Below are positions 1 to 64,000 of a DNA stretch of 64,000 bases, in pieces. Numbering within the stretch: the stretch's first letter is position 1; each line of letters starts with the position of its first letter. A program made the translations under genes and the position numbers. The notes under the pieces are model-generated. The model was not told the DNA's origin, made no database searches, and saw only the letters and a list, made by a program, of their open reading frames with translations. The DNA lies in the IMG/VR virus record IMGVR_UViG_3300021490_000002, positions 1 to 64,000 of that record; one strand, given 5' to 3'. This stretch comes from a virus.

Positions 1-587
1 CTTACGTAAGACATAGCAAACTTTTGGGAAAAAGGTAAAACTACAAAGATACCTTTTTCCCAATGAGTCCCACCATTGCTGGTGTTTTTCCAGCAATGGT
101 GGAATATAGTATGGTCAAAACTGTCAACTGACAGTTTTGACCAGCTCCCTACCATTGTTTCTTTCTCTTTATATAATCCGATAAATACCTTTGCTTGTTT
201 CTCCTCTTTTAATGGAATCCTTTGTTTTTCAATTACTATTTGATTGACACAGTCAATCAAATAGTAATCCCTAGACAATATTTTTGGTGGACGGACACAC
301 AAGCTGTTTTGGAAGGTTATAAGTAAGGGATAGTCTAAACTATCAAGGGATATATCCCTTGATAGTTTAATTTGCGGATTGTTCTTGTGACTATAAGCAC
401 ACTCCACGTCAAAATAAATCCAGTTATCCGTTTCCTTGAGTTTCCTTAAGGAAACGGATAACTTTAATTCAACAATGTTAAAAAATCTTTTCCTGTATCC
501 CTTGAAACCAATAAGTTTTTTGGCTTCAAGAGGATGTTCTCTTAAAAATTTCCTTGCTTCACTGAAAGAATTAAATTTGTTTTGCAT
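1..587 (-). CDS. Hypothetical protein, partial (runs off left edge); missing from the ORF track
   Basis: Manual translation from ATG at 587 (MQNKFNSFSEARKFLREHPLEAKK...KFAMSYV) is open for 195 codons to the window edge; G-rich SD (AAGGGGGG) upstream. Confidence 0.8.
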   Translation of the reverse strand, partial: MQNKFNSFSEARKFLREHPLEAKKLIGFKGYRKRFFNIVELKLSVSLRKLKETDNWIYFDVECAYSHKNNPQIKLSRDISLDSLDYPLLITFQNSLCVRPPKILSRDYYLIDCVNQIVIEKQRIPLKEEKQAKVFIGLYKEKETMVGSWSKLSVDSFDHTIFHHCWKNTSNGGTHWEKGIFVVLPFSQKFAMSYV

Positions 588-600
588 AATAAACCCCCCT

Positions 601-613
601 TAAGTTATTGATT
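601..613. promoter_or_regulatory. IHF-consensus site
   Basis: TAAGTTATTGATT matches YAANNNNTTGATW exactly and is intergenic; could be chance in AT-rich DNA. Confidence 0.35.
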
Positions 614-1213
614 TTATTGACAAATTTCCTTTTGTCCATACATTGTGTTATTGTCCAATGTATGGACAAATTTTATCTCATACCTTTTCAAATAATCTTT
701 AATTTTCCTTTTCAAGGATTTGTACAAGTAAGCGTCAGGGTACTCTATCCCGTCCAGGGATAGCGTATAAGCAAAATTCAAGAGATAATCTTTCAAATGT
801 TCCCTTTCTATCCCGCTTAAGAGATAGGGAACATTTGAAATGATTTTATTTACATAACCATAAACCGATATGGGATTGTCCAAATAATCCCATATCGGTT
901 TAAATTTTTTATTCTTTTTTGTCTTGACAGTTTCAGAGTAGTCTGGATTGTCCATGTACTTTTGGAACAGTCTATGTGCTGTTCCATGTGGACAATCCAA
1001 TATTTCGCCTATCTGACGATAGGTGAAATTAAAGGATTTTCTCAAGACATATACATGCCTTGAGAAAATTCTTCTTTCGTCAAAATTCATTTCATAAATT
1101 TTAGTGATAGTCTTAATCCTTAGTTCGGGATTAAGACTATCACTAAAATTTTTCTCCAGGTTTTTTAACCTGGAGAAAAGATATTTTTTTGTATAGCAAT
1201 TAAGATTTAACAT
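614..1213 (-). CDS. HTH transcription factor, sigma-factor-like (sigma4-like HTH followed by sigma2-like segment)
   Basis: ERRIF...FTYRQIGEILDCPHGTAHRLF (region-4 HTH-like); EYPDAYLYKSLKRKIKDYLKR (ECF region 2.3-2.4-like). Confidence 0.55.
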   Translation of the reverse strand: MLNLNCYTKKYLFSRLKNLEKNFSDSLNPELRIKTITKIYEMNFDERRIFSRHVYVLRKSFNFTYRQIGEILDCPHGTAHRLFQKYMDNPDYSETVKTKKNKKFKPIWDYLDNPISVYGYVNKIISNVPYLLSGIEREHLKDYLLNFAYTLSLDGIEYPDAYLYKSLKRKIKDYLKRYEIKFVHTLDNNTMYGQKEICQ

Positions 1214-1277
1214 CTTTCTTTCTCCAAATTTTTAAAGGTTAAACGAAAAAAAAAGGCAATACAATTTTAAGATAAAC

Positions 1278-1373
1278 TTAAAATTGTATTGCCCACAGAT
1301 AACCAACATAGCAACTAGCGATTATACTAGTTGCTACAAATACAAAATTTTTAACATAGTTTAAAATTTTCAT
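1278..1373 (-). CDS. 31-aa single-transmembrane peptide
   Basis: GAGGT SD 7 nt before ATG; MKILNYVKNFVFVATSIIASCYVGYLWAIQF; ends in a 17-bp hairpin followed by a T-tract. Confidence 0.5.
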   Translation of the reverse strand: MKILNYVKNFVFVATSIIASCYVGYLWAIQF

Positions 1374-1431
1374 TTTCCATACCTCTTTTTTTTCTTTTTT
1401 CCTTGACATTACCAACAATCACTTATCTATA

Positions 1432-1447
1432 TGCTATACCCATGCCA
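1432..1447 (-). promoter_or_regulatory. sigma54-like -24/-12 promoter (proximal)
   Basis: Minus strand TGGCAT-GGGTA-TAGCA(TAT), GG-N10-GC spacing, about 60 nt upstream of the first leftward ORF. Confidence 0.6.
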
Positions 1448-1638
1448 AATGTATGATATACACATAATTTATATAAAATTTTTATAAATATGCGGAATCA
1501 CTGGAAAAATTTTAAAATTGCCAAAATATAGACACCAATTTTTTTGATTTTACATTGACATTTATTTTTATATTGACAAAATTTGAAATAGCGATTTTAC
1601 AAAATTTCATAAATGTATAAATTTTTTGAAAAATATTG

Positions 1639-1698
1639 TTGACAAAAATTGTCAAAAAATTACAAAAATTGTCAGCGTAATTACAAAAAAATTGTCAA
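1639..1698. promoter_or_regulatory. Three repeats of ACAAAAA(AA)TTGTCA; candidate activator (UAS) sites
   Basis: TTGACAAAAATTGTCAA (palindromic, 1639-1655), TTACAAAAATTGTCA (1660-1674), TTACAAAAAAATTGTCAA (1681-1698). Confidence 0.45.
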
Positions 1699-1727
1699 TA
1701 TAAAATAGTCAAAAAAGCGACATTATA

Positions 1728-1824
1728 TTCAAAAACCATGCCAAAATTATATATGCAATGTGTGTGCCATGTGTATGATATATGCAAGAGATGTGCCAAT
1801 GGTGCATATGCAAGGGGTGTGCCA
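1728..1824 (-). promoter_or_regulatory. Tandem sigma54 -24/-12 promoter array
   Basis: TGGCAC-ACCCC-TTGCA (1809-1824), TGGCAC-ATCTC-TTGCA (1783-1798), TGGCAC-ACACA-TTGCA (1754-1769), degenerate TGGCAT-GGTTT-TTGAA (1728-1743). Confidence 0.8.
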
Positions 1825-1851
1825 AGACGGGGGCGGGTGGCGCACTAGGCC

Positions 1852-1964
1852 TCTCTCACATATATAGTAAAATTTTACTATAAAGATTCTTATTAAATTT
1901 TTACCGTAAGAGTTTTTATAAGAGTTTTAGTAAGAATCCTTCTCTCACATATATAGTAAAATTT
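1852..1964. repeat. 24-bp direct repeat; first copy overlaps a 20-bp palindrome
   Basis: TCTCTCACATATATAGTAAAATTT at 1852-1875 and 1941-1964; TATAGTAAAATTTTACTATA at 1863-1882. Confidence 0.85.
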
Positions 1965-2249
1965 CATAATGGAAGCTTTGTAGAGACCCACTTCTATACG
2001 CATTAAGTCCGATGGAGCATTCTCCCCTCCAGATGTATGAGGAGTGTGTTAGAATAATTCCGTGTAATCCTGTGTAATCCTGAATTTTCGGGAATTTTGT
2101 ATTTTAAATGATTTCAGTGGGTTAAATGGTAGAATGGGTGTTCTTACAGCGAGGATATGGAGTGAAGTTGGTGTTGTAATGTGTTGAAATTATTGTTTAA
2201 AAAATGAAATTTTGAGGAATTTGAAGGAATATTGAGATTTGTGGAGATT

Positions 2250-2271
2250 GAGGGAGGATTGTTCCTCCCTC
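2250..2271 (-). terminator. GC-rich stem-loop downstream of SNase gene
   Basis: GAGGGAGGA-TTGT-TCCTCCCTC; no clear U-tract. Confidence 0.4.
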
Positions 2272-2282
2272 CAGAGGTTGGT

Positions 2283-2741
2283 TTATTTGTGTGTGCAGTT
2301 TAGGTTGACTATGTTTTCGTGGTAATTTTTCATTATATTGTTGACGTTTAACCACTTGTTTTTTGTTGGGAGGAGTATTGTTCCCGTCAGTCTTCCATAA
2401 AAACCATATCTCCTATCGTGTAGCTGGAGGAGAACTGGGGTGGGAGGATGGAGTAAGGTTTCTAAGTATTCCTTCTCCCCAGTTCCCATTAAAATGACTT
2501 TGTCTATGGATACTCCACATGAGGATGCCTGCCTCTTTCCCTTCCTCCCAGACCTAACCTCAAACGTGTCTATGCCAGATAACCTGACTACACGATTACC
2601 TCTGAATGTGCAATTACACTCAACAGTATCACCATCTATTACCCTGACTAAAATACAATAATCATAAGAAGGTAAAAACGACGAAGAAAACCCAGAGAAA
2701 ATAAAAATTGATGAGATTAATAATAAAAGGTATTTTTTCAT
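2283..2741 (-). CDS. Thermonuclease (SNase-like) with signal peptide
   Basis: VRVIDGDT, VRLSGIDTFE and YGRL motifs; hydrophobic N-terminus. Confidence 0.85.
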   Translation of the reverse strand: MKKYLLLLISSIFIFSGFSSSFLPSYDYCILVRVIDGDTVECNCTFRGNRVVRLSGIDTFEVRSGRKGKRQASSCGVSIDKVILMGTGEKEYLETLLHPPTPVLLQLHDRRYGFYGRLTGTILLPTKNKWLNVNNIMKNYHENIVNLNCTHK

Positions 2742-2781
2742 TTTTGACTTGACCTCCTGTTTTTATAATTTTCCTTGACAA

Positions 2782-3288
2782 TTAGTCCCAGTAGTTTGAT
2801 AAGAGTATAAGCTTTACTTTGACGTTTTTCTTCTTCCCCAGAGTTTTTGCAATGAGAGGGCTGGAGACGAGGATATCTACTGTTCGTGTGTACCTCTTGT
2901 CCATTAAATCAACTACCTTCTTGACACCATAACCCTCTATGTAAATGTACTTCCCTAATAAATGCATTAAATCACGACTGACCGCAACATCCCTCCCAAC
3001 TACAACACGCTTGTTAAGAGCATTTTTGAAAGGAGTGGCGTCACACTCAGACTCCCTGGGAGTGTAAAAAGTGACAGTTACCTCGTAAGACGTTACACTC
3101 CTTAACCTCTCCTTCAACTCCCTTATCCCTCCCTCCAGAAAAGATACCCTGCTCTTTAAACGAATGTTCTCCACAATTAACCTGTCCACCCCTACATCGA
3201 AAATCCTATCATAACATAAAAAACTACATAAAACTAAACTAACTATTAATAGCAATACTACTAACACCTCCTTAACCCTAAAAAACAC
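2782..3288 (-). CDS. Membrane-anchored 3D-domain (peptidoglycan-acting) protein
   Basis: N-terminal TM plus coiled coil; VTVTFYTP...VAVSRDL...IYIEGYG...VVD...VDI. Confidence 0.75.
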   Translation of the reverse strand: MFFRVKEVLVVLLLIVSLVLCSFLCYDRIFDVGVDRLIVENIRLKSRVSFLEGGIRELKERLRSVTSYEVTVTFYTPRESECDATPFKNALNKRVVVGRDVAVSRDLMHLLGKYIYIEGYGVKKVVDLMDKRYTRTVDILVSSPLIAKTLGKKKNVKVKLILLSNYWD

Positions 3289-3312
3289 CCCTCATACCTC
3301 CTCTTTTTACAT

Positions 3313-3636
3313 TTATTTGTTGACCTTTTCTAAACAGAAGTACGGGAATGTGAATGACCTAGTGTCCTCGTCGTGTAATTCTACCAAAAACCCATAACCA
3401 CCATAGTCATCCTTAATCCTCCCTACCTTCCCAATAAACTTATCCATCTCCTTTACCCAGACATCCTCCCAACCACCTTCCTTGCTCTCTGCCTTCCTCA
3501 CAATCCTCACCTCATCCCCTATAGATAACCCCGAAGCCTTGTGATTTTCTACATATTCCTTGACACTTTCCTCCCTCAATACCTCCCTCTCTAACCTTGC
3601 CCTCAAAGTCCCTCTCCATAATTTCTCCTTCCACAT
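3313..3636 (-). CDS. Hypothetical protein (SH3/KOW-like beta segment)
   Basis: GGAGG SD; IGDEVRIVRK...FIGKVGRI. Confidence 0.6.
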   Translation of the reverse strand: MWKEKLWRGTLRARLEREVLREESVKEYVENHKASGLSIGDEVRIVRKAESKEGGWEDVWVKEMDKFIGKVGRIKDDYGGYGFLVELHDEDTRSFTFPYFCLEKVNK

Positions 3637-3637
3637 A

Positions 3638-4171
3638 CTACACCTCCTTTTTGTTGTTAACCCTTGACATTAATATATCATAAAAAACAAATTCATTAAA
3701 ATAGTCTGCACTGTAAATTGAATATAAATAACCATAATGCGCAGGGACTCCCGTCTTTCCATCTAATAACAAAGCACCCCACACCCTCCTCCTCTCTTCC
3801 CAGTCAGCAGCAGAAATGGTGTCTGGCCTGTCCGTGTTATCCCAATAAGAAAAATCCTCATACTTGACGTTCTTTAACCCAAATGGCGGTAACTCAAAAT
3901 TATCATAAAATAACATGCCATAAATTTTACCCTCAAATGGGAAAATAGCTACATCTAACTCGTAAAACTTCACAAACTCCTTCTTTCGCTTCTCTACCTC
4001 ATCCAAAAAATCCGTTACAGTACCTATCCCAATACCTTTCCTCACATAAAAATCCGCTAACCTGTCATACACCTTCCTCGTCCACCTCTCCCTCTCCTTA
4101 ACCAAATTCCCTAACAATACCTCCATATTACTATCAATAAACCTAACCCCCGTGTAAATCTTTACACTCAT
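3638..4171 (-). CDS. Hypothetical phage protein
   Basis: GGAGG SD favours the ATG at 4171 (MSVKIY) over 4213. Confidence 0.65.
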   Translation of the reverse strand: MSVKIYTGVRFIDSNMEVLLGNLVKERERWTRKVYDRLADFYVRKGIGIGTVTDFLDEVEKRKKEFVKFYELDVAIFPFEGKIYGMLFYDNFELPPFGLKNVKYEDFSYWDNTDRPDTISAADWEERRRVWGALLLDGKTGVPAHYGYLYSIYSADYFNEFVFYDILMSRVNNKKEV

Positions 4172-4221
4172 ACTACACCTCCATCCGTTAAAATATAATA
4201 GTATCCTTGCCATCTATGTGG

Positions 4222-4255
4222 AATATACACATGATGTGTCTATTTGTCAAATAGA
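4222..4255 (-). promoter_or_regulatory. sigma70 promoter with palindrome over the -35 box
   Basis: TTGACA-17 nt-TATATT with extended -10 TG; TCTATTTG-T-CAAATAGA at 4239-4255. Confidence 0.7.
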
Positions 4256-4267
4256 AATTTTTACTTT

Positions 4268-4759
4268 TTACTCTTGTGGTGGGTTGTTGAGGAGTGAGAC
4301 TACGTATTCAAGTTCTACGTGCTCTGTTTCTTCTACTACACCCCAGTCCCATATTATTTCGTCTAGGGCCTCTTCTGTTTCTGCGTTTCTGATTTCATTC
4401 TTTGTCTGGTAGTAGTATGCCATAACGCTGCTAATCCAGTCCCACACTTTTTGAATTTCATTAATGACATCTGTATTCCCAGAATCTTTAGCAATCTGGT
4501 AGAGGGATAGGAAGCTGGCTTGTGTTCCCTGATTGTAGTGTGAGCATATAAAGTCCTCAAATTCTTTTTTGAGTTTTGCTAATTTATATTCTTTCAATTC
4601 ATCTAGTGTGTACCCTGGAAGGGGTGTGTTTCCTTCCGAAATCCAGTCCATGATTTCATTGTAATGTCTGTTTCCAGGGTCCAGAGGAACAAACATTCCG
4701 TCTAATAAATATCCTTTAAGTTCTTTTGTCTCCATGTCTCTTACTTCTTTTACTTCCAT
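4268..4759 (-). CDS. Tail fibre assembly/chaperone-like protein (DUF4376-like C-terminus)
   Basis: VPLDPGNRHY...WISEGNTP; C-terminal half paralogous to 34438..35004. Confidence 0.65.
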   Translation of the reverse strand: MEVKEVRDMETKELKGYLLDGMFVPLDPGNRHYNEIMDWISEGNTPLPGYTLDELKEYKLAKLKKEFEDFICSHYNQGTQASFLSLYQIAKDSGNTDVINEIQKVWDWISSVMAYYYQTKNEIRNAETEEALDEIIWDWGVVEETEHVELEYVVSLLNNPPQE

Positions 4760-4774
4760 GATTTAACCTCCTCT

Positions 4775-6319
4775 TTATAGTTCAGCATCAAATCTATATG
4801 GACTTGATAAGATTGTAGGTATGGTTCTCATTGGAATAATCCTGTCATTATAGGAATACGTTCCATCATCCGAATACCTGTAATACCTCAAGCACCTTAT
4901 CCTTTGCATATCTGGAGGGATGTATTCATATGCAGTTGCAACATCCCCTTCTTCTAGTTGAACATAATTTACCTTTATCCAATCTCCTACATCTTCCAAG
5001 CAATTCTCTCCGATTACTACCCTAAATGCCTCTTTCTCATAAAAGTGTATCTTATCAATATCAATATCTATTAAATCAAACGTAACTGAGAGCGTCTGAT
5101 ACTCTCCGTTTCCAGTGTACGCAAGCGTCCGAGTCCTATAAACCGTGTCATCTGAATATTTTAAAGAAACCTCAATATTTCTTGGCTTGTTTGAGGCTAG
5201 CTTAAACGAAATCGTGACTGGGCTCTTTTTAATTAAAATGTCCGAAACCATATTCCCTTCTATCCTCTGCTCTAAAGGAATGACTCTGTTGGATGTTCCC
5301 TTCTCCAGTAGAGTTATCTTACATGATTGTTTTTCAACTATTGACTTTCCTGTCTCTTGGACCAGAGATTGGATTTCAAATGGCTGGAGGACTTTGTTGA
5401 AAATTCTTACCTGGTCTATCTTATAGTTTTTGCTGGTCCACTGGTTTCCTATATAAACCCAACCGTCATTATGGTAGAGGTAATTGCTTTCAGTCGCCTC
5501 TACTTCATTATCAAAAGTTCCATCAATGTATAATTTTAGATGGGTTCGGTCTATGGTAACCGTTATATTGTGCCATTGTCTATAATTTAACAGTGTGTTG
5601 GCATATAAGAATTTTAACTTGTCTCTATACCAAGTATTGGCAATATAACGAAATCCGTTTTCAACTACTACTTGCCGATTGTCGGTGCTTACTAACCATA
5701 TACCAGGTTGCCTAGAATTATCCTGCGTAGTCTTCCACTGGTTGGTGTAACGATATGTTGTATCTTTTCCGTCAGGTGTTAGATGAAAGATATTTTGTCC
5801 AGCTCCTATATGTCCATACACATAAATCCATAAAGAGACTGTAAATTCGTTTGTCCCCCCTCTCTGAACCTTGTTTTCCGTTCTGAGCCAGCTACCCGTT
5901 CCTTTGTTGTAGTAATCTATACATCCGCCGAATTTTCCCATTCCCCAAACAATATTATTTTCTATGCAGTTATAGTTTCCCCCTAGGTCCTGTCCGTTTC
6001 CATCCAAAGGCCAGCAGGCAAGACAACTTCCATCTCCTAGAATATCCAGCACATCAACTGTAGCGCCCGCTTCTCCTGCAATCTCTATGTAGTTTAGACA
6101 TTCAATTTTGTTATCGTCAAAAGCTCCGCTCAGCCATCTATCAAAGGTATATTGTTTATTATTCTGAATAATAAATTTTTGTCCTCTTTGCATGACAGTA
6201 AAGTCACCATTAATTATCCTGTTCTTGTATCCAGAAATTGTAATTCTTTCTGTTCCAGGAATTATTGTTTCTAGGTCTCTTATTACTGTCTCTGTTATTG
6301 GGTCGTATATGTAACTCAT
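4775..6319 (-). CDS. Tail fibre/adhesin with LamG (concanavalin A-like) domain
   Basis: KNRIINGDF..QRG; FTVSLWI...WHNITVT...LYIDG...IDQVRIFNKVL; VQLEEGDVAT...RYY...DAEL. Confidence 0.8.
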   Translation of the reverse strand: MSYIYDPITETVIRDLETIIPGTERITISGYKNRIINGDFTVMQRGQKFIIQNNKQYTFDRWLSGAFDDNKIECLNYIEIAGEAGATVDVLDILGDGSCLACWPLDGNGQDLGGNYNCIENNIVWGMGKFGGCIDYYNKGTGSWLRTENKVQRGGTNEFTVSLWIYVYGHIGAGQNIFHLTPDGKDTTYRYTNQWKTTQDNSRQPGIWLVSTDNRQVVVENGFRYIANTWYRDKLKFLYANTLLNYRQWHNITVTIDRTHLKLYIDGTFDNEVEATESNYLYHNDGWVYIGNQWTSKNYKIDQVRIFNKVLQPFEIQSLVQETGKSIVEKQSCKITLLEKGTSNRVIPLEQRIEGNMVSDILIKKSPVTISFKLASNKPRNIEVSLKYSDDTVYRTRTLAYTGNGEYQTLSVTFDLIDIDIDKIHFYEKEAFRVVIGENCLEDVGDWIKVNYVQLEEGDVATAYEYIPPDMQRIRCLRYYRYSDDGTYSYNDRIIPMRTIPTILSSPYRFDAEL

Positions 6320-6337
6320 CTTAAGGAACTCCTTTGA

Positions 6338-7819
6338 TTAAAGTTCAGCATCATATATATAATATGACCCTACATGAGAAATTGTTGGGTCTGTTCTCAT
6401 AACGACAAGCTTTTTGAAGTGGTTGTAACTATTATCATCCATTATTCTGTAGTAGCGGATACATCTAAGATACTCCACATCAACAGGAATGTTTTCAAAG
6501 TATGTGGCTTCCTCTCCCTCCTCCATTTGTATGTTTTTTATTTTTATCCAATCTCCCGCATATTCAAGGTCTCCTTCTCCTATAACTAATCTAAAGGCCT
6601 CTCGCTCAGTTAATTTGTCTGGTTCGTTCGTAGTGTCTATGGAACTTAAATCAAACGTGGTTGACAATAACTGATAGTTCCCACTACCAGAGTAAGATAC
6701 TGTATTCTCTGCATAAGTAGATTCATCAGGATTTTTGATAGCTACTTTAAAATCTCTATTGACATTTGAGGCCAGCTCAAATGATACCGTAACTTTTTCT
6801 TTCTGGAGGATTAAGTCGTAGGCAAACGTTCCTTCTATCCTTTGCTCCAGAGGAATAACGTTATTAGAAGACCCCTTATTGACAAGCTTTACTCTATAAA
6901 GCAATCCATATTTTTCCCGTTCTGTCATCTCTTCTATACGAATGTGATTAATCTCTTCTGCCGTTAATATCTTTTTAAAGATTCTTACTTGGTCTATCTT
7001 GAAATTTTTGTAGTGCCATTTATTTCCTATATAAAAATAGCCATCATTGTGTTTGAAATTTTCTGATGCCGTAAATTCGTCTGTAAGCTCTCCATCAATA
7101 TATAGCTGGATGGTTTGAAGGCCTACGGTTACCACAATGTGATGCCATTCATTGAATGTTATCCCTCCAGTCGTCTTATATATTCCAATATCTCCGTGAG
7201 TAACCCCATCATTTTTTATAGTAAATTTTGTATTATCATCATGACAAAGCCATAGAGCTGGCTGGCGAGAATTTCCATTATTGTTATTGTTGTCTGGAGA
7301 TAGATGCCATATGCTAATGCTCTTTCCAAGACTTCCATATACATAAATCCAAGCGCTTATGCTTATCTCATTAGTCCCGCCTCTAGCGATTTTGTTGTTT
7401 GTGACCATGTAACTTGTCTCAGGAGCATTATTGTAATCAATACATTCATATAGCATTCCGTCTTCTGTAAAACTTACATCGTGCCCAGTGAGAGGGTAGT
7501 TCCCGCTGAGGTCCAAAAAATCTCTATCTAAATTCCAGCAGGCCAAGCAACTATTATCGTCCAAAATATCTAAGACATAACCAGGGATTATTGTTGAGCA
7601 TTGAATATCATTATCATCAAAGGCCCCGCTTAACCATCTGTCTGCAGTGTATTTTTTATCATTCTTTATTCTAAATAAACTTCCCCGTTGATAAAATCTA
7701 AAGCTTCCATTTATCAGTCTGTTTTTGAACTCAATAAAAGGTAGGTCGTCTAGGCTGGGACCCTCTGCTCGCTTGGTTTCATATAGTTTCCGTGTGAAAG
7801 GGTTATACTTATAAGCCAT
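6338..7819 (-). CDS. Tail fibre/adhesin with LamG domain (paralogue of 4775..6319)
   Basis: Same architecture; likely start MAYKYNPFT at 7819 after GAGGG. Confidence 0.8.
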   Translation of the reverse strand: MAYKYNPFTRKLYETKRAEGPSLDDLPFIEFKNRLINGSFRFYQRGSLFRIKNDKKYTADRWLSGAFDDNDIQCSTIIPGYVLDILDDNSCLACWNLDRDFLDLSGNYPLTGHDVSFTEDGMLYECIDYNNAPETSYMVTNNKIARGGTNEISISAWIYVYGSLGKSISIWHLSPDNNNNNGNSRQPALWLCHDDNTKFTIKNDGVTHGDIGIYKTTGGITFNEWHHIVVTVGLQTIQLYIDGELTDEFTASENFKHNDGYFYIGNKWHYKNFKIDQVRIFKKILTAEEINHIRIEEMTEREKYGLLYRVKLVNKGSSNNVIPLEQRIEGTFAYDLILQKEKVTVSFELASNVNRDFKVAIKNPDESTYAENTVSYSGSGNYQLLSTTFDLSSIDTTNEPDKLTEREAFRLVIGEGDLEYAGDWIKIKNIQMEEGEEATYFENIPVDVEYLRCIRYYRIMDDNSYNHFKKLVVMRTDPTISHVGSYYIYDAEL

Positions 7820-7949
7820 GTTTATACCCTCATTTTTTGCTTGATTCACTTTAAACTATAATCTATTGCTTGACAATAATCTACTTATATCAGTAATATT
7901 GACACAAGTATATAGAACATATAATGATTTTTTTCTCGGAGGATTAGCT

Positions 7950-8690
7950 ATGAGTAAAATTCTGCTTCCTGCAGAAGCGCCTTTAGATTTATACAAGGCA
8001 GCCTTCATATTTTATAAGAAGTATAATCTAAACTTTTGTGACTTTCTTTTTATTTACCCTAACAAACCTTTCACGGTGAGGAATAATGATATTTTACTAG
8101 GTGTAAATATAGAAGTGAACGAAAAAGTTGTCAAACTCAATTCCCTAGAGGAAGCGGTTAGTTATCTAGGAGCATCAGATGAATTTGAATTTCTCTTTTC
8201 CATTCCAGACTCAGTTCTTTTAGGTTTTAGTGTGAAAGACAAAACCCTTACCTTAATAAGATTGTTTGAGTTCTTTTCTACCTACTATAGAAATCTAGTT
8301 AGAAATACGCCTTTGACAGAATTACTTGACAAAATAGACATCGTAAAATATAATAATCTGAAAATAAGTATCCAAAAAGATGGACACTTTATCTCTCCAG
8401 AAGAGCGACTTGTCTTATTCAAAAGTCCTGGAGTGGACTTTTGTATCTTTTATTCCAACGGGACAGTTGGAATACAGAAGAATTTAATTAGAAAGAAGAC
8501 GCCCCTTCTCACACAATTATCTCTGAAGAAATATCTGCCGACCGAATACAATTGGTTTATTCACAGGCGGGGACATCTGCTGGTGTCTAAGTCAAATGTG
8601 AAAGAGGATATGATTGATGTTGTAAGAGAGGCCTTAATTAAGGCCTTGAAAGATTTTAAGCAAGATAAGGAGGAAACTTATGAGGGTTAA
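7950..8690 (+). CDS. Hypothetical protein
   Basis: GGAGGA SD before ATG 7950 (track start 7866 is TTG). Confidence 0.6.
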   Translation: MSKILLPAEAPLDLYKAAFIFYKKYNLNFCDFLFIYPNKPFTVRNNDILLGVNIEVNEKVVKLNSLEEAVSYLGASDEFEFLFSIPDSVLLGFSVKDKTLTLIRLFEFFSTYYRNLVRNTPLTELLDKIDIVKYNNLKISIQKDGHFISPEERLVLFKSPGVDFCIFYSNGTVGIQKNLIRKKTPLLTQLSLKKYLPTEYNWFIHRRGHLLVSKSNVKEDMIDVVREALIKALKDFKQDKEETYEG

Positions 8691-9156
8691 ATATCCAATG
8701 TGTGTTAGTGGAGATGGCATCGGCAAATGGTTTAAACTAAATGCAAACCTGACAATCAAGCCGATGTCTGGAAGATTTATAGGGATGAACTCTAGCAATG
8801 AACTTGTGCTCATTAATGGAAGTACTGGAGGAAAAATCTTAGGCTGGTTAGACATGCCTAACGATGCTCGTGTATATCAAATGTCTGACATCTTTGAATC
8901 TACCCTTCATCCAGATTACACTTATAAGGCTGGCGACCATGTGTTTTTAATCACTCAAGACTTAGGAGACTCTTTGTTTAGAGTTCCTCTTGTCGGTGGT
9001 TCTTTGAGTGATGTTGTAGAGGGCAAGGCAATGGCCTTAGTAGTAAATAGTGATGGCCTACAGGGTATAGACACTTCCTACAGTGGCACAGAGCAGCACG
9101 TAATTATATTTAGTGCTGAGAGTGAGGAAGATATTATCGTGAAACCTATTGTCTAA
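8680..9156 (+). CDS. Putative capsid decoration/cement protein
   Basis: Immediately upstream of the major capsid gene; beta-rich, 158 aa; paralogue at 32353. Confidence 0.5.
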   Translation: MRVKYPMCVSGDGIGKWFKLNANLTIKPMSGRFIGMNSSNELVLINGSTGGKILGWLDMPNDARVYQMSDIFESTLHPDYTYKAGDHVFLITQDLGDSLFRVPLVGGSLSDVVEGKAMALVVNSDGLQGIDTSYSGTEQHVIIFSAESEEDIIVKPIV

Positions 9157-9190
9157 ATTTAAATGAACAAACTACTGGAGGTTATAGACT

Positions 9191-10186
9191 ATGGCTATGA
9201 AAAGAACTGATTTTACTAAATACCTTTTAAAACTTGGTTATGAGGTATTTTGGGATAATTATGATGAAATTGGGTCAGTCTGGGAGCAATTATTTGATGA
9301 AGAAGATACAGATAAGCCCTACGTTGAAAGGATGTCCATGTCTGGACTGGATGACTTAGAGGAAAAGGGCGAGGACGAGCCAATCAAATATGATAAGATG
9401 GCAGACGGTTGGCCAATTCTTGGAAAGGTTAGGACCTTTGCTAAAGGTATCGCTTTCTCTATGGAACTCTATGAAGACACCCAAATTGAGCAATTATTCT
9501 CCCAGGCAGTAGCATCCTGGTCCAAAGCATATACAAGGACTAGGGATAGGTTTTATGCACGCTTCTTTAATGAAGGTGCATTGCTTTCTGGGTCTGATGT
9601 TTTTGATAATAGTATTCCTGGTGTAAAGTTAGACCCGACAGGAAAATTCATTTACGACGGCAAACCTTTCTTTGCTGATGCAGGAAATCCTCATCCATTG
9701 AGGCATTCATCGGATGCAATCGTTAATTATGCACCACTACCTATTGATGAGTCTGTATCTTTGGACGTAGCCACTCAAAATTTAATTGATGTTTACCAGA
9801 AAATGACTATTGACAATGCTAAAGATGAGAAGGGTGATGAGATTTTAGTCACCCCTGATACCATTGTTATTCCCCCAGCACTGAAATTTAGGGTGAACCA
9901 GATATTAAATTCTGACTATTTTCCAAAACTAGATTCCACTCCTTCTGCTATTAACCCATTGAAGGGAATGCTTGATGTTGTTGTATGGCCCAGGTTGAAA
10001 GACCCAACAGGGTGGTTCCTAGTCGAGAGAAAGCGTGGTTTGAAGGCTCTTAACAGGAAAGACGTTACTATAGATGTTTGGGAAGACCCAGAAACAAAAC
10101 AGGTGAAGGCATCTGTAGTATGCAGATTTGGAGGATATGTAGAAGACGTACGTTACACTTTTGGTTGTAACATAGCACAAAGCTAA
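9191..10186 (+). CDS. Major capsid protein (HK97 fold, Mu gpT-like family)
   Basis: WEQLF...MSGLDDLEEKGEDEPIKYD; DGKPFF...HP; PDTIVIPPAL; WFL; RFG; 331 aa. Confidence 0.85.
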   Translation: MAMKRTDFTKYLLKLGYEVFWDNYDEIGSVWEQLFDEEDTDKPYVERMSMSGLDDLEEKGEDEPIKYDKMADGWPILGKVRTFAKGIAFSMELYEDTQIEQLFSQAVASWSKAYTRTRDRFYARFFNEGALLSGSDVFDNSIPGVKLDPTGKFIYDGKPFFADAGNPHPLRHSSDAIVNYAPLPIDESVSLDVATQNLIDVYQKMTIDNAKDEKGDEILVTPDTIVIPPALKFRVNQILNSDYFPKLDSTPSAINPLKGMLDVVVWPRLKDPTGWFLVERKRGLKALNRKDVTIDVWEDPETKQVKASVVCRFGGYVEDVRYTFGCNIAQS

Positions 10187-10198
10187 TAGGAGGTACTT

Positions 10199-10453
10199 AT
10201 GGCAAAGGCTACAGAAGATACGAAACTAAAACCAGGTCAGACTGGGACTCAGGAGTCTAAGCAAAACAACCCACAAGAGTCTGCAGCTAAAAATACTGGC
10301 AGTGGAGAGTCTAGTAAGGCTAAAGATTCGGCAAAGACTAAGTGGGTTGAGGTAAAAGACCCTGCAAAGGCTTTGGCTGCACATAAAGCAGGCAAGTTGG
10401 TTAGGAAGATAAGGAAGGGAATTGGTTTTGTTTATATCATAGAAAATAAATAG
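10199..10453 (+). CDS. Small hypothetical virion-associated protein
   Basis: GGAGG SD; low-complexity N-terminus; follows the capsid gene. Confidence 0.55.
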   Translation: MAKATEDTKLKPGQTGTQESKQNNPQESAAKNTGSGESSKAKDSAKTKWVEVKDPAKALAAHKAGKLVRKIRKGIGFVYIIENK

Positions 10454-10483
10454 CCATACCTCCCTTATCATACAAAACCCACT

Positions 10484-10515
10484 CCCTGCCCCTATGCAGT
10501 TTAGTAGGGGCAGGG
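10484..10515 (+). terminator. Stem-loop after capsid genes
   Basis: CCCTGCCCCTA / TAGGGGCAGGG 11-bp stem. Confidence 0.6.
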
Positions 10516-10537
10516 GAAACAAAGGAGGTATCTTAAA

Positions 10538-11566
10538 GTGTCTATTATAGCTACGGTTGCGCACCCTAAAGCAAACTCTTACTTAAGCTTAGAGGAAGCT
10601 AACGAGATATTTTCTGTCTATCCAGACATAGGTTGGGGAGACTTTTCTGACCTTGAAAAGGAAAATATTTTAAGAGCGGTCACGGCTAAAATAGATACTT
10701 TAAGATATCTCGGAAGTAAGTTCTTTGACAATCAGCCGTTAGAATTTCCACGGAAATATGATGTGCGTGTAGTAACTCCTGTATATTCGTCTATTGTAGT
10801 GTCTGGGATAGAACAAACGTCTTCGTTTTCAGTTGTAAGCCAGAATGACTATACTTACACAATATCGAATCCAGGTTCAGCTACGTTCTTACTCCCAGCA
10901 TTCCCCAAACAAAACACACTCTCGCTAATTATTGTAGATACTGGGGATGTCTATGTGGATGACGGTGCAGGCAATTTGTTAGACGTAGGTAGTGGAAGTA
11001 TAGTTGGTACAGTTAATTATCAAGAGAGGACCATCACCCTTTCTTCTCCTCCAGATAGTGACATACAGGCACATGGGGACTGGATACTTGCAGATAAGTT
11101 ATCATCGCAGGCTTTAGTTTTTGATGTTGCTAAGTTTTTGCCTGATTTATTTAAAGGTGGCTCTATACATATAATATATAATGACGGCTCAAGAGAATAT
11201 TTTGATGTTACAGGTCATAATTTGATGACTGGAGAAGTGACTTTGTCGGGTAGCTATAAAAGGTATCCGCCGACGCATATTATATTGTTTGCTCCCTATT
11301 TTCCTGAGTTAAAGAAAGCCGTAGAGTTGCAGGTGTTGGCTCAGTTAGGCGCTGACATTGCTGACTGGGATTCATTAGAAAATCGGGGAATAAAGTCTAT
11401 AAAAATAGGTGATACTGCCCGCTCTTATTCTGGTGTGATGCCTAATACTTCTAAGAATGCTGCGTTAGCTGCCAAGTATAGGATTCATCCTGTAGTCCTA
11501 ACTTTATTGGCACGCTTTACTATATACGGTAAAATGGAAAGTTTTTATGGAAAGATTTCGGTGTAG
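10538..11566 (+). CDS. Head-tail adaptor (DnaT_2-like N-terminus) with inserted beta domain
   Basis: ANSYLSLEEA...YLGSK...QPLEFPR; ELKKAVELQ...IKSIKIGD; position after capsid gene. Confidence 0.7.
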   Translation: MSIIATVAHPKANSYLSLEEANEIFSVYPDIGWGDFSDLEKENILRAVTAKIDTLRYLGSKFFDNQPLEFPRKYDVRVVTPVYSSIVVSGIEQTSSFSVVSQNDYTYTISNPGSATFLLPAFPKQNTLSLIIVDTGDVYVDDGAGNLLDVGSGSIVGTVNYQERTITLSSPPDSDIQAHGDWILADKLSSQALVFDVAKFLPDLFKGGSIHIIYNDGSREYFDVTGHNLMTGEVTLSGSYKRYPPTHIILFAPYFPELKKAVELQVLAQLGADIADWDSLENRGIKSIKIGDTARSYSGVMPNTSKNAALAAKYRIHPVVLTLLARFTIYGKMESFYGKISV

Positions 11567-11571
11567 TAGCC

Positions 11572-12294
11572 ATGACTGAGTATTATTCAAAAGCTGACTT
11601 TTTTAGAAAGACTTGTCACGGAGTTCTCCAGAAGGCTAGCTGGTGGAAAGAACAAGACCCTGTAATAATACCGATAGAGCAGGGTGTTGGAGTTAAGCTA
11701 AAGACAGATTATACAAAAATATTTTCGTTTGTTCGTGACCATCACTCTGCGTGTGATTACATGAATCACGGAACTTTCTTTGGGTCAGAATCTTTCAAAT
11801 ATGATATTACTGATTATGTTTGGGCACTGTTTGCAATAGGTGGTTACTCTGGATATGAAATTGTTGATTGTTTATTATTAGAAGACGGTCAGTTTTATTC
11901 ATTACCTTATGGGGCTGAAGTTCCATACAAATACATACGACCTTCTGGGATAGGCCTTATTGACCCAGAAAGTTCACCGTATTTATATGGGTTTCAGCGA
12001 TTGGACTCTGTAGCTTTTAGGATAGAGCCTTATTTAGTAGATAATCAGCATATTTACTTTTACATAACTCGTGACCTTACATACTGTTTGGACTCGGGTT
12101 ATTTTTATGAGTTGGTGGTTATTGCACAACATAAAGATTCCTTAGCTTTAACTTATGGTGAATTTAAAAGGTTATCTCCAATGTGGAGAATTTATATGAG
12201 GCCGTTTACAATACCAACATTGGCTTTTTGCCATGATACTCCCAGAGAGTACATGGATTTCTTTGAGAATGTCATTCCTCAGAGAGGTTTATAA
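11572..12294 (+). CDS. Hypothetical virion protein
   Basis: ORF within the neck cluster. Confidence 0.55.
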   Translation: MTEYYSKADFFRKTCHGVLQKASWWKEQDPVIIPIEQGVGVKLKTDYTKIFSFVRDHHSACDYMNHGTFFGSESFKYDITDYVWALFAIGGYSGYEIVDCLLLEDGQFYSLPYGAEVPYKYIRPSGIGLIDPESSPYLYGFQRLDSVAFRIEPYLVDNQHIYFYITRDLTYCLDSGYFYELVVIAQHKDSLALTYGEFKRLSPMWRIYMRPFTIPTLAFCHDTPREYMDFFENVIPQRGL

Positions 12295-12623
12295 TGGCGT
12301 CAAAGACTATAAGCGGTTATACGAGACAAAGGTTTTCGGTTTATCGTAGAGCAGGTGGGGTTTACTCAGACACATCTCTGAGGCCTTTATATGAGAATGT
12401 AGCCTGTAGATTTGTAGAGTATGGGCAAATGACGTATGATAGAACTCAGGAAGTGGAATTGGTAATAGGGAAGGCGCAGGTATGGACTGAGCATGAACTT
12501 CCTGGGGTAAGGAAGGGTGATATTGTAGTTTTACAAAATAGTGATGAATATGTCATTTTAACTATAGAGAGGCGTAGGGATATAACAGGTAAGTTCGACC
12601 ACACTAAACTGATTTTGGCGTAA
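12294..12623 (+). CDS. Putative head closure (stopper) protein
   Basis: 109 aa, beta-rich; NVACRF...VRKGDIV...EYVI...DHTKLIL; position. Confidence 0.6.
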   Translation: MASKTISGYTRQRFSVYRRAGGVYSDTSLRPLYENVACRFVEYGQMTYDRTQEVELVIGKAQVWTEHELPGVRKGDIVVLQNSDEYVILTIERRRDITGKFDHTKLILA

Positions 12624-12625
12624 CT

Positions 12626-13291
12626 ATGGCAAAGTTTTATTCTTCTTTACCAAAAAGATTTAGGAAGAGCATGAGCATAGATTTGAACTTGGGTTTTGAT
12701 GAAGATGAAGTGGAGCACGCTTTAGCAGACCTGAAACTTAAGCTTTATCACTCAGGTTCGTTTATTGCTTACATAGCTGCTGAAGAATACGGCAAAACGT
12801 TTTATAGAAGTATAGTTAAATATCTTCCCACGGCTACTGGATTACTACAGTTATCTGCCACTCCAGTATCCACGGGAAGCTTAGCGGTAAGAGGTAAAGT
12901 AACTCGGACTTCCAGGGGAACGAGTACACCAATATTTGGTTGGTTGAATAAACACTCCTGGAAAACAAGGAAGGCTTATAATGTAGAACTGAATCCAGAT
13001 TTAGTGGAAGTTCAGTTTTTTATCCCTTATAAAAATTGGAAGCGCAGGCCCATGAAGGAATTGGGTTTTTACGTTACTTTTAAACGTGAGGCCTTTGATG
13101 AACCTGATTTTGAGGCTTATGCCATAATGAAAGGTATAGAAAACTATGATGTTGTATCCAATCATTACGAGTTGATAATGGATGCAATAGCTCAGGGAAG
13201 TGCGGAGTTTGAAAGGTTGGCGAATACAGAGGTTTATAAAACGGTCTTCAACAAAGCCGTTAAGTGGATAGAGCGTCATGTATGGTCTTAG
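12626..13291 (+). CDS. Putative neck/tail-completion protein
   Basis: Position; YLPTATGLLQLS resembles the HK97 gp10 P.DTG.L..S motif. Confidence 0.45.
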   Translation: MAKFYSSLPKRFRKSMSIDLNLGFDEDEVEHALADLKLKLYHSGSFIAYIAAEEYGKTFYRSIVKYLPTATGLLQLSATPVSTGSLAVRGKVTRTSRGTSTPIFGWLNKHSWKTRKAYNVELNPDLVEVQFFIPYKNWKRRPMKELGFYVTFKREAFDEPDFEAYAIMKGIENYDVVSNHYELIMDAIAQGSAEFERLANTEVYKTVFNKAVKWIERHVWS

Positions 13292-13304
13292 GAGGAGGTA
13301 GAAG

Positions 13305-13799
13305 ATGAATATTATAGATTATGTAGCTACATATTTATCTAATCTTCCTCCAGACCATCCTATTAATGAAGCTTTTGGGCAGAAGTTGAATTTTTTGATG
13401 GACGACGAATTAAATTTAGATAATAATATCTTCCTATATAGATTTCCTATAACAGAGTATTCAGAGACTACTGTAGATATTGAGGGGGTTTCGGCAGATA
13501 TTATATCTTCAGAGAGGTTTGGAATTTGCTTAATTCCATTGTCGGGAAGGGGCATTAATTTAACCGACTATTCTACTTATCCAGCGTTTCTTTGTCGCTG
13601 TCGTCACAAATTGCCTGGACGGGCGTGGCGGACATTAGAAGAAATAATTTACGAACTTCACGATAATGCTAGGGTTTTTCCCCAGAATGGCGTTATCTAC
13701 TCCACTCAGACTAACCCATCTTTGTTGTATGCAGATAAACGTTTGATTTATTGTTTTCAGGCAGCTTTTAAAGTAATTGTTGCAGAACGAATTAAATAA
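13305..13799 (+). CDS. Putative tail terminator
   Basis: Position before tail tube; 164 aa. Confidence 0.5.
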   Translation: MNIIDYVATYLSNLPPDHPINEAFGQKLNFLMDDELNLDNNIFLYRFPITEYSETTVDIEGVSADIISSERFGICLIPLSGRGINLTDYSTYPAFLCRCRHKLPGRAWRTLEEIIYELHDNARVFPQNGVIYSTQTNPSLLYADKRLIYCFQAAFKVIVAERIK

Positions 13800-13811
13800 G
13801 GAGGGCTTTTT

Positions 13812-15413
13812 ATGGGCATTGTAGCTAAAAATGTTAATTTTTATACCGTAGGCATTCCTTTTCTATTTTTATATAAGGTAGATGATTGGAATGATGAAAA
13901 TAGGGTTGATTGGGCTGCTCTTTGGAGGGCCTACACTGGAGTCGTGGACTATGATTCAGGCCACGTGTTGAATGCAAACTCAATCACCACTTGTAAGACT
14001 CCAGAGGAAATTTTATCTAAAGCTTATGTAGGAAACCTGGCGTCTGCTGAAGTAAGTGGTGATATTAAAACTGTAGAGCACACTGTATCTGTTTTAGGTA
14101 GGAAAGAGACAGATAAGGTTGTGCTTATTAGAAAGGCCATTGATTACAACATCTCATTTGATGAGATGGATGTACATTTGAAAAATTATCTTATCTCTAA
14201 AGATGTAAACTATCCAGACAGGAAAAAGATAGTGGCCAAAACTATCGCCAGAGCTCCACAGGGAGGAGCGGATGACTTTGGAGAAGGCGAAATTGAAATT
14301 ATGGAAAACGCATTGATTCAGGTTGGTGAGGACTGTTCAAGCTTAGAATATGTCCTTACCAGAAGGTTGCGTGACCAGGGCACTCATTTTGGACCTTTTA
14401 CAGACAGTGGAACCGATTATTACTTGGGCGGTATTTTTTACTTCTTAGTTGCTGACAAGGAAAGAGAACCGCAGATAGAAGACGAGTTGGAGAAATATCG
14501 CAGCAGGATAATTTGTGGATATTTCGTTTATGACCCAAACGAGCAACTGATGAAACTCCAACCATTTCCTAGCGGGATGGATACTTCTGCCTACTCTTAT
14601 GAGGATACTACAATCCATAGTAATATCAAAATGTTGGTGAACAAGGCTGAGTCTCCAGTAGGTATTGAAACAAATGCTATAGCTGCAGACAGAAGTATCT
14701 TAGAAGTTTCTGTTGAACATTATAGCTGGGATGTAGATAGTGGTGATACTACTACTCAAGTATTTAGTGTATCTTTACCTCCTGCATTAATGCGTGGGAC
14801 ACTAACTTTAACTATTACTGGAAAGTATTGGGATGGTACTGAGTGGAAAGAGAGGACTGAAGTATTGTATGGCCTTCCAACATCATCTGCTGCCACTGGC
14901 GATACTGCACCTATTGGACTAACTGATGGTACTGGTTCGGTGCTAACTGATTCTACTGCCTGTAGTGTAAACTACAAGACTGGAAATGTAACTTTAACAA
15001 TTAATTCAACTCTGGTTTCCGATATGCAGTCTAATTCTATGCCCACACAGACAATGCAGATAAGCTTGTCTTTTGTATCCAGTGAGAATTCATATATTCT
15101 CTGGACTGGATTGACCTGGGCTAAAGACTCTAAGATGTTTAATTCAGCCAGAGTGGTTCGTCCAAGGCTAGAGATTGAGGGTACGGCTTTGGTAGTGTTT
15201 AAGAATAACGTAGGTGTCTCTTTTGTTCATGTCTTACCCAGAGTTGTATTTAAGCCAGATGGGACAATTGACTTTGCGAAGGATGACTGGGAGAAGGGCT
15301 CTTTTGTAGTATCGGTAATTAGAGATGATACGGCGTTTATTCCTTACTTACCAACTAAGGTTAGAGTGCCTTTTGGCTTTATTAACACTTTTAGGATTTA
15401 TGAGGAAGAGTAA
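13812..15413 (+). CDS. Tail tube protein 1 (with inserted domains)
   Basis: YTVGIP; YVGNL...VEH...ETDKV...ISFDE; LPRVVFKPDGTIDF...W. Confidence 0.65.
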   Translation: MGIVAKNVNFYTVGIPFLFLYKVDDWNDENRVDWAALWRAYTGVVDYDSGHVLNANSITTCKTPEEILSKAYVGNLASAEVSGDIKTVEHTVSVLGRKETDKVVLIRKAIDYNISFDEMDVHLKNYLISKDVNYPDRKKIVAKTIARAPQGGADDFGEGEIEIMENALIQVGEDCSSLEYVLTRRLRDQGTHFGPFTDSGTDYYLGGIFYFLVADKEREPQIEDELEKYRSRIICGYFVYDPNEQLMKLQPFPSGMDTSAYSYEDTTIHSNIKMLVNKAESPVGIETNAIAADRSILEVSVEHYSWDVDSGDTTTQVFSVSLPPALMRGTLTLTITGKYWDGTEWKERTEVLYGLPTSSAATGDTAPIGLTDGTGSVLTDSTACSVNYKTGNVTLTINSTLVSDMQSNSMPTQTMQISLSFVSSENSYILWTGLTWAKDSKMFNSARVVRPRLEIEGTALVVFKNNVGVSFVHVLPRVVFKPDGTIDFAKDDWEKGSFVVSVIRDDTAFIPYLPTKVRVPFGFINTFRIYEEE

Positions 15414-15417
15414 TGGT

Positions 15418-15441
15418 GAAGGGGGTATTAACATCCCCTTC
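15418..15441 (+). terminator. Stem-loop between tube genes
   Basis: GAAGGGG...CCCCTTC. Confidence 0.45.
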
Positions 15442-15472
15442 CTGTTATAAACATAAGAGGAGGTAAATTGAT

Positions 15473-16645
15473 ATGGCTACAAAAGAAAGGATGAATTTGA
15501 GAAATCCTGATTCATATACCCTGGGTATTCCTAAAATATACTTTTCTCCAATCCCTTACTCTGGAAACTTTTCAAGGTGGGTGGATTGGAAGGCCTTGGT
15601 CAACGGGATTTTCGGTATTACCGATACCACAGGGCAGGTGATTAATTATCACGGTAATGCTGTTGGAACTCCAGACGACATTAGGAAGAAGTATTACCTT
15701 GGGTCTATAAGCAATCCAAGTCTGGGAGGAGACCTACAGACTTTGGAGCATACAATATCTAACTTAGGCTATGAGGAGACTGACAGAGTTATTGTTTTAC
15801 AAAGGCCGATTGAATATAGTTTCAGCTTTGAAGAGCCTGAGATTGAAAACTTGGGTAAGTTCTTTGTCTCCCAGCCAACGGATTTAGGTGTTACTTTACA
15901 CCTTATGGAAGACCCAAGCTATACTTTCCAAGGTTCTTACAATTCAACTATAACTGTAATAAACAAGAGCATCGGCGACCCTGCAGAAGCTCTTGACGCA
16001 GTAAGGTCTGTATGGTTGAATGCTGGAAAGACAGGGGAACCACCAAATGGTGTTTATGGTTTTATAATTGGTGGAAACTATGAAGCTCCTTTGGTAGGAG
16101 ACTGGGAAAGAAAGAGGCAGTGGTTGGCTTATGCAAATCTTGACTTTGCTACTGAAACAATTGGAACATGGACATATATCAGGCCTAAAGGAACTGCAGC
16201 CAATGACTCTTATGGTAGTGACCCTCTCTTTAGTGTCAACGATGCTGTTCTATCTATTGTGGATAGTCGTCCTTGTGTTGATGACTGTTCTGACTTATGG
16301 CGTGCAGATACTATTCTCTCTTGGAACGGTTTTGAGTGGGTACTTGCAGACGAGGGTTTTTACGGTTTTGCAGTGACTGGAACTAGAAGGGCGTTCAAGA
16401 GAGTGTTCGGTTGCGCTGTAATGACTATGGCCACTGAAATCGGAACATCTATGATTCATGTAATTCCTCGTTGTTCTCTTGTTCCAGATGGTAACTTCAC
16501 TTTTGATATGGAAAACTGGATTACTGGTGGCTTTAGGTTATTCTGTCAGAGGGATGTTTCTGCAAAACTACTTGACAGAAAGCCTGTTGTTTCAATACCA
16601 TTTGGATACCTACAGACTTTTGAGCTTATGCCTTTTAGTGGCTAA
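15473..16645 (+). CDS. Tail tube protein 2
   Basis: YTLGIPKIYF; YLGSI...LEH...ETDRV...FSFEE..IENLGKFF; IPRCSLVPDGNFTF...W. Confidence 0.7.
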   Translation: MATKERMNLRNPDSYTLGIPKIYFSPIPYSGNFSRWVDWKALVNGIFGITDTTGQVINYHGNAVGTPDDIRKKYYLGSISNPSLGGDLQTLEHTISNLGYEETDRVIVLQRPIEYSFSFEEPEIENLGKFFVSQPTDLGVTLHLMEDPSYTFQGSYNSTITVINKSIGDPAEALDAVRSVWLNAGKTGEPPNGVYGFIIGGNYEAPLVGDWERKRQWLAYANLDFATETIGTWTYIRPKGTAANDSYGSDPLFSVNDAVLSIVDSRPCVDDCSDLWRADTILSWNGFEWVLADEGFYGFAVTGTRRAFKRVFGCAVMTMATEIGTSMIHVIPRCSLVPDGNFTFDMENWITGGFRLFCQRDVSAKLLDRKPVVSIPFGYLQTFELMPFSG

Positions 16646-16659
16646 AGCTATAGGGAGTT

Positions 16660-16681
16660 GGCCCCTGACATTTCAGGGGCC
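16660..16681 (+). terminator. Stem-loop after tube gene 2
   Basis: GGCCCCTGA-CATT-TCAGGGGCC. Confidence 0.6.
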
Positions 16682-16721
16682 TTCAGAGTAAAAGATAACA
16701 TTCAGATAGATTTGGGGGGTT

Positions 16722-17105
16722 TTGGTTATGCCGACAACTAATCAGCATAGTGATGATACTTTATTTCAGATTGAAGAGATAGAAGGTTATAAGATAACGC
16801 CATTGAGTTTTGGAAAGCTTACTCTAATATCTCAAGACTTAATTCCTTTAGTTGACAAAATAGCAGACGCTTTCCCTCAGCTTACAATGAGTCCATCTTT
16901 GACTCTTAGAGACATAATTAAAATCGCTTTCTTCATTCTCCCAGATATAACTCCTATACTCGCTAAGGTGCTGGACGTGCCTACAAAGGAAATTGAGAAC
17001 TTGCGTGCCGATGTAGCTGTTAAGATTGCTGCTGCAGTATGGCGTTTAAATAAAGAGGTTCTTATAAATTTTTTTTCAATAGGATTCGGGGAGACGAACA
17101 GTTAA
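16722..17105 (+). CDS. Tail assembly chaperone (gpG-like)
   Basis: Between tube and tape measure; ends ...INFF with slippery T8 run at 17069-17076. Confidence 0.75.
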   Translation: MVMPTTNQHSDDTLFQIEEIEGYKITPLSFGKLTLISQDLIPLVDKIADAFPQLTMSPSLTLRDIIKIAFFILPDITPILAKVLDVPTKEIENLRADVAVKIAAAVWRLNKEVLINFFSIGFGETNS

Positions 17106-17548
17106 GTTCTCCTCTTCCAGAAGAAGTAACAATAACTCAGATATTTTCGTACCTCATCTCCAAAGGCCATTCATATAACGACCTTTACTGGGTCTATCCC
17201 ATTCAATTGGTTTATCAATTCTACAACCATACCTATAATGAAGAGAAACGTGATTGGTTAGTCTTAGCTAATCTTTTGCGTGTTGCTGCTTATACTGCTA
17301 AAGACTTGACTAAAGAGGGTAATGTAGAGATAAATAAGTTATGGACAAAATTGACGGATACTCTTAAACCAAGTAATATAATTAGAGAAATAAAAACAGA
17401 TAGGAAAAGACCTAAGAAAAAAGTAGAGGCTAAAAACGTGAATGAAGCTGTAATGTCTGAGGATGATGATATTGTAAAAACTTTTGTTGGGTCTATTGGA
17501 GCACAGGTTCAAACGCCATTAAAAATAACTAAGAAGAGGGTGAGATAA
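17075..17548 (+). CDS. Tail assembly chaperone -1 frameshift extension (gpGT-like)
   Basis: The -1 frame is open from the T run (FNRIRGDEQ...YLISKGHSY...) into track ORF 17207..17548. Confidence 0.75.
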   Translation, partial: FNRIRGDEQLSSPLPEEVTITQIFSYLISKGHSYNDLYWVYPIQLVYQFYNHTYNEEKRDWLVLANLLRVAAYTAKDLTKEGNVEINKLWTKLTDTLKPSNIIREIKTDRKRPKKKVEAKNVNEAVMSEDDDIVKTFVGSIGAQVQTPLKITKKRVR

Positions 17549-20500
17549 ATGCCTAACATGGAAGGTTTTACTGTTCCGTTTAAATTGATTGTAGATGCAG
17601 CGGGAAGTATTGACAAAGTAATTAACGAACTGCTGGGACAGTTAAGGCAGTTACAGAATAATGTTAATATCAAAATTGATGCAGACTTAGGTATAGATAC
17701 GGCTAGGTTCATAAAGGACCTAAATAAAGTAAAGCTAGACGTTTCAAGATTTAAAATTGACATTCCTGTTTATGCAAATACAAAGGCCTTAGAATTAGTA
17801 AAAAAGACGGTAAAAGTTGACGTTGAAGCTGTCAAGGAATCTCTTACATCTTTAGTTGACTCCTACACAAAAAGGTTCGAGCAACTTGTAAATACAACCA
17901 AAGCTATTTCTAAACTTAAGCTCACTTCTCCTTCCCAGCAGAAAGAGTTTGAGGCACTTTTCCAAGAAGGTGTTAGGCAGTTAAATATGATGAAGACTGC
18001 CATTGAAAACGTGTATGCTCATCTCCAGCATTTATCTGTAAGGTTGGCTTCTGCTGCATCTGCAGGAAATAAACAATTGATAACGGAGATAGCTGGGCAG
18101 TATAGTCAGCTATCCAAAATTTCCGCAGAAGTTACAAAACGGATAGAGGAACGTTTTTCCAAATCATTTGACTCCTTATTGAAACAAGCAACGGCTTTTG
18201 CAAATGAAATAAATACTATTAGTGGAAGCTTAGTCATACCAACGTTCTTGACTGGGGAGGGAATACATAGGGGTGGATATTTTAAGGAGCTGATTGCAGA
18301 GGCTGAAAAATTTAAACGGGTTTTGATGAGCGTTACGATGGACGAAAAGCAGGTTGGGGAGTTACTGCAAGGGTTTGACTATAGTGGTATTTCTGCAATG
18401 CGGGCTGAAGTTAGTAGGTTACAAGGAGAAATGTCTTTCCTTATTGATACTATACAAAAAGTAAAAGGGGAAGGAGGAGAGGAAGGAGCAAAGAAAGAAA
18501 TTGATATTTCCCCGTATTTAAAGAAGTTCAAGGAAATTCGCTCCCAATTACTTCGTGTAAGTGAGGAATATAAAGCTTTTGTTTCCCAGCAATTAGAAAG
18601 TAACCTGCAGCTAAAAACTGGGGAAGAAGGTTGGAGAAAGAGTTTAAATGTAATCTCATCTATTGTTGACATGGCTGCTAAGTACAAGAGCCAAATACTT
18701 ACCCTAACCGAATATTTGAAAGAAGGATACAATATTTTAAAGGTGCAGGATAGTTTCTATAGCGCCCTATTATCTCTGGCCAGAAGTGGTCAGGAAGTGG
18801 AAGCTAAGAAGGTTGCTGACTTAGTTAAAGAGTCGAAATTTTTAGAGCAAGCAGAACAATACCTCAGTAACTTAGTTAGATATGAAAGAGAATACTCAGA
18901 GGCTCTAGGAAGTTCATTGGTTGGTGTGAGAGGGCGGAAGGTGTTTCTTGAAGAGCAGCTAAGGGTATTGAAGTCAATGTTTGTTTTAACTGAGGGGACG
19001 AATGCTGCAAATATATTTGACCAGTTAGTGCAGACTCAGGAAAAGCTAGCCGAAACAACTGCTCTTGAGAAATTTAAAAATGACTTAGCTTCCATCGGGA
19101 CGACTATATCTTCTTCTCCTTTAGCTGCTACAAAACGTTTAATCAAGGCCGTAAACGAATATAGCTTGGCTACAGGGAAGTCTGCTGCTGAATCTGAAAC
19201 TACACTTTCTGCTATCACTACGCTAATCAACCAACTTGTTACAAATTATAAGAAATTGGACAATTTGAAACTCCCGACTGAGACTGTACTAAACTTTAAA
19301 AAACAGATTGTGGACTCTCTTGATATAATTACTCAATTAGGAGTTGTTAGTGAATCTACTGCAAAAGAGATAAGAAAGGCCTTTGGAAGTGAACAAATAA
19401 AACTGGAATCTCTTTCCTTCCAGTTATCTGCCCAGAAGGATATTGCTCGTAATCTGGAAAAGGTTCTTGCTTTACAAGTGGCTGGAGTTGATGTGGTTAA
19501 GAACTTAGAGGAGATGGAACGCCAGTATATTAGAGCTAAGAGAGATGGTGTAGATATAGAAAATTTTCTCCTGAAGGCCGTTGAGAATAGATATGCTGTT
19601 ACGAATAACTTAGTGGAAGTTTACAGGAGGTTTGTAGAATTAGGTAAAGATGTGAACTTGATGCCTAAGCAACAACTAGCTCAGTTGGAATCTGCAAAGA
19701 AAACTCTGGAATTAATTGTTGGGTTGTCAAAGAAGTTGTCCGAGGAAGAGCGTCTAAAACTTGGAGTGGATACGGAATCTATCAAGACCTATAAAACTGA
19801 ACTTATGAGCTTAATTGCCGAGAGAACAAAAGAGGTTGAGCAGATAAAAGTATCGGAAGAATTTGAGTCTAAGGCCATAGAGCTGATACGGCGTAGAAGT
19901 AGGCTTGAAGCCGAAGTAAGACAATCTCTAGCTGAAGGGACTAAACTAATCTCGGAGGCTACCAACCAGTATAGAGAGTATTTGTCAGTCGTAGATAAGG
20001 TTATACTAGCTATTCAGAAAGGGGTGATAGGAGTTGAAGAAGACCTCAGCTTAAGCGAAGTAAAGAAAAATGTAGTGTCCTCTATAGCCAAAGAATATCA
20101 AACCCTAGTTTCTCTTTCCCAGAAGTATGAGGCAGGCTCTATTGAGCACATACGTATTCTGGAGCAACAAAAGAATCTGTTGAAGGGAATGTTAGACCTG
20201 GTTGGGACAGGTAAGTTTGAATTTCCTGTAGGTGGTTTTGAAAATGTGGAAGCTATTAAAAAGGCATACCAGTCTGTCGTAGAAACTATCCAGAGGCTTA
20301 CAATTCCTACAAAAGAATCTATGTTTGCTATTGACACAAGTAAGTTGGTTGCTCTGGAAGAAAAGGTAAAGGTAATTAAAAGGAACCTGGAAGCCACAGA
20401 ATTTAAAATTTCTATTGACACTTCGGATTTCATTAAAACTATTGATTCAACCGAACAGGTAAAAACTTCCTTGCGCAGTTACGCTTCTGCACTCCGTTCT

Positions 20501-23500
20501 CTATACACAGAACAACTTAGGAATAAGGCAGCAACGGATGAGCAGAGGATATCCACACTTAAAACACTCACTTCTGTAGAACAAGAGTTAAACATAACTA
20601 CTGAATTTGAGCGTAGGTTGAAGTCTTTAAGCGACTATCTTGCATCTAAGAGTACAACCCTAGAGCAGTTCTTTTCTTCTCCAGAAACAGTCTTACAAAG
20701 ACTTACTACGACTGAATTGAATACTTTGCAGAGGCGTCTTACTGACGTTGGCGTTGTTTTGCAGAAAGTATTTACAGTCACCCCCACAACTAATCCTTTT
20801 AAGGCCCTAGCTGACTCTGCAAAGGTTTTAGAGGATAGAATAAAAGGGGTGCGTGAAGTAATGGCAGGGCTGAAGGAAGTTAGCTTTGCTGATATTCTTA
20901 AGGAGCGTGAAGCTACCCTTACTGCCCAGATTAAAGAGAGAATAGCAGACCTGCAGCAAGGTGGAAATGTTATTGAAAAATGGCGGAGGCTGATAGAATC
21001 TGTAAATACTGCTCTTAAAGAAGGCGTGTCTATAAACGATGAAATGCTATCTGTCTTGTTTAAAGAAGAAACTATTTACAGAAAAATTTATGAGTATGCT
21101 CAGCAATTAGTTAATTATGCGACTGCAAATATAGATAAGCTTCCAAAAAACATACAACAAACCTTAGCCACTCAAGCAAACGAGGCTAAGAAAATCTTAG
21201 AGCAATATTCTGGAGTAGGAAATTTTGAAGGATACTCGGAATTCACTAAGTCCCTGACTTCTTTAAATAAACAGGTTGGTGTTGGAGAGTTTGAGAATAT
21301 TACAAAGGCAATGAATCAGTTAGAAGAGGTTAGGCGTGTTATTAGTGAAATGGGAGAGGCATTTATTGGTCCTACTAGAAAAATCAAGAGCGACTATGAA
21401 GCTGTAGGTGGCTTTGTAGATGCTACCGTTAAAGAGATAAAGAAGTGGAGGGATTTAAATGACCAGATTTTGAAAGATGCTAACTTTATTAAAAATGTTG
21501 ATGAAGAGACTTACAATATCAAACGGAAGGATGTTCAAGAGCTAAACAACATGGTTCGTCTTCTCCAGAGGGCACAAGAGCTTAACGCTCGTCTCCAATC
21601 ATATTCAGTCAAGACAGGCGTTTCTCTGGAGGAGATGAAGACTCCAGAGGGTTTGTTGAAGCTAAACGAAGCTACTAAAAGCACACCTAAGCTCTACCTT
21701 GACATTCTGAAGGCGAACGATGAGTACGCAAAGTTATTGAAGCAGATTTCTGACACTATCCCAAAATCTAAGGAACTTCAGGAAATTTTTGGGGCTTACG
21801 CTAGTGCCTTTGATAAGGCTGCTAGAGAAGCAGATGAGGTTAATACAAAGTTAAAGACTTTAGAAACATTAAAAGAAAAGCAAGTCAGACGGGAAGCTGG
21901 TGCATCTATCTTGGATATATTTAGACTTAATTGGTTTATCCAGCTACGTTTATTCTGGCAGGCATACTTGTTCCTCGGAAGATTAAATGAGGAAGCTATA
22001 GAATTCCTACATAACATGAAACTTTTAGGCGCAATTACTCAAGCCTCCTCTCAAGATATCGAAACCTTAACTAATGCTTTTGATGAGCTAGGAAAGACTG
22101 TTGCCTATTCTATGTCTGAGTTGGCAAAAGCTGGAACAGAGATAGCTAAGGCTGGTTATTCTATCCAGGATACAATTAAGATTTTAGAAACAGGGTCTAA
22201 GCTAGCGTACACAACGGGTGCATCTATAGAAGATTCAGCAAACGTTATTACTACTGTATTACGTGCATGGAGTATGGATGCAGGTAGGGCAGAAGAGGTT
22301 TCCAACATTCTTTTTAATACAATTGTTAATTCTAAAGCCTCTCTCGATGGGTTAAAGACGGCTATTGGATATGTTGCAGGTATTGCTCCGCAGGCAAATG
22401 TTACTTTTTCTGAAATATCTGCTATGTTAGGTATTCTTACAAACGCTGGATTACAAGCGTCTAAAGCAGGTACATACACTAGACAGTTTATTAATGCACT
22501 TTTAAACCCGTCAGCCAAACTCATAGATTCTCTACATAAAGTCGGATTATCTTTGTCTGATGTTGACATAAAGTCAGGAGGAATAATTAAGGTCTTGCAA
22601 CGGATGCACGATGCTGGTTTTAATGTAGCGGATGCTTTTGATAGTATGAATGTGAGAGCAGCATCGGCGTTCTCTGTATTGATTAGAAATACTGATATTT
22701 TAGAGGAATTTACAAATACGTTGGAGTCCCAGCAGGTATTGTTAGATGCATTTGGCGAGAGTGCTGATTCCTTAAAAGCGCATTTAACACTTATGGTAAA
22801 TAGTCTGGTTACTGAGTTTGCAAAGAATATGGATTCGTTGAGTCCTGTTATAGAAGGTGTACTGGCTGGAGCTGAGGATATGATAACGGGCGTCTTACGC
22901 CTTGTAGAGTTATTTATTGGATGGATGGATAATCTTGGCTATACAGGGAAACAGACGGCAGTTAAATTTTCTGAAATAACCACTGTTATGCTTGCCTTAG
23001 TTAGTGCTATGGGACTCCTAAGTAAAATAATGCCCAAACTTATCGGCCTTTTTGAACTTTTCGCAGGTGCTCTTAATCCCTGGGTTTTTGTTGCTCTTAC
23101 AACGGCCTTTGGGAGTTTCTTGGCATTGGCCCGAGCCTCTATCTCTGATATTGATGAGGTGACAGGAAAACTCTCAGACTTACGTGATTCTTTAAAAGAG
23201 CTCCAGAGTATAGCTAAAGAGGGTATAAATATAAGGGTGAAGCTAGAACGTGGAATAGAGATAGCGAATTTGGGAAATGTGTTTCGGGATAAACTGCAGG
23301 AGTTTTATAAAGTTGCATCTTCAGGGAACCAGAAGTTAATTCAAAAGATGTTTTCCCGTGGAGATGTAAAAGTAGTAGTTAGAGCTTTTATGGAGTCTGT
23401 AACTTCTGCACTCATGAACTATCCTGATAAAGATATACAGGAGATAGGTAAGCGCCTTCGTGACCAGATATTTACAATGGAAGCTGGACCAGAAGAAGTG

Positions 23501-26500
23501 GCAAGAACTGTTGAACAATTTTATACGACACTGACAAAGTTAAATGGTGCCTTCCTGAAAAACGCCGATATTTTGAAAGGTAAGTGGACTTCAGCGTTAG
23601 AAAAAGGGACTACAGTTCTTGAAAAGTTAGATGATACAATGCACCAGTTAATTGATTCGTTTAAAGTTTTGAAAGAAAAGAAAGCTGACCTTGAATCTTT
23701 GGATTGGGAAGCTAGCCCTCAAACAATAGATACGGTTACAAAGGCTTTTACTGAGAGTAGGAAGCAATATCTTGAAAATCTTAAAAAGACTTTTGCTATC
23801 ATCCAAGCATCTTTCTCTGCAATTCCAAAAACTAAAGAGGGGATTCCACAACTAGAGATACTGCAGGGACAATTAGAAAGGTTAAAAATTATAATTTCAG
23901 AAGTTACTAGTTTAAAGGGCGAGAATGCTATCTTTTCTAAAGACGAAGTGGCTAAGTTAAAAGAGATGACAAACGCAATAGATGAATTTGAAAATAAGAT
24001 TAATGTAACAAAGGCTACTATACAAAAAACTGTAGATGAGACTATAACTGATATATCGAGTAAGGTTACACAAAAGACTAAGGAAAGTATTCAACAAGCA
24101 GACATGGCTATTTTAAAGGAGGTTGATAAACTACTTAAAGACCTAAAAAGTCTAACCTCAAAAGTTACTGTCGGCGTTAAACTTACTCTTCTTTCTCCCC
24201 AGAAAGGGAATATTGCCAACTTGAAAAAGGACCTCTCTGATGTTTACGAGAAGACTCAAACAATATTAGCTTCTATCACACATCTATCTCGTGGAGTATT
24301 TTCTTTATCCTCTTCACAAGCAAAAGAGCTAGTACAATCCCTTGAACAGATATGGACGGCCATTTCTACGGATTTGAAGAGGACTGCAAAAGATGGGGTG
24401 GTTACCTTTGATGAAATAACTAAAGCAGCCGAAAGATTAAGAAGCAGCACATCCTTACGTCAATTTAGCTTAGAAGGTTTAATGCGTGTTCTGGGAGTAG
24501 GAAGAGAGGCAGTGCAGGCTCTTGAGAATGAGGTAAATGCAGGTCTCCTAGATACTTTCAGTAATTTGGAATTTAAGATTAATGAAGTGGGTAAGGCCCT
24601 TGAGTATATTCAAAAGCATCGGAAGGCTTTTGATGCCAAGGATGTGAAACAAGTTGTTAATCTCTTGGATAATCTCTTAAATAAGCAAGTTCAGTTCTTA
24701 CAAACTATAACTCAAGCCTCCACTTCTATCTTCCAGAGCGCTAACTATGCTATGTCGATTTCTTCTTCCATACGGGAGGCATTTACAGGGACGGCCTCTT
24801 TGGACGATTTACTAGGTGTTTCTGATACTATCAAGTCGCTGGAAAAACTAAAGGGGAATGTAACTGATGTAATAATTGAGTTTGATGCGCTTCATAGTAA
24901 GTTTGGTGACTTATCAGCGCTTTTAGGGAAGAATGCAGAGAATTCTATGATTGCGCAACAGGCATTCGCTAAGCTGGGACGAACTGCCTCACAAAGGTTG
25001 GATGGTCTTGTGGATAGTTTGAGAAGTAGTGCTACTGAAATAAAGAACATTACAAATGAAATCAAAAATCTTAATGTTGAAATAGCAAAGATAAAATTTG
25101 ATTGGCTAAAGACCTTAGAAGAATTTAAAGTTAAGTATAAAGGACCTGAATATGAATTTAAGGCACAACAAGAGAATTTAATAAATCAAGGAAAGTATGT
25201 TCAGGAAGTTCTACAAAATAACCCTTCCATAGATACTGTTGTCTCTGCATTAACTGAATTTAGAAATAGCTTGATAGAGTTTGCAAAAGCTAACGCCTAT
25301 CAACGTGTAGGAAAAGAATCTTTTACAAGGGCGGAGGAGATTACTAAAGCTATCATTCAACTGCGGGAGAAGCAAAAAGCTCTACTAGAGGCAAGACTTC
25401 AGATTCAGTTGAACTATTATGCTATGGTCTCAAAATTTGCATTGTCGGTGATTGACTTGCTGGGAAGGATTAAAGGAATTCTTGGAGAGCTTTACAAAGT
25501 AACGGCAGGGCAAAAAGCAGCAGGAGAAGCTGCTACTAAGGGTCAAGAGGGAGTTAAAGCACCAAAAGCACCTACTGGAGTGAAGCCAGAGGCAGGTAAG
25601 CTACAACCGCCAACTAAAGCAACTAAACCAACTACACCGCCAGCTCCTACTACTACTCCAGAAGTTGCAAAGACCCCCAACATAAATACACAAAGTTTAC
25701 AGGAATACGCACAAAAGTTGATGGAGTCATCCCAGAGGTTAAAACAGTCTTCTGCTGATTTGAATAGTTTTATCAATAGTTTAAGTAAGTTAGGTGGGGC
25801 TTTAAAGAGACAGAAAGTGAATGTGTTGTCAGCTAAAGAAGCCTTGATGAATTATTCAGCTAGTCTCGGGACTATTAATAGTATAATTCAGCAAACTTTT
25901 AATTCAATGGCAGACACTATTAGGGGAACTTTAGCTAATGTTATGACCTCAGCACTAAAGCAAGCATTTGAAGGTGACGTGGATTGGTATGGATTGTTTA
26001 GTGCTTTTTACTACCAGATTATGCAAATGTATTTTGATATGCTGCTAAAGATAATGATGCAGGCGATGATTCAAAAGTTAGGCGGGAAAGAGTTAATGGA
26101 TACTTTGTTCGGAACGTCAAATGCTTCGGCTTTTCAATCAGCGGTAGCTTCTAGTGCCACGTCTTTTTCATCTGCAGTTAATAATGCGTCAACTGAAATT
26201 ATAACGGCTGGGCAAACATTTCATTACTATGTAGCTAACGCTGCTTTAGCTATCCAAAACGCTGCTGCTTCCTTGGCTGCAGCGTCAGCGTCAAGTGCAG
26301 CTAGTACTGCTTTTAATCCAGTTTCTTTGATGGGTCCGATGATGTCTTTACTATCTGGAGCTGCTGGAGCTGGTGCGCCTGGAGGCGGTGGAGCCAAGCC
26401 TCCTTCTGGTCCTTATAATAATCTTCAACTACCTAAGCCTCAATTCCCGTCATATAAGGTATTTAAAGGCGGTTTAATTCCAGGCTATTATACTGGGGGT

Positions 26501-27073
26501 GTAGTTTTAGATTCATTTGATGACAGTGAATTGCCCGCTTTTGCCTCTGGAGGATTTGCGGGATTGGTAAGGAAAGGGCAGACAGATAAAGATTCCGTTG
26601 TAGCAAAGCTTGCAAAAAATGAATTTGTAGTAAATAATAGGATTGTCAGCGAACTCGGGGTGGATTTTTTTGAAAAGATAAACCAGGGTGATTTTGTAAG
26701 TGCACAATCGTTACTAAATAAAAAGATAATACATACGCCAACTGCAAATCCTGTTAATACTGGAAGAGAAGTTATGAAGTTTGCAAATACATTTAGTAGC
26801 ATAAAAACCCAGGAAGTAAGACCTATTAATGTAGGGCTGGAAATACCCGAAGCTGGAAAGTTCTCAAGGCGGGAGCCTTCAAAAGAAACAACAAAAGAGC
26901 AACCATCTAAAACGTTTCCTTCCCCAGAAACAGAGGCTCCAAGAGTTGAGGTGGTAAATATAGCAGAGCCTGCAATAGCCAGAAGGTATATTAATTCTAC
27001 TGAGGGTAAGGAGCGGATTGTGAACATAATAACAGGACAACCATTATTTAAACGATACTTTTCAAAATTTTAA
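17549..27073 (+). CDS. Tape measure protein (TP901-type core), 3174 aa
   Basis: Long helical protein; IAKAG...LA...A...SLDGLKTAIGYVAGIA...LTNAGLQASKAGT core; C-terminal FASGG...DSVVAKLAKNEFVVN. Confidence 0.93.
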   Translation: MPNMEGFTVPFKLIVDAAGSIDKVINELLGQLRQLQNNVNIKIDADLGIDTARFIKDLNKVKLDVSRFKIDIPVYANTKALELVKKTVKVDVEAVKESLTSLVDSYTKRFEQLVNTTKAISKLKLTSPSQQKEFEALFQEGVRQLNMMKTAIENVYAHLQHLSVRLASAASAGNKQLITEIAGQYSQLSKISAEVTKRIEERFSKSFDSLLKQATAFANEINTISGSLVIPTFLTGEGIHRGGYFKELIAEAEKFKRVLMSVTMDEKQVGELLQGFDYSGISAMRAEVSRLQGEMSFLIDTIQKVKGEGGEEGAKKEIDISPYLKKFKEIRSQLLRVSEEYKAFVSQQLESNLQLKTGEEGWRKSLNVISSIVDMAAKYKSQILTLTEYLKEGYNILKVQDSFYSALLSLARSGQEVEAKKVADLVKESKFLEQAEQYLSNLVRYEREYSEALGSSLVGVRGRKVFLEEQLRVLKSMFVLTEGTNAANIFDQLVQTQEKLAETTALEKFKNDLASIGTTISSSPLAATKRLIKAVNEYSLATGKSAAESETTLSAITTLINQLVTNYKKLDNLKLPTETVLNFKKQIVDSLDIITQLGVVSESTAKEIRKAFGSEQIKLESLSFQLSAQKDIARNLEKVLALQVAGVDVVKNLEEMERQYIRAKRDGVDIENFLLKAVENRYAVTNNLVEVYRRFVELGKDVNLMPKQQLAQLESAKKTLELIVGLSKKLSEEERLKLGVDTESIKTYKTELMSLIAERTKEVEQIKVSEEFESKAIELIRRRSRLEAEVRQSLAEGTKLISEATNQYREYLSVVDKVILAIQKGVIGVEEDLSLSEVKKNVVSSIAKEYQTLVSLSQKYEAGSIEHIRILEQQKNLLKGMLDLVGTGKFEFPVGGFENVEAIKKAYQSVVETIQRLTIPTKESMFAIDTSKLVALEEKVKVIKRNLEATEFKISIDTSDFIKTIDSTEQVKTSLRSYASALRSLYTEQLRNKAATDEQRISTLKTLTSVEQELNITTEFERRLKSLSDYLASKSTTLEQFFSSPETVLQRLTTTELNTLQRRLTDVGVVLQKVFTVTPTTNPFKALADSAKVLEDRIKGVREVMAGLKEVSFADILKEREATLTAQIKERIADLQQGGNVIEKWRRLIESVNTALKEGVSINDEMLSVLFKEETIYRKIYEYAQQLVNYATANIDKLPKNIQQTLATQANEAKKILEQYSGVGNFEGYSEFTKSLTSLNKQVGVGEFENITKAMNQLEEVRRVISEMGEAFIGPTRKIKSDYEAVGGFVDATVKEIKKWRDLNDQILKDANFIKNVDEETYNIKRKDVQELNNMVRLLQRAQELNARLQSYSVKTGVSLEEMKTPEGLLKLNEATKSTPKLYLDILKANDEYAKLLKQISDTIPKSKELQEIFGAYASAFDKAAREADEVNTKLKTLETLKEKQVRREAGASILDIFRLNWFIQLRLFWQAYLFLGRLNEEAIEFLHNMKLLGAITQASSQDIETLTNAFDELGKTVAYSMSELAKAGTEIAKAGYSIQDTIKILETGSKLAYTTGASIEDSANVITTVLRAWSMDAGRAEEVSNILFNTIVNSKASLDGLKTAIGYVAGIAPQANVTFSEISAMLGILTNAGLQASKAGTYTRQFINALLNPSAKLIDSLHKVGLSLSDVDIKSGGIIKVLQRMHDAGFNVADAFDSMNVRAASAFSVLIRNTDILEEFTNTLESQQVLLDAFGESADSLKAHLTLMVNSLVTEFAKNMDSLSPVIEGVLAGAEDMITGVLRLVELFIGWMDNLGYTGKQTAVKFSEITTVMLALVSAMGLLSKIMPKLIGLFELFAGALNPWVFVALTTAFGSFLALARASISDIDEVTGKLSDLRDSLKELQSIAKEGINIRVKLERGIEIANLGNVFRDKLQEFYKVASSGNQKLIQKMFSRGDVKVVVRAFMESVTSALMNYPDKDIQEIGKRLRDQIFTMEAGPEEVARTVEQFYTTLTKLNGAFLKNADILKGKWTSALEKGTTVLEKLDDTMHQLIDSFKVLKEKKADLESLDWEASPQTIDTVTKAFTESRKQYLENLKKTFAIIQASFSAIPKTKEGIPQLEILQGQLERLKIIISEVTSLKGENAIFSKDEVAKLKEMTNAIDEFENKINVTKATIQKTVDETITDISSKVTQKTKESIQQADMAILKEVDKLLKDLKSLTSKVTVGVKLTLLSPQKGNIANLKKDLSDVYEKTQTILASITHLSRGVFSLSSSQAKELVQSLEQIWTAISTDLKRTAKDGVVTFDEITKAAERLRSSTSLRQFSLEGLMRVLGVGREAVQALENEVNAGLLDTFSNLEFKINEVGKALEYIQKHRKAFDAKDVKQVVNLLDNLLNKQVQFLQTITQASTSIFQSANYAMSISSSIREAFTGTASLDDLLGVSDTIKSLEKLKGNVTDVIIEFDALHSKFGDLSALLGKNAENSMIAQQAFAKLGRTASQRLDGLVDSLRSSATEIKNITNEIKNLNVEIAKIKFDWLKTLEEFKVKYKGPEYEFKAQQENLINQGKYVQEVLQNNPSIDTVVSALTEFRNSLIEFAKANAYQRVGKESFTRAEEITKAIIQLREKQKALLEARLQIQLNYYAMVSKFALSVIDLLGRIKGILGELYKVTAGQKAAGEAATKGQEGVKAPKAPTGVKPEAGKLQPPTKATKPTTPPAPTTTPEVAKTPNINTQSLQEYAQKLMESSQRLKQSSADLNSFINSLSKLGGALKRQKVNVLSAKEALMNYSASLGTINSIIQQTFNSMADTIRGTLANVMTSALKQAFEGDVDWYGLFSAFYYQIMQMYFDMLLKIMMQAMIQKLGGKELMDTLFGTSNASAFQSAVASSATSFSSAVNNASTEIITAGQTFHYYVANAALAIQNAAASLAAASASSAASTAFNPVSLMGPMMSLLSGAAGAGAPGGGGAKPPSGPYNNLQLPKPQFPSYKVFKGGLIPGYYTGGVVLDSFDDSELPAFASGGFAGLVRKGQTDKDSVVAKLAKNEFVVNNRIVSELGVDFFEKINQGDFVSAQSLLNKKIIHTPTANPVNTGREVMKFANTFSSIKTQEVRPINVGLEIPEAGKFSRREPSKETTKEQPSKTFPSPETEAPRVEVVNIAEPAIARRYINSTEGKERIVNIITGQPLFKRYFSKF

Positions 27074-27085
27074 GGAGGAGATTGT

Positions 27086-28669
27086 ATGGCTGTTCAGTGT
27101 GATTATATTAAAGGGCTGGCCTCTGACTATAAAGATATGTTATCTATTATAGTCGGCTGGCTTACAGGAGTAGTTGAAGGGCAACCTCCGTGTAGTTCAG
27201 CGTCTTGGACTAAACTACAGGATTATGTGGACTCGGATGGGGAACGATGTGTAATTTTAAAGAGTCAACCTGCTGATGAGTTACCTTTGTATGTGGGCCT
27301 CAAGACCTTTCGTGGATATGAGGGATTTCAACAGGAAGGGATTCAAATAAATGCCTACACTAATTTTGACCCCGATTTAGAATGGGATTGTCAGGCTGGC
27401 TCTTTAGCGGTAAGGGACAACTATAATTCCCAGTCTCATTTTTATGAGGGATGCCCTGCCGTTTTAGTAGGTAATCAACCCGTTTGTTATTGGTTGAAGG
27501 CTACAGACACACATATAGTTTGTATGATAAGGACTCCCACGGTTCCGCTAACATCCGATTATACTAAGTATAGAGGAGCGTTTGTTAATGAAATGTTCTA
27601 CTTGGGATGGGGTAAGAGATTAGTGCCTAAAGAAGGTTATCCGTATCCTATGGTGTGTAGCGGAACTACTTATACCCTCGGAACTCCAACACGTCCTATT
27701 CAAAGGAATTTTGTCTATGATAATGTATATGGGTCGCTCAGACATATTCCTCCATTTTATTGGGACTACATGATGTATGAGGGGATACAGAGTTTGGTGT
27801 TTTGCTATTTAGAATACACCACTACGATTAATAGAGAACCCCATATAAAAACTCGCTGGCCTTTTGAGCACGTTCCCCCGACAAACTCCTATGAACCACA
27901 CCATCCTGGGTCATTACCCTTAGCTGATTTTACTAACCCAATTTGCGGGCCTAAAGATTCAGAGGTTACTGCTTTGCTATCCATTCCTACAGTGCCTTTT
28001 CATGATGGTGAAAATGTTCCTTTTGGTGAAATGAGTCGTAAAGAGTCTTTATACGATGGGAAGCTTATATTCACTTACGACCAGGTTCAACTATCTAACA
28101 GGGCTTTGTACTTTGATGGCCTATGGGGTTGGTTTTCAACTTATCCTGTTAGAAATTCTTTTGTTCAAAGCTTATGTCATTGCACCTTAAAAGTATATGA
28201 ATGTGGCTCGCATAATTACTTAAACGATATCGGTGTTCCTCTCCCAGTATCCGCCTACCCTCTGGGAGTGAAACACGACCAAATACAAGCACACTTTGGG
28301 TGGAATCCAGCAGAGATAGTAGAGTCGTTTAATGATAGACGTCTGCTTATCCCAGTTTACTATTCTGTTGTTAATTCTATTATGGAAATGCAATCGTGTA
28401 CTCGTGAGGAATTTGGTGGTAGTGGTATATCTTATGATGATGAACAAGACAGAATACAAATAGCTGGAATCCTTGATGACTTATATTTTGTTCCAGGTTT
28501 AGGTCTTTCAGCACAAGATTTACTTAAAATAAGCACCCCAGATGGTGACCTTAATTTTATTGTAGTTCAAGATGTATATAGGTCAGGACCGTTTAATTTG
28601 GCAGTTATGAAATTAGGTATAAAAGAATGGCATGAAGAAAACCCTGGGCTAGAAGCTCCCAGAGGGTAA
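27086..28669 (+). CDS. Virion structural (tail-associated) protein
   Basis: Follows the tape measure; MFYLG...YPYPMV...IAGILDDLYFVPG...FIVVQDVYR. Confidence 0.6.
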   Translation: MAVQCDYIKGLASDYKDMLSIIVGWLTGVVEGQPPCSSASWTKLQDYVDSDGERCVILKSQPADELPLYVGLKTFRGYEGFQQEGIQINAYTNFDPDLEWDCQAGSLAVRDNYNSQSHFYEGCPAVLVGNQPVCYWLKATDTHIVCMIRTPTVPLTSDYTKYRGAFVNEMFYLGWGKRLVPKEGYPYPMVCSGTTYTLGTPTRPIQRNFVYDNVYGSLRHIPPFYWDYMMYEGIQSLVFCYLEYTTTINREPHIKTRWPFEHVPPTNSYEPHHPGSLPLADFTNPICGPKDSEVTALLSIPTVPFHDGENVPFGEMSRKESLYDGKLIFTYDQVQLSNRALYFDGLWGWFSTYPVRNSFVQSLCHCTLKVYECGSHNYLNDIGVPLPVSAYPLGVKHDQIQAHFGWNPAEIVESFNDRRLLIPVYYSVVNSIMEMQSCTREEFGGSGISYDDEQDRIQIAGILDDLYFVPGLGLSAQDLLKISTPDGDLNFIVVQDVYRSGPFNLAVMKLGIKEWHEENPGLEAPRG

Positions 28670-28690
28670 AGTATAAATGGAGGTAAACTT

Positions 28691-29857
28691 ATGGCAGTAC
28701 ATTATGAATACAGAACTAATATAAGCCTGCCCGATTTAGTTAGAAACATAAAGGACTTCCTTACTACTTATTCTCCTCCAGATGTTTCTACATTAATGTG
28801 GACGCTGGAGTACTCGTTAGATGCTGACCCTGGTAATTCCTTTTATACAGGCCCTATAGTATATATCTTAAGTAAGACCGTAGATGGAGGGGACAACAAG
28901 ATTTATGCTAAAATTGTTTATCAGAACGATACTATTTATATTCTAGCATCTCCTGATTATGATGACACGACAGATAATACTGCTGACTTGATTTTGAAGG
29001 GTTCGCAGAAGAATGAGGCTGAAACACACAATGATGATGTAGCAGTGTATTTGGTGGATGAAACCTTAGTAACTCCTCAAGATGCTTTGGTCTGTAGAAT
29101 AAAAATGAATGCTGACTTTGACCCTGCCAATGACCTTATAGCAAAAGCATGGTATGTTAGACAGTTAGCTCCTTTACTAGATAGTCCTAATATAACTGAT
29201 AGGAAAGAGACGGATATATTTTTCTGGCTATCGTTCGTTCGGGAAGAGGTTGGGGATAATCCAATTGATGTAAAAGGCTACTTTCAACATTTATCATTTG
29301 GAGTGTGTGGAGAAATTTTAACCGCAGATGTTGACCAGGGTAATGGTGTTGGCGTATATACCGCAGCAAGTTCTTTTGCGTTAGATAGTGAGTTGGATGA
29401 AGATGAGTCTCCTAGGACATATTGCGGTTGTGGCAACACTGATGATACTGCGGGCGCATGTATTTGTGTAGGTAACTGGGAAGGGAAGAAAACATGGTAT
29501 TATCCAGGCACTATGTATGGATATGCTAGAGACCCCTTTGATGTACGCTTTTTTGTAAACCCTGCAAATGTCGGGTTTGACTTTACAGAACTTTGTAAAT
29601 ATTCCAACTATGCAGGAGTTAGGATATTGACTCCAAGTTATGTCTTTGGAAAGTATGCAGGTCTCTGGAGGATAATTGCACGACTTCCGTTTTATTACAC
29701 TGATTTGCTTGGCCTGTATGCAGGGGATATTGTTACTCATACAGATGAGAGTGGCGACACACACTCTTTCATTTTATTCCCGTTTGTACATTACAACTGT
29801 TCCATTGCTGCAGGCGCAAGACGTGGGTATGGAGTTCCTTTACCAACAGAAGAATAA
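28691..29857 (+). CDS. Virion structural protein
   Basis: Tail module; FQHLSFG...YAGDIVT. Confidence 0.55.
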   Translation: MAVHYEYRTNISLPDLVRNIKDFLTTYSPPDVSTLMWTLEYSLDADPGNSFYTGPIVYILSKTVDGGDNKIYAKIVYQNDTIYILASPDYDDTTDNTADLILKGSQKNEAETHNDDVAVYLVDETLVTPQDALVCRIKMNADFDPANDLIAKAWYVRQLAPLLDSPNITDRKETDIFFWLSFVREEVGDNPIDVKGYFQHLSFGVCGEILTADVDQGNGVGVYTAASSFALDSELDEDESPRTYCGCGNTDDTAGACICVGNWEGKKTWYYPGTMYGYARDPFDVRFFVNPANVGFDFTELCKYSNYAGVRILTPSYVFGKYAGLWRIIARLPFYYTDLLGLYAGDIVTHTDESGDTHSFILFPFVHYNCSIAAGARRGYGVPLPTEE

Positions 29858-29870
29858 TTGGACGGCGTGA

Positions 29871-32327
29871 ATGTATGGAGATTGTTACTTTTATGGATTC
29901 TCTAATTTTTATGGTGGGCCTGAGCTTGTTGGAGTTACTCGGGCCCCTGTCCAATACATTTTACCTCCATTTGCCTGCCCAGAGTCAGGCGCTCCTAAAA
30001 TACAATCACAAATATTACCTACCTACACTCCCGTAGGACAAGCTTTAGCGCCAAATTCATCTGCCAATGAACTGGTTCGTACTTCAATAGAATTCCCTAA
30101 AGCGAAAATCCAAAAAGATTTTGTTAACATCCACGGACAAGAGCTAGATGTTACTTTTTGTGGTTTTGGTATCTTTGGTCCTCCCTGCTTCTTCGGAGGC
30201 CACACGTATGTTTATGTAAATTTAAGACCATTTCTTTACGACAGTGAAATTTATGATTTATACGCATACGAACAATCCATAGAAAACGTTCATGTTTATA
30301 AGGTTTTTCACGGTATTTCCGTTCTTAATTTTACTGAAGTTAAAACTAACTTTTCTGCGCCAGCAATAGAAACTTACGCAGTACTTTGTGATTCTTTTAA
30401 AAGTAGTGTTGACAACTTAATAGGAGTGACAGAGAAAAATTTTGTTGAAGTCTTACTCACACTTCCTCAACCTAAACTGGATTTATTAGGTGGACCTGCG
30501 TGGAGGGGGCATTTATTTAAAGACCTCCCTACACCATTTCATCTTTTCTCCCCAGCTTTTTCAGATGCTATTGACATAGCTAAGGGACTGCATCCTAAGT
30601 ATGCTTTTGGTTCAGAGTATAAGATTCCGACCCATATTCTTTCCTGGACGCAACTATATACTGAATCAATGATTCTGTTTTCTACGGTTACAGGAGATAT
30701 AATCCAATTAAGTTGGGATATGATTCCCCGCTCTGCTATTTACGGTGGAAATGTCCTTTACAGAAATTTTTATGGGACGCTCTACAGAGGTTTTTGGTAT
30801 GACTTCGTAATGTATGTTGGTAAGGGCGTTCCTTCTACCTTATTTTTAACTGCGGACTTGACATGCGTTAGCAAACCAAATCTACCTGACATAGAGGTAT
30901 TAGATTCTATTAAACACAGCCATACTGGAAACGAAGTCGCTCCTTTAATTCTTCGGGATTTATACGCAGCTACATTCCCTCAAAGAGATTTTATCGTACC
31001 TCATTTGAACTACAAAGATTATAGAGGGGTGATAGACTTTTTAGATAGTCTGACTTTTACAGACGTGGGTGGTATTAAGCCTCCACTTTACGATATTTCT
31101 CTTGCTGGTTTGCCTAGTATTCTACTCACACCTTATTCTCCTTTAGATTCTGGAAAGAGCATATGCTATGGAACGGATTTGTTAGATACATTTATGGCTA
31201 CACTGACATATCCTTTTTTGAGTGAAAACTTTAACATGGGTGCTTCTGCTTCCAGAATCATATATCCGACTCCAGAGTGGGTTGGGTTTACGGAGTATAG
31301 TTGTTTTGGTCTTGACAATCTGGACTCTATAGAACTTTCCTATAATTTAAATGCGCCGTCTCTTGTGGGGAATGACTATAGTTACCTACAGATGTTTGAT
31401 GCCGATTTAAGTTGTAAAGTTTACGCTGATTTTGGGATGGATATTCTTGAAGAATATAAAGTTTTAAATAACTTATGGAGTAGCGGTCCTATAAATGTAG
31501 TGTCAGATTGCCCTTCTTTTGAGCTTGCAGATTTTTGTTACGCTGAATTTACATATCGTATTGACATTATAGATTCTATTGATTCGGCAGTCCACTTAGC
31601 ATCGCCCGAACACGGCCTTTATATCCATTCAATTCCATTGTTTACAACTACTTTCTGCAATCCTTCTGGATATGAGGAAGATGCGCAGGAAGCTATGATT
31701 ATACATACATATGACAGCGACTTAGTTCCTGTTCCTTACGAAGCTATTGTATGTCCTCCACTGGAAGAGACTGAACTTTGCCCTGATGGTGCGCCGATAT
31801 ATTCGTTTGATACAGTAGAGTCATTTGAATACTTATATGAGCCGTACGGAGGGAATCTATATGACCGTATGGCTATTCCTTTAAAAACCATAGAAGTGGA
31901 ATCAAATTATTGCGCTTTTAAAGGAACTATTCCAACATTTATATTTTATATTCCAAATACAGTTGAAGGTAGGCCTGTCCATGCTTACAACATAACAAGT
32001 ACGATAGAGTCATTTGAATTTCCGACAGTAACATGCTTTCAAAGTGTCTGTATTTTTAATAATATTACTGACATCCTTGACAATGTTGTTTTCTTATCCC
32101 AGCCAAAACCAAATTACTTGCGAGATTTTACAAATATTGTTAAGTTTTTCATAACAGCAAAAACCGATATCATTGAGTATTATTGTGTAAATCCTTTTGT
32201 TGATATAATTGACTCAGTCTTATATACTGACTTTGAGCCTTTAATATGGTGGTTTGATTTTGCCTTGGAGTATGACTATGAGGATACTGGAAGGGAAGAG
32301 GTTTTATTGGGAATTCCCTTTGTATAA
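29871..32327 (+). CDS. Large hypothetical virion protein
   Basis: 818-aa ORF in the tail module. Confidence 0.5.
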   Translation: MYGDCYFYGFSNFYGGPELVGVTRAPVQYILPPFACPESGAPKIQSQILPTYTPVGQALAPNSSANELVRTSIEFPKAKIQKDFVNIHGQELDVTFCGFGIFGPPCFFGGHTYVYVNLRPFLYDSEIYDLYAYEQSIENVHVYKVFHGISVLNFTEVKTNFSAPAIETYAVLCDSFKSSVDNLIGVTEKNFVEVLLTLPQPKLDLLGGPAWRGHLFKDLPTPFHLFSPAFSDAIDIAKGLHPKYAFGSEYKIPTHILSWTQLYTESMILFSTVTGDIIQLSWDMIPRSAIYGGNVLYRNFYGTLYRGFWYDFVMYVGKGVPSTLFLTADLTCVSKPNLPDIEVLDSIKHSHTGNEVAPLILRDLYAATFPQRDFIVPHLNYKDYRGVIDFLDSLTFTDVGGIKPPLYDISLAGLPSILLTPYSPLDSGKSICYGTDLLDTFMATLTYPFLSENFNMGASASRIIYPTPEWVGFTEYSCFGLDNLDSIELSYNLNAPSLVGNDYSYLQMFDADLSCKVYADFGMDILEEYKVLNNLWSSGPINVVSDCPSFELADFCYAEFTYRIDIIDSIDSAVHLASPEHGLYIHSIPLFTTTFCNPSGYEEDAQEAMIIHTYDSDLVPVPYEAIVCPPLEETELCPDGAPIYSFDTVESFEYLYEPYGGNLYDRMAIPLKTIEVESNYCAFKGTIPTFIFYIPNTVEGRPVHAYNITSTIESFEFPTVTCFQSVCIFNNITDILDNVVFLSQPKPNYLRDFTNIVKFFITAKTDIIEYYCVNPFVDIIDSVLYTDFEPLIWWFDFALEYDYEDTGREEVLLGIPFV

Positions 32328-32352
32328 AAAATTTTAAAAAAGGAGTTGGGTT

Positions 32353-32823
32353 ATGGCTTTACTATATCCACGTCCAGTGACTGCCTGTTACGGCGTTTGG
32401 TTTACACTGGAAAACGACATAACTTTACTTAAGTATTCGGGAAGGTTTGTTGGGTATTCTATTGACACGGGCGAGCTAGTTTTAGCTAATGGTCCAAATG
32501 TTAAGGAGATAATCGGTTGGTTAGATATGCCCAACGATGCTCGTGTGTATCAGATGGAAAATGCGTATGAATCCATGAACAATCCAGATTACACTTACAA
32601 AGCTGGGGACCAGGTATTTCTAATTAATTCTATTCAGACTCGTTTTCTTATCCCAGCGGGAAGTGTGGCTGATTTGAAAGTTGGTATGTCTTATTCCTTG
32701 ACAATTGATTCTGACGGAAATCAAGTATTAGGACCACCCACACAATTACCTTCGTACGTTGTCTTGGATAAGGTTGAGGCCGATAACTATGTTATGGTAC
32801 ATCTACTAACAACACATTATTAA
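32353..32823 (+). CDS. Paralogue of the putative decoration protein 8680..9156
   Basis: Shared GWLDMPNDARVYQM and PDYTYKAGD. Confidence 0.7.
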   Translation: MALLYPRPVTACYGVWFTLENDITLLKYSGRFVGYSIDTGELVLANGPNVKEIIGWLDMPNDARVYQMENAYESMNNPDYTYKAGDQVFLINSIQTRFLIPAGSVADLKVGMSYSLTIDSDGNQVLGPPTQLPSYVVLDKVEADNYVMVHLLTTHY

Positions 32824-32840
32824 TTTAGAGGAGGTAAAGG

Positions 32841-34418
32841 ATGACTACTTTTTCTGAATGGTTCAACGTAAATTATCCAGGAGCGGGTGGTGGTAGCGGT
32901 GGTGGAAATATGAATACAGAGACTTATGACCCTGATGAGGATGGTATAGTTTCCAAGGCGGAGGCTCTCAGCGACGGAAACACTGAGGTTACTGCTTCTG
33001 AAGCTGCCGATGCAGTGTCTAAGTCTCACGAACAAAATACAGATACTGGAACAACTGCTGAAGAGTTTTATATTGAACTTGATGGAGCTCAAATTCCAGT
33101 TAGAGCACATATTGAAAGCACTAATAATCCTCACCATGTTACTAAGTTTCAGATAGGGTTAGGGAATGTAGAGAATATAAAAAATAATCTGAATGCTACA
33201 CAACCACCCACAACAGTAGATGATGAAGGGGAAGGTTATTCTGTTGGTTCTAGGTGGATTGATGTTAATGAAAAGAAAGAATATGTTTGCTTAGATGCAA
33301 CCGAAGGTGCTGCTATCTGGAAAGAGACAACATATATAGCTAGTGTCATCAATTCTTTTTTAGGCCTTTCAGATACTCCATCCACTTATAATGGAAGTGG
33401 AGGAAAGTTCTTACGTGTCTCTGATAGTGAGGATGGGATAGTTTTTGACACTGTACCTGAAGGTAATGAAGGAGATATGCGCACAGATGTTTATGACCCC
33501 GACAAAGATGGTATAGTAACTAAAGCAGAGATTCTTAGTAATGGAAGTACTGAGGTTACTGCTTCTGAGGCTGCTGATGCGGTAGGAAAAGCACACAATC
33601 AAAATACAGATACGGGAACAACTGCTGAAGAGTTTTACATAGATACTGAAAATGCTAATATTCCTGTTAGGGCCCACATAGAGAACACCAACAATCCGCA
33701 TCACGTGACAAAGAGTCAAATAGGTCTGGGTAATGTTGAAAACATAAAAAATAACTTAAACGCTACAGTATCTCCTTCTTCCAGTAACGATAGTAGTGAG
33801 GGTTACTCTGTAGGTTCTAGGTGGGTTAATGTTGACTCAAAAAAGGAATACGTTTGTCTGGATGCGACTGAGGGTGCTGCTATCTGGAAAGAGACAACAT
33901 ACATAGCAGACGTTATTACCACGTTTTTAGGATTGTCTGATACTCCAGATACCTACAGTGGAAGTGGAGGAAAGTTTGTTCAAGTTTCTGAGAATGAAGA
34001 TGGCTTAGTTTTTACTGAGTCCGCTCCAAACGATATAACTGCCCTGGAGATTCTAAATAAACTAAAAACGGTTGACGGAGCTGGTAGCGGACTTGATACT
34101 GATTTTATTAGAGGCCTTCCTGGGGATTTCACTTGCAGTAAGAATCCAATTGGATTTACTAAACTTCCAAACGGTATAATAATCCAATGGGGTAGAGTGG
34201 AAGAAGTTGAAGACGAACTTTGGGTTGTTTTTTATCCTATAGTTTTTCCAAATGACGTGTTATTTATTACCTTATCTACTCCCGTTAGATATAATACACA
34301 TATTCGTATGAAAAAAGATGAGGCTAATGTACTTGTTGAGGTGACAGATGCCTGGTTTTCTTTTAAAGGCGCACATAAAGAAGAAGCAGATTATTATTGG
34401 ATAGCGTTAGGCTACTAA
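32841..34418 (+). CDS. Tail fibre with internal tandem duplication and gp53-like C-terminal domain
   Basis: Two copies of about 185 aa (NPHHVTK.QIGLGNVEN); LKTVDGAGSGLD; TKLPNGIIIQWG...YWIALGY. Confidence 0.85.
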   Translation: MTTFSEWFNVNYPGAGGGSGGGNMNTETYDPDEDGIVSKAEALSDGNTEVTASEAADAVSKSHEQNTDTGTTAEEFYIELDGAQIPVRAHIESTNNPHHVTKFQIGLGNVENIKNNLNATQPPTTVDDEGEGYSVGSRWIDVNEKKEYVCLDATEGAAIWKETTYIASVINSFLGLSDTPSTYNGSGGKFLRVSDSEDGIVFDTVPEGNEGDMRTDVYDPDKDGIVTKAEILSNGSTEVTASEAADAVGKAHNQNTDTGTTAEEFYIDTENANIPVRAHIENTNNPHHVTKSQIGLGNVENIKNNLNATVSPSSSNDSSEGYSVGSRWVNVDSKKEYVCLDATEGAAIWKETTYIADVITTFLGLSDTPDTYSGSGGKFVQVSENEDGLVFTESAPNDITALEILNKLKTVDGAGSGLDTDFIRGLPGDFTCSKNPIGFTKLPNGIIIQWGRVEEVEDELWVVFYPIVFPNDVLFITLSTPVRYNTHIRMKKDEANVLVEVTDAWFSFKGAHKEEADYYWIALGY

Positions 34419-34437
34419 TTAAAAGGAGGTTATTAGC

Positions 34438-35004
34438 ATGAAATACGGTGTTTTTGATGAGAAAGGATTACCACAGGGATTTTACGATAGTAAAATTCAC
34501 GGTTCTAACATTCCGACAGATGCGGTAGAAATTTCCGATAGTGTATGGTTGGAGCTTATTCAAAATCCTGGGAAAAGGGCTTATGTTGGTGGGACTATTA
34601 TTGACATTTCTGCTAAGAAGTGGGACTCTTCTACAAATCAATGGGTAGATAAAAGCACAGACGAAATTTTGAATCCTTTGAAGGAAGCAAAAGCTGCTAA
34701 GCTAAAGGCAGAACTTCAGGACTTTGTATATTCGCATTATGATAACGGCACACAAGCTAGTTTCCTTTCTCTTTACCAGCTTGCAAAGGATAAAGGCAGA
34801 ACCGATATAATTACTGAAATCCAAAAGGTATGGGCATGGGTGAATACCGTCATGAATTACTACTACAACAAAAAATCCAGCATCCTAAACGCAACATCAA
34901 TAGATGAGTTGAATGCTATAACATGGGATTGGAGTGAAGTAGAGGAGACGGAGCATATTGAACTATCCACAATTATGGCAATGTTTAATCAAGAACAGCA
35001 ATAA
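34438..35004 (+). CDS. Tail fibre assembly protein
   Basis: GFYDSKIHG.NIP.DAVEISD..W; follows the fibre; SIDELNAITW. Confidence 0.75.
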   Translation: MKYGVFDEKGLPQGFYDSKIHGSNIPTDAVEISDSVWLELIQNPGKRAYVGGTIIDISAKKWDSSTNQWVDKSTDEILNPLKEAKAAKLKAELQDFVYSHYDNGTQASFLSLYQLAKDKGRTDIITEIQKVWAWVNTVMNYYYNKKSSILNATSIDELNAITWDWSEVEETEHIELSTIMAMFNQEQQ

Positions 35005-35019
35005 TAAAGGGGGCATAAA

Positions 35020-35202
35020 ATGAAGATTTCGTTTTTTAAAGCAATTTCTTTGGTAGGTCTTTTGGCAGAGGAATTAACTGAAATCGCAGCGGACGGAAAA
35101 ATAACTATCAAAGAGGCTATCGGTTTGGTAGAGAAAATTTGTGAAAAACTTGGAATAGACTTTGATAAAGAGGGGATAGATATTATAAAAAAGGAGGGCT
35201 AA
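35020..35202 (+). CDS. Small hypothetical protein
   Basis: SD; ADGKITIKE. Confidence 0.6.
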   Translation: MKISFFKAISLVGLLAEELTEIAADGKITIKEAIGLVEKICEKLGIDFDKEGIDIIKKEG

Positions 35203-35206
35203 CGAA

Positions 35207-35632
35207 ATGCCTTTCATTGGCGACATTATAACAAAACAACTTCCCCCAAGAATAGAGAAAAGGAAACTTTTTGGAATAATTCCTTATAAGAAAACTATTC
35301 TTGAGTGGGAAGTTTATGAGCCCTTGACATATGTGGATGAAATTTTTGAAATAAAAATTACAGTTCCGAAGGGAGCTACGACAGATTTCGCATCTACGCC
35401 TCGTATTGTCTGGCCTGTTCTTCCTCCAGTAGGACGCTACAGCGGGCCTGCTATAGTTCATGACTATATGTATAGGCATGGACTATATAATAGAAAGATA
35501 GCTGACTTTGTATTTCTTCATGCCATGATGGACATTGGAGTTCCTACCTGGAAACAAGTTGTAATGTTTGAGGCAGTCAGATTATTTGGGTGGAAATCAT
35601 ATAGAAAGTTGGAAAAACTCAGAGAGGGTTAG
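35207..35632 (+). CDS. DUF1353 family protein
   Basis: VPKG..TDFASTP...AIVHDYMY...ADFVF..AM...AVRLFG. Confidence 0.85.
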   Translation: MPFIGDIITKQLPPRIEKRKLFGIIPYKKTILEWEVYEPLTYVDEIFEIKITVPKGATTDFASTPRIVWPVLPPVGRYSGPAIVHDYMYRHGLYNRKIADFVFLHAMMDIGVPTWKQVVMFEAVRLFGWKSYRKLEKLREG

Positions 35633-35634
35633 TA

Positions 35635-36336
35635 ATGCAATTTGCATTTAATCCATTTACAGATTCTTTAGATGCCGTTGGAGGTGGGGGAGCTGGGTTT
35701 GCATCAGGAAGCATTATATGGTGGCCAGATACACTAGCTCCTCCATCTGGATGGTTAAAATGCGATGGGTCTTTGGTCAGCAAAGAAGATTACCCTGCTT
35801 TATTTGAAGTTATTGGATATACTTTTGGACAGGATAATGGTCGAAACATACCATTAATCGTAGAGCATTCTGACTACACATCATCTACTGGAACTGTAAG
35901 AGCATCTTCTGAGTATAGCTCAAGCTATCGTGCCTGGTATCCACTTACTACTTCCCAGCCCACCTACTGTTCTGCAACTACAAGTTCTGGAGAATGGTGG
36001 GAGTATGAATTTACAGAACCAAAATTAGTTGCCAAGTTTACTATTAATGTGAAAGCTAATTCTTTTACAATTAGATTAGAAGGCAGTAACGACGGCTCAA
36101 CATATACAACGTTAATGGAAGGTGTATCCATAAATAATGGAACACATACTGTTGACATCCCAGAAGCTGCTCAAGCTGAGTTTTTAATTTATCGGTTGAC
36201 AATGACAAGTTCTGGGAATTGGTTCTGGTTTGATGACTTCCAATTTTATGACTATATTCCTCCTGACCCTAATCTTTTTGGTCTTCCTAATATTAATACT
36301 GGAATTAGTAACATAATAGCAATAATCAGAGTTTAA
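35635..36336 (+). CDS. Tail-collar protein with inserted discoidin (F5/8C)-like domain
   Basis: PSGWLKCDGS.VSKEDYPALFEVIGYTFG ... FGLPN; ASSEY...EWWEYEF...LEGSNDG..YT. Confidence 0.75.
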   Translation: MQFAFNPFTDSLDAVGGGGAGFASGSIIWWPDTLAPPSGWLKCDGSLVSKEDYPALFEVIGYTFGQDNGRNIPLIVEHSDYTSSTGTVRASSEYSSSYRAWYPLTTSQPTYCSATTSSGEWWEYEFTEPKLVAKFTINVKANSFTIRLEGSNDGSTYTTLMEGVSINNGTHTVDIPEAAQAEFLIYRLTMTSSGNWFWFDDFQFYDYIPPDPNLFGLPNINTGISNIIAIIRV

Positions 36337-36350
36337 GGAGTGTTGGTCTT

Positions 36351-37433
36351 ATGGGACTCGTATATAATCCTTTTACTAATAACTTAGATTATGTAAGAGA
36401 TGCTGAAAGCGGTGGGGGAGCTAATCTCTTTCCAGGCGATATAATCACTACATTAAACTGGACAGACAGAAGTCCCGATGACTTTGACATATTTGGATAT
36501 ACAAAGTCATTTCCCTTAAATGTGACTAACGGAGCTAACCATCCTTATGGAAATCAAGTGCGTGTGCCATATCAACATGATGTTAGAACTGTTGATAACA
36601 CATTCTGGATGTTTTCAGGTTGTAATAATGCTGGCTTGACATCTTTAGTTAGATACTACGACCCAAAAACAAATAGCTGGACCAGTAGGGGAAATGCTCC
36701 TATCACTATCCGCAGTGGGATTACATTATACGACTCTAACAGAGATGTTTTTTATTATGGAATGGGATATACAAATTATAATGCTACGAATTATACGAAC
36801 AGATTCTTTGTTTATAGTCCTTCAACAAATACGTGGATGGAGCTCTCTCCTTTTCCAGAAAGTGAGGATGCAACAAGGGCATGTGCAATCGTCGAAGGGA
36901 GCTACGTTTATGTGTTTGGCGGGCCGTTGCGTAAAATTTATAGGTATGATATAGACACAGATACTTGGGAATATTTAGATGAATATACTGATGGGACTGT
37001 TCAACTCGCCACAAAAGTTTCTGATGGAAGTATTATTTGCAAAAAATTTGTTAATGCTACGTTGCGAAAGATTATAAAGTTTAGAATTCCCGATTTTCAC
37101 AACTATGAGGAGGTCTGCTCAGATACTTCTGCTCTTACCAATGGTAGTGATGTTGGAAGTGAGAAGTTTGCTGAATTCAACGGGCTTTTGGTAATGTCTT
37201 ATGTGGACTATTCAGCACAATACTATGAAAACCCTCATATTATTGCTTTTGATTTATTTAATAACAAGTATCTTGGGACAATAGCTAATAAAACGTTAGC
37301 TTGTTTAAACACAGCTTATGGATTTACCTCCGATGGAACTTTAATAGCAATAGGAGGGACTACGTTTAATAACCAACACGTGTGGCTGGTAAAGGACTTT
37401 GGAAGGGTGGCAAGAATGCTTATTAAGAAATAA
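36351..37433 (+). CDS. Kelch/beta-propeller adhesin-like protein
   Basis: YYDPKTNSWT, VYSPSTNTW, YVYVFGG...YDIDTDTW; NPFT N-terminus. Confidence 0.7.
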   Translation: MGLVYNPFTNNLDYVRDAESGGGANLFPGDIITTLNWTDRSPDDFDIFGYTKSFPLNVTNGANHPYGNQVRVPYQHDVRTVDNTFWMFSGCNNAGLTSLVRYYDPKTNSWTSRGNAPITIRSGITLYDSNRDVFYYGMGYTNYNATNYTNRFFVYSPSTNTWMELSPFPESEDATRACAIVEGSYVYVFGGPLRKIYRYDIDTDTWEYLDEYTDGTVQLATKVSDGSIICKKFVNATLRKIIKFRIPDFHNYEEVCSDTSALTNGSDVGSEKFAEFNGLLVMSYVDYSAQYYENPHIIAFDLFNNKYLGTIANKTLACLNTAYGFTSDGTLIAIGGTTFNNQHVWLVKDFGRVARMLIKK

Positions 37434-37447
37434 TAAGGGTTTAAGCT

Positions 37448-37798
37448 ATGGGAGATTTTTCGAGCCAATTAGTGCAGATAGTTGATGCGATTGACTCTAC
37501 TATTTTGTGGTTGAGCCTAAAAATATTCCTTGCCGTTTTGTTAGGATTGTTTCTTAAAAATATGGCTCAGAGTATTTTTGCTTACTTGGACTTTCGCTCC
37601 AACAAATACGTTTGCGTTGGAAGAAAAGTCCTCGTAAACAACTTTGAAGGCGTAATTACAAGCATTACGTTTAAATTCATAATTATAGAAAATAAAGAAC
37701 AAAGCCTACTCCTTCCAACTACCAGATGGAAGGAGTACGACTGGAAATTTTTTCATAATATTAGTCGGGAAGATTCAATAACCTTAAGTTACTTTTAA
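37448..37798 (+). CDS. Small membrane protein with MscS-like core
   Basis: TM helix, then KNMAQSIFA...VCVGRKVLVNNFEGVITSITF...LLLP. Confidence 0.55.
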   Translation: MGDFSSQLVQIVDAIDSTILWLSLKIFLAVLLGLFLKNMAQSIFAYLDFRSNKYVCVGRKVLVNNFEGVITSITFKFIIIENKEQSLLLPTTRWKEYDWKFFHNISREDSITLSYF

Positions 37799-37799
37799 C

Positions 37800-38780
37800 T
37801 TACAAAATTGGATATATTGCATTAACCTCAATAGGCCTATTCCTAACATAGGGATTATCAGGCTCTAAAACAATAAAGTAAGTTGAGCAATCATAAACCT
37901 TTTCCACCCTGAACTCTTTTAACTTTCTAGTTGACAATTTTGTCTCCTTAAAGTTTTCCAACTTTAATTCTCCTCCCGTGGAAAATGTGACGTCAGTTTC
38001 CGAAAATAGACTTACTAAAGTCATTAACCTATCAACTGTTTTAATTTGAAGCTTTTTGATTAGAAGCTTGACAAGATAAATCAGGTCTGTCTTCTTAAAC
38101 CTCCATTCTACTATCCCAGAAGTAATACTTTTCTGGGAAACGAGAGGAAGGAGGTTGAGAGACTTACAGATTATATCGTAATAGTCTTTCCACCAAGAAG
38201 ACGTTAAACGGAATATGAAAAAGTTACTTTTTAACTTGACTTTTTTCAATATGAACGAAAGTTTTAAGAATAAATATAGCGACATATAATAATTTTCAAC
38301 GGAGTAGTTGATAAATGTTGTATCTACTTCATTGTAATTTTTGTGGATGTCTGGAGGGATAAAGTCTTCCCATTGAGGATAGTTCTTAACTATCCTTGAC
38401 ACCAGAGATTGTGTTCTTCCGTTTTGTGTGTATAAGGATACTAATGATTTTATGACGTTTGTAATTAATACGTCTTTTGTAACCCCTAATGTATGTGTGT
38501 CTCTTAGACTAAAATTCCCTCTAACGGCAAGCTTTTTAATATTTATTTTTCTTTCTTGCGAATGATGAAGGACGTAGTAACCATAAGTACCTACAGACAC
38601 ATATCCTCTAGTTTTACCTAATACTTGGACTGTTCTTACTGGTATCACCGTCCTATTCCCAGATAAAATAAATACAGGCTTGCTTAACTGGTGGATACCT
38701 TGTATATTAGGACACAAGTTGAATGCAGGTAAAAGGCCATCTCTTGTTCTGAAAATTGAGGTTATGGGATACGCAAGCAT
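37800..38780 (-). CDS. Hypothetical protein, degenerate intein/LAGLIDADG-like
   Basis: Termini resemble Hint blocks (AYPITSIFRTRDG; VEKVYD...IEVNAI) but catalytic residues are absent. Confidence 0.35.
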   Translation of the reverse strand: MLAYPITSIFRTRDGLLPAFNLCPNIQGIHQLSKPVFILSGNRTVIPVRTVQVLGKTRGYVSVGTYGYYVLHHSQERKINIKKLAVRGNFSLRDTHTLGVTKDVLITNVIKSLVSLYTQNGRTQSLVSRIVKNYPQWEDFIPPDIHKNYNEVDTTFINYSVENYYMSLYLFLKLSFILKKVKLKSNFFIFRLTSSWWKDYYDIICKSLNLLPLVSQKSITSGIVEWRFKKTDLIYLVKLLIKKLQIKTVDRLMTLVSLFSETDVTFSTGGELKLENFKETKLSTRKLKEFRVEKVYDCSTYFIVLEPDNPYVRNRPIEVNAIYPIL

Positions 38781-38809
38781 AAATCAGAACCTCCAGGAGT
38801 TTAATTGCT

Positions 38810-39382
38810 ATGATATCCTCTAGTGGGAAAAAGGTTAAACTAACTATAGATTTTGTCAACGAGATAGTTCCTGCGATTAATGACGAGGATATTTCCAGAA
38901 TCAGCTTTAACATTCCTAGTATTTATTACACAATTTCTGTTGACATTATTGACTCTATGATGGCTAACTGGCTTTACGTTGTCTCTTGTAATAAAAGCGT
39001 TGGGAATCTTATAAACAATTTCTCTCTAGTTCCGTTTAGACTGGATGCACTTTCTGTCAAGGATGCATACTTTGTACAAGAAGAGAATAGAATGGTTTGG
39101 ACAGTAGAGGAACTTATAGAAGAAAGGCTCACTTGGAAGATAGCAAGCAAAGTCTTAGTCATAAATACAAACGAAAGTTATGGAGGTATTGTTGACTTTG
39201 TGTCTGGGAGCCAACACGTATTGATTACCTCTTCTCCTTATGACCATAGAACTGTTTATGAATCCACGTTTTTAACTCCTTTAATTAAAGGCAGATTTAT
39301 AACTCATGAAAGGAGAGGACGAGAGTTCATAGCTAAAATAGAGATAGATGCAGAGGAGTTTAAAAGATGCCTAACATCATAG
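38810..39382 (+). CDS. Hypothetical (tail/baseplate region) protein
   Basis: GGAG SD; upstream of hub gene. Confidence 0.5.
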   Translation: MISSSGKKVKLTIDFVNEIVPAINDEDISRISFNIPSIYYTISVDIIDSMMANWLYVVSCNKSVGNLINNFSLVPFRLDALSVKDAYFVQEENRMVWTVEELIEERLTWKIASKVLVINTNESYGGIVDFVSGSQHVLITSSPYDHRTVYESTFLTPLIKGRFITHERRGREFIAKIEIDAEEFKRCLTS

Positions 39383-40038
39383 TAATACCGTTGGTGTATC
39401 TGGAAAGAAAAAAGACGCCTGAAGTAAGGCCCAACATGGAACAACCAGAGACTATCGTTGAACAACAAGAATTTGAATCTCGTGTTGTGTTTAAGGTGGA
39501 CGTTGCAGTGGCAAATCCTAAAATAAAGGTTCCCTTTAAAAGCACTGTATCATACTTACATGCAAAATATATTCGCAACCTTGTATTATCCGCTAGAGCT
39601 AAAAGTTTGTATGAGGCTGGATACGAAATTTATGTAACACATCCACTAAGGCATTTTACACCTGTATCTATCGAACCTCCTTACATCTTGACAGAATCGG
39701 AAGAGTTTAATGAGTATATTGAAACAACATATCAGACATTTGATAACTTTGTTGCTTGTCTCGTTATTGACACATTCTACACCGTCCACTCGTACTATTT
39801 AACCTGCAAACGTGTAATAAGCGATGATATGCCTGAATTTACAAAAATAGAAATCTTGTCTTCTTCTCCAGAACTCAACATAATTGAGGGGACTATTGAT
39901 AGGGCATACCTAAGCTACCCTGTTAAATTACTTCCTACTGACTTTACTGTTACTATAACTCATAGTGAAGGAAATGCGTATGATGTAACCGTAAGCGCAA
40001 GTGTTGACGGAACTATTGACAAGCGTATTTTACTGTAA
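39367..40038 (+). CDS. Hypothetical (tail/baseplate region) protein
   Basis: ORF overlapping the previous gene. Confidence 0.5.
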   Translation: MPNIIVIPLVYLERKKTPEVRPNMEQPETIVEQQEFESRVVFKVDVAVANPKIKVPFKSTVSYLHAKYIRNLVLSARAKSLYEAGYEIYVTHPLRHFTPVSIEPPYILTESEEFNEYIETTYQTFDNFVACLVIDTFYTVHSYYLTCKRVISDDMPEFTKIEILSSSPELNIIEGTIDRAYLSYPVKLLPTDFTVTITHSEGNAYDVTVSASVDGTIDKRILL

Positions 40039-40050
40039 AGGAGTGAGGCC

Positions 40051-40803
40051 TTGATACATAATAAAATTTACATATTTGGAAAATCTAGCGTCACTTACCA
40101 TAATATCCCGCTACATTATGATATTATGGTGATTCCCTATCCGCAGGCGATAGATTATAAGAATATTGCAGATAGAATGGATTTTACTGGCGTATTAATG
40201 GACATGGGCACTGGAACGTTTGAGCCTATATTTCTTAGGAAACTACCTATATTTCAAAAAATCTTTAATGTATTTCTCCCTAATAGAGCTGAAATAAACA
40301 AAATGTTGGACCTCCAGTTTTTGATAGAGGGGCGTTACCTATCCTTTTGGTTTACTGCTATGGAAGAGGATTTTAGACCTGTTGGCTATGCTCCTTTCCA
40401 TGTTCCAGATGAATTTGAGATTTATAAGTACGAAGCTGGGATGCAGTATTTTTATAGTTTAAACTGGGGTCAGAAATCAATTGAGGATGTTTATAAGCAG
40501 AGAATGGTCGCTATTGTATATGATGGATTTTCCAAAATTCACTTTAACCAAATTTCGTCTATGGAAATTCAATTAGACTATAGGGTTCTAAAAGTAAACT
40601 TGGATTATCCTATGCCAGAAATAATCGTAAGTGATATTGATGTAATTACTACGTTTTTGTATGTGCGAAGTAATAAGGAAGATATTACTTTTAACTTTGT
40701 TACGTCTGATATTGCCTATGTTACTTTGGACTTGGTTGAGGACTACAAAAATTATTATAACCCATTTACTGAGTCTCCAAAGATTTACCCTGAAGGAGTG
40801 TAA
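40051..40803 (+). CDS. Putative distal tail-like protein
   Basis: EGRYLSFWF resembles the GR...FW motif of distal tail proteins; directly before hub. Confidence 0.4.
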   Translation: MIHNKIYIFGKSSVTYHNIPLHYDIMVIPYPQAIDYKNIADRMDFTGVLMDMGTGTFEPIFLRKLPIFQKIFNVFLPNRAEINKMLDLQFLIEGRYLSFWFTAMEEDFRPVGYAPFHVPDEFEIYKYEAGMQYFYSLNWGQKSIEDVYKQRMVAIVYDGFSKIHFNQISSMEIQLDYRVLKVNLDYPMPEIIVSDIDVITTFLYVRSNKEDITFNFVTSDIAYVTLDLVEDYKNYYNPFTESPKIYPEGV

Positions 40804-40805
40804 AT

Positions 40806-41783
40806 ATGTCTTGGCAAACCTGGGAAGAAGCAGTAACCGTAGGCCACGTTATTTACCTGTATCAGTTTGACTTCTATTCTACTTATAGTGATACTACTTC
40901 GGTCGGATTCTGTACTGGGCGGAGTGAAATTGTGTATAACGGATTGACATTTTACCCACGTCCAATAGTTCACTCGGCTATAAAGTTTACTTACGGAGAT
41001 GTAGATACTACAATCCATCTTCCAGCTACAAAGTACTGGATAGATATATTTTTTAAGACAGAGTTTCTTAAGTGTGACCTTACTATTTATCGCTATAAGG
41101 AGGAGTTGAACGGAGCTATTATTCTTTTCAAAGGAAAATACAAAAAAGCTTCACTAAAAACGACTACTATTGATGTAGAGTTCGGATTAGGTCTTAACCT
41201 TGCTAACTCCGAAGTCATTACTTATTGGGTCCAGCGATACTGTAATCATATTATCTATGATAAATATTGTGGCCTTTCACAAGATGCCTACAAGGCGGAA
41301 TATACTAATTTTAACATTACTGGAGACAATGTGGTAGAGTTGCCTAGCTCTCCATATTTTTTAGGAGATTCCTTTGATGACTTTTGGAGAGAAGGGTTGG
41401 TCATCCTTATGGGAGGTGTGGAGATACCTAACGTCACTTTTTTTGAGCTTCCTGTCCCAAATTTAATAGCTTCTGTTTTATCACCGACTTCGTTTTCACT
41501 TAAATGGAATATTCCAGACTATGTTATGAATTATGCTAACAAAAAGATTACTATACTTCCCAATTGCATAGGTGACTTAGATAGATGTAAGCTACTTTTT
41601 GGCAATCTTCCCAGGGCATGTGGGTGGCCCGATATGCCGTCAAATATGCTTACAAGCGATACTCTTAGCGATACGTCGGTGCGTAATAGAGGCAATATCG
41701 GTCAGATGTGCTTGGGCGATGAATCTGAAAACAATGATAATAATGACGACAATCCAGACCATAGTGGAGATTGGGGTCCATGA
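40806..41783 (+). CDS. Baseplate hub protein (DUF2163/BR0599-like, Cys cluster)
   Basis: LYQF...YNGLTF.P.PI; QRYCNHIIYDKYCGL; PNC.G....C...FGN....GWPDMP. Confidence 0.8.
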   Translation: MSWQTWEEAVTVGHVIYLYQFDFYSTYSDTTSVGFCTGRSEIVYNGLTFYPRPIVHSAIKFTYGDVDTTIHLPATKYWIDIFFKTEFLKCDLTIYRYKEELNGAIILFKGKYKKASLKTTTIDVEFGLGLNLANSEVITYWVQRYCNHIIYDKYCGLSQDAYKAEYTNFNITGDNVVELPSSPYFLGDSFDDFWREGLVILMGGVEIPNVTFFELPVPNLIASVLSPTSFSLKWNIPDYVMNYANKKITILPNCIGDLDRCKLLFGNLPRACGWPDMPSNMLTSDTLSDTSVRNRGNIGQMCLGDESENNDNNDDNPDHSGDWGP

Positions 41784-42178
41784 GCGTAATTGTCGGTAGA
41801 TTTAAACAAATTTTAAGAAATAACCCCAAGTTGCGAAAGGTTCTCAAGTTACGATATAATCGCCCCACCAATGAACTTTTCTCATACTTACTTGACAAAA
41901 GAAATAGAATGGCTGACAATTTATCTGAATGTTTAAGTTATAATAGACGTAACTTAAAGGAATGTCTGGAGAAAAAGTTAGGATTACAATTGGAATGGGT
42001 AGATGACATTGCAGATAGCGGAACATATATATTAATCCAAAATGCTAGAGTATCAATTATCACAAACAAATTAGTTATCGGTCGGACCTGTGCTGACGAA
42101 ATAACTCTTAGGCAGAAGTATTCGAACGAGGGATTAAGATTGTTTAAAAAGCTTAAAGTGGTGGAATATGAGACATAA
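41771..42178 (+). CDS. Hypothetical protein
   Basis: ORF after hub. Confidence 0.5.
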   Translation: MGSMSVIVGRFKQILRNNPKLRKVLKLRYNRPTNELFSYLLDKRNRMADNLSECLSYNRRNLKECLEKKLGLQLEWVDDIADSGTYILIQNARVSIITNKLVIGRTCADEITLRQKYSNEGLRLFKKLKVVEYET

Positions 42179-43223
42179 AGAAGTATTCGTATTTTGTGCT
42201 ACAATATTTATGTATGTTCTACTATCCCCACATATACTAATTTCTACTGGAAATCGTAATTTAGTAAACAAAAAAGTTGTTATAGTTTCATCTTATAATC
42301 CATTCAATGTATGTTATAGGCCACAAATGCTTGGAATTATAGATTGCCTACGAGATAAACATTATATAAGAGACGATGAAGTTGTTCAAATATACTATTT
42401 AAGAGCGAAAACTAAAAATATTAATCCCGCAGATATTAGTGATGTTGCTGATGATATTGTAAAAAACATAATCGAAAACTTTCCTAATCTAAGTTTTGTG
42501 GTTACCGTAGATGATATTGCTTTTAACTATGTTGGTATTAGGCTGGCAAATATAGGTTATAAAGTTATATTCAGTGGATTAAATCTTCCACTGACTTTTT
42601 ACAAAAGTAGATTAAACAACAACGCCGAGGTGGCTGGAGTAGAGGAAATAATAAGACTAGAAAAACTTTGGGACCTTTTAGATTTGGCTGCATTGACGCC
42701 AAAGACTTATTATGTTGTCACAAGTTCCTGCACTTTTATGTCATATACCGAAAAGGCCTTGATTGATACCCTATCAAACGAATTTAATAAACGAGGTATT
42801 TCAAACATCCAAACTATTTCCTTCCCAGATACAACATCTTTGACTGATTTTATTCAGAAACTACAAAAAGAGGAATTTTCAGTAATTTTTATAACTGCTC
42901 AGCGATTATACGACCCTCCCACTAGAAGACTTGTAAGTATGGAAAAGATAGTTAAGATTGTTACAAGTTTAAATATGCGTCATTTGGAAGTAGTATTCAA
43001 CTTACTCTTAAGCAAAGAGTACAATGCAGCTATTTCTACCTCTGTTAATTTTTATAATATGGGCATGTTAGCTGGGAATATCCTGATAAATTTTCAGTCT
43101 GGCAAAATAAAACAACCAGAGGTACGTCTTGGCTGTAATGTGTCACGCTTAGAAGCGTTGGGGTTGTTTTATAAAATATTTTCAAATAAAGATATAAGGG
43201 AGAGGATAGATGAACTTTATTAA
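42168..43223 (+). CDS. ABC-type substrate-binding/periplasmic sensor-like protein
   Basis: N-terminal TM; VVIVSSY...VVTVDDIAF...VIFSGLN...VAGVEE...MGMLAG. Confidence 0.65.
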   Translation: MRHKEVFVFCATIFMYVLLSPHILISTGNRNLVNKKVVIVSSYNPFNVCYRPQMLGIIDCLRDKHYIRDDEVVQIYYLRAKTKNINPADISDVADDIVKNIIENFPNLSFVVTVDDIAFNYVGIRLANIGYKVIFSGLNLPLTFYKSRLNNNAEVAGVEEIIRLEKLWDLLDLAALTPKTYYVVTSSCTFMSYTEKALIDTLSNEFNKRGISNIQTISFPDTTSLTDFIQKLQKEEFSVIFITAQRLYDPPTRRLVSMEKIVKIVTSLNMRHLEVVFNLLLSKEYNAAISTSVNFYNMGMLAGNILINFQSGKIKQPEVRLGCNVSRLEALGLFYKIFSNKDIRERIDELY

Positions 43224-43533
43224 AAACTACATACTATCGGATTACTCAATTATTCTCCAGGGATTGGTTATACTTATTATTTTATTGTTTCTCTCAGGAC
43301 GTGTCGTATCTTCGGTGAAAAAAGATACTATAACTTACTTGCAAAGTATGTCTGTAAAAGGTAAAGGGGTAGTAAATGTTTACAAGAATGTGAGAGAGAT
43401 AGTGATTGAAGGTTCTAATGTAGGGCAGAATTCCCAGTCCTTCGTTTTCCCAAAAAGTCGTTGGGTGACTATCAAAGCGAAAAAAGATGTTACTACAGAT
43501 GAGGAGCAAATTCTAATAATTGAATTAAAATAA
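43210..43533 (+). CDS. Membrane-anchored hypothetical protein
   Basis: N-terminal TM. Confidence 0.5.
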   Translation: MNFIKNYILSDYSIILQGLVILIILLFLSGRVVSSVKKDTITYLQSMSVKGKGVVNVYKNVREIVIEGSNVGQNSQSFVFPKSRWVTIKAKKDVTTDEEQILIIELK

Positions 43534-43554
43534 ATTTGCACTTTGGAGGGTTAA

Positions 43555-43827
43555 ATGCTTGACGTATTGAACTTATCTAACGTTACTCTTGTAGCTCTAA
43601 CCAAACTTCTTTTGATTTTTGCAGCAATTTGTGTCTTTGTTATCTATATACTGGGAAAGGGAGTAAGTTCGTTGGATAAACGAATGGAAAATATCGAGGA
43701 AACATTGTCTCAGTTATCTCCCGCTATTACTGAAATAAACATAATACTTTCTGCTCTACTTAAGATTTCTAACATAGAAAAAAGTAGTTTGATTAAAAAT
43801 AAAAAGGAGGTAGATGATGTCAACTAA
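43555..43827 (+). CDS. Small membrane protein (TM plus coiled coil; holin-like candidate)
   Basis: GGAGG SD; TM helix. Confidence 0.4.
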   Translation: MLDVLNLSNVTLVALTKLLLIFAAICVFVIYILGKGVSSLDKRMENIEETLSQLSPAITEINIILSALLKISNIEKSSLIKNKKEVDDVN

Positions 43828-44119
43828 GGGAGGAGATAAGGCTGTAGGCGGTTCTGGCGGTGCTGGTAATATGTCTGCATTTGGATGGATTTCGATGGGC
43901 GTAACCTTATTGACTGTAGTGTTTGCGTTATTTTCTAAGGGCCATAATGATAAGACCGAAACGGCAGATGTTTCTGTAGAAATTACTCCGCCCCATACGG
44001 ATTCGCAACCTCTGCCCAGAACTTACGGTACGTGTAAGGTTAGGGCTAACACAGTTTGGTGGGGAAATCTTGTGATTAAAGACAGTACTATGGACGAAAT
44101 AAACAAACGCTACTACTAG
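43814..44119 (+). CDS. Tail tip assembly protein
   Basis: PLPRTYGTCKVRANTVWWGNL. Confidence 0.65.
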   Translation: MMSTKGGDKAVGGSGGAGNMSAFGWISMGVTLLTVVFALFSKGHNDKTETADVSVEITPPHTDSQPLPRTYGTCKVRANTVWWGNLVIKDSTMDEINKRYY

Positions 44120-44131
44120 AGGAGATAGACT

Positions 44132-45439
44132 ATGCCTGCATTATCAACCGCTTTTACTGTAGTTAGCATAGCAGCCTCGCTAATTCTTCTAATGGGAGGA
44201 AAAAAGAAAGCTAAAAAGGCGAAGAATAAACCCGTAGGAAAGCGTATTTGGTCCGACCACTTACTTGCTTGTGCTTATTATTCTCCCAGAACTGTATGTC
44301 TATACTTTAATGTCATCTTAGTAACTGGTGATAGATTTTTATTTACAGACCCGATGCCTATGGCCGAATTCTGGGGACACGAATATGACATAGGGCACGC
44401 TATATACGATACAAGTACTAACGCATACACAAATGTGGGCATAGCAGATTGCTTCACCATAGAATACCCTGGTTCGTCTATGCCTGATAATTTCTTTGAT
44501 ACGCTAGATGAGTTGGAGCGAGCAAATAGAATACCAAAATTTAGTAGAGGTGACGGTGCAAACCCACAATATAAAACACATTCGTTAGGAGTCGCCACAT
44601 TTGCCGTCAATCAGGGATTTATGGGGGTTAATAACGGAGCTATTCCTGGCTACCAAGCGATACTAACAATAATTCCAGGAACAGTTTACTTACTCATGAA
44701 GTATGGGGAACCATTAGGTCTAGGAGACTCCTCATATTGGGTTCGGTTTAGGAAGTCTAATTATTGCGGAGATGTAGTAGATTTAAACCCTATCGCAATA
44801 GTTACAGATATCCTACTAGACTTGTATAGAGTAGAGGATATTGATTGGACGTCAGCAGCATCTATAGGAGGAAGATTAATCACAACATTTCCATATATGT
44901 GGTTTTCTCTTGCTTACAAAAATAACAGATATTCGGATGTTCTGGAAACCATGTCTAAAATAGCTCGTATAGCCGTGAATCTTTCTAGTGATGGAAAGAT
45001 TAGGTTTAAACTCCTGTATGACCCTTACGAGGACGTATCTTCTCTTCCAGTAGTAAGACTTGAACGCATGACGGACGTTACGATAGAAAAGCCATCAACA
45101 GATTCGTCAGATGTGATAAACGAATTTAAGGCAAGATACCTTGCTTGTCGTATTGATGAAGTATATGACGGAACTGGAGATGATGCTTACGAATACTTAT
45201 ATAATAGCGCTGCTGCCCCTCCAGTTGCGAATATGGCTCATGCGATGCTTATAGGAGCTAGAAAAAGACAATCTTTAAACCTAGATTACTTACATTGGAT
45301 AGACGATGTAAAGGCCTACCTGGAAGATATGCTTGACATATTCAGTAAACCAACAATTAGTGGGTCTATTAAAACTTCCTTCGCCTACAACTACTTAAAT
45401 GTAGGTGATGGGTTTACCATAGAAGTTCCTCTGGAGTAG
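44132..45439 (+). CDS. Tail tip/central fibre protein, N-terminal part
   Basis: LNPIAIVTDILL...IDWTS...DGKIRFKLL...INEFKARY...LNVGD. Confidence 0.7.
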   Translation: MPALSTAFTVVSIAASLILLMGGKKKAKKAKNKPVGKRIWSDHLLACAYYSPRTVCLYFNVILVTGDRFLFTDPMPMAEFWGHEYDIGHAIYDTSTNAYTNVGIADCFTIEYPGSSMPDNFFDTLDELERANRIPKFSRGDGANPQYKTHSLGVATFAVNQGFMGVNNGAIPGYQAILTIIPGTVYLLMKYGEPLGLGDSSYWVRFRKSNYCGDVVDLNPIAIVTDILLDLYRVEDIDWTSAASIGGRLITTFPYMWFSLAYKNNRYSDVLETMSKIARIAVNLSSDGKIRFKLLYDPYEDVSSLPVVRLERMTDVTIEKPSTDSSDVINEFKARYLACRIDEVYDGTGDDAYEYLYNSAAAPPVANMAHAMLIGARKRQSLNLDYLHWIDDVKAYLEDMLDIFSKPTISGSIKTSFAYNYLNVGDGFTIEVPLE

Positions 45440-45443
45440 AACT

Positions 45444-46814
45444 ATGAGCGAAAATTTATTAAAAATTTATGCAACTGTAATAAGTAAAACCATTAACGAG
45501 TATCCTAGCGAGACTATTGATATTGAATTTAAAGAGTATAGGGAGATTGCAGAACAAGGAGAATTATATATTCCTTCTGTTCCTCCTCTTCCAAGTCCTT
45601 TAGCTGAGGATAAACCCCTTCCCTTTTTGGTCGTTAAAACATCTCCCTTAATAACAGGCGTTTCCAACGTAATGTTCCCAGCGCATATTACAAGTGGTAC
45701 ATTTAACTCATTTTCAGTCTTTGAAAAGAATGAATATACAAACGACCCTGTTAACGCTGAGGCCATCGCATCTTACGGGTCTCCTGAAGCTACATTAATT
45801 GGAAAATTGGCGACGCCTGTAGATTTGAGGGAAAGTATCGACACCGTAGAAGTTACACTAGAGGGAGTAAGTAGTGAAAACGAAAGACTTCCTGAAGATT
45901 ATTACAATAGACTGGGGGAATTTTTTGAGGAAGATACCCTAACAAATTGGGTCTTACTTACAGATATTGACTACCCAGAAATAGGTGAAGACGAGGATTC
46001 TACTCCTGTTATCCATGCCTTTGGTATAGGATACTTATTCAGAGTATTTCGCAGCGTAATTTTATCTCCAGAAGAACCTATTAGAATCCAATTACAAGGT
46101 TTTCTTAATGTAGATGTCGGAGCGGACCGTTACTTAAAACTATTGGATATGGGAAAGTCAGTAGTATTTTTAAATAGTACTTCCACCGCCTCAAGCTACG
46201 GCATTACCCTTGCTCCAGTAACTAATGTTTTTTTCTGTGACCTTGCCCTTGTTGGTGTTGAATCTAATGTGATTGGGATAGCCTATTCTATGTTTTCTAC
46301 TGAAGGAAAAAAGACCGAAAACGATGGAATTGTACCTGCCGAATATTCGTCGTACCCCAAACCGTACATAACAGTGAATAGTGAGTTAAATCCTATTCCT
46401 GGAGGGACAGACACTTATTTGATAGTTAGAAGTGTAGATACACTTGACTTGAGGTTTTTTTATTATTCACCTAGAATGTTAGATAACTCACAAAATCCGT
46501 TGGATATAACGCCTTCTAACGGTATTGAACCGACCACTTCAATTAATGAAGTTGCATTACATGGTGTAACTGAAAATGTTAACGTGATTTTTAAGTTTAC
46601 TGCTGTCGCTCCAGATGGAACTCCTACGGGAGAAGTATATACTAAAGTATTCCAGATACAAACTATAGGGTATAGGATATCTATAGGTGAAATTATAGGG
46701 GCATTAGGAGGGGCTCCTAGATTCGACATTACGGCATATCCTGACCTTACAGGAAATTTATACTACACAACGTCAGAAAGTAATAAAGTGCATGTGGAGG
46801 TATCCGATGTATAA
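45444..46814 (+). CDS. Tail tip/central fibre protein, probable C-terminal part
   Basis: Starts 4 nt after the previous stop; N-terminus appears to complete the preceding domain. Confidence 0.5.
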   Translation: MSENLLKIYATVISKTINEYPSETIDIEFKEYREIAEQGELYIPSVPPLPSPLAEDKPLPFLVVKTSPLITGVSNVMFPAHITSGTFNSFSVFEKNEYTNDPVNAEAIASYGSPEATLIGKLATPVDLRESIDTVEVTLEGVSSENERLPEDYYNRLGEFFEEDTLTNWVLLTDIDYPEIGEDEDSTPVIHAFGIGYLFRVFRSVILSPEEPIRIQLQGFLNVDVGADRYLKLLDMGKSVVFLNSTSTASSYGITLAPVTNVFFCDLALVGVESNVIGIAYSMFSTEGKKTENDGIVPAEYSSYPKPYITVNSELNPIPGGTDTYLIVRSVDTLDLRFFYYSPRMLDNSQNPLDITPSNGIEPTTSINEVALHGVTENVNVIFKFTAVAPDGTPTGEVYTKVFQIQTIGYRISIGEIIGALGGAPRFDITAYPDLTGNLYYTTSESNKVHVEVSDV

Positions 46815-47154
46815 ATTTGCACTGGAAGACAAACCAGTTTTAAATAAAGACTTGATGTTTGTCAGATTAGTCAAAGTAGATAATTTTTTAGAGATTGAAC
46901 GCTTATACCAGGATAAAGTAATTTCCACAATTTTTCCTCCTTTATTTAATAACTATATTTTAGTGTTCGCAGAAAACGATAACTCAAAACTAAACGGAAT
47001 TGTGTTGTGGCTGGAGGGAAACGCAGGAAAAGCAAAGTTAGTAAAGCCAAGTAGTTTACCTGAAGAGCAACTACGTCTCTTGGCAAAAAATGCGTTGGGG
47101 TTGGCTTATAACACACCATATACATCTATAGACCTAAATCCATTAGAGAGGTAG
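46792..47154 (+). CDS. Hypothetical protein
   Basis: ORF; the true start may be the second Met (MYKF) after GGAGG. Confidence 0.5.
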   Translation: MWRYPMYKFALEDKPVLNKDLMFVRLVKVDNFLEIERLYQDKVISTIFPPLFNNYILVFAENDNSKLNGIVLWLEGNAGKAKLVKPSSLPEEQLRLLAKNALGLAYNTPYTSIDLNPLER

Positions 47155-47157
47155 ATA

Positions 47158-47982
47158 ATGCTGAAAAAGATAGAATACGATACTGTTGGTTGGAATATGT
47201 TAATTCATTTAAATATGATGAATTATGTGTATAAGTACGGGTCAAATTTTTTTGCGACTGATAAGGTTATGGGAAATGTTGATGAAAAACGTGTGGTAAC
47301 TATAAATTCAGCAGGATTTCTAGCTTTATGTGAGCCTGACCAATATCCTGTTGGTGTGTGTACCTTATTGGAAGATGGATTAGCTTATGTTCAAATATTG
47401 GGAGAAGCTACGGTTGCTACTTCGACTGGAATAGATACAACTTTAATAGGAAAATACGCCTATGTAGATGACACAGGATATGTAAATGTATCTCAGTCTA
47501 TGTCAGACCTATACCCACCATATCGTATTATAGGAGTATGTACAGAAGTTATTAACGCAAGTACAATTAAGGTAGTATTAGAGGGACGAGCAAACCACCC
47601 CGCTTTGTTCCCAGAATATGTAACTCCAGCTACTTTATTTTACGAAGGGTCGTCTGACTCTCCTTTATATGTAGTAAAACTTACTGGTGAAGTTGACTTA
47701 GCGACGGGAAACGTAAACGTCGGAGACTATTTATATGAAGGAACTGAAGGAGTAAGCTCTACGGAAATCGTAGGTAATCGTCTATCTATTGAATTTATAC
47801 CTACATTTAGTTTTACTCCAGTATATTTGGCGTCACATTATCATTCAACACCATCAAGCATTAGTGTAAATTGCTCATCAACTGTTGCTGACATTTTCTT
47901 GTTTGATTTGAACGGTAATCCTTTAGACTGGTTAAGTGGAAGTGAAAATCCTAAAATATTTTTTCTAGCACACGGGGAGTAA
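47158..47982 (+). CDS. Putative tail fibre/virion protein (cement-like domain)
   Basis: YDTVGWN N-terminus; VGVC...VQILGE...IGKYAYV...IIGVC. Confidence 0.5.
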   Translation: MLKKIEYDTVGWNMLIHLNMMNYVYKYGSNFFATDKVMGNVDEKRVVTINSAGFLALCEPDQYPVGVCTLLEDGLAYVQILGEATVATSTGIDTTLIGKYAYVDDTGYVNVSQSMSDLYPPYRIIGVCTEVINASTIKVVLEGRANHPALFPEYVTPATLFYEGSSDSPLYVVKLTGEVDLATGNVNVGDYLYEGTEGVSSTEIVGNRLSIEFIPTFSFTPVYLASHYHSTPSSISVNCSSTVADIFLFDLNGNPLDWLSGSENPKIFFLAHGE

Positions 47983-47986
47983 TGCA

Positions 47987-48880
47987 ATGTCCGCATATTT
48001 AATGTTTCACCCATCAACTTTACATTGGATAGATTCGGGAAATAAATTTTTCATAAACTTATTGAATGACAACTTTTTACTAATGTCAAAATATTTAACC
48101 CCCTACTGCATCTTTATTCCTAGTGTGGGGTCGGCACCTATAAAAATGCACGAGATAGCATATGCGGTTTTCTTTGAAAATATGACAAGACTGGCCTGTA
48201 GTAATGTGGATAATGGTTGTGGGATAGCAGGTGTTGTTGTAGGAAGAGATGAAGAGAGGAGACACCTATTGTTAAAGATGGGGGGAGTAGCCTATGTAAG
48301 ATACGTTGGAGAGGTCTCTCCAGGAGACTTGCTCGGCGTGGCTGGAACCAAAGCTATAAAAATCACAAGCCCTGTAGATAAACGCTATGTAGTCGGAACC
48401 TGTATTAAGGTTTTATCAAACTACAATTTGGCACTAGTAAGATTAAGAAATTTTGCTACACATACAGACTTAGTTAATGTGGATAGCTTCCTACTTCCAC
48501 CCCAGCTATTCGCTGGAGCAAGCTCTGGAAGTAGAACTGCAGTCTTCTTTGTGTATGCAAAATATACGGCTGCAGATAATTCCGTTCACATAATTTCCAC
48601 AACAGAAAAACAATTTACTGCTGACGGAAATGTAAGTGGTTTCACCAAACATCCTCTCCATCCAGATATTCTTCTTTCTGATATAAACGGCGATGAAATT
48701 GTATTATACTTAAAAACTTCCTTACATAAATCCTTCACAACCTTGCGTATGGAATCTACTCCACCCAGGTACAACATTAAGCAAATAGACGACACCGTGA
48801 TTCTTACACCAAAACCTGGAGCTAGTATAGCAGATTTAGATGATAAACCATTTACTATAACTATATGGGGGGTCTGCTGA
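47987..48880 (+). CDS. Putative virion protein (cement-like domain)
   Basis: IAGVVV...GEVSPGDLL...VVGTC. Confidence 0.45.
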   Translation: MSAYLMFHPSTLHWIDSGNKFFINLLNDNFLLMSKYLTPYCIFIPSVGSAPIKMHEIAYAVFFENMTRLACSNVDNGCGIAGVVVGRDEERRHLLLKMGGVAYVRYVGEVSPGDLLGVAGTKAIKITSPVDKRYVVGTCIKVLSNYNLALVRLRNFATHTDLVNVDSFLLPPQLFAGASSGSRTAVFFVYAKYTAADNSVHIISTTEKQFTADGNVSGFTKHPLHPDILLSDINGDEIVLYLKTSLHKSFTTLRMESTPPRYNIKQIDDTVILTPKPGASIADLDDKPFTITIWGVC

Positions 48881-49707
48881 TGACTTTATCTATGGAAAAG
48901 GAAAATGGCTTATGGCTTCCAACAGTTGATATATCTCTAACATATAATGTTGGCGAAAACATTGACTTAATTGCTTTCTTTCCAGAAGTGGATGATAATT
49001 TTGGCCATTTAAATACCATGAGCGGATTTGCAACCACAACATTGGGATTCATTCCAGATTATAGTATTCATAAAGGAATTAGATTAACGTCATATGGGAA
49101 CGAATTACACGATTCTAACAGTGACTTTCCTTGCTTTTATATAGGTTGTACCTGGAATTTCGACTTTACAGAAAGTAAACTTGTTCCTCCAGTAGTTCCT
49201 TTCGTTGGAAGGCTTGACATTCCTCTAAACCAGACATTTGATGATGGGAGGCTTGTCTATTATGTTGATGGTAACTTCACGGAGGAATCTGACGGAACTG
49301 AAGTAGCGGGATTGGTTTCCAAGGACCAACCTTTTGTATTCCCACTATCTTGTTTTATCTCTCTATTTGGGACCGCAGCTACCTCAAAACAGTTGTTTAG
49401 AGATAATGAACCTAGGCAGGTTATTTTCCTGCATTACGATAGTGAAAGCGGAACTGGAGGAGGTGTAGCTAACATAAGATATGACGCTATAGAAAATCGT
49501 CATGTGCTGGATATAAGTACTGACAAGGCCTTGTTTAAACCTCCAATAGTTTTTGCTCAAGTTACTGGTGGGGATTTAGGAACTGTTATGGTCCAAGAAA
49601 CAACAGTAGATTCTATCTATTTGAAAATTTATAAAACAGATGGTACTATAGATACCAACGATAATCCTCAAACCTTTACCTTATTCGGAGTAGGAAGCTA
49701 TGTATAA
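48865..49707 (+). CDS. Putative virion protein
   Basis: C-terminus PPIVFAQ...FTLFGVG resembles those of the two preceding ORFs. Confidence 0.45.
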   Translation: MGGLLMTLSMEKENGLWLPTVDISLTYNVGENIDLIAFFPEVDDNFGHLNTMSGFATTTLGFIPDYSIHKGIRLTSYGNELHDSNSDFPCFYIGCTWNFDFTESKLVPPVVPFVGRLDIPLNQTFDDGRLVYYVDGNFTEESDGTEVAGLVSKDQPFVFPLSCFISLFGTAATSKQLFRDNEPRQVIFLHYDSESGTGGGVANIRYDAIENRHVLDISTDKALFKPPIVFAQVTGGDLGTVMVQETTVDSIYLKIYKTDGTIDTNDNPQTFTLFGVGSYV

Positions 49708-50437
49708 TATTTTAGCCTCAGAACAAAGTGAATACCAACATATAATGGTAATTGAATTTTCTGGAGAAAAAAGATTATATTTAGATAACATTTTTCAGAC
49801 ATCCTTGCCCAACGACGACTACTACGAAATCTTACTGGATGGCGCCGAGCCTTCTGATGATATTTTAATTCTTGGAGGAGGTGACCTTACTTCTGTCCCA
49901 GTACTTCGTAGAAAAGGAATACAGAATTATAAGATTGTTGAAATTGACGAAATGGTGATAAATGTGTGTAAAATTTTTTGTCCAGTAAGAGAGGAGCGGT
50001 ATAAAGATAAAATTGTAATTGGGGATGCATTTGAATACATACAAAGGGATGAATCGTATGATGTGATTGCTATTGATTTATTGGGTTTTGCAGATTTAAA
50101 TAAGTTATCTGATTTGTTGACATTAGAAGAATTTTTACGGAAAATTATTGACAGAACAAAAAAGTATTTTTCGGGTTTTATCGGATGTGGTATAAATGGA
50201 TTAACTGCAGGAATTATACTGCGTGATTGGATAAGTAAGATAAACAAAGTGAAGAAGTTTTTTCTTATGTGTGATGAAGCTGGACAGATATTTTTTACTG
50301 CACACATAAACCCGAATATAAAGATGAGTCCAGCTACATTAGCAAAAACAATCTTTTACCCAACTTGGATTAATATTCCAAAGGTGCTGACAAATAAAAG
50401 TTTAACCGATAAAATGGCCTACTGCTCGGCTATTTAA
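49700..50437 (+). CDS. speE: Spermidine synthase-like aminopropyltransferase
   Basis: SEYQHI...LYLD..FQ...YYE...ILILGGGD...VEIDEMV...IGDAFEYI...YDVIAID. Confidence 0.75.
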   Translation: MYNILASEQSEYQHIMVIEFSGEKRLYLDNIFQTSLPNDDYYEILLDGAEPSDDILILGGGDLTSVPVLRRKGIQNYKIVEIDEMVINVCKIFCPVREERYKDKIVIGDAFEYIQRDESYDVIAIDLLGFADLNKLSDLLTLEEFLRKIIDRTKKYFSGFIGCGINGLTAGIILRDWISKINKVKKFFLMCDEAGQIFFTAHINPNIKMSPATLAKTIFYPTWINIPKVLTNKSLTDKMAYCSAI

Positions 50438-50448
50438 TATAGAAGGGG

Positions 50449-50862
50449 TTGGAGATGAGTGATAGTTACAACTTAGTTGACCCAACAGTTCCAGATATAT
50501 CTGCTGAGGATGTATCTTCCGAAAAGCCAGACGGTGTTTTAGATTTTTGCGTCCGTAACATTTCTTATGTAATCGGCAAGAATAGACAACTCATAGAAGA
50601 AGCTGAAGTTGGTTTTGATTCTTACATAGGTAAAAAACCTCATGTCGCTGCTCAATTTCAAAACAATATGTTAAAGGCCCTTCAACTAGAAGCTGATTTA
50701 GTAAAGCTACTTCTAACTATCCGAGAATATACAAGAAAAGAAACCAAAGAATCTGGAGAGGATAGTAAGTATGTAGATAATAGAAAAATTGTAATAAATT
50801 TAGATAGTAATTCCAGGAGGATGTTGGCTGATGTTATCAGCGGAAAATTCTCTCATAAGTAA
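50449..50862 (+). CDS. Putative terminase small subunit
   Basis: Helical, 137 aa, overlapping the large subunit gene. Confidence 0.45.
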   Translation: MEMSDSYNLVDPTVPDISAEDVSSEKPDGVLDFCVRNISYVIGKNRQLIEEAEVGFDSYIGKKPHVAAQFQNNMLKALQLEADLVKLLLTIREYTRKETKESGEDSKYVDNRKIVINLDSNSRRMLADVISGKFSHK

Positions 50863-52444
50863 AGATGGGAAAATACAGGAAGAAATTCCTCGTGAAATTC
50901 TAGCCGAAGTGTGTGCTTTCCATTACGATGCGTTTATGTATTCTGTTCTTCCAGACTTATTTTATACAAAGTCTTTTAGCCCATTCCATCGCTATCTACT
51001 AAAACTAATAGAAGATAATCAAAAAACGAGAAGGAGACGTGTTGTTGCAGGTCCCAGGGGATGGGGTAAATCCACTACTATTTCCGAAGGTGGTCCACTG
51101 TGGATTGTATGCAGAAATGATTATTTACCACCAAAGAAGCGTTATAAATATATTTTGCTAGTTTCTGACACGCAACCCCAAGCAGAAAAGAGATTGACAA
51201 CCATAAAGGAATATTTGGAGTCCGATATAATTGCCTATTTATTTCCACACGCCCACGGTCCTGGAAAAAAATGGAAAAGCTCAGAAATAATAACTAAAAA
51301 CGATATCTTGATTGGAACTGCTGGTTTGAAATCTTCCATACGTGGAACTAAATATAAAAATAGGAGGCCAGACCTTATTATAGTAGATGACCCTGACAAC
51401 TTAGAATCTGTTACCTCTCCATCACTATCAGCAACTGTTGAAGAAGTGTTTACAAGAGACCTTGTAAAAGCAGGAAGTGAAGATGCAGACATTTTAGTAG
51501 TCGGAACTGTCCTTGCTAAAACTGCCTTAGTATATAAATTACTTTATAGTGAGGACTACGCTGCCTGGGAAGGAAAGATTTTCAAAGCCCTTGTTTCTTT
51601 CCCAGAACGAATGGACTTATGGGATGAATTTGGAGAGATATTAAAAGACAGGGAGAATAAGTTTAGGAAAAAAGATGCTCTAAAATTTTATTTCGCACAT
51701 AAGGAGGAGATGCTCAAAGGAGCTAAGTCATTATGGGAGGAAGTCTATCCAGTCAGAAAGCTAATGGAAGAATACTACTTAGAAGGCAGAAGAGCCTTTA
51801 TGCTTGAAAAACAGAATGAGATAATTGAAGATGAGGAAGGAGTATTTAGACCAGAAAAATACAAGTATTACGAAGACGAAGAATTGGAAAAAATATATGC
51901 TTACCATCCTCTCATATATGTTTATGTTGACCCAACTGGAGGGAAACAGAAAAGCAGAGGAATTGGAAGAAGGAAAGGCGATTCCGACTTGTTTAGTTTA
52001 TGTGCTTTAGCGAAACTGGATAATAATTTGATTTATTTTATTGACAATAAGGTAGGTCAATTAAGACAAAGCGAGCAGTATTTTCTAATATACAAGTTTA
52101 TAAAAGAGTATGAGGAAAAAGGGTTAAGAATTTTTAAGTTGCTTGTAGAAGATAGAGGGGATAATTATTATGTCAACGGCCTAAAGGAATTTCTAACGAG
52201 ACGTGGTTTACGCAGGCCTGTCCCACAAGTTGTTACCCATAGAGTGAATAAGGTTGAGAGGATATCAATGTTAGAGCCATACCTTGACAATTGGACTCTT
52301 ATTCTTCCAGCTAACAGAAGGCGTTTTAAAGAATTTTACACTGAATTGGAAACATATCCCTATTGTGATTTTGATGATGTTCTGGATAGTTTGTCTGGAT
52401 GCTTCTTTGCAGCATATAAAACCTTTAGACTGAGGTATGCCTGA
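50831..52444 (+). CDS. terL: Terminase large subunit
   Basis: Walker A GPRGWGKST, Walker B LIIVDD, VVGT coupling motif, nuclease YVDP...DDVLDSL. Confidence 0.93.
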   Translation: MLSAENSLISKDGKIQEEIPREILAEVCAFHYDAFMYSVLPDLFYTKSFSPFHRYLLKLIEDNQKTRRRRVVAGPRGWGKSTTISEGGPLWIVCRNDYLPPKKRYKYILLVSDTQPQAEKRLTTIKEYLESDIIAYLFPHAHGPGKKWKSSEIITKNDILIGTAGLKSSIRGTKYKNRRPDLIIVDDPDNLESVTSPSLSATVEEVFTRDLVKAGSEDADILVVGTVLAKTALVYKLLYSEDYAAWEGKIFKALVSFPERMDLWDEFGEILKDRENKFRKKDALKFYFAHKEEMLKGAKSLWEEVYPVRKLMEEYYLEGRRAFMLEKQNEIIEDEEGVFRPEKYKYYEDEELEKIYAYHPLIYVYVDPTGGKQKSRGIGRRKGDSDLFSLCALAKLDNNLIYFIDNKVGQLRQSEQYFLIYKFIKEYEEKGLRIFKLLVEDRGDNYYVNGLKEFLTRRGLRRPVPQVVTHRVNKVERISMLEPYLDNWTLILPANRRRFKEFYTELETYPYCDFDDVLDSLSGCFFAAYKTFRLRYA

Positions 52445-55170
52445 TGACTGACCCTTCTTATATTTATAGACCAAATTTTCCTTTAGTAGGGGCTAGACGG
52501 AATATTAAAGGCGAATACGAGCCTCAATTTAAAAGGGAAACTAAAACCATTTTTGGAGGCATCGTAAAGTTAAGGGAAGTCCCTCAGTTCTCTGGGATAG
52601 GAACCTCCATCTTTATAGATGGATTTACTGAAGTAACTACAGACCCAGGCCCCTTGCAGTTTAGAACAAACTACATAACAGGAAGGCTTTACTTTAATGC
52701 AGCCGATAATGGTAAAACAGTAACTATAGAATACTATGGGCTGGGCTCTCTAGTTGCGATAGATGAAATTAACTATATATGGTATCTCATAACAAAGAAA
52801 TTCAGGTTCTTGTCACTATTTGATACCCCAGAATCGTATAACGAGGCCAGCTACAAATATTTGCGAGTCAATAAAACAGGAACAGGCCTAATTTTCTCTG
52901 TCCCAGAATTAGGCGAAAGTATGTCAAGACTGGGAGTTTTTTATATCCCTGCTAATGAAATTATTTCAGTTTCATCCGACTCTCTAAGTAAAGTTGATAT
53001 TGTTAAAATTTATGAGGTAACTAACGGAGAAAGTACGTCTGGAGGCATAGAAAACTCTAGCAGTTATGTGGAAGAGGTAGATGAGGCCACGGTTACTACT
53101 GTCGATAATTATTGGACATTATCTCTTCCAGTGATAGAAGCTGGAAAAGGATACTACATTGAATGTAATGATGAGATAGATACATCGGATTGGAATTATA
53201 TTGACAAAATATATTTTGATGAAAGTGTTTCGGCAGACGAGAAAATAAGGTATTTAATTAAGGCCGATGACGAATATTATGGCTGGAGTGGCTCTTACTT
53301 TTTTAAGCTAAATTCGTTTACGGGAGATTCTATCTTAGTAAATGGAATTTCAAATGATGCCATACAGGCTCTAGGACCACAACATTTTGAAATTTTTGTA
53401 GGGAAAAGATTATCGTTTGTGGCATCTTTATCAACCCTTAGCGAAGACCACGCTCCTACTTTTAGAAATAAAATGACCGTAGAAGGATGGAAGGGAAAGA
53501 CTTATCAAGAAACAAACGTGGTGAATGCTACATACTTTCCATCTGAAAATACATGGAACTTGGAAAATACGTCAGATGAAGCTATTAATGTGGTTGCTAT
53601 CTTTGGTTCTGGAAGGGACGACTCTTGTTGTAGTGTGTCTGCATTTACCTTTGAAGACCTTGCCCCAGATACTCCTGTGGAGATAAAAGCTAACATACAA
53701 ACAACCTGTCAAGTAATGCAGTCTGTAACAGGCGAGACAGTTAGAGAAGGTATATTATTACCAACTACTCCTGGTAGCTGGGAAGTAGTTGATAATCCTT
53801 ATGCACTTCTGTTCGTAGAATATAGCGATACGTTTGCTTTAGAATTTGAAGAGTGTAAAAACATAGAAAACACGGGATATAACTTTAAAAGCATATTCAA
53901 GTTTAAAGATGGAAAAGTTGTTGATAGCTTAGGTAATTTTGTAAACTATGACATAATAGGTGAAGTAGCTCCTGTTCCGACCCCGTTTGGAGTTGGCATC
54001 ACTCTAAGACACCTACAAAGTCACGGCGTGAGGATATCAGACGACGGTAATGATAATTGTGGTATTTGCTTCTTTATTAGAAGTTCTAACAATTACGTAA
54101 CTTATTATATATTATCTACGAACAACCTTGTCTTAATGAGCGACATATATTCAAAGCTTGCTGTTACTGATAATACTTCTACCCGCACAGTTATTATGAA
54201 TTATACAGACTCCAGAATCACAACACTTGGAAACTTTAGCTTTGCGGGGATTGGTCCTGGAGCTAGGGGATGGGCATACAATCCATCAAGTGATTCAATT
54301 ATCGTAAAAACTAGAAATTCTACGGGAAATTGTATTTATATCGGTAGAGCACCTAACCAGCCAAGTCGCTGGGGGTCTGGGAATACAAATGCGACAGACC
54401 CTACAAAAGTACTTGATGTAGCTCTAGCGTGGGTTGGAGATGATGTAAATAACTTAGAGGTCATAAGATACGTGATTGACCAGTACCAATCCTTAATGTC
54501 TTACTATTCCAGTGCGTTCGGACAATACACAAAAACTAGACTACATCCCCCATTCAATTCGTCCGACATAACTGTTGACAATGTTTCTCCCAGAAACTTC
54601 TCTACTGATGAATTACTGAACTTTAATCCAAATAGGTATCTCGTGGAGCTAGACGGTATCTTGTATAGATGGGATACCACAAATTTAGTCTTTGAAGAGG
54701 TCTCCTCTACAAGTAGTGCAGAAAATTTATATAACGCAGGAAATACTCTGGAGGAGATAGGAAACATTCCAGAGGATGCTTGGCATGACAAGAATCCTAG
54801 CACATTGGCGATATGGATAATAGCTTACACTGATTGGAATAGAGCTCCTGTAGTTCCTACTAAAGTAGATATTAACAAAACTGAGGTAACTGCTGATGGT
54901 TGGCGTGTGTTAAAGGCAGGTGAAGAATGTACGGTAGAGTGGTATCCAGGCAGAAGGATTTGGAGGGTAAAGCATCACCTACCAGAAAATTACACAATTA
55001 AGGTTATTGTAGCAGGACTTACAACCACAAATGTAAGGGCTCAGTACTTTACAGAATTGCTTGATACACCAGATTCTTTGGATTATCATACTCCCCAAGT
55101 ATTAGCAGCAAAGAACGGCAGAGTTACAACAATCCCTTACATTAATCCGTGGATATTTCTTAGACCTTAA
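52444..55170 (+). CDS. Large virion/fibre-like protein
   Basis: FLSLFDTPESY...YLRVN...GLIF fibre motif; N-terminus paralogous to 59682..60329. Confidence 0.55.
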   Translation: MTDPSYIYRPNFPLVGARRNIKGEYEPQFKRETKTIFGGIVKLREVPQFSGIGTSIFIDGFTEVTTDPGPLQFRTNYITGRLYFNAADNGKTVTIEYYGLGSLVAIDEINYIWYLITKKFRFLSLFDTPESYNEASYKYLRVNKTGTGLIFSVPELGESMSRLGVFYIPANEIISVSSDSLSKVDIVKIYEVTNGESTSGGIENSSSYVEEVDEATVTTVDNYWTLSLPVIEAGKGYYIECNDEIDTSDWNYIDKIYFDESVSADEKIRYLIKADDEYYGWSGSYFFKLNSFTGDSILVNGISNDAIQALGPQHFEIFVGKRLSFVASLSTLSEDHAPTFRNKMTVEGWKGKTYQETNVVNATYFPSENTWNLENTSDEAINVVAIFGSGRDDSCCSVSAFTFEDLAPDTPVEIKANIQTTCQVMQSVTGETVREGILLPTTPGSWEVVDNPYALLFVEYSDTFALEFEECKNIENTGYNFKSIFKFKDGKVVDSLGNFVNYDIIGEVAPVPTPFGVGITLRHLQSHGVRISDDGNDNCGICFFIRSSNNYVTYYILSTNNLVLMSDIYSKLAVTDNTSTRTVIMNYTDSRITTLGNFSFAGIGPGARGWAYNPSSDSIIVKTRNSTGNCIYIGRAPNQPSRWGSGNTNATDPTKVLDVALAWVGDDVNNLEVIRYVIDQYQSLMSYYSSAFGQYTKTRLHPPFNSSDITVDNVSPRNFSTDELLNFNPNRYLVELDGILYRWDTTNLVFEEVSSTSSAENLYNAGNTLEEIGNIPEDAWHDKNPSTLAIWIIAYTDWNRAPVVPTKVDINKTEVTADGWRVLKAGEECTVEWYPGRRIWRVKHHLPENYTIKVIVAGLTTTNVRAQYFTELLDTPDSLDYHTPQVLAAKNGRVTTIPYINPWIFLRP

Positions 55171-55182
55171 AGGAGAGAAAGC

Positions 55183-55488
55183 ATGATTCATAGGGAAAAA
55201 CCAGGGGCAGATACCGAAGTCGTACTTTACACTTCCATCTCCAGAACGTATAATATTTTGTATATAGCTAATAACTCAGAAGAGGAAGACTTCGCTACTG
55301 TCGCTCTTCTTAAGTCTGGAGAGACAGGTGTCCAGGATAAAGAAATCTACCCATCTCTAAGAATACCTCCACACGACACATTTATTACATCACCAATTCC
55401 CCTAGACCAGACAGAATCAATCGCAGTCAAATCAGCAGGCGGAAACCTGGTATTTACATTGTTAGTATCAAGTGTTTACGAAGGGTAA
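55183..55488 (+). CDS. Small virion-type protein
   Basis: SD; beta-rich, 101 aa. Confidence 0.5.
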   Translation: MIHREKPGADTEVVLYTSISRTYNILYIANNSEEEDFATVALLKSGETGVQDKEIYPSLRIPPHDTFITSPIPLDQTESIAVKSAGGNLVFTLLVSSVYEG

Positions 55489-55518
55489 CATTAAACGTTT
55501 AAAGGGGGTCTTGACAAA

Positions 55519-55845
55519 ATGGCTAGAAGAAAAGTTAGAAAAAAGACAACGAGGGTAAAAAACAGAAGTAAATTCCCAAAGTCTCTAAAGAAGATGTTTC
55601 AAAAGGGTGGGAAACTACTAACACAAAAGAGACGTAGGGAACTCCCAGCCAGGTATTTTTTACTTCCAAAGCAACGGAAGTATCCGTACGTGAATCCAAA
55701 TACTGGGAAGCCTTCTGTTTATCTTTTAACTGCAGCTTATAGAAGGGCCAAACAATATCATAGAAATGATATAGCTGCCAAAGCTGCAAGATTGTTGAAA
55801 AGATATTTTGGAATAACTCCTGGAGAAAGAAGGAGAAGAAGGTAG
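55519..55845 (+). CDS. Highly basic protein (DUF6582-like motif)
   Basis: R/K-rich; LTQKRRRELPARYFLLPKQRKYP. Confidence 0.6.
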   Translation: MARRKVRKKTTRVKNRSKFPKSLKKMFQKGGKLLTQKRRRELPARYFLLPKQRKYPYVNPNTGKPSVYLLTAAYRRAKQYHRNDIAAKAARLLKRYFGITPGERRRRR

Positions 55846-55851
55846 TAAGAT

Positions 55852-57570
55852 ATGTTCCAAAAGTTTGGTAGAGGCCTAACCCAACCCTGGTCATTTTTGG
55901 ATTTAAATGACACACCCAACTCATACTCCCTACCAGAGGGCCTGTTTCAAATAGCCAAAACAGGCGACCAAGTAGTGGTAGCTCCTGTAGTTCCCGTTTA
56001 TCGTATGGGAACTGCAGGAGAAAATATTAGTAAAGGGAATGTTGTCTATATTGGGTCGGATGGAAATTATTATCAGCCAACTGAATATTCTAAGGATTAT
56101 GACATAGTTGGAGTGGCTTATAATGATGCTGCTGAAGGCGATTCATTACTAATTATTGTCTTCGGCATTATTAATGGTTTTGAAAATTTAAAAACAGGGA
56201 AGAAGTATTTTCTCGATAAAAACTTGCACTTAACTACAGATACATTAAAAGGTAAAATTCAGTATGGTATCGCAGTCTCAGAGACTGAAATATTAATAGA
56301 ATTATTTTCAGGAACAAGTACCTTCGGAGGTGGTGGAATGATAGATATGTTTGAAAAAAGGGAGGAGTATGATTCCAACGGAAACCTTATTTTTGAAGGT
56401 TCTGCTCCTCCAGGAAGTAAGGAGTCAGACCCTGTTTGGTTTATCCAAAGATATATCTATGAATCAAACAGTAGAAAAGTAACCCGTTTGTTTGCAAATA
56501 GAGATACTGAATTCAACAAGGTTTGGCGCTATAGGGAATACTATAATTACTTTGATGTTTTTAGCGAATTATACGAATATGACGAAAATGGATTTTTGAA
56601 GTATAAAGGGAAAGGAATTCCTGGAGCTACACCTGACTCTCTAGGCTGGGTAATTGCAAGAAATACGGCTGATGCTAACGGTAACACCATTGAGCTGGGG
56701 TATGCTGAAGGAAATCGTATAACGCATAAGAACATCTGGAACAACAGAGAGTCTTACAATTACGAGGTTGGGCACGTTGTTCTCATAGAATATGATACGC
56801 ATGGATATATTGTATATAAAGGCACAAGCGAAGCTGGAAAACAAACAGATAAACCTATTTGGACCATAGAAAAGTATGTTTATTACGGAAATAAGTTGTA
56901 TTCAATTGGCGTCGAAGAGAACGTTGCGTGGGATAATAGGGAAGCATATGACTACTCTTCCAAATATATCTACTTATCCTCTGCAGATGGGACTTACATT
57001 GGAGTCGCTGAGTCTCCAGCTTACCCTACAGACCCTGTGTGGGAGATAACTAAAGTTGTGACTGACCCAGATACAGGCAACGTTATCAAAATCCAAAAGA
57101 GGACTTCAGTTCGCTGGAGTGAAAAAGAAACGCTAGACTATACTCAGGAATATTGTGAGCTTTATGATTACGATGACGACGGAAAGCTTATTTATGTAGG
57201 TAAAACTAATACTCCTGGGCATGAAGAATGGAAGAATATTTGGGTAATAGAAAAGAATGTTATAGATGAAGCTACAGGACAATTGTTGCACGTATCAGTT
57301 GCTAACAAGAACCTAGAAAGCGACAACGTTTGGTCTCTCAGAGAGTCATATAATTATGATGAAGGAATCATTAGAATATATGATTACGATACTGACGGAA
57401 AAGTAATTTACGAAGGACATACAGTTGCAGGCGCTAAAACATCAGACCCTGCGTTTTTAATATATAAATTTAACTATGATGTTGACAGGAATATTGTCTC
57501 AAAACTATTACCAAATACAGACCCACAGGAATATAATAAAGTATGGGACGATAGGGCCACATACTTTTAA
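55852..57570 (+). CDS. Virion protein: cement-like N-terminal domain plus six tandem repeats of about 60-70 aa
   Basis: AGENISKGNVVY...VGVA...; repeat YD..G...Y.G....G.......W.I......W..RE.Y.Y, six copies. Confidence 0.75.
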   Translation: MFQKFGRGLTQPWSFLDLNDTPNSYSLPEGLFQIAKTGDQVVVAPVVPVYRMGTAGENISKGNVVYIGSDGNYYQPTEYSKDYDIVGVAYNDAAEGDSLLIIVFGIINGFENLKTGKKYFLDKNLHLTTDTLKGKIQYGIAVSETEILIELFSGTSTFGGGGMIDMFEKREEYDSNGNLIFEGSAPPGSKESDPVWFIQRYIYESNSRKVTRLFANRDTEFNKVWRYREYYNYFDVFSELYEYDENGFLKYKGKGIPGATPDSLGWVIARNTADANGNTIELGYAEGNRITHKNIWNNRESYNYEVGHVVLIEYDTHGYIVYKGTSEAGKQTDKPIWTIEKYVYYGNKLYSIGVEENVAWDNREAYDYSSKYIYLSSADGTYIGVAESPAYPTDPVWEITKVVTDPDTGNVIKIQKRTSVRWSEKETLDYTQEYCELYDYDDDGKLIYVGKTNTPGHEEWKNIWVIEKNVIDEATGQLLHVSVANKNLESDNVWSLRESYNYDEGIIRIYDYDTDGKVIYEGHTVAGAKTSDPAFLIYKFNYDVDRNIVSKLLPNTDPQEYNKVWDDRATYF

Positions 57571-57606
57571 AATACAGTGGGGTCTAAGTCAGCCCCACTG
57601 TATTTT
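57569..57606. terminator. Bidirectional intrinsic terminator between convergent operons
   Basis: AAAATACAGTGGGG-10 nt-CCCCACTGTATTTT. Confidence 0.8.
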
Positions 57607-58357
57607 GGTACAACATCTTTTCTGCACTTAAATCAAAGTCGATATAAATTCCACTTACACCCCTTCCTTTCCTTTCCAGAATCTTACTTACATAGAATGG
57701 GTATGTTAAGGTAAAGTTGCTCTCATACTTCTTTCCTATATGGTAAGGTAAGACGACAAACCAGCAATTATCAATAATTGGAGAGGGAATATGAACGTGG
57801 TAAACTATCTTGTTTTCTACAAAATAGTTAAAAAAGTTGATAAAATTCTTAGCTACTCCTATTGTAGCTCCTGGAAGGATGAAAATCTTATCATCTATAG
57901 CGTTAATGACGTCCAGATTCACCTGACTTAGTCTCAGTTCATGAAATGCAGTTACTGGAGGACAAAAGCAAATAAGGTCGTGTTCTTTTAAAGGGAAGTC
58001 AGCCGTGTCAGGAATTTCTTTCGGAATCGTTGGAATATTTTTACTCTCAACACTTTCCAATGTATATAAAAACTTATTAGTTAAATTAACCCTTTCAACG
58101 TTTACGTCTCTTACCAGATAGAATAGGTCATCCACAACGAGAGGCCTCTTTATATTAAACGCCTTGATAATATCTGTAAGAAAGGTACTAAAACAATTAT
58201 AAACTGGAACTGATATTATATCTACATACGCAACACAACCATTTAACACATATATTGTCTGACCTAACTTTTTCAAAATAAGAAAAGAATATGGAAAAGT
58301 CTCGTAATATTTTAATGCGTTATCATCTTTTATCTCAATGAGAAAGCTCATCTCCAA
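57584..58357 (-). CDS. Hypothetical protein
   Basis: ORF with SD. Confidence 0.55.
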   Translation of the reverse strand: MEMSFLIEIKDDNALKYYETFPYSFLILKKLGQTIYVLNGCVAYVDIISVPVYNCFSTFLTDIIKAFNIKRPLVVDDLFYLVRDVNVERVNLTNKFLYTLESVESKNIPTIPKEIPDTADFPLKEHDLICFCPPVTAFHELRLSQVNLDVINAIDDKIFILPGATIGVAKNFINFFNYFVENKIVYHVHIPSPIIDNCWFVVLPYHIGKKYESNFTLTYPFYVSKILERKGRGVSGIYIDFDLSAEKMLYQNTVGLT

Positions 58358-58583
58358 CTCCTTTTGAACACACTTCGTCCTCTAGGGCCTGTAAAGCATC
58401 CCAAAATCTTCTCCGCATTTCCCTATTGAATTCATCTTCCAACTGAGGATTTCCTGTCGGATTATTTTGTGTTGGAAAAGGATTCTGCATTAAGGCCTTT
58501 AGCCAATAGTACTCTTCTTCAGTTAGTTCTAATATTAATTTCTTTTCTACCTTGACACTCATTTTCATACCATACCTCCTCAA
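58335..58583 (-). CDS. Hypothetical protein
   Basis: ORF; the true start is probably a downstream Met after GGAGG. Confidence 0.55.
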   Translation of the reverse strand: MRRYGMKMSVKVEKKLILELTEEEYYWLKALMQNPFPTQNNPTGNPQLEDEFNREMRRRFWDALQALEDEVCSKGVGDELSH

Positions 58584-59107
58584 AAGTTTATGTTAATTGC
58601 CCTAGTCGTCCCATTTTTTTCAATCTCAAATTTACTATGTATGAGGCTTAAAAAGGATAGAGGAAGATGAATAGGCTTGTAGTAAAATTCTGGAGGCACA
58701 TAAGAATAATGTTTGATGGTAATACATGGAACCTCCTTTTTGTTGTACTCCTCTATAGCCCAGTATATGTTATAAAACCCTGCAATAAGAACAGGCGTAT
58801 TTTTATAAATCTCAACTACTGGAGGTAGTAATAATTTCCTTCCAAACTTTACTGCTTTACAATCATCTGAGACGTCAATACTTTTTTCTAAAAGTAAAGC
58901 ATAAAAAAGCTTATGTGCCTGCTCCTTCTCCGAATTATTGTCCTCTTTATCTGGGTATGTTGTAAATAAAGAATCTACGGAAAGGTACTCTATCTGGATT
59001 AAAGAAGACTTATATAAAGGAAGCTTCTTATCAGATATAGTTAAATTCCTAATGGCATTTGTAACTTCATTTCCATTAAATACTTTGTATGTATTTAAAG
59101 ATTTCAT
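58580..59107 (-). CDS. Hypothetical protein, weak ParB/Srx-like motif
   Basis: LPPVVE...VLIAGF...AI....KEVPCI, lacking the usual DG.HR. Confidence 0.35.
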   Translation of the reverse strand: MKSLNTYKVFNGNEVTNAIRNLTISDKKLPLYKSSLIQIEYLSVDSLFTTYPDKEDNNSEKEQAHKLFYALLLEKSIDVSDDCKAVKFGRKLLLPPVVEIYKNTPVLIAGFYNIYWAIEEYNKKEVPCITIKHYSYVPPEFYYKPIHLPLSFLSLIHSKFEIEKNGTTRAININF

Positions 59108-59129
59108 TGTTCCCTCCCTATGCCAAAAA

Positions 59130-59669
59130 TTATTTATTGTTAGTTTGTGTTGGCCTATAAGGAGAGGTTGGTTTTATAGAAAAACGACCTCCGATAATCC
59201 CTGTTTCCTTTAATACTAACTCCGACTCCTCTTTAATAGGCAACTTTCCGTGTTCTTTCGTATATTTGCGAACAAAGGCAAGGTAATCTTCAGGTTCGAC
59301 TGCTGCTCTCATAGGGGATGGCTTCCTATTTAATAACTCTTGCTTTCTCCTAAGACCTCTAATTTCTTCCCCCAGAATAAACCTAAAATTTGTGACAAAA
59401 CTTTCAGGCATGTCTAAAAATCCATCTATTTTATCTTTAGGAACGTTTAACCTTTGAATCAAACCTCCAACTGGAGAAAAGGGCTGGTAAACTACTTTTC
59501 CTTTATGCTTAACTTCTTTGTATGCTTCGTTTGTATTCTCGTGTAATTCCAATTGGATATAACAACCTTCAACTTCATAATACGTGTTTTTCTCCGTAAC
59601 AAAACCACCTATCACCTTCCCAGAGCTCATTAAGATAAATTTTAGTTCCTTCCCATAAAGTTCGCCCAT
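59130..59669 (-). CDS. Hypothetical protein
   Basis: AGGAG SD; Sm-like N-terminal pattern. Confidence 0.55.
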   Translation of the reverse strand: MGELYGKELKFILMSSGKVIGGFVTEKNTYYEVEGCYIQLELHENTNEAYKEVKHKGKVVYQPFSPVGGLIQRLNVPKDKIDGFLDMPESFVTNFRFILGEEIRGLRRKQELLNRKPSPMRAAVEPEDYLAFVRKYTKEHGKLPIKEESELVLKETGIIGGRFSIKPTSPYRPTQTNNK

Positions 59670-59681
59670 AGAAATTCTCCT

Positions 59682-60329
59682 TTACTTTTCAGGGATGAAT
59701 AAATGTGTAGCCCTATATTTTACAGTAACTGAATTATTTGCGTCATTATTGACAATAGTTGAGTAATAATTATCCATGTCGTCTGGATAATGAATAAATA
59801 TGTCAACTTCGGTAGTAGCTAATTTATATACATGCTCTTCAACTAAGACATATACCTCTGTTACTAAAGTCTCTTCCAAAGTAAGCGTAGCTCCTGCACC
59901 TATTTCTATATCTCCAGATAGGAACTTGTTTACTGCAGCCAGTTCATAGACATAATTAAAATCTATTGCGTCTATGATTGAGCCCATGCCTGTATAATCT
60001 ACCCTTACAGTGGTCCCAATTTTACTTTCATTAAAAAATACTAATTGTTGGTAAGGAGCAACAAAATATTGGTCCACACCTGGAGGGAAAGTGTTAGTTC
60101 CAGTTATTAACTCACCTGTATCCATGTTAATTACAGTAATCATTCCACTTGTTCCGAGGGCAGATACAGGACGCTCATATAGCCTTACATATCCAACATT
60201 ACTATATTTTGGATGCTCAACTATTTCAAGCACATCTGACCTGGGCTGAAAATCATTACCCTCTGTAGGAGTAGCTCTTCTATTGATTACAGGAATACGA
60301 GGACCAACACCATGACTTGCAACATACAT
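59682..60329 (-). CDS. Putative virion protein
   Basis: Paralogous to the N-terminus of 52444..55170. Confidence 0.55.
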   Translation of the reverse strand: MYVASHGVGPRIPVINRRATPTEGNDFQPRSDVLEIVEHPKYSNVGYVRLYERPVSALGTSGMITVINMDTGELITGTNTFPPGVDQYFVAPYQQLVFFNESKIGTTVRVDYTGMGSIIDAIDFNYVYELAAVNKFLSGDIEIGAGATLTLEETLVTEVYVLVEEHVYKLATTEVDIFIHYPDDMDNYYSTIVNNDANNSVTVKYRATHLFIPEK

Positions 60330-60330
60330 C

Positions 60331-61176
60331 CTAAGTCCTCCTTATTTTAAAATAAAGTTTATAAACGACATCTATAAAACTTCCCGTATCTGTTGCCCGA
60401 CCTATTTCACCAAGTATTTCAGAAGTCTCCAAAACTTCTTTTTCACTAATTTGATAGTTGGCCTTGAGCTCACTAAAGAAGGCATTTTTAAAATAGTCTA
60501 AAAGAGCTATTTTCAATGGAAATATGCCAAACTTTTGCAAATACGACTCAAATAATTCGCTGAATTCATTTATTGGCGACTCCAGCAGAGCTGCAATGAA
60601 TTCTTTTTGCTCTGTTTGATAGTTACTAAGTTGCGTCATTACTTCTCTCCTATTCGTAGCCCTTTGTAGATGTTTGGCAAAGAACTTTAAAACACTTATT
60701 CTTCCTTGACTCACATCATATAATTTTTCTGCTATGGCCTTATTGTATTTCCATAAACATTTTTTAGCCAAATTCTTGGTGACAAAATCCACTGCATCCA
60801 GAGTCAAGTTCCCAATAATAATTCTATTGGGAGATACTATTTCATCTTCAAAAAATATTCCTACATTACTTTTGTCAATGAAATACGATACAAACTTTCT
60901 GTCTGGGATATGGACAAAAAAATAAATTTCCTTTATGGCGGGAGACTTTAATACTCGTAAAGTCTTATCTGTTCTAACACATAGAGCCATTTTATCTATA
61001 TAAACTACATTTTCACTTCCTAAAATATTCTGGAGGAGTAGCAAAGGAATGTCAGGTTCGCTTGCAACAAATTGGGTGCAGGGGAGGATTCCCTCCCCCA
61101 GCTCATATTCATCTAAATGTTTGTTTGACTGCATTAAGGCAGAGAATAATTCCAAAGGGTCTTTATTCTTCCTCAT
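60331..61176 (-). CDS. Hypothetical protein, possible inactive clamp-loader-like subunit
   Basis: IAEKLYDVSQGRI resembles an AAA+ lid; helical collar-like C-terminus; no Walker A. Confidence 0.3.
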   Translation of the reverse strand: MRKNKDPLELFSALMQSNKHLDEYELGEGILPCTQFVASEPDIPLLLLQNILGSENVVYIDKMALCVRTDKTLRVLKSPAIKEIYFFVHIPDRKFVSYFIDKSNVGIFFEDEIVSPNRIIIGNLTLDAVDFVTKNLAKKCLWKYNKAIAEKLYDVSQGRISVLKFFAKHLQRATNRREVMTQLSNYQTEQKEFIAALLESPINEFSELFESYLQKFGIFPLKIALLDYFKNAFFSELKANYQISEKEVLETSEILGEIGRATDTGSFIDVVYKLYFKIRRT

Positions 61177-62008
61177 CCTTCTTCCCTAGCTTTCTTTCTC
61201 TTGGTTGAATTACAAATTCATAATATTCCTCATCTGTAAGTCCCATTGAAGCAGCCCTTCTTTTATCTTCTGGACTCAACTCTACTTTCTTTCCTCCTTC
61301 TCCGCCACCTCCACCTTCACCAGTGTCTTCTCTAGGAGTCTTCTTTTGAGGTGGTTCGCCCTTAACTAAATTTGAATTCTCTGGAGCAGATAAGAATTTT
61401 TCTAAGAATTCCTTTGGAGATAATTCTGCGATACCGCCAGACTCTGTTTTCTCTTCTACGACATATTCTCCATCCTCATTCACCTTAAAGAAATGTTTTG
61501 TAATTAAATATATTTGTTCTGGATTGACTGCGTTCATCTGCGTGGCAAGGTTTACCAGCTCAGCTTTCAACTTATAATCACTAAGTTCTCTTACTTTTTG
61601 TTCCCTTTCTTCTAATGCGCTTTTCACCTTCTCATACTCATCTTTAGGGACATAGTTCTCTAGCTGCTTTTTCAGCTTATCTAGCTCTCCAAGTAATTTC
61701 TCCTTTTCGTAGCGCTCCTTCTCCAACTCGTCCATCCGCTTCTTTTTCTCTTCCTCTTCCTTCTCCTTATACTTCTGCAATTCCTCTTCCAAAGACTTAT
61801 ACTTTTCCAGTTCTTCCTGTAGGGACTGTAAAGAATTTAGCTGTTCTTGAAGGTCGTTCATTTGTTTTTGAAGCTCACGGCGCTCTTTCTTTAACTTGTC
61901 TCTCTGTTCTATAACCTTCTTAAACTCAGTTTCAGGAATATACTTCCCTTCACCACCTCCACCTTCAGGTGGAGTAGGATTGTTGTTATTAACTTTTCCA
62001 TCACCCAT
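61163..62008 (-). CDS. Head scaffolding protein
   Basis: E/K coiled coil; KYIPETEFKKV; AVNPEQI; directly downstream of portal. Confidence 0.75.
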   Translation of the reverse strand: MGDGKVNNNNPTPPEGGGGEGKYIPETEFKKVIEQRDKLKKERRELQKQMNDLQEQLNSLQSLQEELEKYKSLEEELQKYKEKEEEEKKKRMDELEKERYEKEKLLGELDKLKKQLENYVPKDEYEKVKSALEEREQKVRELSDYKLKAELVNLATQMNAVNPEQIYLITKHFFKVNEDGEYVVEEKTESGGIAELSPKEFLEKFLSAPENSNLVKGEPPQKKTPREDTGEGGGGGEGGKKVELSPEDKRRAASMGLTDEEYYEFVIQPRERKLGKKDEEE

Positions 62009-62050
62009 AGTTTATACCTCCTTCATATATGATTTCTGTTGATTATATAT

Positions 62051-63526
62051 TTATTTCTTATTGCTGTCAACTGCAGAAAAGGAAACCATCTTAGCTAATT
62101 TACCTTTTTGTATCTGGGAAATAGGAAGAGGAAGGATATACGTTAGTTCTCTAATTAATTCGGAGACGTATTCTGGGGATAAACCTGTTTGCACTAAATT
62201 GGAAATATTTAAAGTTGATACAATCCAGGACTGTAGTGAGTCTAAGGAAAAAGTATCTGGGTATAATATTTCAAGGTCATCCCCTGCTTCTTTACCTATA
62301 TACTTTCCAATCGTCTGGAATATTCTTTTTTCAACTAGGGCCATACTTTTACAAAATTTTGCAAGCTTATTAGATACATACTCCATATCAAACGAACCGT
62401 CGTATCTCTGTATCCCAGACAAATACATTGCAAAAAATATTGCGTCTCTCACAATCTTCCACACATTTCCCATACCGCTGACTGGAGGGGAAATGTAGTT
62501 TGGAGGATGTCCTGTATTTGCAGGAAATGTTAGAACAGTGGACTTTGCTAATCTCCGTAATGCAGGGTCCAGCCCTTGTTCAATAAATGAGTCTGCATTA
62601 GCTAGTTCAAGGTAGAGGTTATATTCTTCATCGTATTGCATCTGTCTTAATTCAGATTGTTTGGCTTGCCATTCTTCAATACTTCCATCGTCTGGAAGTG
62701 TAAGCTGGTAAAATGCATTTCTTTCCCCCAGCTCCTCTGCGAGCGAGATGTTGTTTAAAATTCCTTTCATTATGTAAGCTAATCCCAAACCTAATCCTTG
62801 GCGTCTATTGATTCTGAAAGAAGACGGAAAGTTGAGCTGAAACACAGGTGTGTAGCCTAACCCATGCTCAAATGGCTTTACGATATTGTTACCGTTCTCA
62901 TCAACTTCATAAATTTTTTCGTAATCTACGATAATATAAACATCTACTTCATCTCCCTCAACAACTTTTGTTGTTTTAAAGGTTGCCCACATAAATCCAT
63001 GCCGTCTCCTCTTATCCCAATTGATTAACTGGGTAGGAGAAAATAAGGAAACTGTAGGCATTATTTCTTCCGCAGAACTACTATACTCTGGAAAGTCCAC
63101 CCCTTCGTCTATAGAGGTAAATGCGTAATCAACAAAGATATATGCCGAGCCAAAGTAAGCAGATAAGATTCCTGCCTCACACATAAAGTCGTCCAACGGG
63201 TCTCCATAACCCGTAGCATCGTCAATAAAATCCAAATATTCATCTACGCCTTTTCTAATTACACCCTCTTTAAAAATTGGCTCTACAAAAGAATTCAAAA
63301 CCTTTCTAGCTATGTCAAAGTACCATGCTCTTTTCAAACGAGTTTGATAGGCAGAAGAGTCTTCAAAGCTATGTTGTAATAAATAATCTTTCGTAACAAA
63401 GTCTTCCCCACCTTCAAGAGCATCTAATAGAAAGTCATATTCGTTGGCATATTTATCATACAAAGGATGATTGTCCATGCGGTCTTTTATACCAGGTAAT
63501 TTGTAACCCATACGAGTACCCCCCAA
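62051..63526 (-). CDS. Portal protein (DUF4055-like)
   Basis: HPLY...DALEGG....YL.....E....YQTRLKRA...IF; G.AYIFVD; INW; HGLGYTP. Confidence 0.85.
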   Translation of the reverse strand: MGGTRMGYKLPGIKDRMDNHPLYDKYANEYDFLLDALEGGEDFVTKDYLLQHSFEDSSAYQTRLKRAWYFDIARKVLNSFVEPIFKEGVIRKGVDEYLDFIDDATGYGDPLDDFMCEAGILSAYFGSAYIFVDYAFTSIDEGVDFPEYSSSAEEIMPTVSLFSPTQLINWDKRRRHGFMWATFKTTKVVEGDEVDVYIIVDYEKIYEVDENGNNIVKPFEHGLGYTPVFQLNFPSSFRINRRQGLGLGLAYIMKGILNNISLAEELGERNAFYQLTLPDDGSIEEWQAKQSELRQMQYDEEYNLYLELANADSFIEQGLDPALRRLAKSTVLTFPANTGHPPNYISPPVSGMGNVWKIVRDAIFFAMYLSGIQRYDGSFDMEYVSNKLAKFCKSMALVEKRIFQTIGKYIGKEAGDDLEILYPDTFSLDSLQSWIVSTLNISNLVQTGLSPEYVSELIRELTYILPLPISQIQKGKLAKMVSFSAVDSNKK

Positions 63527-64000
63527 TTATTTTTGCCAAATTTCTGTTGCCTTACAATCGGCCTCTAGTGGAATCTTCCACATAAAATCCTTTACAAACG
63601 GATATTTCTCTTTGATTTTATTTTCCATACAATCCTTGACTAGACTTTTTATGTAATCTTGAGGGACGTCATTTCTGACTTCTAAGATGACTTCATCATG
63701 AACTTCTCCCCAGAAATTTACCTTATTTATGTATAAAGGGCAACTTATCTTTTTTCCAGCCCTTCTTACAATTACCTTTTCCGACCTTAGCCTCTCCATA
63801 ATAGTATTGAGAGCCATCAAGAAAATGTCTGATGCAGTAGATTGGACGCATGTATTGACCGCTTTTCTGTAAACACTAGCATCCAACTTATTAAACCTTC
63901 TGATTCTTCCAGTAGCCGTCCTAATAAAAAGATTTTTTTCTACAAATGCATGGACTTCTTGTATCCAATTGTATATAGATTGCATTCCCTCAAAATAATC
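63527..64000 (-). CDS. DNA polymerase family A, C-terminal part (truncated by window)
   Basis: RTATGRIRR, AVNTCVQSTASD, motif C VHDE. Confidence 0.9.
   Translation of the reverse strand, partial: DYFEGMQSIYNWIQEVHAFVEKNLFIRTATGRIRRFNKLDASVYRKAVNTCVQSTASDIFLMALNTIMERLRSEKVIVRRAGKKISCPLYINKVNFWGEVHDEVILEVRNDVPQDYIKSLVKDCMENKIKEKYPFVKDFMWKIPLEADCKATEIWQK

Follow-up and report, generated by a model that had tools for sequence, protein, structure and literature searches.

We find that the first early gene module of an uncultured, long-tailed phage is saturated with perfect hairpins, at about 100 times the normal density, and the controls confirm that this saturation is real and far beyond chance. 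The sequence is IMG/VR record IMGVR_UViG_3300021490_000002, positions 1–64,000 of which form the window, the whole 64,000-nt stretch analysed here; the metagenome runs that contain the sequence place the phage in hydrothermal vents. A hairpin-saturated early-gene pattern of this kind is without described precedent. The reading that we prefer, and to which we give a probability of roughly 40%, is that short-range template switching generates the stems, which persist because they act on the first early transcript.

Density and arrangement of the hairpins

Hairpins were defined as perfect Watson-Crick stems of at least 10 bp with a loop of at most 14 nt. Between positions 24 and 1336 there are 13 of them, with stems of 10–24 bp, and a further 15-bp stem with a 20-nt loop (H9, 791–840) brings the total to 14; by the same definition the other 62.6 kb of the window hold six and the rest of the contig (80 kb) holds eight. 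Stem nucleotides account for 32% of the zone, and the summed hairpin spans for 535 of 1313 nt, or 41%. The stem sequences are all different, and when the arms were compared all-against-all their similarity was no higher than the shuffled level. The first-pass annotation, which had reported about 15 perfect stems over some 40% of 24–1336, each different in sequence and with nothing comparable elsewhere, was accurate on these points. Across 940 kb of other phage loci the mean is 0.07 hairpins per kb, and the maximum at any locus is four per 1.5 kb. ORF2 and ORF1 contain five and six stems by the scan, and the codon-shuffled controls for which the annotation had called yielded far fewer: means of 0.13 and 0.10 for synonymous-codon shuffles (maxima 2 and 3) and of 0.013 and 0.017 for codon-order shuffles, that is, about 0.1 and about 0.015 per gene. 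The folding energy of the zone at 70 °C is −202 kcal/mol, against −96 ± 10 kcal/mol for coding stretches of matching length from this phage, and in a sliding 100-nt analysis at that temperature the zone mean is −6.5 to −9.9 kcal/mol compared with a genome mean of −2.1.

By folding energy and hairpin scans the zone covers 1–1336, its true left limit lying about 100 nt beyond the window start (position 1695 of a second assembly, L001), and it takes in a small ORF, ORF2, ORF1 and a palindrome just past the ORF1 stop. Three tandem exact matches to the sigma54-type promoter TGGCAC-N5-TTGCA (1754–1824, minus strand) point into it, and behind them, likewise on the minus strand, come in order the small ORF, terminator H13, ORF2 and ORF1, with an ArdA anti-restriction gene further along the same strand. 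The structure excess spans exactly this first gene module and ends with ORF1. Its edges match gene and transcript boundaries, not a DNA end, and the neighbouring non-coding DNA shows no excess. We considered whether hairpin zones generally follow sigma54 promoter arrays, but 119 other loci showed nothing comparable, and two mild hairpin clusters (loci L073 and L033) consist of ordinary, partly repeated intergenic hairpins. Outside the zone, one identical pair of arms flanks ArdA, and the style of perfect 15-bp stem recurs 7–9 nt past four stop codons further down the operon.

ORF1 (1–587 in the window; 210 aa in full, L001 1025–1657, running on for 45 nt past the start of the window) belongs to no known family. 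It contains H1 (24–63, over HWEKGIFVVLPFSQ; 14-bp perfect stem, 12-nt loop), H2 (70–102, over HHCW / TSNGG; 13 bp, 7-nt loop), H3 (112–143; 15 bp, 2-nt loop), H4 (232–268; 17 bp, 3-nt loop), H5 (336–369; a 34-nt perfect palindrome of 17 bp with no loop) and H6 (422–463; 16 bp, 10-nt loop). Logan contigs built at k=31 end at H5. ORF2 (614–1213, 199 aa) encodes a helix-turn-helix (HTH) protein with a weak likeness to sigma region 4. In addition to H9, it carries H7 in its C-terminal tail (631–670; 15 bp, 10-nt loop), H8 over the most conserved motif of the family, KPIWD / NPISVY (861–902; 17 bp, 8-nt loop), H10 (1036–1069; 11 bp, 12-nt loop) and, in the lineage-specific N-terminal extension, H11 (1096–1151; 24 bp, 8-nt loop) and H12 (1150–1179; 13 bp, 4-nt loop). 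H14 (1309–1336; 10 bp, 8-nt loop) lies inside the small ORF (1278–1373, 31 aa, ATG at 1373), a putative hydrophobic product with a GAGG ribosome-binding site. All three ORFs described in the annotation exist; the two larger ones have homologue families, a support which the small ORF lacks. Between the small ORF and ORF2, H13 (1246–1293 including T9; stem 1255–1293, 17 bp, 5-nt loop) is, in a correction to the annotation, an ordinary intrinsic terminator or attenuator, with nine T after the stem on the coding strand, and it is the only stem that qualifies as a Rho-independent terminator. When only 5 T in 8 were required, H10, H12 and H14 were picked up as well on the coding strand, although they have no real U-run; the remaining stems were not picked up on that strand.

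Origin and turnover of the stems

The two larger genes align with their homologues without insertions, and the stems were therefore written in place. ORF1 is 57% identical to P0003 with a single 1-aa gap; the ORF2 family, whose members are mostly 130–170 aa long, aligns collinearly over residues ~47–190 only, residues 1–46 being lineage-specific. These alignments show that every stem arose on an existing, conserved reading frame with no insertion, and they rule out the arms as inverted-duplication insertions. P0003 and P0004 are encoded on the same 2,063-bp Logan contig and P0001 on a 102-kb contig. No match to the phage was found by blastn among GenBank phages, scans of viral contigs with ORF1, ORF2, P0003 or the ORF1 plus P0003 alignment gave no relatives, nor did a scan of genome contigs, and the viral-contig scan with P0004 returned only two contigs already known. 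Structure prediction gave no usable fold and no Atlas lead for ORF1 (pLDDT 33), and for ORF2 (pLDDT 79) only weak matches to sigma region 4 or HTH folds, none of which points to a hairpin-binding role.

Short-range template switching during DNA replication would rewrite one arm of a stem as the reverse complement of the other. Such events create perfect stems in a single step (PMC8794818) and can alter as many as five adjacent residues encoded by a gene (PMC8604942). In the zone each arm is the exact reverse complement of adjacent sequence, with net length unchanged. The stems are perfect, with sharp edges and random-looking flanks, and four palindromes with loops of 0–2 nt are paired right across the dyad centre, among them one in the zone within the window, one just past the window start and one down the operon; a template-switch origin would explain the strict pairing, the sharp ends and the paired centres. 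Strain differences point the same way, being confined to one arm in all three stems with several changes (3/3, 2/2 and 2/2; chance about 0.06), although without an outgroup their direction is not set. Measured against the homologues, arm asymmetry in ORF1 falls short of significance (P=0.40), and in ORF2 it has P=0.04. The suggestion in the first-pass annotation of template-switch palindrome correction at the DNA level fits several of these observations. No reverse transcriptase gene, as would serve snap-back synthesis, was found in the phage contig, and no tRNAs were found either.

Comparisons among strains and relatives show that stems come and go. Strain X14 retains 11 of the 14 stems; one stem has grown and three have lost pairs. 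In H3 nine contiguous perfect pairs are left, H9 is gone through three substitutions in the same arm, and two same-arm substitutions have extended H10 from 11 to 16 bp (1031–1074). The loop of H6 carries three clustered substitutions in strains X14 and X18. At greater distance, the nearest homologues cannot encode H3, H4, H5, H7 and H10 (P0003 in the case of H3, H4 and H5, P0004 in that of H7), and relatives at 29–40% identity and the same GC, in three other phages, show background hairpin levels.

Evidence for retention is uneven. Although six arm residues are replaced in P0004, its protein sequence could still encode 16 of the 17 pairs of H8 (P=0.0025 under a random-replacement null, P ~0.02 once corrected for nine tests), and it looks as though H8 has been maintained by paired changes affecting the amino acids of each arm. 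The P0004 and P0003 module also has an excess of encodable stems of its own, as estimated from the protein sequences (P=0.035 and 0.018). Within the population, strain substitutions fall in stems in 6 of 30 cases against 9.7 expected (P=0.10), and none of the strain differences in stems is compensated. The strain data do not amount to a significant deficit of substitutions in stems, and for most stems they give no sign of purifying selection. The genes themselves are under purifying selection, with 15 of 21 strain substitutions in ORF2 at codon position 3.

Possible roles of the stems

The stems may be kept for their effect on the transcript of the first early unit. We infer that the zone is transcribed and that it folds in vivo; no RNA datasets are listed among the sequencing runs that contain it. 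Four features are consistent with a role in RNA: only the three genes behind the promoters show the excess, stems are absent for 34–44 nt on each side of the ORF2 and ORF1 starts, H13 is a terminator, and stems recur past stop codons downstream. The likeliest roles would be as serial roadblocks or dsRNA-specific cleavage sites that throttle or time the two early proteins, or as a general means of reducing the amount of single-stranded, accessible early RNA. Structured early mRNA, offered in the annotation as an alternative, is plausible for the first module behind three sigma54 promoters on a strand that runs on to ArdA. Nothing shows RNA rather than DNA to be the active form: sense and antisense strands fold equally well, and mismatches flanking the stems do not favour G-U on the coding strand (9 vs 5).

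A more ambitious version, which we consider unlikely, holds that the first early genes carry a dedicated structure code in their stems, maintained by evolution and partly taking precedence over the protein sequence, as the paired amino-acid changes on both arms would imply. Such a code would time the first nucleic acid that reaches the host or protect it, guide-based or single-strand-specific defences being one example of the threat, while new stems would come from template switching and turn over between lineages.

The stems might instead act as DNA, forming cruciforms when supercoiled or hairpins when transiently single-stranded, at an origin or during entry, where they might act as a brake on a translocase or nuclease, as primers for the lagging strand or as an origin mark. 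We doubt this explanation. Strict Watson-Crick pairing through the dyad centre of the four palindromes is useless to an RNA hairpin, neither strand is favoured in folding, and repeat-rich non-coding DNA brackets the zone, with an AT-rich spacer of TTGACA/TGTCAA repeats at 1540–1720 on one side and an iteron-like 26-nt array (3.5 units and an inverted half-copy) just past ORF1 on the other. Yet a templated origin alone can account for the perfect and central pairing, the limits of the excess are those of genes and transcripts, adjacent non-coding DNA has none, and the stems avoid translation starts. The analysis identified neither a structure-specific nuclease nor a primase site or an initiator. 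The zone is also not at an assembly terminus: the contig, about 80% complete, breaks on the zone side at a point that is not the genome end, L001 extends 3.8 kb further left through ordinary genes, and the contig lacks terminal repeats, whether direct or inverted. The first-pass annotation's connection of the zone with a genome terminus or with first-injected DNA is not supported.

Retention for the early transcript has also to be weighed against having no function at all. Frequent template switching or hairpin repair, for instance beside a promoter array or origin, could make the zone a local mutational hot spot whose arms self-homogenise, with two fairly tolerant early proteins bearing the palindromes, a situation that we rate as distinctly unlikely. 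The sharp stem ends with random-looking flanks, the restriction of within-stem strain differences to one arm, the lack of significant substitution depletion and the absence of any preference in codon phase are all compatible with it, and arm homogenisation can imitate compensatory change without selection (PMC8794818). A hundred-fold excess bounded by the borders of a gene module is hard to obtain from mutation rate alone, however, and H8 overlies the motif most conserved within the ORF2 family, in genes that are under purifying selection. The sparing of start regions is a further difficulty, as is the trade-off between stem length and GC: stems become shorter with increasing GC (Spearman −0.58, p=0.009), as a stability threshold would predict. 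The predicted melting range is narrow (95 ± 4 °C) but was set aside as evidence, because hairpin melting temperature plateaus with length.

It seems improbable that the stems serve to hide the earliest transcript, or spacers derived from it, from type III or VI CRISPR systems, Argonautes or single-strand-specific RNases. The setting is suggestive, in that the early unit belongs to the same gene string as ArdA, the habitat is hydrothermal, thermophiles commonly possess type III CRISPR systems and Argonautes, and whole hairpins measure 28–56 nt, close to spacer size. Any shielding would nevertheless be leaky, since hairpins span no more than 41% of the zone and stretches of 50–167 nt between stems lie open, and the early operon beyond the zone has no such shield.

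The hairpin zone is not an artefact. L001 is identical across window positions 1–1607, two thirds or more of the sampled words are present in at least 15 metagenome runs from vents, and the JGI and Logan assemblies give the same sequence in many runs and studies; runs X16–X18 contain only short, low-depth fragments of this phage. A chimera of assembly or amplification, which the annotation had entertained, is contradicted by this agreement and by reading frames that are intact and collinear with homologues. That the stems are such an artefact, or that the module was imported from a genome hairpin-rich throughout, is highly improbable: the zone does lie at the contig start, and several palindromes of 31–37 nt are near common k-mer sizes, but a natural strain variant retains most of the stems and the homologous genes in three other phages show no excess.

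Known hairpin systems and implications

The zone represents neither a REP/MITE family nor a CRISPR array, as the annotation had stated. REP, MITE and Rickettsia palindromic elements are multi-copy families inserted as extra DNA, and the last of these resemble the zone in placing hairpin-forming DNA within intact protein-coding genes; here the stems are unique and add no length, arm comparison giving no consensus (the single identical pair lies outside the zone) and the comparisons of ORF1 with P0003 and of the ORF2 family over residues 47–190 giving no inserted DNA. The zone has no direct-repeat family and the spacing of its hairpins is irregular, unlike a CRISPR array. Against Rfam 15 the only matches are sub-threshold ones to generic hairpins (E 0.09–0.9).

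Hairpins that open an early, anti-restriction-linked region are also found in the early promoters of phage N4 and the Frpo of ardA-carrying plasmid leading regions. N4 promoter hairpins have a 5–7-bp stem, a 3-nt loop and a conserved sequence, and serve a giant virion-packaged RNA polymerase, whereas Frpo is a single long imperfect hairpin with −35 and −10 boxes. The present phage has no virion RNA polymerase, its giant ORF of 3174 aa matching tape measure families, and its stems are 10–24 bp long and mutually unrelated. Within early operons, intercistronic hairpins such as T7 RNase III sites and 3′ stabilisers, together with terminators, provide parallels for parts of the module: H13 with T9 is a standard terminator, and the 15-bp stems downstream of four stop codons resemble intercistronic processing or stabiliser hairpins. 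The zone differs from both classes in that 12 stems sit within reading frames, lack U-tracts and are perfect, without the internal loops typical of RNase III sites.

The first-step-transfer or injection-stop region of phage T5 is, like the zone, a palindrome-rich segment of ~1–1.6 kb in the earliest-acting part of a siphovirus genome, but it is non-coding, located in the terminal repeat, furnished with repeated elements and DnaA boxes, and conserved among relatives (10.1101/866236). Our zone is coding, its stems all differ, it has no terminal repeat and no demonstrated terminal position, not being at a true contig end, and three distant relatives are without it. Template-switch mutations resemble the zone in that exact reverse-complement arms form in place at unchanged length and neighbouring amino acids are rewritten; they also confine multi-base changes to one arm, as the strain differences in the zone may reflect (PMC8794818; PMC8604942). 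The published cases are isolated and scattered through genomes, whereas the zone packs 14 stems into 1.3 kb over three adjacent genes and shows signs of retention.

If the stems are functional, two codes would be sharing a sequence in nature at extreme density, stem-loop spans taking up 41% of two conserved genes, which would indicate that selection for nucleic-acid structure can override the choice of amino acid. The zone would furthermore form the densest record that nature offers of template-switch mutagenesis within genes, useful for estimating the rates at which perfect stems are born and decay. Were it purely a mutational hot spot, clustered amino-acid changes in early phage genes could reflect palindrome homogenisation, not adaptation. 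For phage biology, the finding suggests that the first transcript of infection may be subject to a further, unexplored level of control or protection, in a thermal-vent system with sigma54 promoters and ArdA.

The hairpin-saturated zone

A scan for perfect Watson-Crick stems of at least 10 bp with loops of at most 14 nt found 13 hairpins in window 24-1336; outside this zone the window has 6 and the contig, over 80 kb, has 8. H9 (window 791-840), with a 15-bp stem and a 20-nt loop, is additional to these. Stem nucleotides make up 32% of the zone and summed hairpin spans 41%, and no two stems are related in sequence. Of the two genes, ORF2 (window 614-1213, minus strand) carries 5 hairpins and ORF1 (window 1-587, minus strand) 6; the corresponding mean counts are 0.13 and 0.10 after synonymous-codon shuffling with the proteins kept, and 0.013 and 0.017 when the codons are put in random order. 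Other phage DNA (940 kb) has a mean of 0.07 hairpins per kb and a maximum of 4 in 1.5 kb, and the folding energy of the zone at 70 °C is −202 kcal/mol, compared with −96 ± 10 in coding stretches elsewhere in the same phage. Because the counts so far exceed the shuffles, the background and the same-phage folding energies, the central observation of the first-pass annotation, a coding zone saturated with hairpins, stands as a real finding. As far as could be found, no such zone has been described in the literature consulted.

The source is a single viral contig of 81,254 bp (CheckV completeness 80%; the window is its first 64 kb) from hydrothermal-vent metagenomes, on which no terminal repeats were found. 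It encodes a 3174-aa tape measure protein, tail fibre proteins and a portal protein, as in a long-tailed phage. The zone is not an assembly artefact: the separately assembled JGI contig L001 (5.4 kb) reproduces window 1-1607 without a difference, each of 15 sequencing runs contains two thirds or more of the words sampled, and a natural variant in run X14, about 2.6% diverged, encodes exactly the protein P0001 and leaves 11 of 14 stems unchanged. Logan k=31 contigs stop at H5, a 34-nt perfect palindrome. The position of the contig start is probably due to a 26-nt tandem repeat immediately to its left, whose copy number differs between strains. There (L001 1665-1790) a 31-bp perfect palindrome, one arm of which matches the end of the repeat unit, is directly followed by about 3.5 units, two fewer in X14; such a layout, found where the hairpin zone ends, is iteron- or operator-like.

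Genes and operon beneath the stems

ORF1 and its homologue P0003 are 57% identical and align with only one gap, of 1 aa; among ORF2 homologues P0004 is the closest, at 50% identity. P0003 and P0004 are each encoded on a Logan contig of 2,063 bp, apparently one and the same; if so, the gene pair is present in a relative. The ORF2 family comprises 19 detectable proteins, mostly of 130-170 aa, that align to ORF2 residues ~47-190; the fold predicted for ORF2 has a confident core and a weak likeness to sigma region 4 or HTH proteins. Between strains, 15 of 21 ORF2 substitutions fall at third codon positions. H8 overlies the best-conserved motif of the family, KPIWD...NPISVY, and since the arms sit inside conserved reading frames, this motif included, they are not insertions; judged by these alignments, the stems are written onto real, pre-existing genes. 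Residues 1-46 of ORF2 are unique to this lineage and hold the 24-bp and 13-bp stems. This N-terminal extension (window 1076-1213, minus strand) has no counterpart in any of the 17 family members aligned. Made largely of those two stems and equipped with a good ribosome-binding site (GGAG), it may be coding sequence newly formed from palindromes. One family member, P0006, is placed by NCBI in a Candidatus Njordarchaeia (Asgard archaeon) genome bin; its 3.4-kb contig is most likely a mis-binned viral fragment.

Three exact, tandem sigma54-type promoters (TGGCAC-N5-TTGCA; window 1754-1824, minus strand) point into the zone. Behind them on the minus strand lie a 31-aa ORF, H13, ORF2 (199 aa) and ORF1 (210 aa in full), then the 31-bp palindrome, the repeat array and further small same-strand genes, one of which clearly encodes the anti-restriction protein ArdA (Pfam E=3e-30). 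H13 has a 17-bp stem with a run of nine T (T9) behind it and, read in the sense direction, is an intrinsic terminator or attenuator. In a sliding folding-energy profile, excess structure is limited to about window −100 to +1340, exactly the small ORF (window 1278-1373, minus strand), ORF2, ORF1 and the palindrome past the ORF1 stop, with background on either side. No stem lies in the start region of either ORF2 or ORF1. The operon downstream has few hairpins, mainly intergenic; four stems of exactly 15 bp, all lacking a U-tract, begin 7-9 nt past the stop codons of ORF1, g214, ArdA and g175, and include two identical 33-nt hairpins flanking ArdA (L001 3208-3240 and 3814-3846).

Two copies of a 23-nt sequence, CTCTCACATATATAGTAAAATTT, upstream of the promoters (window 1853-1875 and 1941-1964) could serve an activator protein as enhancer sites. 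Several TTGACA / TGTCAA motifs, the palindrome TTGACAAAAATTGTCAA among them, lie in the AT-rich spacer at window 1540-1720; they may represent −35 boxes of sigma70 type or operators. Two sigma54-type promoters within 8-30 nt occur in at least 119 IMG/VR contigs (L002-L120; <1 expected by chance), and sigma54-driven phage operons therefore look widespread.

Turnover and possible retention

For each stem we took the maximum number of base pairs encodable by a homologue's amino-acid sequence. Encodability falls to control level for H3, H4 and H5 of ORF1 in P0003 and for H7 and H10 of ORF2 in P0004; in the distant homologues P0006 and P0008 nearly all stems are at control level, H10 in P0008 (10/11 pairs) being the sole near-encodable one. 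Three phage contigs with ORF2 relatives (29-40% identity, same GC) have hairpins only at background. Between strains, H10 has 11 bp here but 16 bp in X14, owing to two substitutions that both fall on one side of the stem; three substitutions, again in a single arm, abolish H9 in X14. H13 acquires two G-U pairs from changes confined to one arm, and H3 is interrupted. No two-sided pair changes were seen, and substitutions in stems are about as frequent as expected (6/30 against 9.7, P=0.10). A patch of ten mostly synonymous substitutions in 50 nt (L001 790-839, window 773-822; local divergence ~20% against 2.6% overall), where H9 is removed, looks like a short recombination patch.

H8 remains encodable at 16/17 pairs in P0004 despite six differing arm residues (K105R and P106A against I115R, S116L and V117P, plus N113D), which implies up to five paired changes; random replacement at the same positions gives 11.2 ± 1.5 pairs (P=0.0025, ~0.02 corrected for nine tests), and H8 appears to be compensated, as judged from protein sequences. 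A protein-only scan for encodable perfect stems found 10 in ORF1 and 12 in ORF2 (shuffles ~2.5), 6 in P0003 (null 2.1, P=0.018) and 5 in P0004 (null 1.9, P=0.035), rates in the two homologues that exceed those of all 16 other proteins of this phage, with no excess in more distant homologues. The relative's module therefore probably has its own, smaller stem set, at partly different positions.

Origin and role of the stems

The stem pairs are Watson-Crick only, the stem ends are sharp with flanks that look random, and in four palindromes pairing runs on through the dyad centre, with loops of 0-2 nt. All of these features, and the one-arm strain changes too, point to a templated origin at the DNA level; pairing across the centre adds nothing to a hairpin. 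Short-range template switching is documented to make such perfect arms (PMC8794818), also inside coding genes (PMC8604942). To this extent the DNA-level process first proposed is favoured; no support was found for linking it to a genome terminus, as L001 continues for 3.8 kb to the left of the window start, through ordinary small genes. A role of the stems as DNA, near an origin or during entry, is on balance unlikely. Folding shows no strand preference, sense equalling antisense, flanking mismatches show no G-U bias and stems no codon-phase bias; none of these singles out a strand or molecule as the active one.

A functionless mutational hot spot is slightly less probable still. GC content declines with stem length (rho −0.58, p=0.009). 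This trend, the match to the module borders, the spared starts, the H13 terminator, the 15-bp post-stop stems and H8 point to retention for a role in the transcript. That such a role is a specific shield against guide-based defences is improbable, and an artefact or imported module has next to no chance given the second assembly, the runs and the X14 variant. We favour, tentatively and at a probability of about 40%, a two-step reading in which template switching would generate the stems and their action on the first early transcript would cause them to be kept.

Follow-up and report, generated by a model that had tools for sequence, protein, structure and literature searches.

The locus described here raises the question of why a phage should carry three perfect matches to the sigma-54 (RpoN) promoter consensus side by side in gene-free DNA. 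Among bacterial sigma factors, sigma-54 alone keeps RNA polymerase waiting on the DNA for release by an ATPase; its holoenzyme forms a stable closed complex, and without the ATPase activator there is no start. Current descriptions of how phages transcribe their early genes deal mainly with sigma-70 promoters, phage polymerases and the appropriation of sigma factors.

The window, which is the whole stretch of 64,000 nucleotides that was analysed, covers positions 1 to 64,000 of an IMG/VR virus record (IMGVR_UViG_3300021490_000002). The record is linear, 81,254 bp long and about 80% complete, and was found in hydrothermal-vent metagenomes and in no RNA run. Identical or 98%-identical proteins occur on contigs of about 102 kb, indicating that about 20 kb are missing from the record. 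Contigs from four vent runs span the array unbroken and continue to the left of base 1. The phage is long-tailed, with a tape-measure protein of 3174 aa; terL is located at 50831-52444, and the replication module, which is on the minus strand, starts at 57.6 kb and extends as far as the record does. No tRNA genes were found in the record. We found no close phages in INPHARED, either by DNA or by terL, and the terL relatives in IMG/VR are at most 32% identical. A search with two flanking proteins likewise gave no relatives.

Results

Three perfect sites form a single cluster

The first-pass annotation of this DNA had listed three perfect sites and two variants on the minus strand, and all five were found again at their positions (Table 1). 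The three exact consensus sites A, B and C are packed into 71 bp, the start-to-start distances from A to D are 26, 29 and 26 bp, and site E lies 300 bp beyond sites A-D. ATAT after the TTGC position is common to all five sites. Scanning the whole 81,254-bp record for TGGCAC-N5-TTGC returned sites A, B and C only, while about 0.02-0.04 exact sites per genome are expected from base composition. Sites with up to two mismatches occur elsewhere in the window at chance level (11 found versus 10.9 expected), so that the signal consists of the single cluster A-C.

The annotation had also stated that the spacers vary while the boxes are conserved. This holds for A-C, where all 14 box positions are identical and four of the five spacer positions differ. 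Moreover, the linkers between A and D differ in both length and sequence. Invariant boxes between such spacers and linkers argue against a recent plain tandem duplication. Among strain variants of the phage, no changes were seen in 1700-2070, where just one or two are expected. Sites E and C have the upstream flank TATATCATACA in common, site C overlaps a sigma-70-like TACACA-18-TATAAT match, and the RNA of the array (1880-1700) is without unusual folding (z = -1.0). A search of Rfam gave no matches.

Table 1. Positions of the sigma-54-type sites and of the features around them, in window coordinates
Feature	Position	Strand	Description
Site A	1809-1824	minus	Perfect TGGCAC-N5-TTGCA, TGGCACACCCCTTGCA; reads TGGCAC-ACCCC-TTGCATAT 5' to 3'; TAT after
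Site B	1783-1798	minus	Perfect TGGCAC-N5-TTGCA, TGGCACATCTCTTGCA; reads TGGCAC-ATCTC-TTGCATAT 5' to 3'; TAT after
Site C	1754-1769	minus	Perfect TGGCAC-N5-TTGCA, TGGCACACACATTGCA; reads TGGCAC-ACACA-TTGCATAT 5' to 3'; TAT after
Site D	1728-1743	minus	TGGCAT-N5-TTGAA, TGGCATGGTTTTTGAA; reads TGGCAT-GGTTT-TTGAATAT 5' to 3'; GG kept, GA replaces -12 GC
Site E	1432-1447	minus	TGGCAT-N5-TAGCA, TGGCATGGGTATAGCA; TGGCAT-GGGTA-TAGCATAT; GG and GC both kept
Unit behind site E	1246-1421	minus	Predicted transcript of 176 nt, strongly folded
SD GAGG	1385-1382	minus	In the unit behind site E
31-codon ORF	1373-1278	minus	Hydrophobic peptide
Terminator	1294-1254	minus	18-bp stem and T run; ends the site E unit
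C-rich tract	1828-1840	minus	CCACCCGCCCCCG; 4 nt upstream of site A; single copy in genome
Identical 24-mers	1852-1875, 1941-1964		Flank a 16-bp inverted repeat; no further genome copy
AT-rich block	1448-1727		280 bp, GC 19%; between array and site E
Three 13-mers	1642, 1662, 1685		ACAAAAATTGTCA; inside AT-rich block; one within palindrome TTGACAAAAATTGTCAA
Next genes downstream	614-1213, 3-587	minus	199 aa (614-1213); 3-587 continues past the record's edge; many terminator-like hairpins
Last upstream gene	2283-2741	minus	Nuclease-like, weak PHROG 452 match

The motif resembles verified sigma-54 sites

To our knowledge, sigma-54 is the only factor with this sequence specificity. At 15 of 16 bases, site A is identical to the sigma-54 site of E. 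coli prpB, which has been verified by ChIP (PMC4591121); this supports the identification of the motif as the RpoN consensus in the first-pass annotation. By the requirement of GG at -24 and GC at -12 with fixed spacing, A, B and C are exact. The two variants have to be separated: site E keeps both elements, while site D does not and, judged by its bases, is a decayed copy that does not look functional for sigma-54, since the -12 C is lost.

About 30 verified intergenic sites have been listed for Salmonella (PMC3844500), and by our own count only two of them read exactly TGGCAC-N5-TTGCA. As the exact match is rare among verified sites, three perfect ones in a row look selected for affinity. 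Further support comes from 76 strict sites drawn from 25 lineages, in which positions left unspecified in the search also follow the RpoN consensus: 62 of the 76 have Y in front of TGGCAC, and 54 have G behind it. The array sites have, in addition, C before TTGCA (54/76) and T after it (59/76). A C before TTGCA is outside the classical sigma-54 consensus and in this respect a point against sigma-54, although the E. coli prpB and glnK sites also have it (PMC4591121).

Predicted starts and the unit behind site E

We placed the predicted start 12 nt past the -12 C, which equals the published rule of 19 bp from the motif centre (PMC4591121). For site A, with its -12 C at 1810, the start falls at 1798, the first base of site B. 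The start of site B at 1772 is 3 nt short of site C, and that of site C at 1743 is the first base of site D. With the predicted starts on or just before the next box, neighbouring sites cannot both hold a DNA-opening polymerase, in agreement with the earlier suspicion that the sites are too close for simultaneous occupancy. The sites had further been described as aimed at the hairpin genes. Their orientation is as claimed, but the distance is not: the nearest ORF is at least 355 nt from A-C, behind the 280-bp AT-rich block, and no gene lies at promoter distance from them.

Of the five sites, E alone has what looks like ordinary promoter geometry. Its predicted start at about 1421 is just ahead of an SD sequence and 48 nt before the ATG at 1373, so that E shares with bacterial RpoN promoters the usual distance to SD and start codon. 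The unit behind E, which includes an internal hairpin of 12 bp, is much more strongly folded than its shuffled versions (z = -6.9) and encodes at most the 31-aa hydrophobic peptide. Instead of a gene it may be a small RNA; a small RNA of the sigma-54 type and a gene for a toxin-like peptide are both conceivable.

The control region and its neighbours

Sites A-E are located in an 860-bp gene-free gap (1419-2282), which separates late genes of the tail-fibre and lysis side from early leftward genes. Tail-fibre and lysis-side genes occupy 7849-2283 on the minus strand. This block is closed by the nuclease-like gene, after which a hairpin and a 318-nt stretch with more C than G, poor in G, follow. 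Read in the minus direction, next come the pair of 24-mers and their inverted repeat, the C tract, sites A-D, the AT-rich block, site E, the 31-codon ORF with its terminator, and the hairpin-rich genes.

The C tract beside site A is significant against random windows (p = 0.002), and a C- or G-rich tract beside the array is significant in about 12 of 25 lineages; it is thus frequent, not universal. The 24-mers, about 55-165 bp upstream of the predicted start of site A, are candidate enhancer or regulator sites, and the 13-mers are candidate phage-specific iterons or operators. In the 81-kb record, the 24-mers, the C tract and the 13-mers are all confined to the array locus.

No family matches were obtained in Pfam or PHROG for the products of 614-1213 and 3-587. 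An AlphaFold model of the 614-1213 product was of no use (pLDDT 43). Positions 1-1340 of the window hold, on both strands, eleven terminator-like hairpins versus 1.5 expected, with stems up to 20 bp, and several of them are inside these two ORFs. Transcripts starting at the array must read through them.

Arrays of the same kind recur in unrelated phages

We searched for two sites 6-16 bp apart. This tandem pattern was found in 58 IMG/VR stretches. At the nucleotide level these fall into 24 clusters that resemble neither one another nor this phage, and their GC ranges from 33 to 64%. Reversed and scrambled control patterns gave 0 and 0 matches in IMG/VR. In 596 Gb of prokaryote genomes the same pattern had five matches: three phage-like MAG contigs, one groES pair and one plain tandem repeat. 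One of the three MAG contigs, L061, has a gene for a phage portal protein. In metagenome contigs, 18 further stretches contained a related TTGCATAT-type pattern.

The groES pair is the only clearly cellular tandem of the prokaryote genome scan and consists of two identical tandem sites directly upstream of bacterial groES in a Tannerellaceae MAG (L063, 3639-3679).

We count as an array at least two consensus sites, 24-29 bp apart, on one strand of non-coding DNA, and the present sites form one. There is essentially one array locus per genome, and the spacing seen most often across the 25 lineages is 26 bp. Close relatives within one marine lineage have between 2 and 4 copies, ahead of a textbook sigma-70 promoter, and in several lineages such sigma-70 promoters follow the arrays and are able to serve early genes. 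Some other phages have inverted or convergent sites. By crude ORF calls, the array is co-oriented with the next ORF in 12 of 23 lineages (12 vs 11). In two marine lineages the arrays adjoin terminase genes.

Other repeats beside the arrays differ from phage to phage, while the TGGCAC boxes are constant. Three general companions of the arrays were considered and dropped: the co-orientation with the next ORF, DnaA boxes, seen in one lineage and in the cultured phage KIT04 only, and exact 9-mer repeats, seen in 4-7 of 25 lineages. A position at the physical genome end was dropped as well; in several complete records no more than 2 kb separate the array from a contig end, but the terminal repeats of 99-127 bp look like assembly overlap. 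A DNA and protein search for the host of a marine lineage was fruitless, the protein being a homing endonuclease.

In the largest IMG/VR cluster (L014, 6584-6753), twin DnaA boxes lie between the sigma-54 sites. That array is located in a divergent gap between a terminase-portal operon and small early genes; TerL and a 680-aa ORF of the operon were confirmed, and TerS is probable. A 352-kb jumbo phage (G013, 322853-322952 and 5660-5760) has a second array of four TAGCACGATTCTTGCA-type units with 28-bp spacing. Its run of TAGCAC variants breaks the GG core and is hard to reconcile with sigma-54 binding.

Relatives, hosts and possible binders

A 121,447-bp contig filed in a Victivallales MAG (G029:C341; loci L128-L134) has 16 proteins in common with this phage at 25-44% identity, and the order of their genes is partly conserved. 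On the strength of these proteins, it is a phage genome and a true distant relative. It carries six sigma-54-type sites in a 1.9-kb zone, which is non-coding apart from a few small genes on the opposite strand. One tandem pair follows a C tract, CCAGCCCGCCCCCCG, that closely resembles the tract beside site A; another pair is found beyond the small genes. The replication module of the relative is inverted with respect to its structural block. The Victivallales MAG encodes rpoN, although the binning of phage contigs is unreliable. In two other MAGs with phage-like array contigs, an actinomycete and a Saccharibacteria bin, rpoN was not detected; as these MAGs are incomplete and their binning is equally unreliable, this counts little against sigma-54.

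A BLAST search with an array against cultured phages gave just a 19-nt match, which pointed to Vibrio parahaemolyticus phage KIT04. In its pre-early gap KIT04 has two perfect convergent sites (L095, 5990-6400; record 6082-6492). They enclose a pair of perfect DnaA boxes, TGTGGATAA, as well as two palindromes that resemble SOS boxes, and next come five 16-mers in tandem. The pre-early region of this T5-like phage thus contains a cluster of host-protein sites. In the T5 genome we found no sigma-54 sites.

The search for a phage enhancer-binding protein, which the first-pass annotation had proposed, was negative: the 81-kb record, which covers about 80% of the genome, gave no PF00158 match at E<=1. 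The other array-bearing records, 28 in number and with 10 at least 90% complete, likewise gave none that passed the cut-off. The sigma-54 DNA-binding domain is absent from all 29 array-bearing records. These phages have almost no proteins in common with this phage or with each other, which makes a common phage-encoded binder unlikely, and the same boxes in unrelated phages with so few common proteins favour a conserved host factor. The other loci were chosen by the motif itself, so that its recurrence shows that the motif matters, not which protein binds it. Taken together, sigma-54 is probably the binder of the array.

Discussion

We propose that the array offers docking sites to host sigma-54 RNA polymerase where the early region begins, E being a site of the conventional kind, and we consider this as about an even chance. 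Sites A-C would form a close-packed docking array of maximal affinity, at which the sigma-54 holoenzyme would park as a closed complex, awaiting its ATPase activator. At most one, or alternate sites, of A-C would hold polymerase at a time, and the array would retain the enzyme at this spot instead of acting as three additive promoters. Any transcription released would need a host activator and would run into the AT-rich, iteron-like block, while site E would drive a short, strongly folded unit ending at a strong terminator.

Whether docking rather than strong transcription is the main role appears to us nearly balanced. The perfect boxes, the mutually exclusive tiling, the lack of phage activators in the records searched and the inverted or convergent sites elsewhere are in favour of docking. 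The close packing of A-C, with starts on or before the next box, makes holding the enzyme likelier than three promoters.

Tentatively, the arrays in many unrelated phages may serve as a trap or anchor for scarce host sigma-54 polymerase. As a trap, they would soak up the enzyme and silence sigma-54-dependent stress or defence programmes. As an anchor, a bulky host complex at the early boundary could be an insulator, a hold during DNA entry or an organiser of the origin. Either way, the phage would take over a host function without any protein of its own.

It is also conceivable, albeit doubtful, that the sites are working activator-dependent tandem promoters, where a host ATPase fires A, B, C and E and early leftward transcription is gated by a host signal. 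All five sites are co-oriented with the downstream genes, site E has the correct promoter-to-SD geometry and a terminator, and the two unique 24-mers are at an enhancer-like distance upstream and could be the enhancer. In a variant of this explanation, transcripts into the AT-rich block would switch on a replication origin or supply its primers, as happens at the primary origin of T7; the GC-19% block with its three 13-mers directly follows the array. A sigma-54-like promoter has, moreover, been reported for Pseudomonas phage YuA (PMC10914365). However, the starts of A and C coincide with the first base of the next site and that of B is 3 nt before it, which makes neighbours mutually exclusive, and the nearest ORF is far from A-C. 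The activator gene is absent from this record and from the 28 others, and some sites are inverted or convergent in other phages. Co-orientation with the next ORF in barely half of the lineages, on crude ORF calls, and sigma-70 promoters that can serve the early genes in several lineages also speak against it.

The boxes could instead be operators or iterons of a phage protein, for example the 614-1213 product, with an accidental likeness to RpoN sites. The array adjoins an AT-rich, repeat-bearing block, where sites of a regulator or initiator would be expected, and TGGCA and TTGCA are direct repeats one helical turn apart, which a multimeric protein could recognise. Conserved bases beyond the textbook consensus, ATAT here and C before TTGCA elsewhere, would also fit. 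We regard this as unlikely, as the motif, including the unselected Y and G, occurs in at least 24 lineages without a common candidate binder, the phage-specific repeats beside the arrays differ from phage to phage, and the control motifs yield no arrays. Within this phage the 13-mers are the better candidates for its own sites, and the 614-1213 product is without a family match.

That a chance sigma-54-like site was duplicated in tandem without any function is very improbable: the 2 to 4 copies among close relatives of one marine lineage and the decay of site D would suit it, but the boxes are perfect despite diverged spacers and linkers, viral DNA is enriched in the pattern while control motifs have no matches, and the sites are kept in a relative at 25-44% protein identity.

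Two further assignments were rejected. Replication-origin iterons would suit the adjacent AT-rich block, but unrelated phages have identical TGGCAC boxes and the 13-mers at 1642-1697 fit better. For a cos or pac terminase site, terL is far off and contigs bridge the region unbroken.

The docking arrangement proposed here has partial parallels. In T7, the early promoters A1-A3 are clustered, and the primary origin consists of paired promoters followed by an AT-rich stretch. The T7 promoters, which are read with sigma-70 or by the phage polymerase, fire unaided. This phage resembles T7 and T5 in having clustered sites for host proteins or polymerase in the first control region of the genome. For T5 an injection stop region is annotated in NC_005859; T5 differs in lacking a sigma-54 site, and a first-entry role of the region described here would be an analogy.

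Bacterial RpoN promoters such as those of E. coli prpB, glnK and pspA have the same TGGCAC-N5-TTGCW, with GG and GC 10 bp apart (PMC4591121, PMC3844500). A cellular RpoN promoter stands alone, has an enhancer as its partner and in most cases deviates from the consensus. The virus instead has three perfect copies in a row, 26-29 bp apart; an activator gene is missing from their neighbourhood, and A-C have no gene as close as a promoter requires. A precedent for polymerase that sits silent, as proposed for A-C, is given by E. coli, where sigma-54 holoenzyme is bound at many sites without transcribing from them (Bonocora et al. 2015, PMC4591121). Those inactive or intragenic sites are scattered and single, and many are probably non-functional, in contrast to the dense intergenic array described here, which appears to be selected.

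The first-pass annotation had called sigma-54-driven early transcription in phages rarely described. This is fair: our literature search yielded one studied single sigma-54-like phage promoter, that of YuA (Ceyssens et al. 2008, cited in PMC10914365), and no descriptions of arrays. YuA is reported as a virulent phage partly dependent on host sigma-54 for transcription. It differs from the present phage, since its genome contains neither an array nor a perfect site, and its best matches carry two mismatches. A preprint describes a phage activator-like ATPase without the sigma-54 contact motif.

The closest counterparts are the arrays of other uncultured phages and KIT04, with at least two sites, about 26 bp spacing, one locus and gene-free control DNA. 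They are likewise accompanied by small early-type genes, often by a C- or G-rich tract, and by no phage activator in their records. Compared with them, the present array is small and strictly one-directional, without inverted partners, DnaA boxes or terminase neighbours. What is new about the element is its arrangement and its setting; the kind of site is known.

If many lineages have indeed converged on tiling the best sigma-54 site, the parking property of this polymerase would be exploited in a way outside current accounts. The arrays would then provide a sequence-only marker for early-control regions of phages and for rpoN-bearing hosts. KIT04 on V. parahaemolyticus is a cultured pair that permits a direct test. 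The window adds an example from a thermophile habitat and an internal contrast of three tiled sites with one promoter-like site.

A 271-nt contig of a vent run (X11), which aligned to 1739-1774, holds a different sigma-54-type site, CTGGCATGTAGGTTGCT, and an inverted partner. Other elements of the same community hence have sigma-54-type sites.
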